The translations under genes were made by a program, and so were the position numbers. DNA of 40,027 nucleotides from a virus (taxonomy: Duplodnaviria > Caudoviricetes): the IMG/VR virus record IMGVR_UViG_3300020432_000016, positions 1 through 40,027 of that record, one strand, 5' to 3'. The notes under the pieces were generated by a model, which saw only the letters and a program-made list of their open reading frames with translations, was not told the origin of the DNA and made no database searches. Of the stretch, positions 1-40,027 are shown in pieces. The first letter of the stretch is position 1. Every line of letters begins with the position of its first letter.

Positions 1-268
1 ATTTGCCGTGATTAGAATGCCCTGTTGAATACCTCCCCGCCCAGAATCTAGGCAAAAATTGGGGTTAGAAGTCTCCCCTGCGACTCGTGAGACTAGGACC
101 CGAGACTGGCAAGAAATTTGTAATATTTATTGACAATGTGAGACTAACGAGATTTTAAGAATTATTAAGTTTTGTAATCTCAGAATGAGACAGCCGAGAT
201 CGATTGTGAGACAATGTCAATAGGTATTAATGCCTAAAAATTAAGGGGCGAAGATTGCCCTTTTAAAA

Positions 269-295
269 AGTAGTTGAGAATTATTCTCAAGTACT
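269..295. promoter_or_regulatory. Palindromic operator-like site AGTAGTTGAGAAT-T-ATTCTCAAGTACT (Fur-box-like core), copy 1
   Basis: Perfect 8-1-8 core at 274-290, extending to 13-1-13 with one mismatch; near-identical copy at 5525-5551. Confidence 0.6.
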
Positions 296-481
296 CAGTC
301 TTAGCCTAATTTACAAAAATTAATGATACAAATTAAAAGAATGTAAACACTTAGACAGTTTCTCGGTTTGAGTATTCGCGATTTTTGATATAAACAATTG
401 GCCCGGCTTGATTGTTTACCCTAAAAAGCCGCCTTAAAACTATATGTCCGCAAGTCTTCTGCGGTTTAGTTCTTAATACTT

Positions 482-823
482 ACGCCAAATCCCTTGCGCG
501 GCAATGGATCTCAGCCGCGGGAATCGATGGCAAGCGATGGCCACGGATCGGCGCGATTATTCCGCGAAATCCCAGTCACAGACAAGGATCCGGGCGATGC
601 GATTTCTGATCGATATTTGGCACGCCAAATCCCTTGCGCGGCAATGGATCTCAGCCGCGGGAATCGATGGCAAGCGATGGCCACGGATCGGCGCGATTAT
701 TCCGCGAAATCCCAGTCACAGACAAGGATCCGGGCGATGCGATTTCTGATCGATATTTGGCACGCCAAATCCCTTGCGCGGCAATGGATCTCAGCCGCGG
801 GAATCGATGGCAATCGATGGCCA
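482..823. repeat. 140-bp tandem repeat, about 2.4 copies, non-coding
   Basis: ACGCCAAATCCCTTGCGCGG starts at 482, 622 and 762; first two units look identical, third is partial; period is not a multiple of 3. Confidence 0.95.
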
Positions 824-828
824 GGCAC

Positions 829-852
829 AAAAAAAAGGGGCCTAAGCCCCTT
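829..852 (-). terminator. Intrinsic terminator
   Basis: Minus strand AAGGGGC-TTAG-GCCCCTT with a T8 tract, just after the stop of 857..1009. Confidence 0.85.
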
Positions 853-856
853 GTGA

Positions 857-1009
857 TTAGTCGACCCAGCGGCTCCAATCCTTAAGCCTTTCTTCTGTTT
901 CTTTCTCCTCTGAGCGACGCCCGAGAATTTCAGAGCAGCGATCAAGGGAGGCGCCTACAGAATCAAGTTGGGCCTTGAATTCAGCGGAGAGGCGGCGGCG
1001 GTTGGCCAT
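857..1009 (-). CDS. Small charged helical protein, 50 aa (MANRRRLSAEF...)
   Basis: ATG at 1009 with CAATCGCAC 8 nt upstream and a TACCAT -10-like hexamer; followed by a terminator. Confidence 0.7.
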   Translation of the reverse strand: MANRRRLSAEFKAQLDSVGASLDRCSEILGRRSEEKETEERLKDWSRWVD

Positions 1010-1180
1010 TGTCGTCTGTGCGATTGACTCCCTAATGGTAGCGATTCTGTGCACCGTTTACGGTGGCGTTGATAATTCTTAACATTCTCGCATCGGCCTC
1101 CAGGAGCCCCGGGAAGGGCCCTCCATCACAGGCTAGGCGGGTCACCCCTAGGCGATCCCTGGCCACTGGCAGCGGCGGCG

Positions 1181-1208
1181 TTGCGTGCACCGTATGGCGT
1201 GATATAAT
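1181..1208 (+). promoter_or_regulatory. Sigma-70-type promoter with extended -10
   Basis: TTGCGT-N16-TATAAT with TGn immediately upstream of the -10. Confidence 0.75.
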
Positions 1209-1250
1209 GGGGGAGCCTCAGAGATGAGGCGCCAATCGCACCTAAAAAAC

Positions 1251-1391
1251 ATGGGAAGAATCACCGAGCGCTTACGCGCTGAGCTCGAGAAGATGAAGGC
1301 CGCCGATCTTAAGCATCAGCAACTGATTGAGGCTTACTTAGCAGAAACGGCCGACAGATTACGAGAGCTAGAAAAACTCTCGCGCAAGTGA
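1251..1391 (+). CDS. Small coiled-coil-like protein, 46 aa (MGRITERLRAELEKMKAADLKHQQLIEAYLAETADRLRELEKLSRK); not in the ORF track
   Basis: Manual translation; sits between promoter/leader and terminators; same MGRI start as 1785..1943. Confidence 0.8.
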   Translation: MGRITERLRAELEKMKAADLKHQQLIEAYLAETADRLRELEKLSRK

Positions 1392-1403
1392 GACGACATC
1401 AAC

Positions 1404-1493
1404 AAAGGGGAGCAATCGCTCCCTTTTTTTTGTTGTTAACCGTTCGCCGGTTAAGTGTTCACCAGCTGCGGCCCAATTTGGGCCGCTTTTTTT
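1404..1493 (+). terminator. Two tandem intrinsic terminators
   Basis: GGGAGC-AATC-GCTCCC-T8 and GCGGCCC-AATTT-GGGCCGC-T7. Confidence 0.9.
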
Positions 1494-1714
1494 GTGCCTA
1501 CCGTTCGCGGGTTAGTTGTTAGTTTCCCCGCCTTAAAACCGGTAAATAACTTTATGCCCGCGAGTCTCCGGTGATATCAACCGAGCTCCTTCTACGGTGC
1601 CCTTAGCATCTCTTCACATTCTCGCATCGGCCCCTGGGAGCCCCTGCAAGGGCCCTCCCGCGCTGCCGGGGTGGGTCACCCCTAGGCGATCCCTGGCCAC
1701 TGGCAGCGGCGGCG

Positions 1715-1742
1715 TTGCGTGCACCGTATGGCGTGGTATCAT
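1715..1742 (+). promoter_or_regulatory. Sigma-70-type promoter with extended -10
   Basis: TTGCGT-N16-TATCAT with TGn upstream; paralogue of 1181-1208. Confidence 0.7.
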
Positions 1743-1784
1743 GGGGGAGCCTCAGCAATGAGGCGCCAATCGCACCTAGAAACC

Positions 1785-1943
1785 ATGGGAAGAATCGCCG
1801 ACGCTATGCGGGCCAATCTGGACCGGATCCGCGAACTTGATCAGCGCCAAGAGGAACTTATAAACAAGTTACTCGATACGACGCAACGATTGATCGACGA
1901 GGCAAACATCGAAATTTCAAAACTTGACCGTTTCGATGATTGA
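1785..1943 (+). CDS. Small coiled-coil-like protein, 52 aa (MGRIADAMRANLDR...)
   Basis: Start re-called to ATG 1785 from promoter position, leader motif and parallel with 1251. Confidence 0.8.
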   Translation: MGRIADAMRANLDRIRELDQRQEELINKLLDTTQRLIDEANIEISKLDRFDD

Positions 1944-1948
1944 GAACG

Positions 1949-2034
1949 GGGGAGCAATTGCTCCCCTTTTTTATTGCTTACCGTTCGCCGGTTAAGTGTT
2001 CACCAACTGCGGCCCAATTTGGGCCGCTTTTTTT
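1949..2034 (+). terminator. Two tandem intrinsic terminators
   Basis: GGGGAGC-AATT-GCTCCCC-T6 and GCGGCCC-AATTT-GGGCCGC-T7. Confidence 0.9.
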
Positions 2035-2107
2035 GTGCCTACTGTTGCCGGCTTGAGTAATACAGAAACAGCCCATAAGAGGGTGTTAATCCATGAGCCC
2101 ACGAGTC

Positions 2108-2869
2108 CTAAGCGGCCAAGGTCTCAAGCGCCGAATCCACGCGGCGACGGCTTGCGCCGTGAGCTTTAAAGGCAATGATAAGCCGGGGATCCGAGCCCCC
2201 CCCGCGGCCGCGGCAGCACATCAAACAAGTTGCGCAGCTTGCGCCGTCTGTCGTCTGAGCAGGGCAGACCATCACAGGGTGGCCATCAGGGCTCCGCCAA
2301 TGGGTGCGCTGCTCATCGCTGGGAACCACCACCACAGCAGGCAAGCCAGCCCTGATCATTGCGTCAGCCTGCCCCAAGGTTTCACAACTGGCATTGACGC
2401 TGACACCTTGCCGGTTGAGCGTTCGCAGGATTTCTAAGTTTTCCCCGAGCTCCGGCCGGTGGTGCGAGTAGCCCCAAACCTTTAGACCTTTGGCCGCTTT
2501 AGCCAGGCCACGAGCAAACGTTCGACTGATGCGGCCCTGCAGATTGGCCGGGAGGTCGCCAGCTTGGAAAATACGCAGCAATGAGCCGGCAGGCAGCGCG
2601 GCAATCTGTTGCAAGTGTTCCGCGTAAAGGCTGCCACGATCGCCGGAGCTCACCGCGTCCCAGTGATGCCGCATGGGGTGGTTTTCCGCGTAACATCCGC
2701 CGCCGTTTTCTTTTTTGTGTGGACATTCAGCCGGGCAAGTTGAACGGCTTGATGTGGTCGCATAGACCACAGGCCGAACATCTGGCCCCGTTTGTGGTTT
2801 CTTTCCGGTTAATTTCTGATTTTTTGTTTGCGCCAAATGGAAAGAATGACGCGCTAAATCATTGGCCAT
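2108..2869 (-). CDS. Cysteine-rich phage protein (GP88-like), possible Fe-S/metal binding
   Basis: Motifs TCPAECP..GCYAE, LRIFQAGDL, WGYSH and C-terminal CP..CATCLMC; leader motif 11 nt upstream. Confidence 0.6.
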   Translation of the reverse strand: MANDLARHSFHLAQTKNQKLTGKKPQTGPDVRPVVYATTSSRSTCPAECPHKKENGGGCYAENHPMRHHWDAVSSGDRGSLYAEHLQQIAALPAGSLLRIFQAGDLPANLQGRISRTFARGLAKAAKGLKVWGYSHHRPELGENLEILRTLNRQGVSVNASCETLGQADAMIRAGLPAVVVVPSDEQRTHWRSPDGHPVMVCPAQTTDGASCATCLMCCRGRGGGSDPRLIIAFKAHGASRRRVDSALETLAA

Positions 2870-2927
2870 TTTTAAAAATTGTGCGATTGGTTGACCATCC
2901 GCCTCATGAGTGATAGAGCGAACGGTT

Positions 2928-2952
2928 AAAAAAAGGGCCGTTAAATCAGCCC
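2928..2952 (-). terminator. Intrinsic terminator overlapping the stop of 2941..3291
   Basis: Minus strand GGGCTG-ATTTAA-CGGCCC-T7. Confidence 0.75.
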
Positions 2953-3291
2953 CAAAAGTGTCAGCCAGCTGTCCTGATCGTCTGGCTCAACTGTTGACCC
3001 GTCCGGCGTTTCTGCTATGCCGTCAAACGTCCAACGCATCAAATCATCATGCGAGGGGATGACATGCCAAGCCTGGGACCAATAAAGGCGGCGAACTTTA
3101 AAAGGACCGAACGCGGCCAAATCGCCGCTAGTCAATAACAGCCCGCCGGTCTCGGGATCTTTCCACCTTTTGCGTCCATATGGACTCCGGCAGATGACAA
3201 CCTGACCGCCGCGCTTCATCAAGGTGAGCGGGATTTCTGGCTGCTCTAGGGCGATTGCTTCCCAGTGTGGGGTGCTGAATTTTCCTGCCAC
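2941..3291 (-). CDS. Hypothetical protein, 116 aa
   Basis: Tightly packed with 3295..3639; protein-like C-terminus ETPDGSTVEPD..SWL..LGLI. Confidence 0.75.
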   Translation of the reverse strand: MAGKFSTPHWEAIALEQPEIPLTLMKRGGQVVICRSPYGRKRWKDPETGGLLLTSGDLAAFGPFKVRRLYWSQAWHVIPSHDDLMRWTFDGIAETPDGSTVEPDDQDSWLTLLGLI

Positions 3292-3294
3292 TGG

Positions 3295-3639
3295 TCAGCC
3301 CTCACCATGGAGAAGGTGGCCTAGGCCGGCGTCTCGCCATTGCTGCGCCCGTTCGGGTTTAAGTCCTGGGTCGATTCTCAGCCGGCCGCCTTGCTGCTGA
3401 TGCCAAGTGGCGATCCTTTCAACTTCCGCCCGGAAGGATTCGGCATCGCTGCACGTCTGGGCGGTTATGTCGCCTTCGCAAAAGCTGATCAGCTTTCTGT
3501 GCACAGGGTGAGCCCAAAGGCCAAACCATGAGGCGTCAGATTCGGTGTCAAGTTGAGACCAGCCGGCCGGGATCAGTTGATTGTCAAAGTCGAAACGCAC
3601 CGCTTCGGCGCAGAATTCCCTTGTGATTGTTACGGTCAC
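3295..3639 (-). CDS. Hypothetical protein, 114 aa
   Basis: 3-nt gaps to both neighbours; GWSQLDTESDASWFGLWAHP..FCEGD motif. Confidence 0.75.
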   Translation of the reverse strand: MTVTITREFCAEAVRFDFDNQLIPAGWSQLDTESDASWFGLWAHPVHRKLISFCEGDITAQTCSDAESFRAEVERIATWHQQQGGRLRIDPGLKPERAQQWRDAGLGHLLHGEG

Positions 3640-3642
3640 AGC

Positions 3643-3837
3643 TCAGGCCCCCATGGCGTCATCTAGCGCCGCAGCGGCGGCAACGGTCAGCGATGCGCCG
3701 GATGTTGCGGCCAGGAGAACCCAAGCCGGGGAGAGGTGCCACGCAGTGGCGCGGTCGTTCTTGGCAAGGTCGCCGGCAAAGACTGCGCCGGCTGCGCAGG
3801 CGACCCCTAGGGCTGCAAAAAAGAGTTTTGAAAACAT
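3643..3837 (-). CDS. Small membrane protein, 64 aa
   Basis: Two hydrophobic segments; first gene of a three-gene operon, leader motif 10 nt upstream. Confidence 0.7.
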   Translation of the reverse strand: MFSKLFFAALGVACAAGAVFAGDLAKNDRATAWHLSPAWVLLAATSGASLTVAAAAALDDAMGA

Positions 3838-3888
3838 TTGAGAGGGTGTGCGATTGGTGGCGCCTATTGAACGTTGGCGCCTATTGAG

Positions 3889-3916
3889 AGACTAGCCAGG
3901 GATCGGCACTCTTCAA
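3889..3916 (-). promoter_or_regulatory. Candidate promoter for the 3837 operon
   Basis: Minus strand TTGAAG-N16-TAGTCT; spacer contains CGATCCCTGGC, also present upstream of the cassette promoters. Confidence 0.45.
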
Positions 3917-4190
3917 AGTGCACCGCTGAGTTGTTGTTTTTTCTTCACAATCCCCGCGGGTCTTCCCGAGATCCTCGCCGCGCTATTGGGGCCGTCCCGG
4001 GATTTTTCCTTGCCCATGAGAAGCCGGGGCAGTACGAAAAACTGCTCAGCGTGAAAAAACGCCTCTCGAAAATTTGGCAAGTAAAAATTTCGCTTGTATA
4101 TAAAAATCGAAACGCGAAAAAATCAGCTAAGCGAGAGGCCCTCCCGGTTTTTTCCTTGCTTTGTGTTGCTTTTCTCCAGAATTAGCTCTT

Positions 4191-4454
4191 CTACTCCTGG
4201 ACGTAGTAAGCCGAAGCCTGATTGACGGATCCTTGAATTACGGTATCGATGTGAATGGTGTTCCCAACATCCTCAAAAATACGCTTTAGGATGTCAGGGT
4301 CTTCTACGTTTCGTTGACAGTCAGATTCGCGATCCTCGGCTTTCAAAATACAATCGTTCTTAGTGTAAATCCACGCCGCACAGTGTGCGTTTTCGCCCTG
4401 TTCCTCAATCAGTCGGCTCACTACGTTCTGGAGTTGGTCTAGAGTGTACTTCAT
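4191..4454 (-). CDS. Hypothetical protein, 87 aa
   Basis: ATG-initiated ORF with AT-rich upstream region and plausible composition. Confidence 0.7.
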   Translation of the reverse strand: MKYTLDQLQNVVSRLIEEQGENAHCAAWIYTKNDCILKAEDRESDCQRNVEDPDILKRIFEDVGNTIHIDTVIQGSVNQASAYYVQE

Positions 4455-4629
4455 AATCAGTTTTTAAAAAGTTGGAAATTAAAATTAACGGCTAGGGAAA
4501 TCCCTTAAGCGATCAACAGGCAGGCGCCAAAAGCTCAATCAGGGGCACCGGATCAGCCTCTAATGAGCTCAAAACGCATGCCAGCACTAGACAAGCCAGC
4601 TAACTTAACAAAAATTAAGTAATGAGCGA

Positions 4630-5184
4630 TTAACAGGCAGGAGCCAGAAGCTCAATCAGTTGGGCCTTTCTTGCGCTGCGCACTTGCTGACTAGAAAATC
4701 CACGGCGACGAGCCAAGGAGCGCAGAGCAGCGACGGTACGCGGCAGAGGCTCCACAACGGCCGGCAGAGGGGCAGCGGTGGGCTTGGGATCGTTGCGCGT
4801 GATCCACGCGGCAAAGCGGGCGCCTAGGGCCGCGCTAGCGGTGATCACTAGGCGACGGGCAAACAATAGCGCGGCCACGGCGAAAATGACAACGGCCACG
4901 GCTACCCTCGCCACGGTTGGCCAGTGAATACGACGCCAAACGGCGCGGCAAGCTTTCAAGGTCAACAGCAGCAAAGGAAGCAGATCACGGCGCCAAATCT
5001 GACCGCATAGGCGGCCGGCTTGATATGTCGCAACGGCGGCGGCATAGGTGGCGCGGATGATTCGCGCCAAAGTGTCGAGAGCCCAAAGGATGGCGCCGGC
5101 AGTGAAGAGGTCACCAGCGACGGCCCATAGGCGAGCAATGGCGGCTAAGAGGTGAGCCGCGGCACCGATTTCTAAAGGGTGCAT
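4630..5184 (-). CDS. Membrane protein with C-terminal Rho_N/HeH-like helical domain, 184 aa
   Basis: Start re-called to ATG 5184 (leader motif 10 nt upstream); hydrophobic helices; C-terminal TVAALRSLARRRG..RKAQLIELL. Confidence 0.65.
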   Translation of the reverse strand: MHPLEIGAAAHLLAAIARLWAVAGDLFTAGAILWALDTLARIIRATYAAAVATYQAGRLCGQIWRRDLLPLLLLTLKACRAVWRRIHWPTVARVAVAVVIFAVAALLFARRLVITASAALGARFAAWITRNDPKPTAAPLPAVVEPLPRTVAALRSLARRRGFSSQQVRSARKAQLIELLAPAC

Positions 5185-5286
5185 GGGGAGGGGTGTGCGA
5201 TTGGTTCGCCCCGCGCCGCATCGATTCCAGCGGCAGCAGGGCAGGCGGCACCCCTTTGGAGATCCGGTTTTCAATGTTCCCCCAAA

Positions 5287-5295
5287 TTGTACACA
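5287..5295 (-). promoter_or_regulatory. Extended -10-like element
   Basis: Minus strand TGTG-TACAAT-TTGGGGGA, similar to TATAAT-GGGGGA in the cassette promoters. Confidence 0.5.
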
Positions 5296-5524
5296 CTGCG
5301 CGGGGCATTGCCGGCACCCTTAATGATCTCTACAGATTCTGAGACTGCCGCAGCCTAGGACGCTTTGCCCCGCCGGGGCATTGCCCGGCATTCGCCAGTG
5401 GGGGCACCTTGTGAGAGCCCGGGGACCGATTAACTGGGAGTTTGTATCACAAACTGGGCCGCCCTATTGTTTATAATATTAAGTTTTGTAAATATCATTA
5501 AGTTTTGTAATTGCATGAGACCAG

Positions 5525-5551
5525 AGTAATTGAGAATTATTCTCAAGTACT
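5525..5551. promoter_or_regulatory. Palindromic operator-like site, copy 2
   Basis: AGTAATTGAGAATTATTCTCAAGTACT, 26/27 identical to 269-295. Confidence 0.6.
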
Positions 5552-5718
5552 TTTTCCGTACAGGTGATCATATAACACTTACCCAAAAATCAGAAACCCA
5601 AAAAAAATTCCCCCCGCCTACTGGACGATCGGTCATAATGAACGCTAGAAAGCCCTATTAAAACCGCCCCCCCGCGAGTCTTCGGCCTTTTTAAAACCGA
5701 CCCCCTGCGAGTCTCAGC

Positions 5719-6369
5719 ATGCATGACGCCAAGCTGGTCCACTGCACAGTAAATGCAGAAGAGCTAATCGTCGACATGGCGCGGGTTTCAAACCCATCCA
5801 ATCAGGGGCACCCAGAAAGTGCTCCAAGGCTCTTGAGGTTCCTCTTGCGCATGGGGCACTGGAGCCCATTTGAGATGGCGTCAATGGCTGTTGAGATCAG
5901 GACCACACGCTCAATCAGCCCACAGATCCTCCGGCATGGCAAGGGTTTCTCGTTTCAGGAATTCTCACAGCGCTACAGCAACGTCAATCAGTTAGAGCTG
6001 ATCACACCGTTCCATTTGCGGTCCCAAGATTCAAAAAACAAGCAGGCCAGTCACGACGACCTGCCCGATTGGAAAGTTGACCGACTTACAAGAATGATCG
6101 AAAAGCATTTATGGGATGCACAAGAGCTTTACCAGCATCTGCTCGATGAAGGCGTAGCCAAGGAATGTGCAAGAGGAGTGCTCCCGCAATGTCAGCCAAC
6201 AAGACTGTTCATGCACGGCAATCTAAGATCTTGGATTCATTACCTTCAAGTGCGATGTGGCAAGGAGACTCAACTAGAGCATCGCAATATTGCCAACAGC
6301 ATCAAAGACATTTTTGCTGCGCAATTCCCCATTATCCATAAAGCAGCTTTTGAGCCGACTCCCACTTAG
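5719..6369 (+). CDS. thyX: FAD-dependent thymidylate synthase
   Basis: HWSPFE, QILRH..FSFQEFSQRY ThyX motif, AKECARGVLP, GNLRSWIHY. Confidence 0.97.
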   Translation: MHDAKLVHCTVNAEELIVDMARVSNPSNQGHPESAPRLLRFLLRMGHWSPFEMASMAVEIRTTRSISPQILRHGKGFSFQEFSQRYSNVNQLELITPFHLRSQDSKNKQASHDDLPDWKVDRLTRMIEKHLWDAQELYQHLLDEGVAKECARGVLPQCQPTRLFMHGNLRSWIHYLQVRCGKETQLEHRNIANSIKDIFAAQFPIIHKAAFEPTPT

Positions 6370-7192
6370 CCATCGTTTCAGTGAATACCTTTGAGAAGAC
6401 CTCATCGACACGACGTTTGTACGCAGTCTCCATAGCGAAATAAAACGTGTACTTAGCTGGCACCACTGGGTCCTCCCTTAGCTGCGCTATGACTCGCTTC
6501 AAGAAGGGCTTCTTCCCACCCATCTGCTTATAGACACCTGGGGGCAATGGCTTGTCAGTGTATTTCTTCCCGCCAGCCATTGAATTTCGACGGAATACCA
6601 AGGTGTGCTTGCCATGTTCCTCCGCATCAGGGACATACAAATAAGTTCCATCTGGTTTCGGTATCTTTTTACCAGACCTTCGACCCATAAATTCATCAGA
6701 GAAGTCTTTCACTGAGCCGAATTCCCTAGCAGCCCATAATCCTTTAACAGTAAGTCGCGCCCAATAATTCTTTTGACCTTTGTATGGTCCGTGCGTATCA
6801 GCCACCCAATATCCACGAGTAGTGCCCGTCGCGGCCAACCGTCGCATCAATCGGGTACGAAATACTGAGCCCCCTTGTTGCTGAACTGATAAGTAGTCAG
6901 CCGCAGCATTCCCCTTCAGACCGAATGCATTATCCTTGTGACCAAATCTCAGCCTTAGCCAATCCTTCCTGACTTGTTGTGATGTAGAGAATAACGAGTC
7001 TTTTGTCCAATTAACCAAACTGTCAAATGTATCCGTCATCTCTTTTCGCATCTCCTCCCAAACAGGCCCACCTGCCTTGCCTGATCTCGTCACCCAATAA
7101 AGCTTTCGCATGGTTTGTGACGCCATCCACGGAAGCTCCTTCTTTTGGAAGTCGTCCAGCTGGTCAATTAATTGATCAAACTCAATCTTCAC
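6332..7192 (-). CDS. Basic hypothetical protein, 286 aa; possible neck/tail-completion protein
   Basis: Long ORF; N-terminus loosely resembles phage tail-completion proteins; function is weakly supported. Confidence 0.45.
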   Translation of the reverse strand: MKIEFDQLIDQLDDFQKKELPWMASQTMRKLYWVTRSGKAGGPVWEEMRKEMTDTFDSLVNWTKDSLFSTSQQVRKDWLRLRFGHKDNAFGLKGNAAADYLSVQQQGGSVFRTRLMRRLAATGTTRGYWVADTHGPYKGQKNYWARLTVKGLWAAREFGSVKDFSDEFMGRRSGKKIPKPDGTYLYVPDAEEHGKHTLVFRRNSMAGGKKYTDKPLPPGVYKQMGGKKPFLKRVIAQLREDPVVPAKYTFYFAMETAYKRRVDEVFSKVFTETMAKWESAQKLLYG

Positions 7193-7391
7193 TTTCTTCC
7201 TTCTCGGGCTTGTCCTTTACTCCATTATCTACAGAATAAATTGGTGCTCGAAACAAGCCAGTATATAAACCATGCATCGGATGCTCTGAATTGTCGCGAC
7301 CATCAGCAACATAAGCCTCATCCAGTTGTTCTTGGATCACTCTTTGAACCTTGACAGTGTTGAGTGGATCAATCATCGGGGTCGTAGCCAT
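7182..7391 (-). CDS. Hypothetical protein, 69 aa
   Basis: Overlapping operon packing; YVADGRD..HPMHGLYTGL motif. Confidence 0.75.
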   Translation of the reverse strand: MATTPMIDPLNTVKVQRVIQEQLDEAYVADGRDNSEHPMHGLYTGLFRAPIYSVDNGVKDKPEKEESED

Positions 7392-7560
7392 TTCGTTGTG
7401 CTCTAAGTTCTAGTTGGCGCTGTATAGCCCTCTCTAGCTGCTCTTTCTTCTCCTCCACCAGATGCATGCTGCTCACATAGCACGAAGCCGTGACTCCATA
7501 CTGCGTAAGGCTGACCTTAATCTGTCCGTCGTACTGGGTTTCCAGGTCCACCGTGTTCAA
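7369..7560 (-). CDS. Hypothetical protein, 63 aa
   Basis: Operon packing; TTG start uncertain. Confidence 0.65.
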   Translation of the reverse strand: MNTVDLETQYDGQIKVSLTQYGVTASCYVSSMHLVEEKKEQLERAIQRQLELRAQRNGYDPDD

Positions 7561-7792
7561 TCTCCTCTGATTTTGCCTTGACTGATGCCATCTCCAGTTT
7601 GACCCTGTGAAACATCAGATTGTGCTTGTTCGTGAGTCCAGGCTCTTTCAAGCGCAGCTCCATCCAGGCTTCAGCGAGCACCTGATAACCCTTTAGGTAT
7701 GTCTCAATCGTCAGGGCCCATGTGTCAAATTCCTCTCTCGTAACCCAAACTGCGTCAGGAGGAGATTGAGGTGAGTCTGTCATCTTTTGCAA
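7517..7792 (-). CDS. Hypothetical protein, about 90 aa
   Basis: Operon packing; start uncertain. Confidence 0.65.
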   Translation of the reverse strand: MQKMTDSPQSPPDAVWVTREEFDTWALTIETYLKGYQVLAEAWMELRLKEPGLTNKHNLMFHRVKLEMASVKAKSEEIEHGGPGNPVRRTD

Positions 7793-8015
7793 TTAGACGT
7801 TTTTGTTCTATTTCTAAAAACTGGATTTCTCTTCGCAAATAGTACATCGCCTTACTCAGATCTGTCATCTTGTCCTCTCCTTGCTTGTATCCAGCTCGAC
7901 TCACATATTTAATGACATTGCCAAGGTTGAAATTAAATCCTTGGTCCTCAATGTAATCAATGACTTCTATGTCACCATTTCGGTAATGGGCTGGCTTGAT
8001 TTTAGAGTCGTCCAC
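7755..8015 (-). CDS. DUF3310-family protein (T7 gp1.7 nucleotide-kinase-like)
   Basis: KPAHY..GDIEVIDYI..FNLGNVIKYVSRAGYK..DLSKAMYYL; start re-called to GTG 8015. Confidence 0.85.
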   Translation of the reverse strand: MDDSKIKPAHYRNGDIEVIDYIEDQGFNFNLGNVIKYVSRAGYKQGEDKMTDLSKAMYYLRREIQFLEIEQKRLIAKDDRLTSISS

Positions 8016-8446
8016 TTTTCTTCTCGCTCTTGAGTAACTGGCAAATAGCACTCTAAATATGACCCATGTTTCTCCTCGTTGATCTTTCGGTCCAACAGCC
8101 AAAATCCTTTCTTCAGTTGATGATGCAGCTCTGCCTTATTAACTGCAGCGCCACTTCCGATTAACGCCAGCAGAATCATCCGCACAGACCAGTAGCTAAC
8201 TGCAAATTCAATCACACCTTTTGCGTTGTTCTTTTGAGCTGGAGCGAACTCCATGAACCTCTGACGCAGCTTGGCAAACAACGACCAATCGTCGATTCCG
8301 TCCCCGACGCAGTGATCTAAGGCGTGCTTGATTGTCATCAGTCCTTCAACGCTTGTTTTGATCAAGCAGAAATCAGCTTGGACATCACTCAGCATTGCTG
8401 GGCCCATCTTCTTTAGGTTTGATGCCGAATCGATCGAATGGGTCAT
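7967..8446 (-). CDS. Hypothetical protein, up to 159 aa
   Basis: Fills the operon gap; start uncertain. Confidence 0.65.
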   Translation of the reverse strand: MTHSIDSASNLKKMGPAMLSDVQADFCLIKTSVEGLMTIKHALDHCVGDGIDDWSLFAKLRQRFMEFAPAQKNNAKGVIEFAVSYWSVRMILLALIGSGAAVNKAELHHQLKKGFWLLDRKINEEKHGSYLECYLPVTQEREEKWTTLKSSQPITEMVT

Positions 8447-8567
8447 GGCCTGTTTGTAGGATTGAAAGTGCTCGTCGGTAAAAATAAGATTCTGTTTTTC
8501 CTGCCTCTCTAAGCGCTTCTTCTATCTTTTTCCAACTCTGAATTGTGTCGGCGTCCAGTCTTTCCAT
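8385..8567 (-). CDS. Hypothetical protein, 60 aa
   Basis: ATG start; WKKIEEAL..GKTESYFYRRA helical motif. Confidence 0.7.
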   Translation of the reverse strand: MERLDADTIQSWKKIEEALREAGKTESYFYRRALSILQTGHDPFDRFGIKPKEDGPSNAE

Positions 8568-9324
8568 AGGTGGTTCCGAATGGTTTTGCTTTGGTCAGTC
8601 GATAGCTTTTGTTTTTTGCCTGGTCGGCGATGTTCGCAACTCTGCTTGGATTTTTCGGGCTCCTAGTCCTTGGATCCATTAATCGCAGCTTGTTCAAATC
8701 GTAATCACGCTTTGCACTGTGCTGCTGTGCAACACACACATCATGTATCTGATCCAATGAAAGCTTCACGTCGACCATGTAGCCATCCAGCCATTTTTCG
8801 GTGGTGTTTTCTACAAAGTCCCAGTTACCACCACATTTGCCTTGCCTTTGAGTCCGTTCTGCAAGGCTTCTCCAAAATCTTTCTGTATACTGAAGGGCTT
8901 TCAACATTCCCTCTCTCTTGATCAGGTCCTCTCGCCAAATACGGAATCTGTAGCACTCTCTCGAGAAGTCAACAATCGGCATGCAATGCACGCCAATGTC
9001 TAGAGTTCCATTAGCCCTGCTGTAAGTCGCCAGGCGTCCAAAGGCAAGGGCTTGCTTGTACAAGTTGTCGTTCTGATCAAAGGCATTTGGCGCCATTGTT
9101 GGGTGATGCCATAGCCAAAAGTGATCGCTATACGCCATTCGGTCATCGAGGTTTAGCGACAAGGTGTTGTTTAAACATGTCACTGAAGTCACCGATGACC
9201 TTTCGTCCCATGGATAGAGAGAGACATTGCTGATACAACTCCGATTGAGTGCTTTTTTGACTGAAGAAATCCAGCCGTGGATCACCACCACTTGGCCCAC
9301 GTAGGGCGCAAGTTCTGTTCTCAT
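8509..9324 (-). CDS. Hypothetical protein, 271 aa
   Basis: Long ATG-initiated ORF; no recognised motif. Confidence 0.8.
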   Translation of the reverse strand: MRTELAPYVGQVVVIHGWISSVKKALNRSCISNVSLYPWDERSSVTSVTCLNNTLSLNLDDRMAYSDHFWLWHHPTMAPNAFDQNDNLYKQALAFGRLATYSRANGTLDIGVHCMPIVDFSRECYRFRIWREDLIKREGMLKALQYTERFWRSLAERTQRQGKCGGNWDFVENTTEKWLDGYMVDVKLSLDQIHDVCVAQQHSAKRDYDLNKLRLMDPRTRSPKNPSRVANIADQAKNKSYRLTKAKPFGTTYGKTGRRHNSELEKDRRSA

Positions 9325-9386
9325 ATCATTAATGAGTAGTAGACGTGAATTACAGATAGAAAAAGGCCCCCAGGGCTTCCCTCACT

Positions 9387-10427
9387 TCAGGAAGCCTCCG
9401 GGGGGCCAATCGCACCCCCATATGTTAGCACCGTTTCCCTAGGCCGCAACGGCTTTGTCCCTTGCCGTTCGCCTTGCCTGGCCTCAAAGTCAACCTCGAC
9501 CACCTTTGCGTCCTTCTTAATCTCAAGCAGTTTCGCCTGCCGGACCAACTTTTTAAGTGCTCGCAACCTGGCGTTCCTTACCACATTCTGCTTCCACTTG
9601 CCCCCAAGTCGTTTGCTGATCTTTTGGACGCTCCACCGCTCACCGTCGTAGAACCCGAATGAATAGTGCAAAACCACCTTTTCAGTTTGTGATAATGACG
9701 CTGCTTCTATCAGTTCTTTGTATCCATCAAGTTTGATGCTATCCATGTAAGATTCCTCTTCACAATCAATAATCGCAGAAGCAAAATTCTCAAGAGTGTC
9801 CTTGTCCTTCGAATTTGACTTTTTCTTAGATCCACTGACAGGGGCGTCAATACTTACCACACGTCGGGCTACCTCGGTTGCAAGCTGGTCTTGTCTTTCT
9901 GGCTTGATGCCCACTCCTATGTAAATCTGTTCTTTAGTTGGCATCTCCCCGTTGCTAGCTAAAAATTCAGACTTGTACCGTTCAATCCTTGCGTGAAGTT
10001 GTTGTGCATTAACTGGCAGTCTGATTGTGTGGCGGTTGTTCTCCATGTCTCTATTGATGGCCTGTCGAATCCACCAGTAGGCATAGGTCGAAAACTTATA
10101 GCCCAGTGTGTAGTCGTACTTTTCGCACGATCGCACCAATCCAATGTTTCCCGCACCAATCATGTCCATGATGTCCATCCCTGGGCGATGGCGTTGCTTG
10201 GCTAAATGGATCACCAACCTGAGATTGCAATTAACCAACTTTTGAATAGCCTTGTCCTTCCGCTTAATCTGTCTAGGGGTTGCGTTCTCCGCAAGCCCTT
10301 CCTGAATCTGTTTCCCAAGCATCAACTCCTGAGCGGGTTTGAGCAGTGGGAAACGACCAACCCATTGCACGTAATCGCGATAATGCGGCGTGGATTGAAA
10401 TGTTGGACTGGGACTACTACCGATCAT
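9387..10427 (-). CDS. RNA polymerase sigma-70 factor (RpoD/SigA family)
   Basis: Region 2 NLRLVIHLAK..DMIGAGNIGL..EKYD..GYKFSTYAYWWIRQAI; region 4 ending RALKKL. Confidence 0.95.
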   Translation of the reverse strand: MIGSSPSPTFQSTPHYRDYVQWVGRFPLLKPAQELMLGKQIQEGLAENATPRQIKRKDKAIQKLVNCNLRLVIHLAKQRHRPGMDIMDMIGAGNIGLVRSCEKYDYTLGYKFSTYAYWWIRQAINRDMENNRHTIRLPVNAQQLHARIERYKSEFLASNGEMPTKEQIYIGVGIKPERQDQLATEVARRVVSIDAPVSGSKKKSNSKDKDTLENFASAIIDCEEESYMDSIKLDGYKELIEAASLSQTEKVVLHYSFGFYDGERWSVQKISKRLGGKWKQNVVRNARLRALKKLVRQAKLLEIKKDAKVVEVDFEARQGERQGTKPLRPRETVLTYGGAIGPPEAS

Positions 10428-10792
10428 GCTGGTGTCTGAAATTTAATGTGTGGTGTTTGATAAATAGCGATATAGGTCAACCCCAGGATGTACTGATCCA
10501 TCCTGTTGATTTCTGTAAATGGCTTCTCACCCATTGCCTCTAGAACCATGTCCAGCACGAGCTTCATTTGGTCCCAGTTGTCGATTTCGTGGTTTAAAAC
10601 AACCCCGTCGTTAACTAGGAAAGGCTCATCGTCTCTGTAGATCAGGATGAGACCTGAGCCCCTCTCAAGACAACCGCTATCTGAAAGAAGGATTTGGTCT
10701 CCTTCTGTGCAGTTGTCTATCCAAACAGCTATATTGACGCAAACTGAGATGAAGCTTTCCAGTGTTACTCCACCTGGCAGTTTTTGTCCCAT
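10424..10792 (-). CDS. Hypothetical protein, 122 aa (MGQKLPGG...)
   Basis: Start re-called to ATG 10792 (TGATG coupling); stop overlaps the sigma ATG (ATGA). Confidence 0.7.
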   Translation of the reverse strand: MGQKLPGGVTLESFISVCVNIAVWIDNCTEGDQILLSDSGCLERGSGLILIYRDDEPFLVNDGVVLNHEIDNWDQMKLVLDMVLEAMGEKPFTEINRMDQYILGLTYIAIYQTPHIKFQTPA

Positions 10793-11091
10793 CAAGTGCT
10801 GTCTGCTAGCCAACTCATCATATCTACGTAAAGACACCGCAGTTCTCTCGCAGCGTCTGAGAAAGGATCTAGTTGGCCTAACCTTTTTTCGAACACCGAA
10901 TCTATACCAGTTTTTAACGGGTTTACGCTTGCCTTTTGAATGACCCGCGCAATGCGATCTGATGGCCTTTCGTCTCGCTTCGTGCCCATAAATGGCTGTG
11001 TCTCCAGTTCGACCTGTGCGCCACCAGATGTAACTGGCCAGCGTTCGGGCGAAACGTATAGTCCTAAGAATTCGCTCCATGGTTGTCTCAT
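10792..11091 (-). CDS. Hypothetical protein, 99 aa (MRQPWSEF...)
   Basis: ATGA overlap upstream and TGATG overlap downstream. Confidence 0.65.
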   Translation of the reverse strand: MRQPWSEFLGLYVSPERWPVTSGGAQVELETQPFMGTKRDERPSDRIARVIQKASVNPLKTGIDSVFEKRLGQLDPFSDAARELRCLYVDMMSWLADST

Positions 11092-11237
11092 CCTCTCAGC
11101 TCCAAGTGTGCGACTAACGTCTCTTCCTGTTCGGTCAGCATTGTTGGCCGCAAGCTTTTCCAATTCAATGCGCCATAAATCATGCACAGTGATCCGATCA
11201 CTAGGCAAACGCCTAGTGTCCTATTGAGTGTTTTCAT
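11088..11237 (-). CDS. Small single-pass membrane protein, 49 aa (MKTLNRTLGVCLVIGSLCMIYGALNWK...); not in the ORF track
   Basis: Manual translation; fills the gap after rusA and ends in an ATGA overlap. Confidence 0.6.
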   Translation of the reverse strand: MKTLNRTLGVCLVIGSLCMIYGALNWKSLRPTMLTEQEETLVAHLELRG

Positions 11238-11251
11238 TGTCCCCTGAAAGA

Positions 11252-11680
11252 TTAAAGTGTGCGAATTGATATCAAAGCGCCGGGTCGTTCATCAGACATG
11301 CAATAGACTTTTGAAATCTTCGCAGCTGATATCCTGCTGTCATCGATCAACAGTCCCGCATCTACAATCGCATCCTCTGTGCTGCGCATGATTTTGGATA
11401 GATCAGGCACAATTGAGTGATAGATCGGAGCGCTTTCCTTTAGATGCCCGTTCGTGCGATAGTGTGATTTAGGTCGGGCAAAGTAGAACTTGATATGTAT
11501 CTCTACTGGATGCGTAATGAGTGGGTGGCCAGTCTGTACGGCAGCTTGCTGCACTAAATAACGCCATGGCTTACACCTCTTTGACGCCTCGATAATGCGT
11601 CCCCCGCCCACATGTCTTTTGGAGCCTTGTGGGGCAGGGCTCATTCCCTCTACTCGGAAGCTCAGCAACTCATGACCCAT
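11252..11680 (-). CDS. rusA: RusA-family Holliday junction resolvase
   Basis: PAPQGSK, FYFARPKSHY, PDLSKIMRSTEDA, DDSRI. Confidence 0.9.
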   Translation of the reverse strand: MGHELLSFRVEGMSPAPQGSKRHVGGGRIIEASKRCKPWRYLVQQAAVQTGHPLITHPVEIHIKFYFARPKSHYRTNGHLKESAPIYHSIVPDLSKIMRSTEDAIVDAGLLIDDSRISAAKISKVYCMSDERPGALISIRTL

Positions 11681-11688
11681 AGGCCATG

Positions 11689-12030
11689 CTAGATGTTAGA
11701 TTTCAGGCTCCAGAATGGTTCTCCAGCTTTAACCGTCTTTATGGCGACTCCCCTTTCCTGCTCCATATCTTTCTGAGCTTGTAAGTCGCGTTCCGCGTCT
11801 TTAACAGCCTCGCTATATTCCCACTTGGATGTTTGCCTCCCTTGTTGAAAGGTGAAGCTATATCCTGAATGGGAGATCTTCCCCGGGAGGTTAAGCTCCT
11901 GTTTCTTCTGAACCAACTCTTTTGTTAGTTCTTCGTACATAGAAGCCCACGCATCTCGGTTGGTCCGAGCATGGATGATCTGATCTAGCAGTTGTTTCTG
12001 CTTATCAGTGATCTCCGACTGCTGTTGCAT
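11689..12030 (-). CDS. Hypothetical protein, 113 aa
   Basis: Start re-called to ATG 12030; helical and charged. Confidence 0.7.
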   Translation of the reverse strand: MQQQSEITDKQKQLLDQIIHARTNRDAWASMYEELTKELVQKKQELNLPGKISHSGYSFTFQQGRQTSKWEYSEAVKDAERDLQAQKDMEQERGVAIKTVKAGEPFWSLKSNI

Positions 12031-12152
12031 CGTTAGGATTAGGAGCAGTGAACGGCAGGCCCATGGTGGGGCCCGCTTGGTCGCCAAGGTAGTAATTAAT
12101 TAAAATTCCGTCAATAGCTTCCGACTCGTTAGGCTGGCGATCTTCAGAATCC

Positions 12153-12842
12153 CTAGACAATTCGCTCTTTCTTGCAGTACTCGCTCCATTTGCTAGCCCA
12201 GGCCGCTAGGCATTCTTCTCTAGTGAGCGACTGCAGTCTCGTCTCGTTAGGCCTTGACCAAATGACCAATGCCTTGTCGATTCTTAATCCTTGTTCATCA
12301 CAAAGATTTATGTAACAACCCAGTTGTGATTTGACCGAATACGGCTTGCCGTTCGCCTTTTGCGTCTTCAAGTCAAAAATCGTATAGACGTACTGCCCTG
12401 GCTTCTCAGGGTCTGGCTCTCGATACGCACCATCGAATGTCCCGGCCAGGTTGTGCTCAAGCGACGCAACCATAAATTCAGTCGCCACCACCTCTACTTC
12501 GTGCCATAGCGGATGGGTCACCAACGGCGCGATGTGCTCCTTGTAGGTGTCGAATGCCGCTGCGTGCTCCAGTCGTTGCTCCACAGCCCTCCTGCGGGCC
12601 CCATAGGAAGGATGAAACCTGGCCTCCAGTTCCAGTTGCAGGGCCAAGTGTGTGTTCACCCCACGGGGTTCCCATTCGTGCCGTGTCACCTCTATCTGCT
12701 GCCTTCTCCAATCCGTCATGTCATGGCCACAGACACCCGTCGTACTGACAGCAATTAGGTCATCACCAAGCCAGTAGCGGTGGTTCTCATCTCGTCTCAA
12801 AGTCGGGTTTGACTCAAGCCAACCGCTGTTTTGCTGCTGCAT
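12153..12842 (-). CDS. PD-(D/E)XK exonuclease-like protein
   Basis: HRY..STT, RGVNTH, TE..LAGTFDG..IFDLKT..QLGCY; start re-called to ATG 12842. Confidence 0.85.
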   Translation of the reverse strand: MQQQNSGWLESNPTLRRDENHRYWLGDDLIAVSTTGVCGHDMTDWRRQQIEVTRHEWEPRGVNTHLALQLELEARFHPSYGARRRAVEQRLEHAAAFDTYKEHIAPLVTHPLWHEVEVVATEFMVASLEHNLAGTFDGAYREPDPEKPGQYVYTIFDLKTQKANGKPYSVKSQLGCYINLCDEQGLRIDKALVIWSRPNETRLQSLTREECLAAWASKWSEYCKKERIV

Positions 12843-12866
12843 ACGAAAAAGTGGTGGGGGGCGTCC

Positions 12867-13056
12867 ATACCCGCGTCGGGTATAACTGTCCAAACGCTAG
12901 TCATACCAATTGATTACAAAGTACCCGATACTTTCCTGGCTTCGGGTATTTACCGTTTCTTAACCATGTAACAAATACCCGAAAAGTACCTTAATATTTG
13001 GCCATCGGGTATATCAGATCCAAGTAATAGCTTAAAAAAAAGCCTTTTATACCCGA
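12867..13056. repeat. Seven TACCCG(A) repeats in alternating orientation; candidate replication origin
   Basis: Copies at 12867(+), 12876(-), 12922(+), 12942(-), 12975(+), 13005(-), 13049(+) in an AT-rich gap downstream of the primase-helicase. Confidence 0.65.
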
Positions 13057-13095
13057 AGATTTTTATGCATGCCCCCCCAATGGTGCTCAACCTCT

Positions 13096-15234
13096 TTACG
13101 AGGCCAAAGGCGGACTTATTTCGCGACTCTGTTGCGACAATCTGTAGGCTCCACGTACTCCAGGGACCGGCTCGATCTCCGGGTCTTTCGCACGAACAGC
13201 CAGCGTCAATGTGTTGCTCAACGTCTTCCTCTTGATGCCACTGGCAGTGCACAGCCGTTCATACAGTTCTTTCCTCGTCAGGTACTGCCGACCCTCCTCT
13301 ACCTCTGCTTGCATTAAGCAGTAGACGATGTTGTGCAGGCAGTTGTTGACCTTCTCCTGACCCATGCAAAGGCTCAGCTCACCGTCGATCATTTCGTACT
13401 CAAACGCTCTCAATCCCCCGATCCGATTTTTCAATGTGATCCACCGTCTGCGGTCTGTTGGGCGTCCATCCTCTTCCACTGCTTGAATCTCGTGGACGCT
13501 TGAAGGGATCTCGGCCCAGGCCTTTGCGCCAGCCGCGGCCCCCCTCGCTACGCCGTCATGGTTGATCAGTACTAAGCAGCAATGCGGGGCCAGGACCTCC
13601 TTCATGAACGTGAGCATCGCTGTGACCCACTGATTTGATGTGTAGTCAGCTGACTCCCCAGAGCAGATGCTCTTGCAGCTATCGATCATGACTAGCCCGA
13701 TGCCCTCGTCCTTAATGAACGTGAGGAGCTGAATACAACCCTTCAAGTCAGCGACCCACTTCTCCTGGCCCTGGCCCTCGTCCGCGGCCCATACGTGAAA
13801 CATCTTCCTTTCGCCCTCAGCGGTTTCTGGGATCCCTATCAGCCCCATGTCCTGCAGGCATGCCTTCAACGGTGCCGCTCCAGAGTCAGATGCAATGAAC
13901 AACGTCTTGCGCTTTGGGGATGGCTGCGTGTGATCGAGGAACCCAGTGCCCCTGATGGAGCTGAAAGCCGCGCCGAGTGCTGCTGTGGTTTTACCGGAAC
14001 CGGCTTTCCCGAAAAACAGGTTCAGGTCGTTGTCGACGAGAAAGCCTTCGACTAAATAGTTCAACCCCTGGATCCGGCTTAGATCGAGCGAGAGACGCTT
14101 GCTCTTAGCCTTGACGCCGATCTGCTGCTGCATAAAGCGCTGGAACAGCTTGGCCTCGATCGTTGCGTTGGTCTGCTTCCACCTCGACATGATCTCCGCT
14201 CGCTTATCCATCGCCTTGTCGTCGTCGGAATTGATAACAGCCTTCAGCATCTCGTCAATCGCTTCTGTATACCTCTGGTCTCGGATGACGCTAGTGATTG
14301 TGCCGTCAGCATTTTCAACCTGTTCTTCTATCTGAGTTGGCCTGACTGCTTCAATACTGTCCGAGTACTTCCAGCCTCCTTTCCCCGCGAACCAGAACAG
14401 GGTGCCCAGGGTTATTCCACCTTGCTTGTCGTGCGAAAACGACCTCCACTTGCGTTTGCAATCTTGCTCGTCAAACTTCGCGGATTTTTTTGACAAGTCG
14501 ATCCACATGCCCAACCACTCAGGATTGGCCCATTGCATTGCCATCCCGAGTTTCACCCAGTCGTCGTAATCATCCAATACTTCAATCGGGATGTACTCCA
14601 TCGCATCTATCGCCTTCTCCATGGAGCGAATGTCGGCCTCAGCTGGCCTTTTGTCGCTATTGTCTACTTCCAGTTGGTAGGTCCTGAGAAGAGGATGTAG
14701 CAGCCAATCAGGCGCATCTGCAACCTCAACATCAATAGGGCTGCAACCCTCCACCCATCTGTACCCTTCTGTTTCCGGGTGCTCTCCAGCTACAACTGAT
14801 TGGTGATTGCGCCAGCGGAGCTCCAGAAGCTGGTCGTAGGTCTTCCGGTTGACCAGACTGTCCCACCACTCGTCGGGCACTCGGAAGGCAATCTGCCTTC
14901 TGCCCTCTTTGCCACTGGTCCAGGAGATTGATTTAGGCAGTTCGCAACTGTCGTGGCCACATACTTCTAGGAACTTCTCCTCACTTCCCGGGCCATCAAA
15001 ATCAACGGCTAATACACCGCCGGAGGCAGGCCCTGTCATCAGGCCTACAGCCCATACATGTTTACCGGGCAGCGCCTTAATTTGATCAACGTCAAACCCC
15101 CCGCATGTCGGCCATCCTTTTAAGTTCTCCCCGGTATCAGTATCCACAGGCTTCTTGTCTTTGCCAACTGGCAAAAATCTCCAGTCAGAATCTGCGGCCT
15201 CAAGAGAAGGCCAAATGTTTGCATCAAGGGGCAT
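13096..15234 (-). CDS. Bifunctional primase-polymerase / PriCT-2 / AAA (RepA-like) helicase
   Basis: GLMTG..AVDFDG prim-pol motif; YDDWVKLGMA..WRSF..ITLGTLF PriCT-2; Walker A GKAGSGKTT; Walker B LVMIDS. Confidence 0.92.
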   Translation of the reverse strand: MPLDANIWPSLEAADSDWRFLPVGKDKKPVDTDTGENLKGWPTCGGFDVDQIKALPGKHVWAVGLMTGPASGGVLAVDFDGPGSEEKFLEVCGHDSCELPKSISWTSGKEGRRQIAFRVPDEWWDSLVNRKTYDQLLELRWRNHQSVVAGEHPETEGYRWVEGCSPIDVEVADAPDWLLHPLLRTYQLEVDNSDKRPAEADIRSMEKAIDAMEYIPIEVLDDYDDWVKLGMAMQWANPEWLGMWIDLSKKSAKFDEQDCKRKWRSFSHDKQGGITLGTLFWFAGKGGWKYSDSIEAVRPTQIEEQVENADGTITSVIRDQRYTEAIDEMLKAVINSDDDKAMDKRAEIMSRWKQTNATIEAKLFQRFMQQQIGVKAKSKRLSLDLSRIQGLNYLVEGFLVDNDLNLFFGKAGSGKTTAALGAAFSSIRGTGFLDHTQPSPKRKTLFIASDSGAAPLKACLQDMGLIGIPETAEGERKMFHVWAADEGQGQEKWVADLKGCIQLLTFIKDEGIGLVMIDSCKSICSGESADYTSNQWVTAMLTFMKEVLAPHCCLVLINHDGVARGAAAGAKAWAEIPSSVHEIQAVEEDGRPTDRRRWITLKNRIGGLRAFEYEMIDGELSLCMGQEKVNNCLHNIVYCLMQAEVEEGRQYLTRKELYERLCTASGIKRKTLSNTLTLAVRAKDPEIEPVPGVRGAYRLSQQSREISPPLAS

Positions 15235-15420
15235 CCCACTGCTGGCTGTTTTTTGCCTAAGTCCTCTTGTCAGAGAGGCTTATTCATTCTTGTGCTGTGC
15301 TTCGTGGCGCCATGCGCCGGAGTAAACCCGAGGTGCGATTCAGTCACGGGATTACCACAATGAAAGCGCCTACCACTCGTTAAGGCTACGTGTCAAGGCG
15401 TATTTTCACGATCTCTTCCA

Positions 15421-15579
15421 ATGCCCAAAATCACAGATGATCACTTGGCTCGGCTTCGACTAATCGCTAAGGAGCATCCCGAATGGCATCCTTACACCTT
15501 GTCTCTTGAGATGTCTGTGCTATTTGGCGTTATCTACCGGCCGCAACAAATCAAAAAAGCTCTTAGTGATTCCGATTAA
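15421..15579 (+). CDS. Small HTH-like protein, 52 aa (MPKITDDHLARLRLIAKEHPEW...); not in the ORF track
   Basis: Manual translation; three-helix pattern; divergent from the primase operon. Confidence 0.5.
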   Translation: MPKITDDHLARLRLIAKEHPEWHPYTLSLEMSVLFGVIYRPQQIKKALSDSD

Positions 15580-15811
15580 CACCAACCCACACGTTGGTCT
15601 CTTCCTTCAGAATTGGCGCCGACTTTTTGCGCTCGCTGTTTTTTAATACCGATCTTCTCCATGTAACACCCTCGTCAGGCACGATGACTTCAACTGTGAA
15701 AAATGCATGACCGCATTCCTTGCAAATGCGACGCCTGATCGTCTTTTGGTCGTCTGAAGAGTTAGTATCAGGAACCTTCTGCTCCTGTGAACCGCACTTG
15801 GGGCAACGCAT
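15563..15811 (-). CDS. NrdR-like zinc-ribbon protein without ATP cone
   Basis: MRCPKCG..VPDT..IRRRICKECGHAFFTVE matches the NrdR N-terminus; only 82 aa. Confidence 0.85.
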   Translation of the reverse strand: MRCPKCGSQEQKVPDTNSSDDQKTIRRRICKECGHAFFTVEVIVPDEGVTWRRSVLKNSERKKSAPILKEETNVWVGVNRNH

Positions 15812-15939
15812 CGATTAACCGCTTGTTAGTGCACTATACACGGTGTCTGCGCCCTTGGTCAATAGTGCTTGCGCAAGGGTCTTGCCAAACGATTAGTAGA
15901 AGCACTACTCTGCAGGGGTTCTCACTCATGAAGCATTCC

Positions 15940-15981
15940 CTTTTAACCGATTGGTCCTGAGTTCGAATCTCAGGCGACCCA
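15940..15981 (+). mobile_element. attP core: 3' half of tRNA-Lys(UUU)
   Basis: CTTTTAA anticodon loop, CCGA, T-arm CTGAG-TTCGAAT-CTCAG, acceptor strand GCGACCCA; 5' half absent; about 170 bp upstream of the integrase. Confidence 0.88.
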
Positions 15982-16148
15982 TATTGATAAAGGGTTCCAG
16001 CTTCTTGGGTTTAGCCCCAAAGACCAGTGAAGCCAGCTGATCTCAAACAGCGTCTCAAGTGTATTGAGCACGCCACGTCACGCCATCTTACGCCAACTCC
16101 AGCCACCGCCAGACAACTTTTTGCGCAAAGTGTGCAAGGGCTGCCACG

Positions 16149-17657
16149 GTGCCAGCCATGAGGTCACTCACCCCTGCTAACCGCGGCATAGCTCGGCTAC
16201 GTAGCGCTGCCTGCCCCTATCGCTTCCGAATTGAGTCGAGAATAAATAAGCAGCCCGGCAAAGAAGGCCTCGTTCAAACAATCCGCGTTTACACCACCGC
16301 AGATTCAGGTGCTCGATCAAAGCGGGTCAAAGGTTGCTCCATCGACGATGAAGCGCACATCTCCGCGCTCACAGAACTTCTCCTCGCCGCCGGGGAAGAT
16401 TTAGTAGCTGGTGGCCGCGGCCTCGACTGGACCCGGCTCGATAAGTCCCTAGTTAAATCAGATGGCTCCATCACCTTTACCGAACAGACCTGGGGTGAGG
16501 TGATCCAAATCGTTCAGGACCTCGTCAAGCCCGGAGGCCCCAAGTCACGCGACAAGAACAACCTCAGGTGTTTCTCTGGACGCCTCGGCTACTTCCCAAC
16601 CCACTTCAACCCGAACGACATCGCCACCACAGAAGAGCTAGAGCTCTATTGCTTTTACGAACTCGAGAGCCTGAAGGCACACAAGAAAGACCCGAAACAC
16701 CCGCTCGTCGAACTTGACCCTGGCAAAGGTGCGTTCCGCTCAAGATTTGAGCTGGTCAGTGCGCTCAAGAAAAACGGCATCAAGATTGCCACTGCTGAGC
16801 TGCTTGAACGCATCAATGGCCTAAAGGCAAAACGCAAACCGCCGGAGGCAAAGTTCATCCCAAAAGAGCAAGACGTAGAGGAATGGCTGGACAACTTGGT
16901 CAAACACGATCCCCTCAAAGCCTGGGCCGCGGCGATGCTGGCTACCTATGGGCTGCGTAATCACGAGCTATGGCACCTCAACTCGTTGCCTGGCGAGGAT
17001 CCAGCCAACCCAAGTTTTATCGAAATAGCAGAGCACACCAAGACGGGTGTTCCCCGCGTTGCTATCCCGCTGCCTGAGCGCTGGATCTGGCGCTACAAGC
17101 TCAATGACCTGGAGCATTCCCGCTCCATGCTTCGTGCTCTTAGGGCAAAGCATCCGGTCAAGACGGCTACATGCCAGCTAACGGGTGAGCAGGTGGCTGC
17201 AAACAACCCTGACCTTGGCAGGCAAGTGACCAAGTGGTTCAACTGCCCGCTTCGGCCACAGAGTGAATTCGCAGTGCCCCTGTTCGGCTGGGTAACGCCC
17301 AAGCGACCACCAGGCGCCGAAACTGAGCCAGTGCCAGTCCGTGGCCGCTGCACGGCTTATGGCTTGCGTCACAGCTGGGCTATCCGTGCCAAGCAACAAC
17401 AGAGCTGGTCCTGCGAACTAAAGGCCTCGTCCATGGGGCATTCAGTCCAGGTGCACACGTCGACATACCTGTCTAACGAGACGATTGATACCCGTAGGGA
17501 GTGGACGGCGCGTCAGAAACAGCTTGACGAGAGAGAAAAGAAGCAACAAGACCCTCTATTGCAACAAACTCAGCCAATCGGTGATGAACGGTTGGAGCTC
17601 GTCATGCGGGAAAACGCAAAATTAAAGGCCGCACTGGCGGCTTATCTGGCCGGCTAA
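16149..17657 (+). CDS. int: Tyrosine recombinase (phage integrase)
   Basis: TYGLRNHEL (R), TKTG (K), YGLRHSWA, MGHSVQVHTSTY (H, Y); next to the tRNA fragment. Confidence 0.92.
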   Translation: MPAMRSLTPANRGIARLRSAACPYRFRIESRINKQPGKEGLVQTIRVYTTADSGARSKRVKGCSIDDEAHISALTELLLAAGEDLVAGGRGLDWTRLDKSLVKSDGSITFTEQTWGEVIQIVQDLVKPGGPKSRDKNNLRCFSGRLGYFPTHFNPNDIATTEELELYCFYELESLKAHKKDPKHPLVELDPGKGAFRSRFELVSALKKNGIKIATAELLERINGLKAKRKPPEAKFIPKEQDVEEWLDNLVKHDPLKAWAAAMLATYGLRNHELWHLNSLPGEDPANPSFIEIAEHTKTGVPRVAIPLPERWIWRYKLNDLEHSRSMLRALRAKHPVKTATCQLTGEQVAANNPDLGRQVTKWFNCPLRPQSEFAVPLFGWVTPKRPPGAETEPVPVRGRCTAYGLRHSWAIRAKQQQSWSCELKASSMGHSVQVHTSTYLSNETIDTRREWTARQKQLDEREKKQQDPLLQQTQPIGDERLELVMRENAKLKAALAAYLAG

Positions 17658-17857
17658 AGGCGCCTATAGAGAGCTCGCTCCACCTGGCGCACGTTCCAGA
17701 GGATGGGGCTTATCCCACATTGCGGATTCTTGCGGGTGAAGTGCTTGCCTTCCTGCAGCAAACCCTGGGTTCGCAACCTCAGCAGGGTCCTGGGACTGAC
17801 GTGCAAATGCTTGGCCATCTCGTGGTTTTCCAGCCACAGCGTGCCATCTGCGCTCAT
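17654..17857 (-). CDS. Excisionase-like HTH protein
   Basis: WL..EMAKHLHVSPRTLLRLR..GLLQEGKHF; basic; adjacent to the integrase. Confidence 0.8.
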   Translation of the reverse strand: MSADGTLWLENHEMAKHLHVSPRTLLRLRTQGLLQEGKHFTRKNPQCGISPILWNVRQVERALYRRL

Positions 17858-17939
17858 GCCTATTGAACGTTAGGAAACTAAAACTTACTCACGAGGCAGT
17901 GAGAATGATCCTCGCCAGTCATAAGAAGAGATTAAGGAC

Positions 17940-18827
17940 TTGTCGAACACGATCGTGCCCCCTATGGTTCGTAAGCCTCTCCACTTTTTCAGACGGGTGA
18001 GCAAAACAATTGTACTGACCTCCGTTTCGCGAAACGGCTTGCAGTCCAGTAATGCTGCCAGTTGCTGTTACGACACACAAAACAGAAATTCGTTAGCTTA
18101 TGCGTTATCTTCCGCGAAGAGCCCTCAAGCAGAATTGGAGTCTTTCGACGAGTTTCGAGAGAGATTGCCGGAATTCCGAGCGAGCTTCGGCATTAATCTC
18201 GAACGTTGGAGGCGGTCCAATGGTTGGACGCAGGACACCTGTCAAGAGATCGGTGCGTTCACTAAAACTCCTCATGTTTATGGCTCAAAGTGGTCCCAAC
18301 TTGAGCGGGGAGTGGCTATTAATCCAGGTCCCTTAGTCTTCCATGCTCTAGGAAGTATCAATGTCGCTCTGGCTAATGAAAGCTTCCTTGAACCTGGCTT
18401 GATCACAGATCGCAAGTTGAGAGAAAAGGTTCGGGAATCCAAGGCTGTATGCCATGAAGATGGCAGTCCATGGCAGGGATTTGACTTCTTTGCAGCATTC
18501 ACAGGTCAGCTCAAGTGGCCTAACAACAGCATTGGTCGTGTCATGACTGCTGAGAATGCGCTTCGTTACAGCCAGGAGCTTCACGAACAGTTGTTAAAAA
18601 TAAAAAACAGCAAGAACTTTAGAACGATAACCGTTCTCACTGAACTAGAAGATATCGCAAGCGCTTATTTGAATAAAGAGCAGTCCCAAAAACTACTAGA
18701 CGTTGTGATGGGCATTACAGATTACAGACCTTCCGAACTGCAAGATCTGTGGGATGACGACGAAGCCTGTTTCATGCCTACCCCAATAATCAATAAGCTA
18801 AAAGGAAATTTGATAAAAAATGGATAG
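17940..18827 (+). CDS. XRE-like HTH regulator (candidate repressor); start uncertain
   Basis: FGINLERWRRSNGWTQ..WSQLERG; divergent from the excisionase. Confidence 0.7.
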   Translation: MSNTIVPPMVRKPLHFFRRVSKTIVLTSVSRNGLQSSNAASCCYDTQNRNSLAYALSSAKSPQAELESFDEFRERLPEFRASFGINLERWRRSNGWTQDTCQEIGAFTKTPHVYGSKWSQLERGVAINPGPLVFHALGSINVALANESFLEPGLITDRKLREKVRESKAVCHEDGSPWQGFDFFAAFTGQLKWPNNSIGRVMTAENALRYSQELHEQLLKIKNSKNFRTITVLTELEDIASAYLNKEQSQKLLDVVMGITDYRPSELQDLWDDDEACFMPTPIINKLKGNLIKNG

Positions 18828-18924
18828 GTAGAAATACCTGTTATGGTCTAACGATAGGTAGATCATACGTAGCATTTTCAGGAGAAACATGGGTAGTATT
18901 TGGGTGGTTCCTTACTGAACGATC

Positions 18925-19500
18925 TTGGAGACTGATCTAGAACGGTACGCCCAGGCTCAGCTCATCAACGCTTTATATAAGTGGAAGCGAGACGGAGCGC
19001 ATCCTGGGCGTTTGGCTGAGTTTGATCTGATTGTCAACTATGTCCTTGGTGAGGGTGAGTCGATCTGTGCTCGGCTGATGCACATAGGCGGCGGCATCCT
19101 GACAAGCGGCTATGGCAAGGACAAGAAGACAGCAGTGAATGCAGTCTTGGGGGTCGACGCTTTATTTGATTGCGGCGCCAAGTCCGATGCGAAAGCTCAA
19201 GAAGCACCGCTGACAAATGGGTTTGACTCTACTGAGGAAGAGGTGGCGCCTGCCCCGGAATCCGACAAGGACGCTCTCCTCCCTCTTAGTCGTGACAGGC
19301 AAAAAGAGCTTCGAGGTGGTATTGCGGCGTTAAACACTGCAGCCAAGGCCAGCTTGGTGGCTGAATTCAAAAAAGCGTTCAACTTGCCTGAAAAGATCAC
19401 TCGTATCGGGGATCGCATCACGCAGCAGCGCCACTCTGAATGGCTTGAGGCTTATATGAAGACTCTTCCCTATCCAGAAGTGACTCAAGAATCTGCCTAA
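18925..19500 (+). CDS. Divergent ERF-like ssDNA-annealing protein
   Basis: LINAL, RLMHIGG..S and KKTAVNAVLGV resemble degenerate ERF motifs; helical C-terminal domain. Confidence 0.4.
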   Translation: METDLERYAQAQLINALYKWKRDGAHPGRLAEFDLIVNYVLGEGESICARLMHIGGGILTSGYGKDKKTAVNAVLGVDALFDCGAKSDAKAQEAPLTNGFDSTEEEVAPAPESDKDALLPLSRDRQKELRGGIAALNTAAKASLVAEFKKAFNLPEKITRIGDRITQQRHSEWLEAYMKTLPYPEVTQESA

Positions 19501-19646
19501 CGATCGGTAGGGAGAACGCTTTTGCGTGAATCTGAAGAAATAAAAAATCGTTAGCGCCTCACGTTCACTAGCGGTATGGTAAGGCGAAGAGGAGGATACG
19601 TCTCACACGCCTCCTTTTTTCCCCTTCACATACACAGGAGAACCGT

Positions 19647-20270
19647 ATGGTTGCAGGCATCATTGAGCTCACAGATGGCAGCACGGCCAAGCGCACACCC
19701 GTCTTCAAGAAGCAAAATCACGGCGAGGTGGCAAGACTTGCCCTCGTTCGCACTGAAAAACGCAAGATTTTAAAAGAAAACGACGCAGGCGAACTGGTCC
19801 CTGATCTCAAGGAGAACGGCGCTTTCAAATTTGAGATCGTCTTACATGGCGTAGCCATGGCTGGTACAACCATGTCTGCTGGCATAGGTGATGAGATCAA
19901 TGTGCCTAGTGACGGCGACGAAGTCCGGCTGATATGTCGAGCCGGCGCTTACAAGCAATGGATTGACAGTACTAAAACCATTAAGCGGCCTGTGCGATGT
20001 GGCGACGTGGTGCAATACACCATTGATACTGCCCAGGCGTATGTCGGGAAGAAAAAGCAGGGTGACCCAATGCTTACTGCTGAAGCAGTAGCTGAGCGGC
20101 GACGCAAGTCACCTGGAATGGTCATTGGTTTCTACGGTGAGATGACCCTAGAGCCAGGTTCCAATCCAGAAATCATCACTCGTTGCTGTGATTTATATCA
20201 AGAACATCAAGCGATAAACCTGGACAATGGTCCAACCGTGGGCGGTCAAGACGACATGCCGGATGTTTGA
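19647..20270 (+). CDS. Hypothetical beta-rich protein; SSB candidate
   Basis: AGGAG SD; acidic tail DDMPDV; lies between the ERF-like gene and dnaN. Confidence 0.45.
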   Translation: MVAGIIELTDGSTAKRTPVFKKQNHGEVARLALVRTEKRKILKENDAGELVPDLKENGAFKFEIVLHGVAMAGTTMSAGIGDEINVPSDGDEVRLICRAGAYKQWIDSTKTIKRPVRCGDVVQYTIDTAQAYVGKKKQGDPMLTAEAVAERRRKSPGMVIGFYGEMTLEPGSNPEIITRCCDLYQEHQAINLDNGPTVGGQDDMPDV

Positions 20271-20541
20271 TCGGTTTACTGAAAACGAATGGGTAGGTCA
20301 CATTCATTCAACTGAAGGGCTGTATCTAATTCGATTTACACACAAGGTAAAGGGGCGCTTTTTGACAGATGAATATGTCGTCTGGTGCCCCAAGAAAAAG
20401 ACTTGGGGGCCGCTGATAGGGCGGCCCTTTCCCCCGTGGATACCCTCACGACTTATGGACCAAATCGAACATGAATTGCATAGTCGCTCAATCAGAGCTC
20501 GCCAAGGCGTTGAAGAAGGCGACCAAAGCTGTCTCCACTAG
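20263..20541 (+). CDS. Hypothetical protein, 92 aa
   Basis: ATG 20263 overlaps the end of the upstream gene. Confidence 0.55.
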   Translation: MFDRFTENEWVGHIHSTEGLYLIRFTHKVKGRFLTDEYVVWCPKKKTWGPLIGRPFPPWIPSRLMDQIEHELHSRSIRARQGVEEGDQSCLH

Positions 20542-21601
20542 GCCAACACATCCAATCCTTGCCTGCGTGCGCGTCACAGCCGATGTTGACCGCGGCCTGA
20601 CTGTGGAGGCAAATAATTTAGAGGTCTACATTGAAAAAATTGTTTCATGCCAGGTTGAAAAAGAGGGTTCAATCTGTATCCCTGCCAAGAGTCTTTGCGA
20701 TCTTGTTGCCAAGCTTGATGGTGGCGACGCTTTGGACCTCTCGACCACTGAACACCGTCTTTGTATTGGAACGAAGGCGGGTGAGTTCTCCATCAGTGGC
20801 TTCCCTTCTGAAGACTGGGTTGATATGCCCACCGAATCGACCTCGAAATTTCACGTTGTTGATCTAGAGAGCGCCTGTAAGACAGTGCAGGATGCGATAG
20901 CCAAAGACAGGCCAGACCTGGATGGAGTGAACATCCGGTGTGACGGAAGCTCAATTGATTTCGCCGCAACAGATGGTCATCGCTTGCATGTGATCAAACA
21001 ACTTGTACAAGACACCGCCTCGTCTGATGGAGATCTAGATGACTTCAACATCACAATACCGGAAAGCGTCTTAAAGCTTGCGCAGGGTGATGCAGGGGAG
21101 ACACAACTGTCCTTCAGTGACACACATGTGTGCGTGCGGACTCAACTTACGTCCTTGACTGGCCGGCGAAAGTCCGCAACCTATCCAGATTACCCTCAGT
21201 TAATACCAAAAAAGGCTACCAACACATGCGAAGTGGATCGCCAGCTCTTGTTGCGTGTTGTGGATCGAGTGGGGGCAGTGGCCGCGGACGCCAACAACAT
21301 TATGTTTTTAGGCAAAACACTAGAGCGTAAAAACAATCTGGTGTTGACCGCAAAACATTCCCAAGGCTTTGCCAAGGAGTTTGTACCAGCTGAATTCCAG
21401 GTGGGCACAAATCAAGGGCAGAGCTCTTTAGAAGATTCATTTGGGCTGTACCTCAACAGCCGGTTTCTTTCTGAGGCTCTGTCTTCACTTCAAGGTGAAC
21501 TTGTACGTCTTGAATACGTTAGTAAGCACGCCCCATTTCTTGTAAGAACAGACGACCAGATCTGCATGATTATGCCATTGCAGGGTAGAAGCGATGACTG
21601 A
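20471..21601 (+). CDS. dnaN: DNA polymerase III beta sliding clamp
   Basis: 376 aa; [42 protein letters not shown]. Confidence 0.93.
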
Positions 21602-22469
21602 TGCGATGGGTGACTACTTGGCACGCATTGGATTAATTTCAATGCTGGAGGCACCAGAGGAGCTTGAGCTTGGGCGTATTGTCCAGGCCAATATTCATCT
21701 TGTAAACAGGAGCAGAGCTCAAGAGCGACAGCTTCAAAGGGCAAAAGATCGCATGATCGAAGCCAATCTTCGCCTAGTAGTCTCCATCGCTAAGAAATTC
21801 GCCAAGCATGTACCACCATCGGAGTTGCTTGATCTCATTCAAGCTGGCAACACTGGCTTGATTCGGGCTGTTGAAAAGTTTAATCCAAGTCTTGGTTATC
21901 GATTCAGCACTTATTCCTACTGGTGGATCAAACAAGCCATTACCCATTATTTACATACATACAAGCATGTCATACGGCTACCAACATCTCAGCATGAGCG
22001 ATTGAGGAAGCTGGAGCAGTTTAAGTCTAAATTCAATCAAGGTCTCAGAGATGAAAATCTGGATGAGATCCTGACAACATTGGGACTGACGAGAGATGAT
22101 GCCGCAAGGTTGATTCGCTATAAGACAGCTCCACGTAGCCTCGACGCATTAGCTGTAGAGGATGGCACGCCACTGGTTGAACTTATAGCGGCACCAGAGC
22201 AACAAGACGACGAAGAAAGCGCATATGAGGTTAGGGAGGCATTTCAGCGCTTGCCACCAGATCAAAAACAAGTTGTCGACCTCCATTTTTACGAGGGTCG
22301 ATCTATCAAGGAGATAGCGGCACTAACAAACCAGCCTGCCAGTGTTATTGAAAGGCTAAAAGTGACCGCTGTATTTACCATCTGCCGCTTAACGATGGGC
22401 GTTGTCTCAATCTCGGAAGAGGAGCTACAAGACTCCACTCTTTCCTTCATACAAACCAGTTTCTTTTAG
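21594..22469 (+). CDS. Second sigma-70 factor (RpoD/SigA family)
   Basis: [59 protein letters not shown]. Confidence 0.95.
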
Positions 22470-22473
22470 CCTT

Positions 22474-22641
22474 ATGTTTTATCGGTACACAGTCCAGATG
22501 CCAGCGCATCGACCGTGCAAGGCGACAATCCTTGCAAATAATAAGAGAGAAGCTTTAAAAAAGCTCAAACTACTTTACCTCTCTAGTGAAGCCTTAGTAA
22601 CTCTACACGGACAAGCAAAAGATGGTAACGACCTCAATTAA
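22474..22641 (+). CDS. Hypothetical protein, 55 aa
   Basis: ATG 4 nt after the sigma stop. Confidence 0.55.
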   Translation: MFYRYTVQMPAHRPCKATILANNKREALKKLKLLYLSSEALVTLHGQAKDGNDLN

Positions 22642-22927
22642 TCTTTTCTCACGATCAACCATGGCAGACATTCAAAGAATCAAAGCTCGGCTCGCCCAGA
22701 TTTCAGATCAACTAACAAACGCAGAGGACATGCTTTTAAAAGCAAGGACTGACTTAGATGATGCGATGTGCTCAAGTGATGCAATTGATGCAAGAAACAA
22801 CATGTATGGACTGGATCGAGTTGTTAGCGAGCTGAATCGGTACAAGGCCTCACTAGAGCAAACATTGGCAACCGAATTGAAGCTTGCCAGCATTCAAAAG
22901 CTAGAAGGTGACGAAGTAAATCACTAG
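22622..22927 (+). CDS. Coiled-coil hypothetical protein
   Basis: Heptad-like pattern; alternative start at 22661. Confidence 0.7.
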   Translation: MVTTSINLFSRSTMADIQRIKARLAQISDQLTNAEDMLLKARTDLDDAMCSSDAIDARNNMYGLDRVVSELNRYKASLEQTLATELKLASIQKLEGDEVNH

Positions 22928-22954
22928 ATTCAGTTAATCGCCAAAAGAAGTCAG

Positions 22955-23470
22955 ATGATCCTTTCTGATAAAGAAATCTCGAACATTTGCAGGGGAGGTG
23001 CTATATCTCCCTTCCTTCCTGAATTAGTAAACCCCGCTTCAATTGATGTTCGACTTGGGCATGAGTTACTCATCGAAAGCGCGGAGTCAGAAGACTTTAA
23101 GCGCTACCCACTCGCAGGTCACACGGCAGAACACCCATATTATCTCGTTCCAGGTCAATTTGTACTTGCTCCTACTATTGAGGTCTTTCATTTACCTCTT
23201 GACATCGCTTGCGAATTTCGCCTTAAGAGCTCGCGAGCCCGTGAGGGACTTGACAATGCCCTGGCAATGTGGATTGACCCTGGGTTCTCTGGATCTGTAT
23301 TAACAATGGAGCTGCGAAACAATCGGCAGCTCTGGCCTATCGGTCTATGGCCAGGCATGCGAATTGGCCAACTGTTTTTTCATCGGATGAGCCAAATCCC
23401 TTCTGTCTCCTACAACATCACTGGACGCTATAACAACGACCTTACAGTCACACAAAGTAAAGGTCATTAA
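22955..23470 (+). CDS. dcd: dCTP deaminase
   Basis: MILSD, VNPASIDVRLG, LKSSRAREG, IDPGFSG..LTMEL, IGQL, GRY. Confidence 0.95.
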   Translation: MILSDKEISNICRGGAISPFLPELVNPASIDVRLGHELLIESAESEDFKRYPLAGHTAEHPYYLVPGQFVLAPTIEVFHLPLDIACEFRLKSSRAREGLDNALAMWIDPGFSGSVLTMELRNNRQLWPIGLWPGMRIGQLFFHRMSQIPSVSYNITGRYNNDLTVTQSKGH

Positions 23471-23496
23471 ATTTATCAAACTCGCAAAACTCCAAC

Positions 23497-23817
23497 TTGT
23501 CAACTAAAGATTTCGCCTATCAGCTCTCGACTGATGACCAGTTTGAAAAAGAGAGAATGACTCGTGCAATTGATGAATGCACAGATGTCGAAAGACTCCA
23601 AGAGATTGCAAAGATGCACCTAAACCATAAGTTCCAGCTGTGTGCAGCTCTAGACAAAGTGACAGCAGCTCTAGACGAAGTGACAGATTTTGCCCGGGAA
23701 GCGGTAACACATGCCGGGGAAGCGATAGCAGCAGCGGTAGCAGCACACAAAGCCAAGCAACCTCAAGCCTTCGTTGTTAAGCTTTTCAAGCTTAGTAAAA
23801 GAAACTGGTTTGTATGA
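23497..23817 (+). CDS. NblA-like protein with C-terminal extension
   Basis: LSTDDQFEKERMTRAIDEC..LQEIAK; clear paralogue of the next gene; TTG start. Confidence 0.5.
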   Translation: MSTKDFAYQLSTDDQFEKERMTRAIDECTDVERLQEIAKMHLNHKFQLCAALDKVTAALDEVTDFAREAVTHAGEAIAAAVAAHKAKQPQAFVVKLFKLSKRNWFV

Positions 23818-23875
23818 AGGAAAGAAAGGCTAAGCGTAATTAACTTTATTAACCTTGGAAAAACGCAACTTTTCA

Positions 23876-24058
23876 ATGAAAAAGAATCCTCTCCAGATGT
23901 CGACTACTCAACAGTTTGAGCTGGAGAGGTATTGTCGTGCAATTGACGATTGCACAAGTGTCGACATGCTTCAAGAGACTGCGAAGGAATGCCTAAAGGG
24001 TTTCTTCTGGCAGCGAGCAGCTGTGCAATGGATTCTCCGAGATGTCATGCCGGAATGA
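23876..24058 (+). CDS. NblA-like phycobilisome degradation adaptor, 60 aa
   Basis: LQMSTTQQFELERY..LK..WQRAAVQWILR resembles the NblA LSLEQQF helix-loop-helix pattern and size. Confidence 0.6.
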   Translation: MKKNPLQMSTTQQFELERYCRAIDDCTSVDMLQETAKECLKGFFWQRAAVQWILRDVMPE

Positions 24059-24225
24059 ATGAAGATGTTCCTATAAGGTTGTATGTGGTTATCGACGAAG
24101 ATGGCAAGCCAGTGTTTGAATGTTCAGGAGCGGGGCTCAGCATCAGGCACCCACAAGAATGGCAGGCCATAGCTATACTCCGGCAGCTCTACGTCTCCAA
24201 AGGCCTCCCATGGCCAGGCCCATAG
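24055..24225 (+). CDS. Hypothetical protein, 56 aa
   Basis: ATGA overlap with the upstream stop. Confidence 0.6.
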   Translation: MNEDVPIRLYVVIDEDGKPVFECSGAGLSIRHPQEWQAIAILRQLYVSKGLPWPGP

Positions 24226-24543
24226 CTCCTCAAGCGAGACGTTGACCATGTATCGCATCAGCTTCTTTGCGCGTTCCACATCCCAACAGGGGTGTTGCGT
24301 CCAGAACTCCCATAGATCCTGATGGCCTTTCTCGCGATTGTGCTGGGAGCAGCACGGCGCCAGGTTGTACGCAACTGTTGGGCCACCATTCTTCTTGGCT
24401 ACCAAGTGATCAAGAGTTATGTGCTCAAACTTTTCACCGCAGATGTAGCATCTATTGTCCCAGGCTTCAATGATCTTTTTTCTAAACCTTTGCTTTGTTG
24501 CCTTACGTGTAATTAGCTCACTGCCTTCAATGTGATGCTTCAC
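24124..24543 (-). CDS. HNH endonuclease
   Basis: CYICG..TLDHL..GG..NLAPCCSQHNREKG. Confidence 0.92.
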   Translation of the reverse strand: MKHHIEGSELITRKATKQRFRKKIIEAWDNRCYICGEKFEHITLDHLVAKKNGGPTVAYNLAPCCSQHNREKGHQDLWEFWTQHPCWDVERAKKLMRYMVNVSLEELWAWPWEAFGDVELPEYSYGLPFLWVPDAEPRS

Positions 24544-24724
24544 TGGGTTCCGGTAAAAAATAAGGTGTGACCGAGTAATCGAGTAGATATTCAGACGACC
24601 TCGCCATCTCTTCCACTCTTGCTGCCATATTTTGCGCTACGCGGTCTATGTCGCCTGGCCCCTTTTCGTGCACATCTCCATCGACTATGACAATGGCATG
24701 CATATGCACCACGTATCGGCTCAT
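24527..24724 (-). CDS. Hypothetical protein, 65 aa
   Basis: Packed between endolysin and HNH. Confidence 0.7.
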   Translation of the reverse strand: MSRYVVHMHAIVIVDGDVHEKGPGDIDRVAQNMAARVEEMARSSEYLLDYSVTPYFLPEPSEASH

Positions 24725-24728
24725 CCCA

Positions 24729-25877
24729 TCACCTCCTGACCGAAATAAGCCATCCAGTGTTGGGTCCGTCAGGCATCCAACGTGATAAGAAGTTCTTCTT
24801 ACTGTATTTAACAGCGCAGCCTCCGTCGTGGTTTAAATAATTGCCATTGACCATGTCTGCTTCTCCATACGGGTCGTGCATCACATAGCAGTCCTTCTCC
24901 TCATCGATGCCTATACATACACACCAGTGGCCAAAGCCCATAGGAGCCCCTACATGCCCCTTGTGCAGCCATCCAAGGGCTAGAGGGTGCCCACCCCTTA
25001 GTTCTGCTTCAAGCTTGTCCTGGCCCGCTGCAGAGTCAAATCTAGGTGTCAACCCGATATGCCTTAAGGCATCTATATGTGACTGCACTTGGACAGTGTC
25101 ACCAAACTGCTGTCGAACAAAGTTGTAATCATCATCGCTATTCACTTTGTGATGATACCGGGCCAACATCCCGCAACATGAACTGAGGCATTCGCGGTAT
25201 GACTCTGGGCCATTGTCATGCTGTGTTTCATACGCCACCTTTAAAAGAACGCTACCAGTCGGATACCCCCAGAGTTTTCCTTCTGCCCTTCGTCTGTTTC
25301 GCAACCCAGCTTCTGCAGCACTGCCAGGGTTCACATACAGCGAAAAGATCCGTGGAACCGCCGCGTAGTCCTTCTCCCGCAATGCATGGGAAATAGTCTC
25401 GAACCCGTCTCGCCCATAAAAATGCCAGCCGACGTTATAGGCAAAACTAACCAATGCTGATCGTTGATTAGCTGTTAGAGAGCGCCAGTGGGGGATTTTT
25501 GCTGAGAGCGTTTTTACTACTTGTGCCTCAACCGTATTAAGCAATAGTGTTTCAGCTTGTTCCTTTGTGATACTGTCATTGGGCCTAACCCGTGTATCGT
25601 CATCCCAATAAGTGGATCCGTATCCAATCGTATATGGCTCTGCTTTGGTAATAGGATCTCCATACGCCGTAGGGCTGAATCCTTCCCATTCCTTGATCAG
25701 GTCAATGGCCTTGTGGAATGCGTAACGTTCCTTATGTTCTGGGCCACTATTGAAGATCTCATTGAATTCCTTCCGCTGCTCTTTAGTGAACTGATCCCAA
25801 GCCCAATTCCATGCTGCTGATTGATGGGCGGTTGGTTCCCTAGGTGTTGCCTTGGCCGCAGATAGGAAATCATTCAT
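24729..25877 (-). CDS. Endolysin: GH24 lysozyme fused to a C39-like cysteine peptidase, 382 aa
   Basis: WEG..AYGD..TIGYGST, ALVSFAYNVG, GLRNRRRAE; then Q..ECLSSC..GHW..HDPYG; start re-called to ATG 25877 (ATGA overlap). Confidence 0.9.
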   Translation of the reverse strand: MNDFLSAAKATPREPTAHQSAAWNWAWDQFTKEQRKEFNEIFNSGPEHKERYAFHKAIDLIKEWEGFSPTAYGDPITKAEPYTIGYGSTYWDDDTRVRPNDSITKEQAETLLLNTVEAQVVKTLSAKIPHWRSLTANQRSALVSFAYNVGWHFYGRDGFETISHALREKDYAAVPRIFSLYVNPGSAAEAGLRNRRRAEGKLWGYPTGSVLLKVAYETQHDNGPESYRECLSSCCGMLARYHHKVNSDDDYNFVRQQFGDTVQVQSHIDALRHIGLTPRFDSAAGQDKLEAELRGGHPLALGWLHKGHVGAPMGFGHWCVCIGIDEEKDCYVMHDPYGEADMVNGNYLNHDGGCAVKYSKKNFLSRWMPDGPNTGWLISVRR

Positions 25878-26131
25878 CTCTTTCTTGTCGGTACATTCAT
25901 TCTGGTTTGAGCTGCTTCTGCCTTTGAAGGCAACTTCCCAGACGGGTAAAACAGTGCCGTGACCACGTACCACCTCTCTATGCAGGTGTTCACCTGACGG
26001 GGACCAAGCCACCAGTTGGGTATTTCGCAACTCCCAACAAAGCCTACGGAGAACAGCAACTGACCCACCAGGACCATGTTCCCGCCAGTCGCAATTACTT
26101 GTGTAGTCCTGTTTGACTGTCTGATCGTCAT
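25874..26131 (-). CDS. Small membrane protein in the lysis cassette (holin candidate)
   Basis: Hydrophobic segments; ATGA overlaps on both sides. Confidence 0.55.
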   Translation of the reverse strand: MTIRQSNRTTQVIATGGNMVLVGQLLFSVGFVGSCEIPNWWLGPRQVNTCIERWYVVTALFYPSGKLPSKAEAAQTRMNVPTRKR

Positions 26132-26370
26132 GAGCGTCCTTCGAGAGCAGCAAGACGTTGCTCAAGACGGTTAATCCGACCAAAAAGCTCCGCCCTGTCC
26201 TCACGCATCTCTGTCCGCATAAGACTCACTTCACCCGCGATATGTTCAACCGCAGCCGTCAGCCTAATAACTGACTCGCTAGACCTATTGTTCCTATTGA
26301 ATAGTGCGCCAGCGCCAGTAGATGCAATGCCGATGACAGCACCAACGGTGGCAGCGATGATTTCGACCAT
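26128..26370 (-). CDS. Membrane-anchored coiled-coil protein in the lysis cassette
   Basis: N-terminal transmembrane segment followed by heptads. Confidence 0.6.
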   Translation of the reverse strand: MVEIIAATVGAVIGIASTGAGALFNRNNRSSESVIRLTAAVEHIAGEVSLMRTEMREDRAELFGRINRLEQRLAALEGRS

Positions 26371-26396
26371 GCTGCCTGCACGATTACATCTTTAGT

Positions 26397-26633
26397 CTAT
26401 ATAGGATCTACCGATAACATATTGATTGCCGCCCATATTTCAGGTTCATCTTCTAGAGTTGGATGCTCAACAGCTTCAATTGTTACCGTCTGGTTCTCAA
26501 CATCAGCCAGCTTGTGTCCTTCTTTTATGTAGAAGTAGTTTTTGGGCAATAGATCCACTGCTCTGTGGTTGCAGATTCCTTTACCCCACCAAAGGTCGGC
26601 TTCGGTCAGTTCATACCTGTAGAGCTGTTTCAT
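26397..26633 (-). CDS. Hypothetical protein, 78 aa (possible fibre chaperone)
   Basis: TAATG coupling to the fibre gene. Confidence 0.65.
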   Translation of the reverse strand: MKQLYRYELTEADLWWGKGICNHRAVDLLPKNYFYIKEGHKLADVENQTVTIEAVEHPTLEDEPEIWAAINMLSVDPI

Positions 26634-29467
26634 TAGGAGTGACTTACAAAATTGAACATGGGCTCCATATAGGTGTAGCCGGTGAAGTTGGCGCCCGTGA
26701 ATCCAGCGTAGCTGTAGTAATCATTCTCTGTGCCTGTGTAATAGCTCATGCCTGAGAAGCCAGTAAATACATAATGGGCTGGGTTAGATGTACTGGTCTG
26801 CATCCACTGCCATTCATAACAAGGCTCTGGCAAGCTGTTGATTGGCGTAAATCGGTCGCATGTACCAGTGGTGCCGGTTGAGTACTCCACGCCAATATCA
26901 GCATCCGGCATAACACCTGGAGCAATGTCTCCTGCGTCGTGACCTGCATAGTAGACGTGTCCACTCTCAGTGACTATCACTGTCGTGCCTTGAGCGCTGT
27001 TTTTATAACTTTGGTTTGAGGTGATCGTACGTATATTTTGTATAAACCTAGCCCTTGTAAGAGGCGTTGTGTTGTTGTTATTCGTGTTTGTCCAAGTTGA
27101 TTGGTTCGTGCCCTCATTCTCATATGACGTTACGTTGCTTGCTTCCTGTAATGATGTAATGCCGTAATCACGGAATTCAATTGGTGTAGGTGTGAAGTCT
27201 CGCAAAGATGTCGCATTAGGAACATTTGGAGTAGAACGTCCCAATTGTCCTGATGTGTTGTTGCCCCAGCTGAATACAACATTTGGCCCGTTAAGCGGAG
27301 TCGATGGATCGGTATCAATAAATTCCGGACTAACAGTGGACCAGCACTTTGTGACCGCATAGACGCATGTGTAACGGCCACCAAAGGCAAACAACTGAAT
27401 GACTCTGCGAGGAGTGTCGCCAAAGTATGTGTTACTGCCAGAGCTATCCCCTGGTGCATCATTCATGCCAGTGCCACCAACTGTGACAGAACTTCCATTT
27501 TGGTAGGTGTTAGTGACCAACTCTGGGAAGGTGATATTTCGTGATGCTGTTGAGCTATGGCAGCCTGTGTACCTGCCGTAATCTTCACTAAAACCACATG
27601 CGTACACAAATCCCTCATCAGTTAAGAAATAAGTGTGCCCATGATCTGCTTCTGCCGCACCGTTGTGTGCGTAATCGCTATACCCCATGCTCATAACATG
27701 GACGATCTTTTTATTAAATAGAGGGTTGTTAGAATCTTGGCTTATGCAATAAGGTGTGTTCTTGTCGCCAGTAGTGCCATCGCCAAGTTGACCTGTGGCA
27801 TTGTATCCCCACACCCATAGCCTGTGTTGGCTGTCGATAGCAAAAACTGAAGCTCTTGTGCCACCAGTGGAATGCACGTAAGTAATTGCAACATTATCAC
27901 TAGCAGGGAATGGCGTTTTCAACCACTTGTAACTGCTAGTCGTTGTGCCGTTACCTAATTGACCGTAGTCATTGTTGCCGACAGTCCACAGAGACCCGTA
28001 TTCATCAATGGCGAATTGGGAAACCTTCCCATACACAGTACTGGTGCCATACCAACTATTGTTTGCCTCACCAGTGCCATCGCTAATCCTTGAATTGGTT
28101 ACGAAGTTAAACCTTGGATAGTCTTTTGGCTGTACTGCAATGCTTTGACTTGGATTTGATGGGTCAATTTCCCAAAGCTTGACAGGTCTTGCAGCGGCAC
28201 GGTGGTTAGATCCGTTCTGCGTGCCATAGCCAGAACCTCCCCAGTTGTCGTCTCCTGAGTAGTAAAGCACGCCATTATTTGTTATGAAATGCCATCCGTA
28301 TCTGAAATAGGCGCACTCAACAATCCTTTCATTGGTGAAAGACCAGTTTTGGTACCAACTGTCGGTGTGGTGAACATTGGGAGTACTGCTAGACGCGGTT
28401 TGACCTTCAAAATACAAGTCACGCCCTGGAGCTGTATTGTCCTTGGCATAGTTGATATCAGTCAATCCATGTGCAAAAATATAGTTTGCATTAGCTGGGG
28501 CAAGACCGGTCGCCAGATTTGTAATCCCCTGCTCCCTTCTCAGAGAGGCTCTGGCAAAGAGCAAGTTGCCAGCTGCACCTCTGCTGCTTCCTCGGGGAAA
28601 ATAAGTCGCGCCGTATCCGTATGTGGTGTTAACATAACCTTTCATAAATACATCACCACTTCGAGTCAGAAGTGGATTGGGGGCCTTGTAAACCATTCCA
28701 GAACAATATCTGTTGCCAACCCCAATTGGGCCTTTGATATTATCGCTGACCAAATCTGACCACCAGCTCTGCCAATGGCCCGTAGCATTCAAACCCTGCG
28801 CATCTGGCAAGCCCACATCAGTTGACTCGTCTAGAGGGCCATATCGCCACCAACTCGTAGTCCGATAGTTAAGAGCAGCTGATCCAATGCTGTACCAGAT
28901 GCGATAGTCTGACTTGTGTGCTGATGCACTCAGCTTTGCAGGGGTTACAGCTCCATCCGCAATGTGAATTGTGTTAATTGAGTTTGCGCTAATAGATGCT
29001 GTACTGACATCAGTCCAGGTACTGCCTGTGTAGACTTCAACACTGTTTGATGCATTATTCCAGCGGATCATCCCTTCTAAAGGTCCGCCAGGGCGCGAGC
29101 CACTGCCTCCAGAAGGCAATTGCAATGCACCTGTGCCTGTGATTTTAAAAAGGTCGCCAGTGTGTGTATATACCCCTCGAGACTTGGGATTGTTGTCGTA
29201 TTCCTCAATTGATCTTACTTGGTGCCAAGTGCTGCCGTCATAGATCTTTAGTACAGCAGGTGTTGTGCTGGTGTCAGCCCAAAACTGATTGATTGCAGGC
29301 GCAGTAGGTGCTACCCCACCAACAGTGGCACCCCAGACCGGTGCACTGACGCCAGAGTTGTTCTTTGCTAGGGCCTCAAGAGCTGTATTGATCTGAGTTC
29401 GAACAACATACCCAGAACCGTTTTCAACATGCAATGCGTGCTGTTGATTTTCGAGGTTTTCGCTCAT
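26633..29467 (-). CDS. Tail fibre/receptor-binding protein with RCC1-like beta-propeller
   Basis: N-terminal VRTQINTALEAL anchor; GNNDYGQLGNG, WGYNATGQLGDG and WGNNTSGQLG repeats; lies downstream of J. Confidence 0.85.
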   Translation of the reverse strand: MSENLENQQHALHVENGSGYVVRTQINTALEALAKNNSGVSAPVWGATVGGVAPTAPAINQFWADTSTTPAVLKIYDGSTWHQVRSIEEYDNNPKSRGVYTHTGDLFKITGTGALQLPSGGSGSRPGGPLEGMIRWNNASNSVEVYTGSTWTDVSTASISANSINTIHIADGAVTPAKLSASAHKSDYRIWYSIGSAALNYRTTSWWRYGPLDESTDVGLPDAQGLNATGHWQSWWSDLVSDNIKGPIGVGNRYCSGMVYKAPNPLLTRSGDVFMKGYVNTTYGYGATYFPRGSSRGAAGNLLFARASLRREQGITNLATGLAPANANYIFAHGLTDINYAKDNTAPGRDLYFEGQTASSSTPNVHHTDSWYQNWSFTNERIVECAYFRYGWHFITNNGVLYYSGDDNWGGSGYGTQNGSNHRAAARPVKLWEIDPSNPSQSIAVQPKDYPRFNFVTNSRISDGTGEANNSWYGTSTVYGKVSQFAIDEYGSLWTVGNNDYGQLGNGTTTSSYKWLKTPFPASDNVAITYVHSTGGTRASVFAIDSQHRLWVWGYNATGQLGDGTTGDKNTPYCISQDSNNPLFNKKIVHVMSMGYSDYAHNGAAEADHGHTYFLTDEGFVYACGFSEDYGRYTGCHSSTASRNITFPELVTNTYQNGSSVTVGGTGMNDAPGDSSGSNTYFGDTPRRVIQLFAFGGRYTCVYAVTKCWSTVSPEFIDTDPSTPLNGPNVVFSWGNNTSGQLGRSTPNVPNATSLRDFTPTPIEFRDYGITSLQEASNVTSYENEGTNQSTWTNTNNNNTTPLTRARFIQNIRTITSNQSYKNSAQGTTVIVTESGHVYYAGHDAGDIAPGVMPDADIGVEYSTGTTGTCDRFTPINSLPEPCYEWQWMQTSTSNPAHYVFTGFSGMSYYTGTENDYYSYAGFTGANFTGYTYMEPMFNFVSHS

Positions 29468-29471
29468 TTGA

Positions 29472-32400
29472 TCAATTTAGATTTTGCCCGTAACCTGATG
29501 CTACGTATGTTACTTTTGTGGTCGCTGATGTTGCCGTTACTTGGAAGCGGTTACGCTCAACAGCTGTAACCGAATATGTACTTGCGTCAAGCGCGATGAC
29601 AGACGGCACAATATAGAAACCCTGCTTAAAGTCTATCCATACTGATTGCGACGCTGACAATGAAACCTCTGCTGTAACAACACCTTCTGTCCTTCGTTCT
29701 AGCTTAAGGCTTAGCTTGCACCCTGTCACAGTTGTCCTTGTGGGCAGCAACTGTTCTTGGTCGCGATCAATCAGTACCTGCCTTCTATGCTTGTAGTTGG
29801 GTACTTCTGACCAATAAAGCTTGTGTCGGGTGACATCAAAGTCATTGATCTCTACAAACGGCTTGTAAGGGATATTGCTGTCATTTAGCATGACCTTGTA
29901 ATGGCTCCTGTTGTCTCCTGATAACCTCATAAGGTGTCTGAGATCACTAACGCTTGTTTGCTGTATAAGGCCAGTCTCGACTCTTGATAACTGAGGGTTT
30001 TCATTGTCGAAATTGTGCTGCGAATCTACTTCCTTTGTTTTTTGATCGTGTGAAATTGCGCCAGCCTGTCCTGTTGTTAATTCGTCTTCAAATATGAAAC
30101 TCCACTTGCCAGCCTCTGGTGTAAACGTAAGGTTGCTTGTGAAAACACCTACAGGATATGACTCAGATCTTAGATCTAAATTATCAACATTATTATCAAA
30201 GCTGTTTGAAATACCATCAACCTTGCCAGTCCCGGCCAAGACCAATCCACCGGCTGGCGCCAATCCATTGTCTTTTAAAATGCGCCAGTACCGCCCTTCC
30301 CATCTAGTTGCTGCTGGGCCACTTGTTACTTCAAGTGTGGGATGGCCCGGGAACATAGTTTTGGTGCCATTTAAAAGGTCAAACTCAACAACTGTGAGCA
30401 ACTCGGCTTGAATTGTTGACGTTGCTTGAACTGTGATAATCGCTGGTGTTGGGCTTACTCTGCCGCCCTCATCCTCAAAACAAACTAAATAAGTTTGCTG
30501 TTGATGCGTTGCAGCGAATGTAACGCTTTTTGCACCTCCTTCTGTTGTTACTACTTCAATCGAATTTTCCCAACTGTTTTCAGCTGTAGTTGGCCTGTGT
30601 ATTCTTACATGACCGCCGTTAATTACATCTAGCTCCTCTGAGGCGTCCCAACGAAGTTCTACAACTCTTGGCGCAGCAACATCTCCAATTTGCGAGTTGA
30701 CGCTTGCAACATGCGCAGACAACCCCTCAACGTTAAATGGTGGCTCTGTTTTCCCATATGTTGTGATTGTTGCTGAAGCATAATCCTGCGATTGAAATAT
30801 GCCAGAGCTGACACTAAATACTCTTACTTCATATGTCCCTGCAGACACGCCCAGCAATTCATAGGAATTTGTCGTCGATTCATCTTGCTGCCAGTTAAGA
30901 CTGTCGTTTGTCCTTCTGTACAGAATCCGATAGCGCTGTGCTCCTTCTTGTGCCTGCCAGCTCGCTATTAACTTGCAGCTAACTTTATTCCCTTCAACAT
31001 AAGGCTTCTCTTCCAGCACCAATGCACTTGGAGCCTCTGGCTCTGGTGACATCGAGAAAAGCTCTCGCTCTTGAAGAGGTTCCCCAGCTTCAATAAATGC
31101 ATATTTACTAGGGTTGTGCGCCATGGCTGTGATGCCATAAATGCCATCCTCTTCTTCGATGACACTAAGCACTCGCCATTTCGATGCCTCTGTAACACCT
31201 CCAGCTTCTTCAAGCGCATACGGAACGCCACTTACTGGGTACTCATCATTCTCCAGATCTTTAGTGTCGACAATAATTGTCCCTTTTTGACTTCGTTCGT
31301 CGCTACTAAGTGTTACTGGAGGACAAATCACTCCTCTTACTGGACGACTCCTGACTGTGCCCCCCTTGGTTACATAAGTGAACCTATCGAAGGTTGTATC
31401 CTGTGGATGGTCACCGGAAATCGTCACTAATGCAGTTACATATTCTTGTGTCAAAGGGGCTACGGTTTGTAGTTCTCCGTTAGCAACACCAAGTACGTGA
31501 CCACTGCTTACTTTCCCTATCTTGGTTTGATCTGAAATTGTTATGATTGACCCGGGTCTCACGACAGAGCCTGGACCAATTGATGTTTTAAACTCACAAA
31601 CTTCGCTCTCAGCGCTTTCTGTGTAAAGTAGCCACTTCGCTAATCTTTTTGCTTGTGTCCGAGATGTACAGCAAAAGGCCTTGATTTCAGTTTGAATAAT
31701 ACCCCATTTTCTAACTCCGTCTTGATCTTCTGCTACAACGTAGTCGACCTGCCTTAGGTCCATATTGAAGTAGCTGACAGTTACAACCGTGTGACGTGTT
31801 TTTTGGCTTGCGTTCCTATATAAGAAACCCTCTTCTAAAACATTATCACTGTTAAAGAGAAACGTTGAATCTCTTGGTCTGTCTTGACTGATCTGAATAG
31901 TGCCTGTTGCCCAGTATGCCATACAGCGGAATACTGAAGACAAGTCGTTGATCAACTTATAAGCATTGTCTGAATTGCGCAGCACTCCATTGCAGGAAAA
32001 CCTTGGCTCTGTTTCACCTGAACCATCTCCTTTGTCTATCAAAGTACAGCTATATTTAGAAGCTTCCAGAAAACTCCACCTATCAAGCTGCTGCAACTGT
32101 ATTTGATCTCCAAAGCCAAATGTCTTGTTTGTCAGTATCTCTAACAAAAGCATGCTTGGGCATGTGGTCCATTGTGGCGCTGTAAACGTCCCATCCCAAA
32201 TGAAATTGTCAGGATAAATAATCCTTCCATTGCCTTGGTCCACTGTTGTGCCAGTGGGGATTGGTACTTTAATCCCACGGAGTCTGTATGACCTGTTTGG
32301 CACAGAGCCGAACTCGCTTGCATCCAGCCTTGTAGCAACAAGTGCTGTGTTTGGATATCTCAATCTCTGGTTGACAATATGTGTAATGACTGTCCAGTAA

Positions 32401-33218
32401 ATCTCATTCTGCGTGTTCTCATCCGCAGCATCATCGGTAACTCTCTCCACCCTTATGTCTACGGGGAAAGCACCGTCAAGATTAATCTGATAGTCACGTA
32501 CATATAAGTCTGCAGTCCGGCCTTCGATCTTGTCTTCGACGACAGTACTAAAGTCCGACTCGTTGGCGTATTTGCGTAATATCCTCAGCTCAACAACTGA
32601 GCCATAAACATCACCATATGTCGTGATGCTTTGGAGTCTTGGTAAACTTATTGAAACCCTAACAGCATCGACATCATCGTCATACACTCTACGGGTTTTT
32701 GGCTCTTCTTTTCTTACTGGTGTATTGCTGTCTACTGTTATGTCGGACTCAATGTCCCCAAAACCTCTAATACTGCTTTGGTCCTGGGTGCCTGCTCTCC
32801 ATTCGACCTCATATCCGCTCAAGTTGTAATCTGAGCTTTGTAGATCTGTTACGTCTGCACCTTCTTGTAAAATTGGCGAGTCATTTAAAAAAATGTCCTT
32901 CAGCAGTGATTTGTTGTATCGCTCTTGGCGAGTTGCCAACTCCTCTGCTGTTTCACTGATGGGGTCTCCACTTGCATCAACAGGTGGATTCTTGTAATCT
33001 CTTGCACTAGGGAATCCTTCAATCTCCCCTTCACTCACGACATCTAGGAAAGTTGCATATTGCTTCGAGCTTAAATTATCTGCAGTTCGAACTGGGGCTC
33101 TAGGCGCTTGATACGCTGGCGCTTGCTGCACCACTTGATGATGGACAATTGGCGCTGGCTTCCGACTGCGACTCTTCTTCTTCTTGCCACCCGAACCTTG
33201 GATGAAATCTTGTGTCAT
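29472..33218 (-). CDS. Tail tip / host specificity protein, lambda J-like
   Basis: DVVSEGEIEG, LRYPNTAL, WDGTF, EPRFSCNG, CTSRTQAKRLAKW, FN3-like domains. Confidence 0.95.
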   Translation of the reverse strand: MTQDFIQGSGGKKKKSRSRKPAPIVHHQVVQQAPAYQAPRAPVRTADNLSSKQYATFLDVVSEGEIEGFPSARDYKNPPVDASGDPISETAEELATRQERYNKSLLKDIFLNDSPILQEGADVTDLQSSDYNLSGYEVEWRAGTQDQSSIRGFGDIESDITVDSNTPVRKEEPKTRRVYDDDVDAVRVSISLPRLQSITTYGDVYGSVVELRILRKYANESDFSTVVEDKIEGRTADLYVRDYQINLDGAFPVDIRVERVTDDAADENTQNEIYWTVITHIVNQRLRYPNTALVATRLDASEFGSVPNRSYRLRGIKVPIPTGTTVDQGNGRIIYPDNFIWDGTFTAPQWTTCPSMLLLEILTNKTFGFGDQIQLQQLDRWSFLEASKYSCTLIDKGDGSGETEPRFSCNGVLRNSDNAYKLINDLSSVFRCMAYWATGTIQISQDRPRDSTFLFNSDNVLEEGFLYRNASQKTRHTVVTVSYFNMDLRQVDYVVAEDQDGVRKWGIIQTEIKAFCCTSRTQAKRLAKWLLYTESAESEVCEFKTSIGPGSVVRPGSIITISDQTKIGKVSSGHVLGVANGELQTVAPLTQEYVTALVTISGDHPQDTTFDRFTYVTKGGTVRSRPVRGVICPPVTLSSDERSQKGTIIVDTKDLENDEYPVSGVPYALEEAGGVTEASKWRVLSVIEEEDGIYGITAMAHNPSKYAFIEAGEPLQERELFSMSPEPEAPSALVLEEKPYVEGNKVSCKLIASWQAQEGAQRYRILYRRTNDSLNWQQDESTTNSYELLGVSAGTYEVRVFSVSSGIFQSQDYASATITTYGKTEPPFNVEGLSAHVASVNSQIGDVAAPRVVELRWDASEELDVINGGHVRIHRPTTAENSWENSIEVVTTEGGAKSVTFAATHQQQTYLVCFEDEGGRVSPTPAIITVQATSTIQAELLTVVEFDLLNGTKTMFPGHPTLEVTSGPAATRWEGRYWRILKDNGLAPAGGLVLAGTGKVDGISNSFDNNVDNLDLRSESYPVGVFTSNLTFTPEAGKWSFIFEDELTTGQAGAISHDQKTKEVDSQHNFDNENPQLSRVETGLIQQTSVSDLRHLMRLSGDNRSHYKVMLNDSNIPYKPFVEINDFDVTRHKLYWSEVPNYKHRRQVLIDRDQEQLLPTRTTVTGCKLSLKLERRTEGVVTAEVSLSASQSVWIDFKQGFYIVPSVIALDASTYSVTAVERNRFQVTATSATTKVTYVASGYGQNLN

Positions 33219-33904
33219 GGGTTTGACCTGTGCTGATAGGTATCGATACCAGCGCTAATGACAGCACTGCCTACAACCATTTCGCCAAGAACTATCTGTA
33301 TAGGAACCCCGGCTCTTGACGTGTTAACTAGTCCTGAAAAGTTGTAGCTATCTTCATCTGGATCAAGCTCAGTGCCTCTTGTTGAGTTATACCCCCCAGC
33401 AGTGCCAGATGCAGGCAGTCCCGCCAACGACGACCCTGACGAGCCAATAGCCGGAACGGGGCTAATCATTTGAGCGATACCACCCAAAACTAGGCTGGCG
33501 CCTACAGACCCGATCATGCCAGCCACTGTCCCACTGAAGAAGGCCGACTGCAGGCCGGCTGCGGCAAAGCCCATTGGGCCTAAAAATACAGCCGCGGCAA
33601 CAAGTGCAACCCCAGCAATAATTGATCCGACACTCCCGAAAAAGCCACCTTCGCCTCCATGGCCGGTTTGTACCGGGATAATCTTTAAGACACCTTCAGC
33701 TGTTGGATTTAATAGCTCATTTTCCTCTATAGCTTTTTCACCATGCAACACTGTGAACCAACCGTGCTGAAAACGACCCTCAAGCTGTGGAAAATGGCAT
33801 AGCAAAAAACGGATTGCCTCAGCCGCTGTTGACACATCCGCCCAAAACGAACGTTGCCCACATATCCTTTTTAAATATCCATACAGGCGGATCTCTTTTA
33901 ACAT
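33215..33904 (-). CDS. Tail assembly protein, lambda I-like
   Basis: IRLYGYL, AAEAIRFL, SYNFSGLVNTSRAGVP..GEMVVGSAVISAG. Confidence 0.93.
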   Translation of the reverse strand: MLKEIRLYGYLKRICGQRSFWADVSTAAEAIRFLLCHFPQLEGRFQHGWFTVLHGEKAIEENELLNPTAEGVLKIIPVQTGHGGEGGFFGSVGSIIAGVALVAAAVFLGPMGFAAAGLQSAFFSGTVAGMIGSVGASLVLGGIAQMISPVPAIGSSGSSLAGLPASGTAGGYNSTRGTELDPDEDSYNFSGLVNTSRAGVPIQIVLGEMVVGSAVISAGIDTYQHRSNP

Positions 33905-33909
33905 CCACT

Positions 33910-34623
33910 CTAAGCGAACCTTTCTCTATCGTAATATCGTAAGCGCCTTAATGTCCTCTTTTGTAAGTACGTGCTGTAGATATCTCTACTGCTGAGCCTA
34001 TCTCTTAGATGATGCAATATCTCTCCGTTCCCTGTGTATACGGCAACATGATTTGCATTCATGCCGCCTAGTGCCATTAATAGACAGTCCCCTTCCTGAA
34101 GTTGCTCTGTTTCTTCTAGCTCTTTAAATCCTGTATCTTTCCAACAGTCATCGAAGTAAGGCTTTGCATGAAACTCTTCGGCGGTCTCTGTTCGATCCCA
34201 GTCTTTCAGCTCAATGCCTTTTTCTTTGAACCAGTCTCGCACTAAGGTCCAGCAATCAGTAAGATTCCAAACCCACTCTCGTCCAACAAGTGGTGGTTTG
34301 TATCCACATGGTTTATACGATGACCAGTGCTTAGTAAATGGATTGACGATTTTCCACTCCGTGTCACCACGTTCGCAACATATCTTGTCGGCAACACTTG
34401 GTTCTGGTGAGCCAGAAGGGTGAGAATGTACAACATACCTAATGTCTCCCTCTTCCTCACACAGTGCCCAATGTTGTGGGCTCAATATGAATTCTTCGTC
34501 CTCTTTCGCTAGATTTTCACAAGGGAAATAACGCAGTTTACCGTTTACGACTACAACTAGACCGCAGCTTTCTTTTGGAGCCTCTTGCATCGCATGAGCG
34601 ACTGCGGCATCTTCCCAGCTCAT
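33910..34623 (-). CDS. Tail assembly protein, lambda K-like (JAB + NlpC/P60)
   Basis: PKESCG, HSHP..PSVAD, DCWTLVRD, NHVAVY..ILHH. Confidence 0.95.
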   Translation of the reverse strand: MSWEDAAVAHAMQEAPKESCGLVVVVNGKLRYFPCENLAKEDEEFILSPQHWALCEEEGDIRYVVHSHPSGSPEPSVADKICCERGDTEWKIVNPFTKHWSSYKPCGYKPPLVGREWVWNLTDCWTLVRDWFKEKGIELKDWDRTETAEEFHAKPYFDDCWKDTGFKELEETEQLQEGDCLLMALGGMNANHVAVYTGNGEILHHLRDRLSSRDIYSTYLQKRTLRRLRYYDRERFA

Positions 34624-37458
34624 TTACACAAGGAATGTTCCTACACCAGGATAAGAACCAAAGGGTAGCTCACCAACGATGGTTTGGTCGCCAATCAGTG
34701 TCTGGCCATCAGTATCTTTAAAACGTAATTTACACGAACTCAATAGCTTTCCGCACTTGTCTCCGCTTGCTGCTACGTCAGCAGCAAATGTTGGTGAAGC
34801 TTTCCAAGCATTTAGTGCGTTATCGCGAGCGGTGATCAAAGGCTGCAAGGTTTGAGTGTTGTAAGAATCATATGCTGCTTGTGCTTGCGCATAGGCGGCA
34901 AGCTTTGCTGCGTCCCCTCCTGACTGCTGGTATGTCTCTAGTTTGTATTTCTTTAATCCAGCTACAAAAAAGCCCTCGTCGTCAACGCCTTCCTCATTAC
35001 CTTCCACTACGTCTCCTTTTCTATATGTTTGGCCAAGAGTCACTTGAACCTTGTCTTTTACTGCAATAATTTCTCCATACTCATCCTCTTCTACATATGT
35101 GACATTTTCTTGGTAGATACTAGACGCGAAAGTGTATTGGACACCACTGGCTTCCACCTCTGCTAGTTTTTGATTTGCTGTATCTCTTAGCCCATTTGAA
35201 GTCTGTCTTCCGGCAGTGAGATTTGCTTTAGCAGTGTAAAACGCAGTGCCTAAAGCACTACCGGTCACACTATTTATCAAGGTATCATTTTCGTCTGCTA
35301 CTGGCGCACCGTTGTAAGAACACTCACCTGATCGGTACGTCCACTGGCAAATGTTTGGGATGCATTGACGTTTAGGGCTTCTTACACCTTGCAGGTCAAG
35401 TCGTGCCGTCAGCTCAAACTGAACAAATTCTCGCGTCTCAGCGACTTTACGGTCTACTACATATGACTCCATCGGGAACTCTGTATCTGGCGATGGTGCA
35501 TTCCAGCTAGGGGCGCTGCCAGCAGGCCATGTCGCCGCATCTAGAAACTCAGCCATCGTGCGTCGTCTTATGAACTTAGCGCCGTTCAGGTCGTTGTTAG
35601 GCGTTGTCGCTCTTGCTGCATTCATTAATGCCGTAATGGTTCCATCTAAGTTGTTGATTGTTACCACAGGTCGAGGCAACTGAGTGTTTGTATATTCAAA
35701 GCCCTCCGCCTTAACTGGTAGTGGCACATAAGATATGCCTCGCCACACTACCGGGCGATCATCACTTGTTTGACCTGGGTAGAAGTAAAAGACTTGGTTG
35801 CTACCGTGTATTTCCTCTATCAGTGTTAACTCGTACAGCTCAATAATTGCAGATGGCGCTGAATTCACAAGTGCTTCATACACTGCACTTTCTGCTGCCC
35901 ACAAGGCACCTTTCTCTAGATTGACTGCTCCTGTATTAGAAGTTGTTACGTCTACAGACACTGAATAGGTGTTTCCGTCAATTGCCGTAAGCTTGAACCC
36001 ATTAGTTGGCAGCCCCATTTGGGGGGCAACAGTCACACCTGTCTGAAAGATTGATGTATGGCCTCCTGCTGCAGCGGCGGCAGCTAAGTCAGCAGCGATG
36101 TCTGCATCACTTGTGCGCCCAGTTGCAACGGTAAGTTCAAAACTGTCTGCAATCGCTGAGCTTTGATAGTTAATTTTGATCTTATCGCCAACATCAAATA
36201 CGCCACTAAATGGCATTGCGTACATGGCCTGCCCCTGACTGTCTACCGGGGTCTCTTCAACGAATCCTTCAAGTGGGGTGCCATTGTCCTCTCGATAAGG
36301 GATCGTTGGCCAGCTTGGCTCTGTAGCGCCTGTACCGCCAGTCCTTTTACATACAAATACCAATCCGAGTCGTGAGTCGATCGAAGACGTTTTAATCCGC
36401 GAACCGGCTGACACCAAGTAGTTTGTTTGCCAAGTATTTAAAGATCCAGTCCCCTGATAGCCGGAACCTCCATAGCTTGGCTGGTATGCAATGCCTGTAA
36501 GTGCGCTGCTGTACAAAGTACAATTTGCATCGTCTCCATAGGTTGGATAAAACTGTTGCGGTGGACCTGATTGTCGCCAGTTGTATCTAGCACCAAATCT
36601 CTGCGTCAAAGATATATACGATGAGACATTCCCAACAGCTATAGGTTCTTTGTTGATGTGCCATGTCCATGTGTTTTGAGTCCTGTTGTGGACCAGCATG
36701 TAATTACCAGGACGACTAACCGTCATGGTCTTCTCATTGGGCCTTGAGCTGTTGTCGCCTTGCGCAATGCCAATTACGGGGAACTTATCAGTAAAGGCTG
36801 CTGGCATGCCATACGGCAACGTTATATCAGCGGCCTCCTCAAAGTTTGGGCTCGAGCCTATCAGAAAATAATAGGTTGTATGATGCTCTTGATCACTACA
36901 GTTGACAGTATTATCGTCTTCGTCTGTATATGTCCTGCCTGTCATGTCTTCATCTACGATGAAAACTTCTCTTACACAATCAGGCCCAACGGCTTCCTGT
37001 CTTGTTTTTGTTTCAATCCTAAGCCAGAGGAACTTAAATTTCAGATCTGACCCTTCACTCCTGTACCGATAGACTTTTGTTGAATAAGAGCTATTATTTC
37101 CTGTATATAGATGTATTGAATTTGCATCTGGTCCTGACTGTGGCCCAAAGTATATTGTTTCACCATCAACTTTGTAGCTGGAAAGCTGTGTGGAATTTGT
37201 TATATTCTTTACGTCAAACCCGAGTGTTTCATAGTCTGGACTTGTGACCTCTGCTACTAAATTAGTCCAAGCACCGTTTATATAATTGCCGCCACTGTTT
37301 AAATTGTCGGCAGGTGGTATTTGAAGCAGCTCTCCATAGCCATACTTTGGGAATCGTACTTCTGTTGAATTATATGGTGCAAACCTTCTAGTGCAATTAC
37401 CGTATGGATCGAGATTGCTCCAGATCGGGTTTGGATTCGGATTGTTGTATACAATCAT
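34624..37458 (-). CDS. Minor tail protein L, enlarged to 944 aa
   Basis: AIIELYEL, Y.PLP..AEGFE, RRRTMAEFLD, VQFEL, CQWTYRSGECSY..DKCGKLLSSCKLRF..LPFGSYPG. Confidence 0.92.
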   Translation of the reverse strand: MIVYNNPNPNPIWSNLDPYGNCTRRFAPYNSTEVRFPKYGYGELLQIPPADNLNSGGNYINGAWTNLVAEVTSPDYETLGFDVKNITNSTQLSSYKVDGETIYFGPQSGPDANSIHLYTGNNSSYSTKVYRYRSEGSDLKFKFLWLRIETKTRQEAVGPDCVREVFIVDEDMTGRTYTDEDDNTVNCSDQEHHTTYYFLIGSSPNFEEAADITLPYGMPAAFTDKFPVIGIAQGDNSSRPNEKTMTVSRPGNYMLVHNRTQNTWTWHINKEPIAVGNVSSYISLTQRFGARYNWRQSGPPQQFYPTYGDDANCTLYSSALTGIAYQPSYGGSGYQGTGSLNTWQTNYLVSAGSRIKTSSIDSRLGLVFVCKRTGGTGATEPSWPTIPYREDNGTPLEGFVEETPVDSQGQAMYAMPFSGVFDVGDKIKINYQSSAIADSFELTVATGRTSDADIAADLAAAAAAGGHTSIFQTGVTVAPQMGLPTNGFKLTAIDGNTYSVSVDVTTSNTGAVNLEKGALWAAESAVYEALVNSAPSAIIELYELTLIEEIHGSNQVFYFYPGQTSDDRPVVWRGISYVPLPVKAEGFEYTNTQLPRPVVTINNLDGTITALMNAARATTPNNDLNGAKFIRRRTMAEFLDAATWPAGSAPSWNAPSPDTEFPMESYVVDRKVAETREFVQFELTARLDLQGVRSPKRQCIPNICQWTYRSGECSYNGAPVADENDTLINSVTGSALGTAFYTAKANLTAGRQTSNGLRDTANQKLAEVEASGVQYTFASSIYQENVTYVEEDEYGEIIAVKDKVQVTLGQTYRKGDVVEGNEEGVDDEGFFVAGLKKYKLETYQQSGGDAAKLAAYAQAQAAYDSYNTQTLQPLITARDNALNAWKASPTFAADVAASGDKCGKLLSSCKLRFKDTDGQTLIGDQTIVGELPFGSYPGVGTFLV

Positions 37459-37883
37459 TATTCTTTGACCTCCCTAAACACTGCTGTCACAGTGTTATTG
37501 TTATATGAGTTATATGTCCTGTTCCATTCGTCACACACAAAGCGCTTAAATATATATCCCCCAGCGTTGTAATCAGCAATGCTGAATGGTTCGTTTGGTT
37601 CTCGCCATGTAAATGCATCGACTCCACTTCTATCAGAAAGGAAGCCTTCGATGTAATCAGACTCATTGTCTGATCTACTTGAAAACGTTAGGTTGTAGAC
37701 CTTTAGGTCGTTGTTTAGACCAAACCTAAGTCGTTGCTCGGCACCTGGATTTTGAAACTGGACTTTCTTTACTACCGGTCTACTGCTTTTGCCAACGTTG
37801 TAATCAGGTAGTACGTCGAAATCAAAGTAAGCATGATGTTGGTCTCGATGCCTTGTTTCATCTGGTGTGCTTGGCCAGGTCAT
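37458..37883 (-). CDS. Minor tail protein M (distal tail)
   Basis: EQRLRFGLN, FL..RSGVDAFTW, CDEW, TAVFREV. Confidence 0.9.
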   Translation of the reverse strand: MTWPSTPDETRHRDQHHAYFDFDVLPDYNVGKSSRPVVKKVQFQNPGAEQRLRFGLNNDLKVYNLTFSSRSDNESDYIEGFLSDRSGVDAFTWREPNEPFSIADYNAGGYIFKRFVCDEWNRTYNSYNNNTVTAVFREVKE

Positions 37884-40027
37884 GCGAGGAGGCCCCCTGC
37901 TCTCTTTTGCTTGATCAGTTCCTGATTCACTGCCTTAGCGATAAATCTCCCAAGTTGATTTGCCTTGGGATCATCACCGCTGACTTTGCTTCCAGTGGCA
38001 TCAACATTCACGTTAATCACGGTTGAGCCGCTCCCAGAAGCCTCTACTCCAAGTCTGCCGCTCTTACCCCTACGTAGCGGAAGGATGCCCTCAGGGCCTG
38101 CCTCACCTGCCACTCCGTTTTCCATTATGCCGCCATTCTTATATCGGAAGAATGTTGGTGACTTGACTATGCCTCCTTTTGCGTAAGGAACAATCTTGTT
38201 GCTTGCATATGCATTACCCATTGCATTGCTGGTCATGTTTGGTACTCCAAACAAATTCCCTAACCCTTTAGACATTGAGTCGACCAATGGCTTGATAACC
38301 ATGATTTGCATGATCTGCTTAGCGATATCTTTTAGAATTGTTGATCCAATCTGACGCAAGCTTTCTCCCCAATCCTCTGTTCCTTCAATTAGTAATTCCA
38401 TCGCCTGGCCCATGCCGTTGCCAATAGAATTCGCGATTCCTGTGGCTAGCTCGGCATTTCGTTCGTTGAGTCGATTTATCTCCTCTTGAGCGGCCTTAGT
38501 ATTTTCAAGTTCTCTGTTATTTTTTATTGATGCAGCATAGTTGTTGTCAATTTTTAGAATCCTCTCGTCGAACAGTCTGTTTATTGCTTCTTCTGCTTCC
38601 TTTCTCTTTTCTGTAGTTTGAATCAGCGCTGCTTCCTTAAGCAAGAGCTCCTTGTCTGTTTCCGCGCTAGAAATTGCCTTATCCCTCTGCTCGCTTAGAT
38701 CAAATTTAAATCCAGCCTCTCGGCGTTCGCGGGCGCCCTGCAATGTATCTACCTGTTGATAACGTCTTAAGTTCCTATCACTATCATCAACTGCTCCCCT
38801 TAATACATCTCCACGGGACATCGCTTCTGTCAAAAGTTTTGCTAGCTGTAGCATCCTTTCTTTATCTAAGGCTTCCAACTGGGTTGCCCTTTGAGCTTGT
38901 CGCGCATTCGCATTGGGACCTGGAGCGATTGCTGTAATTAATTCGCTTACAGGTCTCTCCACAGTAATAGCGACTGCTTCCCCAATATCTTTAGGGATCC
39001 CGCCCAGAAGATTCTCAATGGTCTTTTCGCCCTTCAGCCTCCTCTGGTCATATCCTCTCATCTCGTCTATATCTTTTTGCGAAGCAGTTCCTCCATAAAC
39101 CAATCCGCCATCAGAACGTACGCTGGGTTCTGGTATCGCTGATTTTCCTTCACCTTCTAAAATCTTATTTTTCCAATCCCTGTTCGCTCTGCCCAGATAT
39201 TTTTCATAGAAAGCCTCTTCAAGTTGGTTTCTTTCAACAACACCTTCTTTTAGGATTTTTCTTATCCTCTCAGCCGACTTCTGCCTTGCTTCACTCTCCC
39301 GTTCAACTTGCTGAGCGTTCGCCTCCATTATCTGCCTTTGTGTATTCTTCGCGATATTTGCGAGCTCCTTGGCGAGTTGTCTCTCCTCGTCATTAAATTG
39401 CTGCTCGATCTGTTTACGTTCATCCTCAAACTTGCGCTTAAATTGTAACAGCTCACGCTCAAGTGCATAATTAGACCCCTCTGGATCTTGAAGCTCACGC
39501 AGGCGAATCTCTGAATCTTCTCTGGCTCTTACGCCCCTCAAACGCAACTCCTGAAGAGCCCTTTCGCCCTGGATGATTTTCTCTTTTAAGCCTTCCTCAA
39601 GTCTTTCTATCGCTCTAAATTCAGACTGTCTGATGCTTGCAATTTCACGTTCTGTGCTTTCCCTAATACTTTTAAGTGATTGCTCCGCTGTCTTTTGTGC
39701 GTCAGCGATTTCTAGTGCTGCCTTTTTCGCTTTTTTCAGTGCCGGTGTAGCGAGATCATCTTTACGCTCAGCTCCAGGGAACATCAGCATGAGCAGCCTA
39801 TTCGCTTCAGTCATACCCTTCGTTTCCTCTTTCAGTCTCGCAATTGCCGCACTCAGCTTGTCAATATTACTTTTCGCCTTCTTAGCTGTGTAATTATTGT
39901 CCTCAGCAACCGCGGCCTCTATTGTGCTCAGAGCCCCTCTCAAGCCCTTGAGTGCCGCCATTCTCTGCTTGTAGGTCTCTAGTGCGTCATCGCCATCTTC
40001 GATCTTTGAGCCTTCTATGAGCCTGTC
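37880..40027 (-). CDS. Tape measure protein, 5' part outside the window
   Basis: Coiled coil plus C-terminal YAKGGIV..GEAGPEGILPL..QKRAGGLL; frame stays open from 39961 to 40027. Confidence 0.93.
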   Translation of the reverse strand, partial: DRLIEGSKIEDGDDALETYKQRMAALKGLRGALSTIEAAVAEDNNYTAKKAKSNIDKLSAAIARLKEETKGMTEANRLLMLMFPGAERKDDLATPALKKAKKAALEIADAQKTAEQSLKSIRESTEREIASIRQSEFRAIERLEEGLKEKIIQGERALQELRLRGVRAREDSEIRLRELQDPEGSNYALERELLQFKRKFEDERKQIEQQFNDEERQLAKELANIAKNTQRQIMEANAQQVERESEARQKSAERIRKILKEGVVERNQLEEAFYEKYLGRANRDWKNKILEGEGKSAIPEPSVRSDGGLVYGGTASQKDIDEMRGYDQRRLKGEKTIENLLGGIPKDIGEAVAITVERPVSELITAIAPGPNANARQAQRATQLEALDKERMLQLAKLLTEAMSRGDVLRGAVDDSDRNLRRYQQVDTLQGARERREAGFKFDLSEQRDKAISSAETDKELLLKEAALIQTTEKRKEAEEAINRLFDERILKIDNNYAASIKNNRELENTKAAQEEINRLNERNAELATGIANSIGNGMGQAMELLIEGTEDWGESLRQIGSTILKDIAKQIMQIMVIKPLVDSMSKGLGNLFGVPNMTSNAMGNAYASNKIVPYAKGGIVKSPTFFRYKNGGIMENGVAGEAGPEGILPLRRGKSGRLGVEASGSGSTVINVNVDATGSKVSGDDPKANQLGRFIAKAVNQELIKQKRAGGLLA

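What the first reader, a model, noticed from the sequence alone, without database searches (positions are those of the whole stretch)
1010..5203. Start-associated motif CAATCGCAC in place of Shine-Dalgarno at the head of six early genes
Seen: the exact 9-mer lies on the coding strand at 1018-1026(-), 1233-1241(+), 1767-1775(+), 2881-2889(-), 3848-3856(-) and 5195-5203(-), which is 8, 9, 9, 11, 10 and 10 nt before an ATG. It marks genes that head a unit and is missing from the coupled downstream genes at 3639 and 3291. It is often preceded by GGCG and is not complementary to the anti-SD. About 0.04 copies are expected by chance in 5.2 kb. Inference: an RNA-level signal for selective translation, stabilisation or timed shut-off of early mRNAs, read by a protein or sRNA. 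It is conceptually like the start-associated sequences of cluster K mycobacteriophages.
Basis: partly seen in the sequence, partly recalled or inferred. Interest (0 to 1): 0.85.

Follow-up and report, generated by a model that had tools for sequence, protein, structure and literature searches.

The report
Phage small RNA targeting early genes
A marine virus, likely of cyanobacteria, puts the same 9-base tag just before six of its likely early genes and carries a single mirror-image copy at the very start of a predicted 56-base RNA gene; tag and RNA differ in step among related viruses, so the RNA likely turns these genes' translation down as a group.

Summary
The motif is real: six exact copies, 8-11 nt before ATG. 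Two of them come from one 217-nt duplication.

On the minus strand it reads as the exact complement, 7 nt after a TG-TAACAT -10 box and ahead of a G+C stem-loop and U tract. This predicts a ~56-nt RNA whose free 5' end is the seed.

The unit is conserved in relatives (27 distinct sequences aligned). Seed and leader motif change together. GCGAUUG matches CAATCGC (30 loci), AAGAGAU matches ATCTCTT (4 low-GC loci), and a 2-nt longer seed matches CAATCGCAC here. Five loci with other seeds match only loosely.

Best reading: a phage trans-acting sRNA that blocks ribosome loading on early mRNAs. No sRNA transcript or repression was seen, and the switches are few independent events. There is no Rfam or cultured-phage match.

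This scan noted the same logic before on other DNA (e1-10058864, possibly this family). The reversed SAS of mycobacteriophage Anaya sits in a predicted hairpin loop, a lead for the open SAS question.

The parts
9360..9415 (-). Predicted ~56-nt sRNA: free 5' seed GUGCGAUUGG (9415-9406), G+C stem-loop, U tract (9364-9360)
   Evidence: 85% conserved island in G001, non-coding there, with a 1-nt indel; family model R1 scores it 46.7 bits, by construction
9422..9449 (-). Predicted sigma70-type promoter of the sRNA: TTGCGG, 16 nt, TG-c-TAACAT; +1 predicted at 9415
   Evidence: relative G001 has TTGACA-17-TATTAT at the same place; distant relatives keep TG-n-TAnnnT exactly 6 variable nt before the seed
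1018..1026 (-). Target motif 8 nt before ATG 1009 (50-aa ORF); -10 TACCAT at 1040-1035, so the motif would start at about +3
1203..1241 (+). -10 TATAAT (1203-1208), predicted +1 at 1215, 5' hairpin with GAGA loop (1215-1230), target motif 1233-1241, ATG 1251
   Evidence: RNA contigs of runs X3 and X4 begin at 1215
1737..1775 (+). Duplicate cassette: -10 TATCAT (1737-1742), predicted +1 at 1749, hairpin with GCAA loop (1749-1764), motif 1767-1775, ATG 1785
   Evidence: RNA contigs of runs X2 and X3 begin at 1749
2881..2926 (-). Predicted hairpin 2926-2894, then motif 2889-2881, 11 nt before ATG 2869 (DUF7227 gene); no own -10 found
   Evidence: RNA contigs bridge the upstream terminator-like hairpin
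3848..3894 (-). -10 TAGTCT (3894-3889), predicted hairpin 3881-3859, motif 3856-3848, ATG 3837; heads the 3837-3639-3291 operon
5195..5291 (-). -10 TACAAT (5291-5286), predicted hairpin 5242-5208, motif 5203-5195, ATG 5184
   Evidence: motif and hairpin kept in relative loci L122, L167, L168
9387..10427 (-). Phage sigma70-like gene whose non-conserved C-terminal tail overlaps the sRNA unit in this lineage only
6332..7192 (-). phrog_1924 minor tail gene, the synteny marker; in most relatives the sRNA unit lies immediately upstream of it

Best explanation
The motif is likely the shared target site of a predicted phage-encoded small RNA (9415-9360, minus strand) whose 5' end is its exact complement, and pairing would block ribosome loading on six likely early genes at once. 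Shown: exact complementarity, a promoter-like box and terminator-like hairpin conserved around the complement, and matched changes of seed and leader motif between lineages. Inferred: host sigma70 polymerase makes a short, stable RNA. Its unpaired 5' 8-10 nt pair with single-stranded, SD-less, A/C-rich leaders at about -20 to -9 from the AUG, inside the 30S footprint. Initiation falls, and decay probably follows. Because the RNA has to accumulate, it would act as a delayed brake that winds down the early programme. New early genes would join the regulon by acquiring the tag.
For: (1) Of 12 GTGCGAT sites in the window, only 9415(-) has a TAnnnT box at the right distance.
(2) The 66-nt island is 85% conserved in G001, where it is non-coding and has a 1-nt indel, while the overlapping sigma gene is 39% identical.
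(3) Among 27 distinct units, the seed core is invariant, while the 6 nt between the -10 box and the seed vary freely. Part of that set was gathered with a seed-containing pattern.
(4) The terminator stem pairs in 89.9% of 179 cells, with 12 double changes; 0 of 500 shuffles reach either value, and slid controls give 45-63%. Seed nt 1-8 are predicted 0.80 unpaired against 0.24 for the body, over 40 units.
(5) Cognate 7-mer in leader windows of early-region versus other ORFs: 48/1181 vs 13/2387 (GCGAUUG, 30 loci), 10/69 vs 5/218 (AAGAGAU, 4 loci), 6/41 vs 0/326 (window). Blind rank among 7-mers: 2 of 7945, 1 of 808, 1 of 519. CAATCGC occurs 0 times in the AAGAGAU loci, and ATCTCTT 2 times in the 30 GCGAUUG loci.
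(6) Same gene (DUF7227): ATCGC 7-14 nt before ATG in 23 of 26 loci with a GCGAUU unit, 0 of 22 long loci without one, and ATCTCTT in 2 of 2 AAGAGA loci.
(7) Here the spacer is 8 nt, so the predicted seed gains GU, and 6 of 6 targets end in the matching AC.
(8) Spacing to ATG is fixed (9-11 nt in 42 of 51 GCGAUUG sites), whereas spacing to the -10 box is 8, 24, 24, 32, 82 or none.
(9) Predicted duplexes are -18.4 to -20.3 kcal/mol for the six targets, against -2.8 to -9.0 for five other starts.
Against: No sRNA transcript was seen; the RNA contigs do not cover 9360-9415 (uninformative for a 56-nt RNA).
Five loci with other seeds (GCGAAAG, GCGAAUG x2, GCGAUGG x2) have 1 exact cognate site in total. 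Their leaders match only with bulges or mismatches, and duplex energies do not pick the cognate seed for GCGAAAG or GCGAUAG-free classes such as GCGAAUG and AAGAGAU.
The tree shows that co-absence is only 1-2 events and the AAGAGA switch one event, confounded with 31-33% GC, so the Fisher P values are inflated.
An A follows the target 7-mer in 48 of 51 GCGAUUG sites, and in 11 of 12 where the base before the seed cannot pair with it. A second constraint therefore acts on the leader.
In 4 of 30 GCGAUUG loci there is no exact target.
Direction (repression) and timing are untested. Host mRNA targets could not be examined.
Confidence: 0.6

Rival explanations
1. Same sRNA-leader pairing and repression, but its job is immunity or superinfection exclusion (made in a lysogen or an already infected cell, to silence early genes of incoming kin), as for c4 or CI RNA.
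For: Host-type promoter needing no phage factor; sigma genes are found in only 1 of 5 near-complete relatives. A seed shared family-wide would give cross-exclusion. Known phage antisense RNAs mostly serve lysogeny or exclusion (PMC12197685 sections 4 and 6; PMC4825925 passage).
Against: Tyrosine integrase in only 1 of 5 near-complete relatives (serine recombinases not searched). The unit sits at the end of the replication-gene block, not in an immunity region.
Confidence: 0.15
2. The sRNA pairs with the motif but activates: it shields the leader from RNase E or helps ribosomes onto SD-less early mRNAs.
For: Target genes lack an SD while coupled genes have SD-like leaders. Predicted 5' hairpins suggest mRNAs built for stability.
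Against: Leaders are predicted largely open, so there is little to unfold. A 9-11 bp helix 8-11 nt from the AUG lies in the 30S footprint (established knowledge, recalled).
Confidence: 0.1
3. The motif is a double-stranded DNA site for a regulator, and the 'sRNA' is only the terminated leader of a lambda pR'/tR'-like late promoter that carries the same site in reverse.
For: The unit lies directly upstream of a tail gene in 43 of 76 distinct tail-gene loci (most of the other 33 are distant homologs from unrelated phages). A changed protein specificity would also change all sites together.
Against: Orientation is strictly sense at gene starts and antisense at +1. Distance is fixed to ATG and not to the -10 box. 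Variant targets keep G-U or bulged pairing, e.g. CCGATCGC, CCCCATCGC. In this lineage the unit lies 2.2 kb from the tail gene. Read-through as a second role is not excluded.
Confidence: 0.08
4. The motif is only a cis translation enhancer (A/C-rich, S1-type) or a protein-binding site, and the complement is coincidental or aimed at host mRNAs.
For: The conserved unpaired A after the site and the pyrimidine/A-rich context. DUF7227 genes without the unit also have pyrimidine-rich leaders. Host genomes could not be checked.
Against: It does not explain why the motif is absent where the unit is absent, or why it switches to ATCTCTT where the seed is AAGAGAU.
Confidence: 0.07

Closest known systems
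c4 antisense RNA of phages P1/P7 (Rfam RF01695; listed in PMC2864571, passages seen; mechanism recalled) and CI RNA of P4 (PMC4825925 passage)
   Same: A phage-encoded RNA acting in trans on the phage's own transcripts through short repeated complementary sites.
   Different: No Rfam match. c4 and CI are processed from the operon they control and serve lysogenic immunity. This unit has its own predicted promoter and terminator, one 5'-terminal seed, and up to six unlinked start sites as targets.
Bacterial multi-target seed sRNAs (RybB-type 5' seed, GcvB on C/A-rich leaders; recalled) and cyanobacterial Yfr1 (PMC6596454 passages)
   Same: Short RNA with a conserved single-stranded seed and intrinsic terminator, predicted to pair at translation-initiation regions of many mRNAs.
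   Different: Phage-encoded, with a regulon inside its own genome and near-perfect repeated sites. No sequence match to any Rfam family. Chaperone need unknown.
Start Associated Sequences (SAS) of cluster K mycobacteriophages (PMC3203893, section 15 part 1 read)
   Same: Asymmetric repeat at the ribosome-binding position of non-structural genes after long intergenic gaps.
   Different: SAS is 13 bp, contains an SD core, lies 3-7 bp from the start and often has 17-bp inverted repeats. This motif has no SD and lies 8-11 nt from the start.
Phage sRNAs PreS (lambda), VpdS (VP882), sar (P22), OOP, CfrI (S-PM2) (PMC12197685, sections 4 and 6 and passages)
   Same: Phage-encoded regulatory RNAs that act by pairing.
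   Different: As described there, they act on host mRNAs or on single overlapping phage genes (VpdS on host and phage mRNA levels through Hfq). None is described as using one shared leader motif across an early regulon.

Membership tests
c4 antisense RNA (RF01695) / P4 CI RNA | Match to the family covariance model | tested here: not met
   0 matches at E<=1 in window 1-10000; none relevant in 4 loci; 0 at gathering score in 4 more
c4 antisense RNA (RF01695) / P4 CI RNA | Processed from, and acting on, the same immunity operon of a temperate phage | tested here: not met
   Own predicted promoter and terminator; targets 4-8 kb away on both strands; integrase in 1 of 5 relatives
trans-acting seed-pairing sRNA | Stand-alone unit: promoter, conserved unpaired seed, intrinsic terminator | tested here: met
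   By sequence conservation and folding only
trans-acting seed-pairing sRNA | Conserved complementarity to translation-initiation regions, with matched changes | tested here: met
   Three seed classes match their own leaders; five loci with other seeds match loosely
trans-acting seed-pairing sRNA | Transcript exists with the predicted ends | tested here: inconclusive
   Only contigs were available; none covers 9360-9415
trans-acting seed-pairing sRNA | Changes target expression by pairing | not testable with these tools
   Needs a reporter with compensatory mutations
cluster K SAS | 13-bp SD-containing consensus, 3-7 bp from the start | tested here: not met
   Different sequence, no SD, 8-11 nt spacing (against PMC3203893)
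cluster K SAS | One orientation at gene starts plus a single reversed copy off-start | tested here: met
   6 sense copies plus 1 antisense copy; works-like resemblance only
HIP1 cyanobacterial palindrome (GCGATCGC, recalled) | Palindromic, dispersed, position-independent | tested here: not met
   0 copies in the window; the motif is asymmetric and start-linked

The most novel reading that the evidence does not exclude
Start-associated motifs of phages are in general the target sites of a phage-encoded microRNA-like RNA. One ~50-nt RNA with a 5'-terminal seed times the shut-off of a whole, freely exchangeable early-gene regulon. Seed and tags switch together as lineages diverge, and the lone reversed SAS of cluster K1 mycobacteriophages is the same kind of regulator.
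Probability: 0.3. Interest if true: 0.9.

Novelty: new variant of a known kind. Interest (0 to 1): 0.74.

Why it matters
How phages without their own polymerase switch early genes off is poorly known. The phage sRNAs described in the review I read act on host mRNAs or on single overlapping genes. Here one tiny RNA gene and its complete predicted target set can be read from sequence, with natural compensatory variants that serve as ready-made controls. That makes the mechanism testable with a two-plasmid reporter, without culturing the phage. It gives a rule for other phages: look for the single reversed copy of a start-associated motif. It also offers a concrete test for the SAS elements of cluster K mycobacteriophages, whose function PMC3203893 (2011) left open. 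The claim that this family is not in print rests on searches of an open-access library, plus Rfam. The score is tempered because this scan has already noted the same logic in other phages.

Tried and rejected
Single-motif scan of viral contigs (about 1800 estimated hits): chance matches, no clustered copies.
Pattern hits L161, L162, L170, L265 and L275 lack the hairpin-plus-U-tract unit and were set aside. Detector hits L178:10114, L214, L215 and L221:6437 were dropped as spurious.
Close relatives are scarce. ThyX, exonuclease and metagenome scans gave only one sister lineage, G001, whose early region is cut off at the contig end.
Cultured phages: no sRNA match in 50,697 records, no cyanophage homolog of the marker tail gene, no unit in MED4-117.
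Host check not possible: no cyanobacterial genome handle could be reached.
Lack of RNA contig cover over the sRNA, and over sites 1018, 3848 and 5195, is no evidence. Run X5, from a second study, gave one uninformative piece.
RNAalifold on the plain alignment recovered only 5 pairs, because the inner stems differ in length.
The idea that the conserved A after the target pairs with the base before the seed was rejected: A follows in 11 of 12 sites where that base is A.
HIP1 and anti-SD pairing were rejected.
The generic promoter scan found none of these promoters, since it needs a -35 match.
G032 was fetched but not analysed further. Supplements of the papers were not read.
Full report
Observation. 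The 9-mer occurs 7 times in the window, against 0.56 expected (0 of 100 shuffles reach 7). Six copies lie 8-11 nt before ATGs that open ORFs of 46 aa or more. Copies 1233 and 1767 belong to a 217-nt duplication. The record is a 40-kb virus fragment with lambda-like tail genes, ThyX, two sigma70-like genes, a beta clamp and a primase. A picocyanobacterial host is inferred from the best matches: Synechococcus and Prochlorococcus phages and cyanobacterial sigma factors. The RNA runs that hold it are marine. 'Early' is inferred from small unknown genes behind host-type promoters and terminators.

The motif lies in the 5' UTR. Five of six sites have a TAnnnT box 8, 24, 24, 32 or 82 nt upstream; site 2881 has none within 110 nt. 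The two duplicated hairpins differ in the loop, GAGA against GCAA, both GNRA. Metatranscriptome contigs begin exactly 7 nt after the -10 boxes, at 1215 (runs X3, X4) and 1749 (X2, X3). These are contigs from one sample, so this is a weak hint.

The seventh copy. At 9407-9415 the motif is on the non-coding strand of the minus-strand block. On the minus strand it reads GUGCGAUUG, preceded by TTGCGG-16-TG-c-TAACAT and followed by a G+C stem-loop and five Us. In the sister lineage G001 this 66-nt island is 85% conserved, lies past the sigma stop codon, carries a 1-nt indel, and is preceded by TTGACA-17-TATTAT, whereas the sigma proteins are 39% identical. It is the only one of 12 GTGCGAT sites in the window with a -10 box in register. 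This predicts a ~56-nt RNA starting at the G of the seed.

Family. A DUF7227 profile gave 576 viral relatives, of which the best 80 were kept. A blind 8-mer scan of leaders ranked CAATCGC-containing words first in several of them. These loci carry one reversed copy with the layout TG-n-TAnnnT, 6 variable nt, GCGATTGG, stem, U tract. A pattern scan gave 30 loci, 2 of which lack the hairpin and U tract. Twenty-seven distinct units align with an invariant seed core. The outer stem pairs in 89.9% of 179 cells, with 12 double changes (0 of 500 shuffles; slid controls 45-63%); related sequences can inflate this. The model built from them finds one strong hit per record in 24 of 50 records, and weak hits in 4 more. 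In most lineages the unit sits just upstream of a phrog_1924 tail gene. A seed-blind search there found a unit in 43 of 76 distinct tail-gene loci. The 33 without are mostly distant homologs, plus the window and G001 lineages (unit 2.2 kb further up) and two family members, L287 and L289.

Seed and target change together. I used the 39 loci with at least 1 kb downstream, plus the window. GCGAUUG class (30 loci): cognate 7-mer in 48 of 1181 early-region leader windows against 13 of 2387 elsewhere, rank 2 of 7945; 4 loci have no exact site. AAGAGAU class (4 loci, 31-33% GC): ATCTCTT in 10 of 69 against 5 of 218, rank 1 of 808, and CAATCGC in none; the 7-mer had already topped the blind scan. Window: 6 of 41 against 0 of 326. 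Its spacer is 8 nt, so the predicted seed is 2 nt longer, and all six targets end in the matching AC. For one gene, DUF7227, the ATCGC core precedes the start in 23 of 26 loci with a GCGAUU unit, 0 of 22 long loci without, and 10 of 28 loci too short to judge.

Against. Five loci with GCGAAAG, GCGAAUG or GCGAUGG seeds have one exact site between them and otherwise bulged matches. The duplex-energy cross-test clearly favoured the cognate seed only for the window; it was a near tie for GCGAUUG and GCGAUGG-related classes and failed for GCGAAAG, GCGAAUG and AAGAGAU. On a DUF7227 tree of 42 rows (a subset of the 80), absence needs 2 changes and the AAGAGA class 1, so these are few independent events, and the window's row is long and unsure. 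An unpaired A after the site is conserved (48 of 51), which points to a second, probably translational, constraint.

Mechanism. Shown: complementarity, conserved unit anatomy, matched changes. Inferred: transcription by host sigma70, since only 1 of 5 near-complete relatives has a sigma gene; a free seed (0.80 unpaired); duplexes of -18 to -20 kcal/mol at about -20 to -9 from the AUG; 30S occlusion; delayed shut-off as the RNA builds up. I put pairing at about 0.85, and repression as a lytic brake at 0.6. Immunity or exclusion (integrase in 1 of 5), activation, a DNA operator with a pR'-like leader, and a pure cis enhancer are the rivals.

Known systems. There is no Rfam match and no match in cultured phages. 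It works like c4 and CI RNA and like bacterial seed sRNAs, but fails the c4 membership tests. Papers seen: PMC3203893 (section 15 part 1 and passages), PMC12197685 (passages, sections 4 and 6), PMC2864571, PMC6596454, PMC4825925 and PMC11143913 (passages). Others were seen as listings only. Details of c4, RybB, GcvB, lambda pR' and HIP1 are recalled. Earlier notes of this scan describe the same logic in other phages; I read them after reaching this result, and they are not independent support.

SAS lead. PMC3203893 reports one reversed SAS in each of four K1 genomes. In the right half of Anaya I find 15 sense copies and 1 reversed copy. The reversed copy is intergenic and falls in the predicted loop of a hairpin on the + strand. 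The region has matches in 150 mycobacteriophage records. The loop is kept in Amelie, altered in Amohnition and Shandong1, and absent in Hurricane and Pixie, although Pixie has 18 sense SAS copies in its right half. This is a lead with a clear counter-example.

Verdict. The feature is real. It is most likely a new phage sRNA family with a self-directed early regulon: a new variant of a known kind, interest 0.74.

Noticed in passing
L352:29871-29883 (Mycobacterium phage Anaya): The lone reversed SAS lies between genes 96 and 97 and folds on the + strand with the anti-SAS/anti-SD stretch in a hairpin loop. It is kept in Amelie, altered in two other genera and absent in Pixie and Hurricane. Candidate antisense regulator of SAS genes in K1.
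   Followed up: partly
window 482-823: 2.4 tandem copies of a 140-nt unit, nearly identical, ahead of the early region; role unknown, an assembly effect is not excluded.
   Followed up: no
window 269-295 and 5525-5551: The palindrome TTGAGAATTATTCTCAA and a TATTAAGTTTTGTAA repeat bracket the early region on both sides. A variant is kept in L122, and GAGAAT/ATTCTC repeats recur at the edges of the early region in distant relatives. Possibly operator, packaging or origin sites.
   Followed up: no
window 1051-1513 and 1585-2054: A duplicated cassette (promoter, 5' GNRA hairpin, motif, short coiled-coil ORF, two terminators) in which flanks are 86-91% identical but the ORFs have diverged, suggesting gene exchange between shared cassettes.
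   Followed up: partly
window 3729 and 2100: RNA contigs of two runs stop at 3729 (inside ORF 3837-3643, next to a hairpin at 3736-3752), and two stop at 2100; possible processing sites or ends, one sample only.
   Followed up: no
window 9387-10427 and 21594-22469: Two sigma70-like genes in one siphovirus (also two in G001, none in four ~39-kb relatives). The first has a C-terminal tail that reads into the sRNA unit.
   Followed up: partly
L298:~5000-5160; L284 ~9900: Further seed variants at the syntenic position (GGGCAGAC..., GCGAGAGG...). Contigs end too soon to test targets, apart from one CCCTCGC leader in L284.
   Followed up: partly
L172-L177, L212-L214, L223-L228, L244: DUF7227 genes of the ~70-kb group without the sRNA unit have long (TTTC)n/(TTCC)n pyrimidine leaders; a different regulator or an S1-type enhancer may apply.
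   Followed up: no
window 4508-4542 and 4625-4659; 5652-5714: Short direct repeats at gene ends and before thyX (TTAAAACC...GCGAGTCT, also near 434 and 1534 and in L122), possibly a second promoter class.
   Followed up: no
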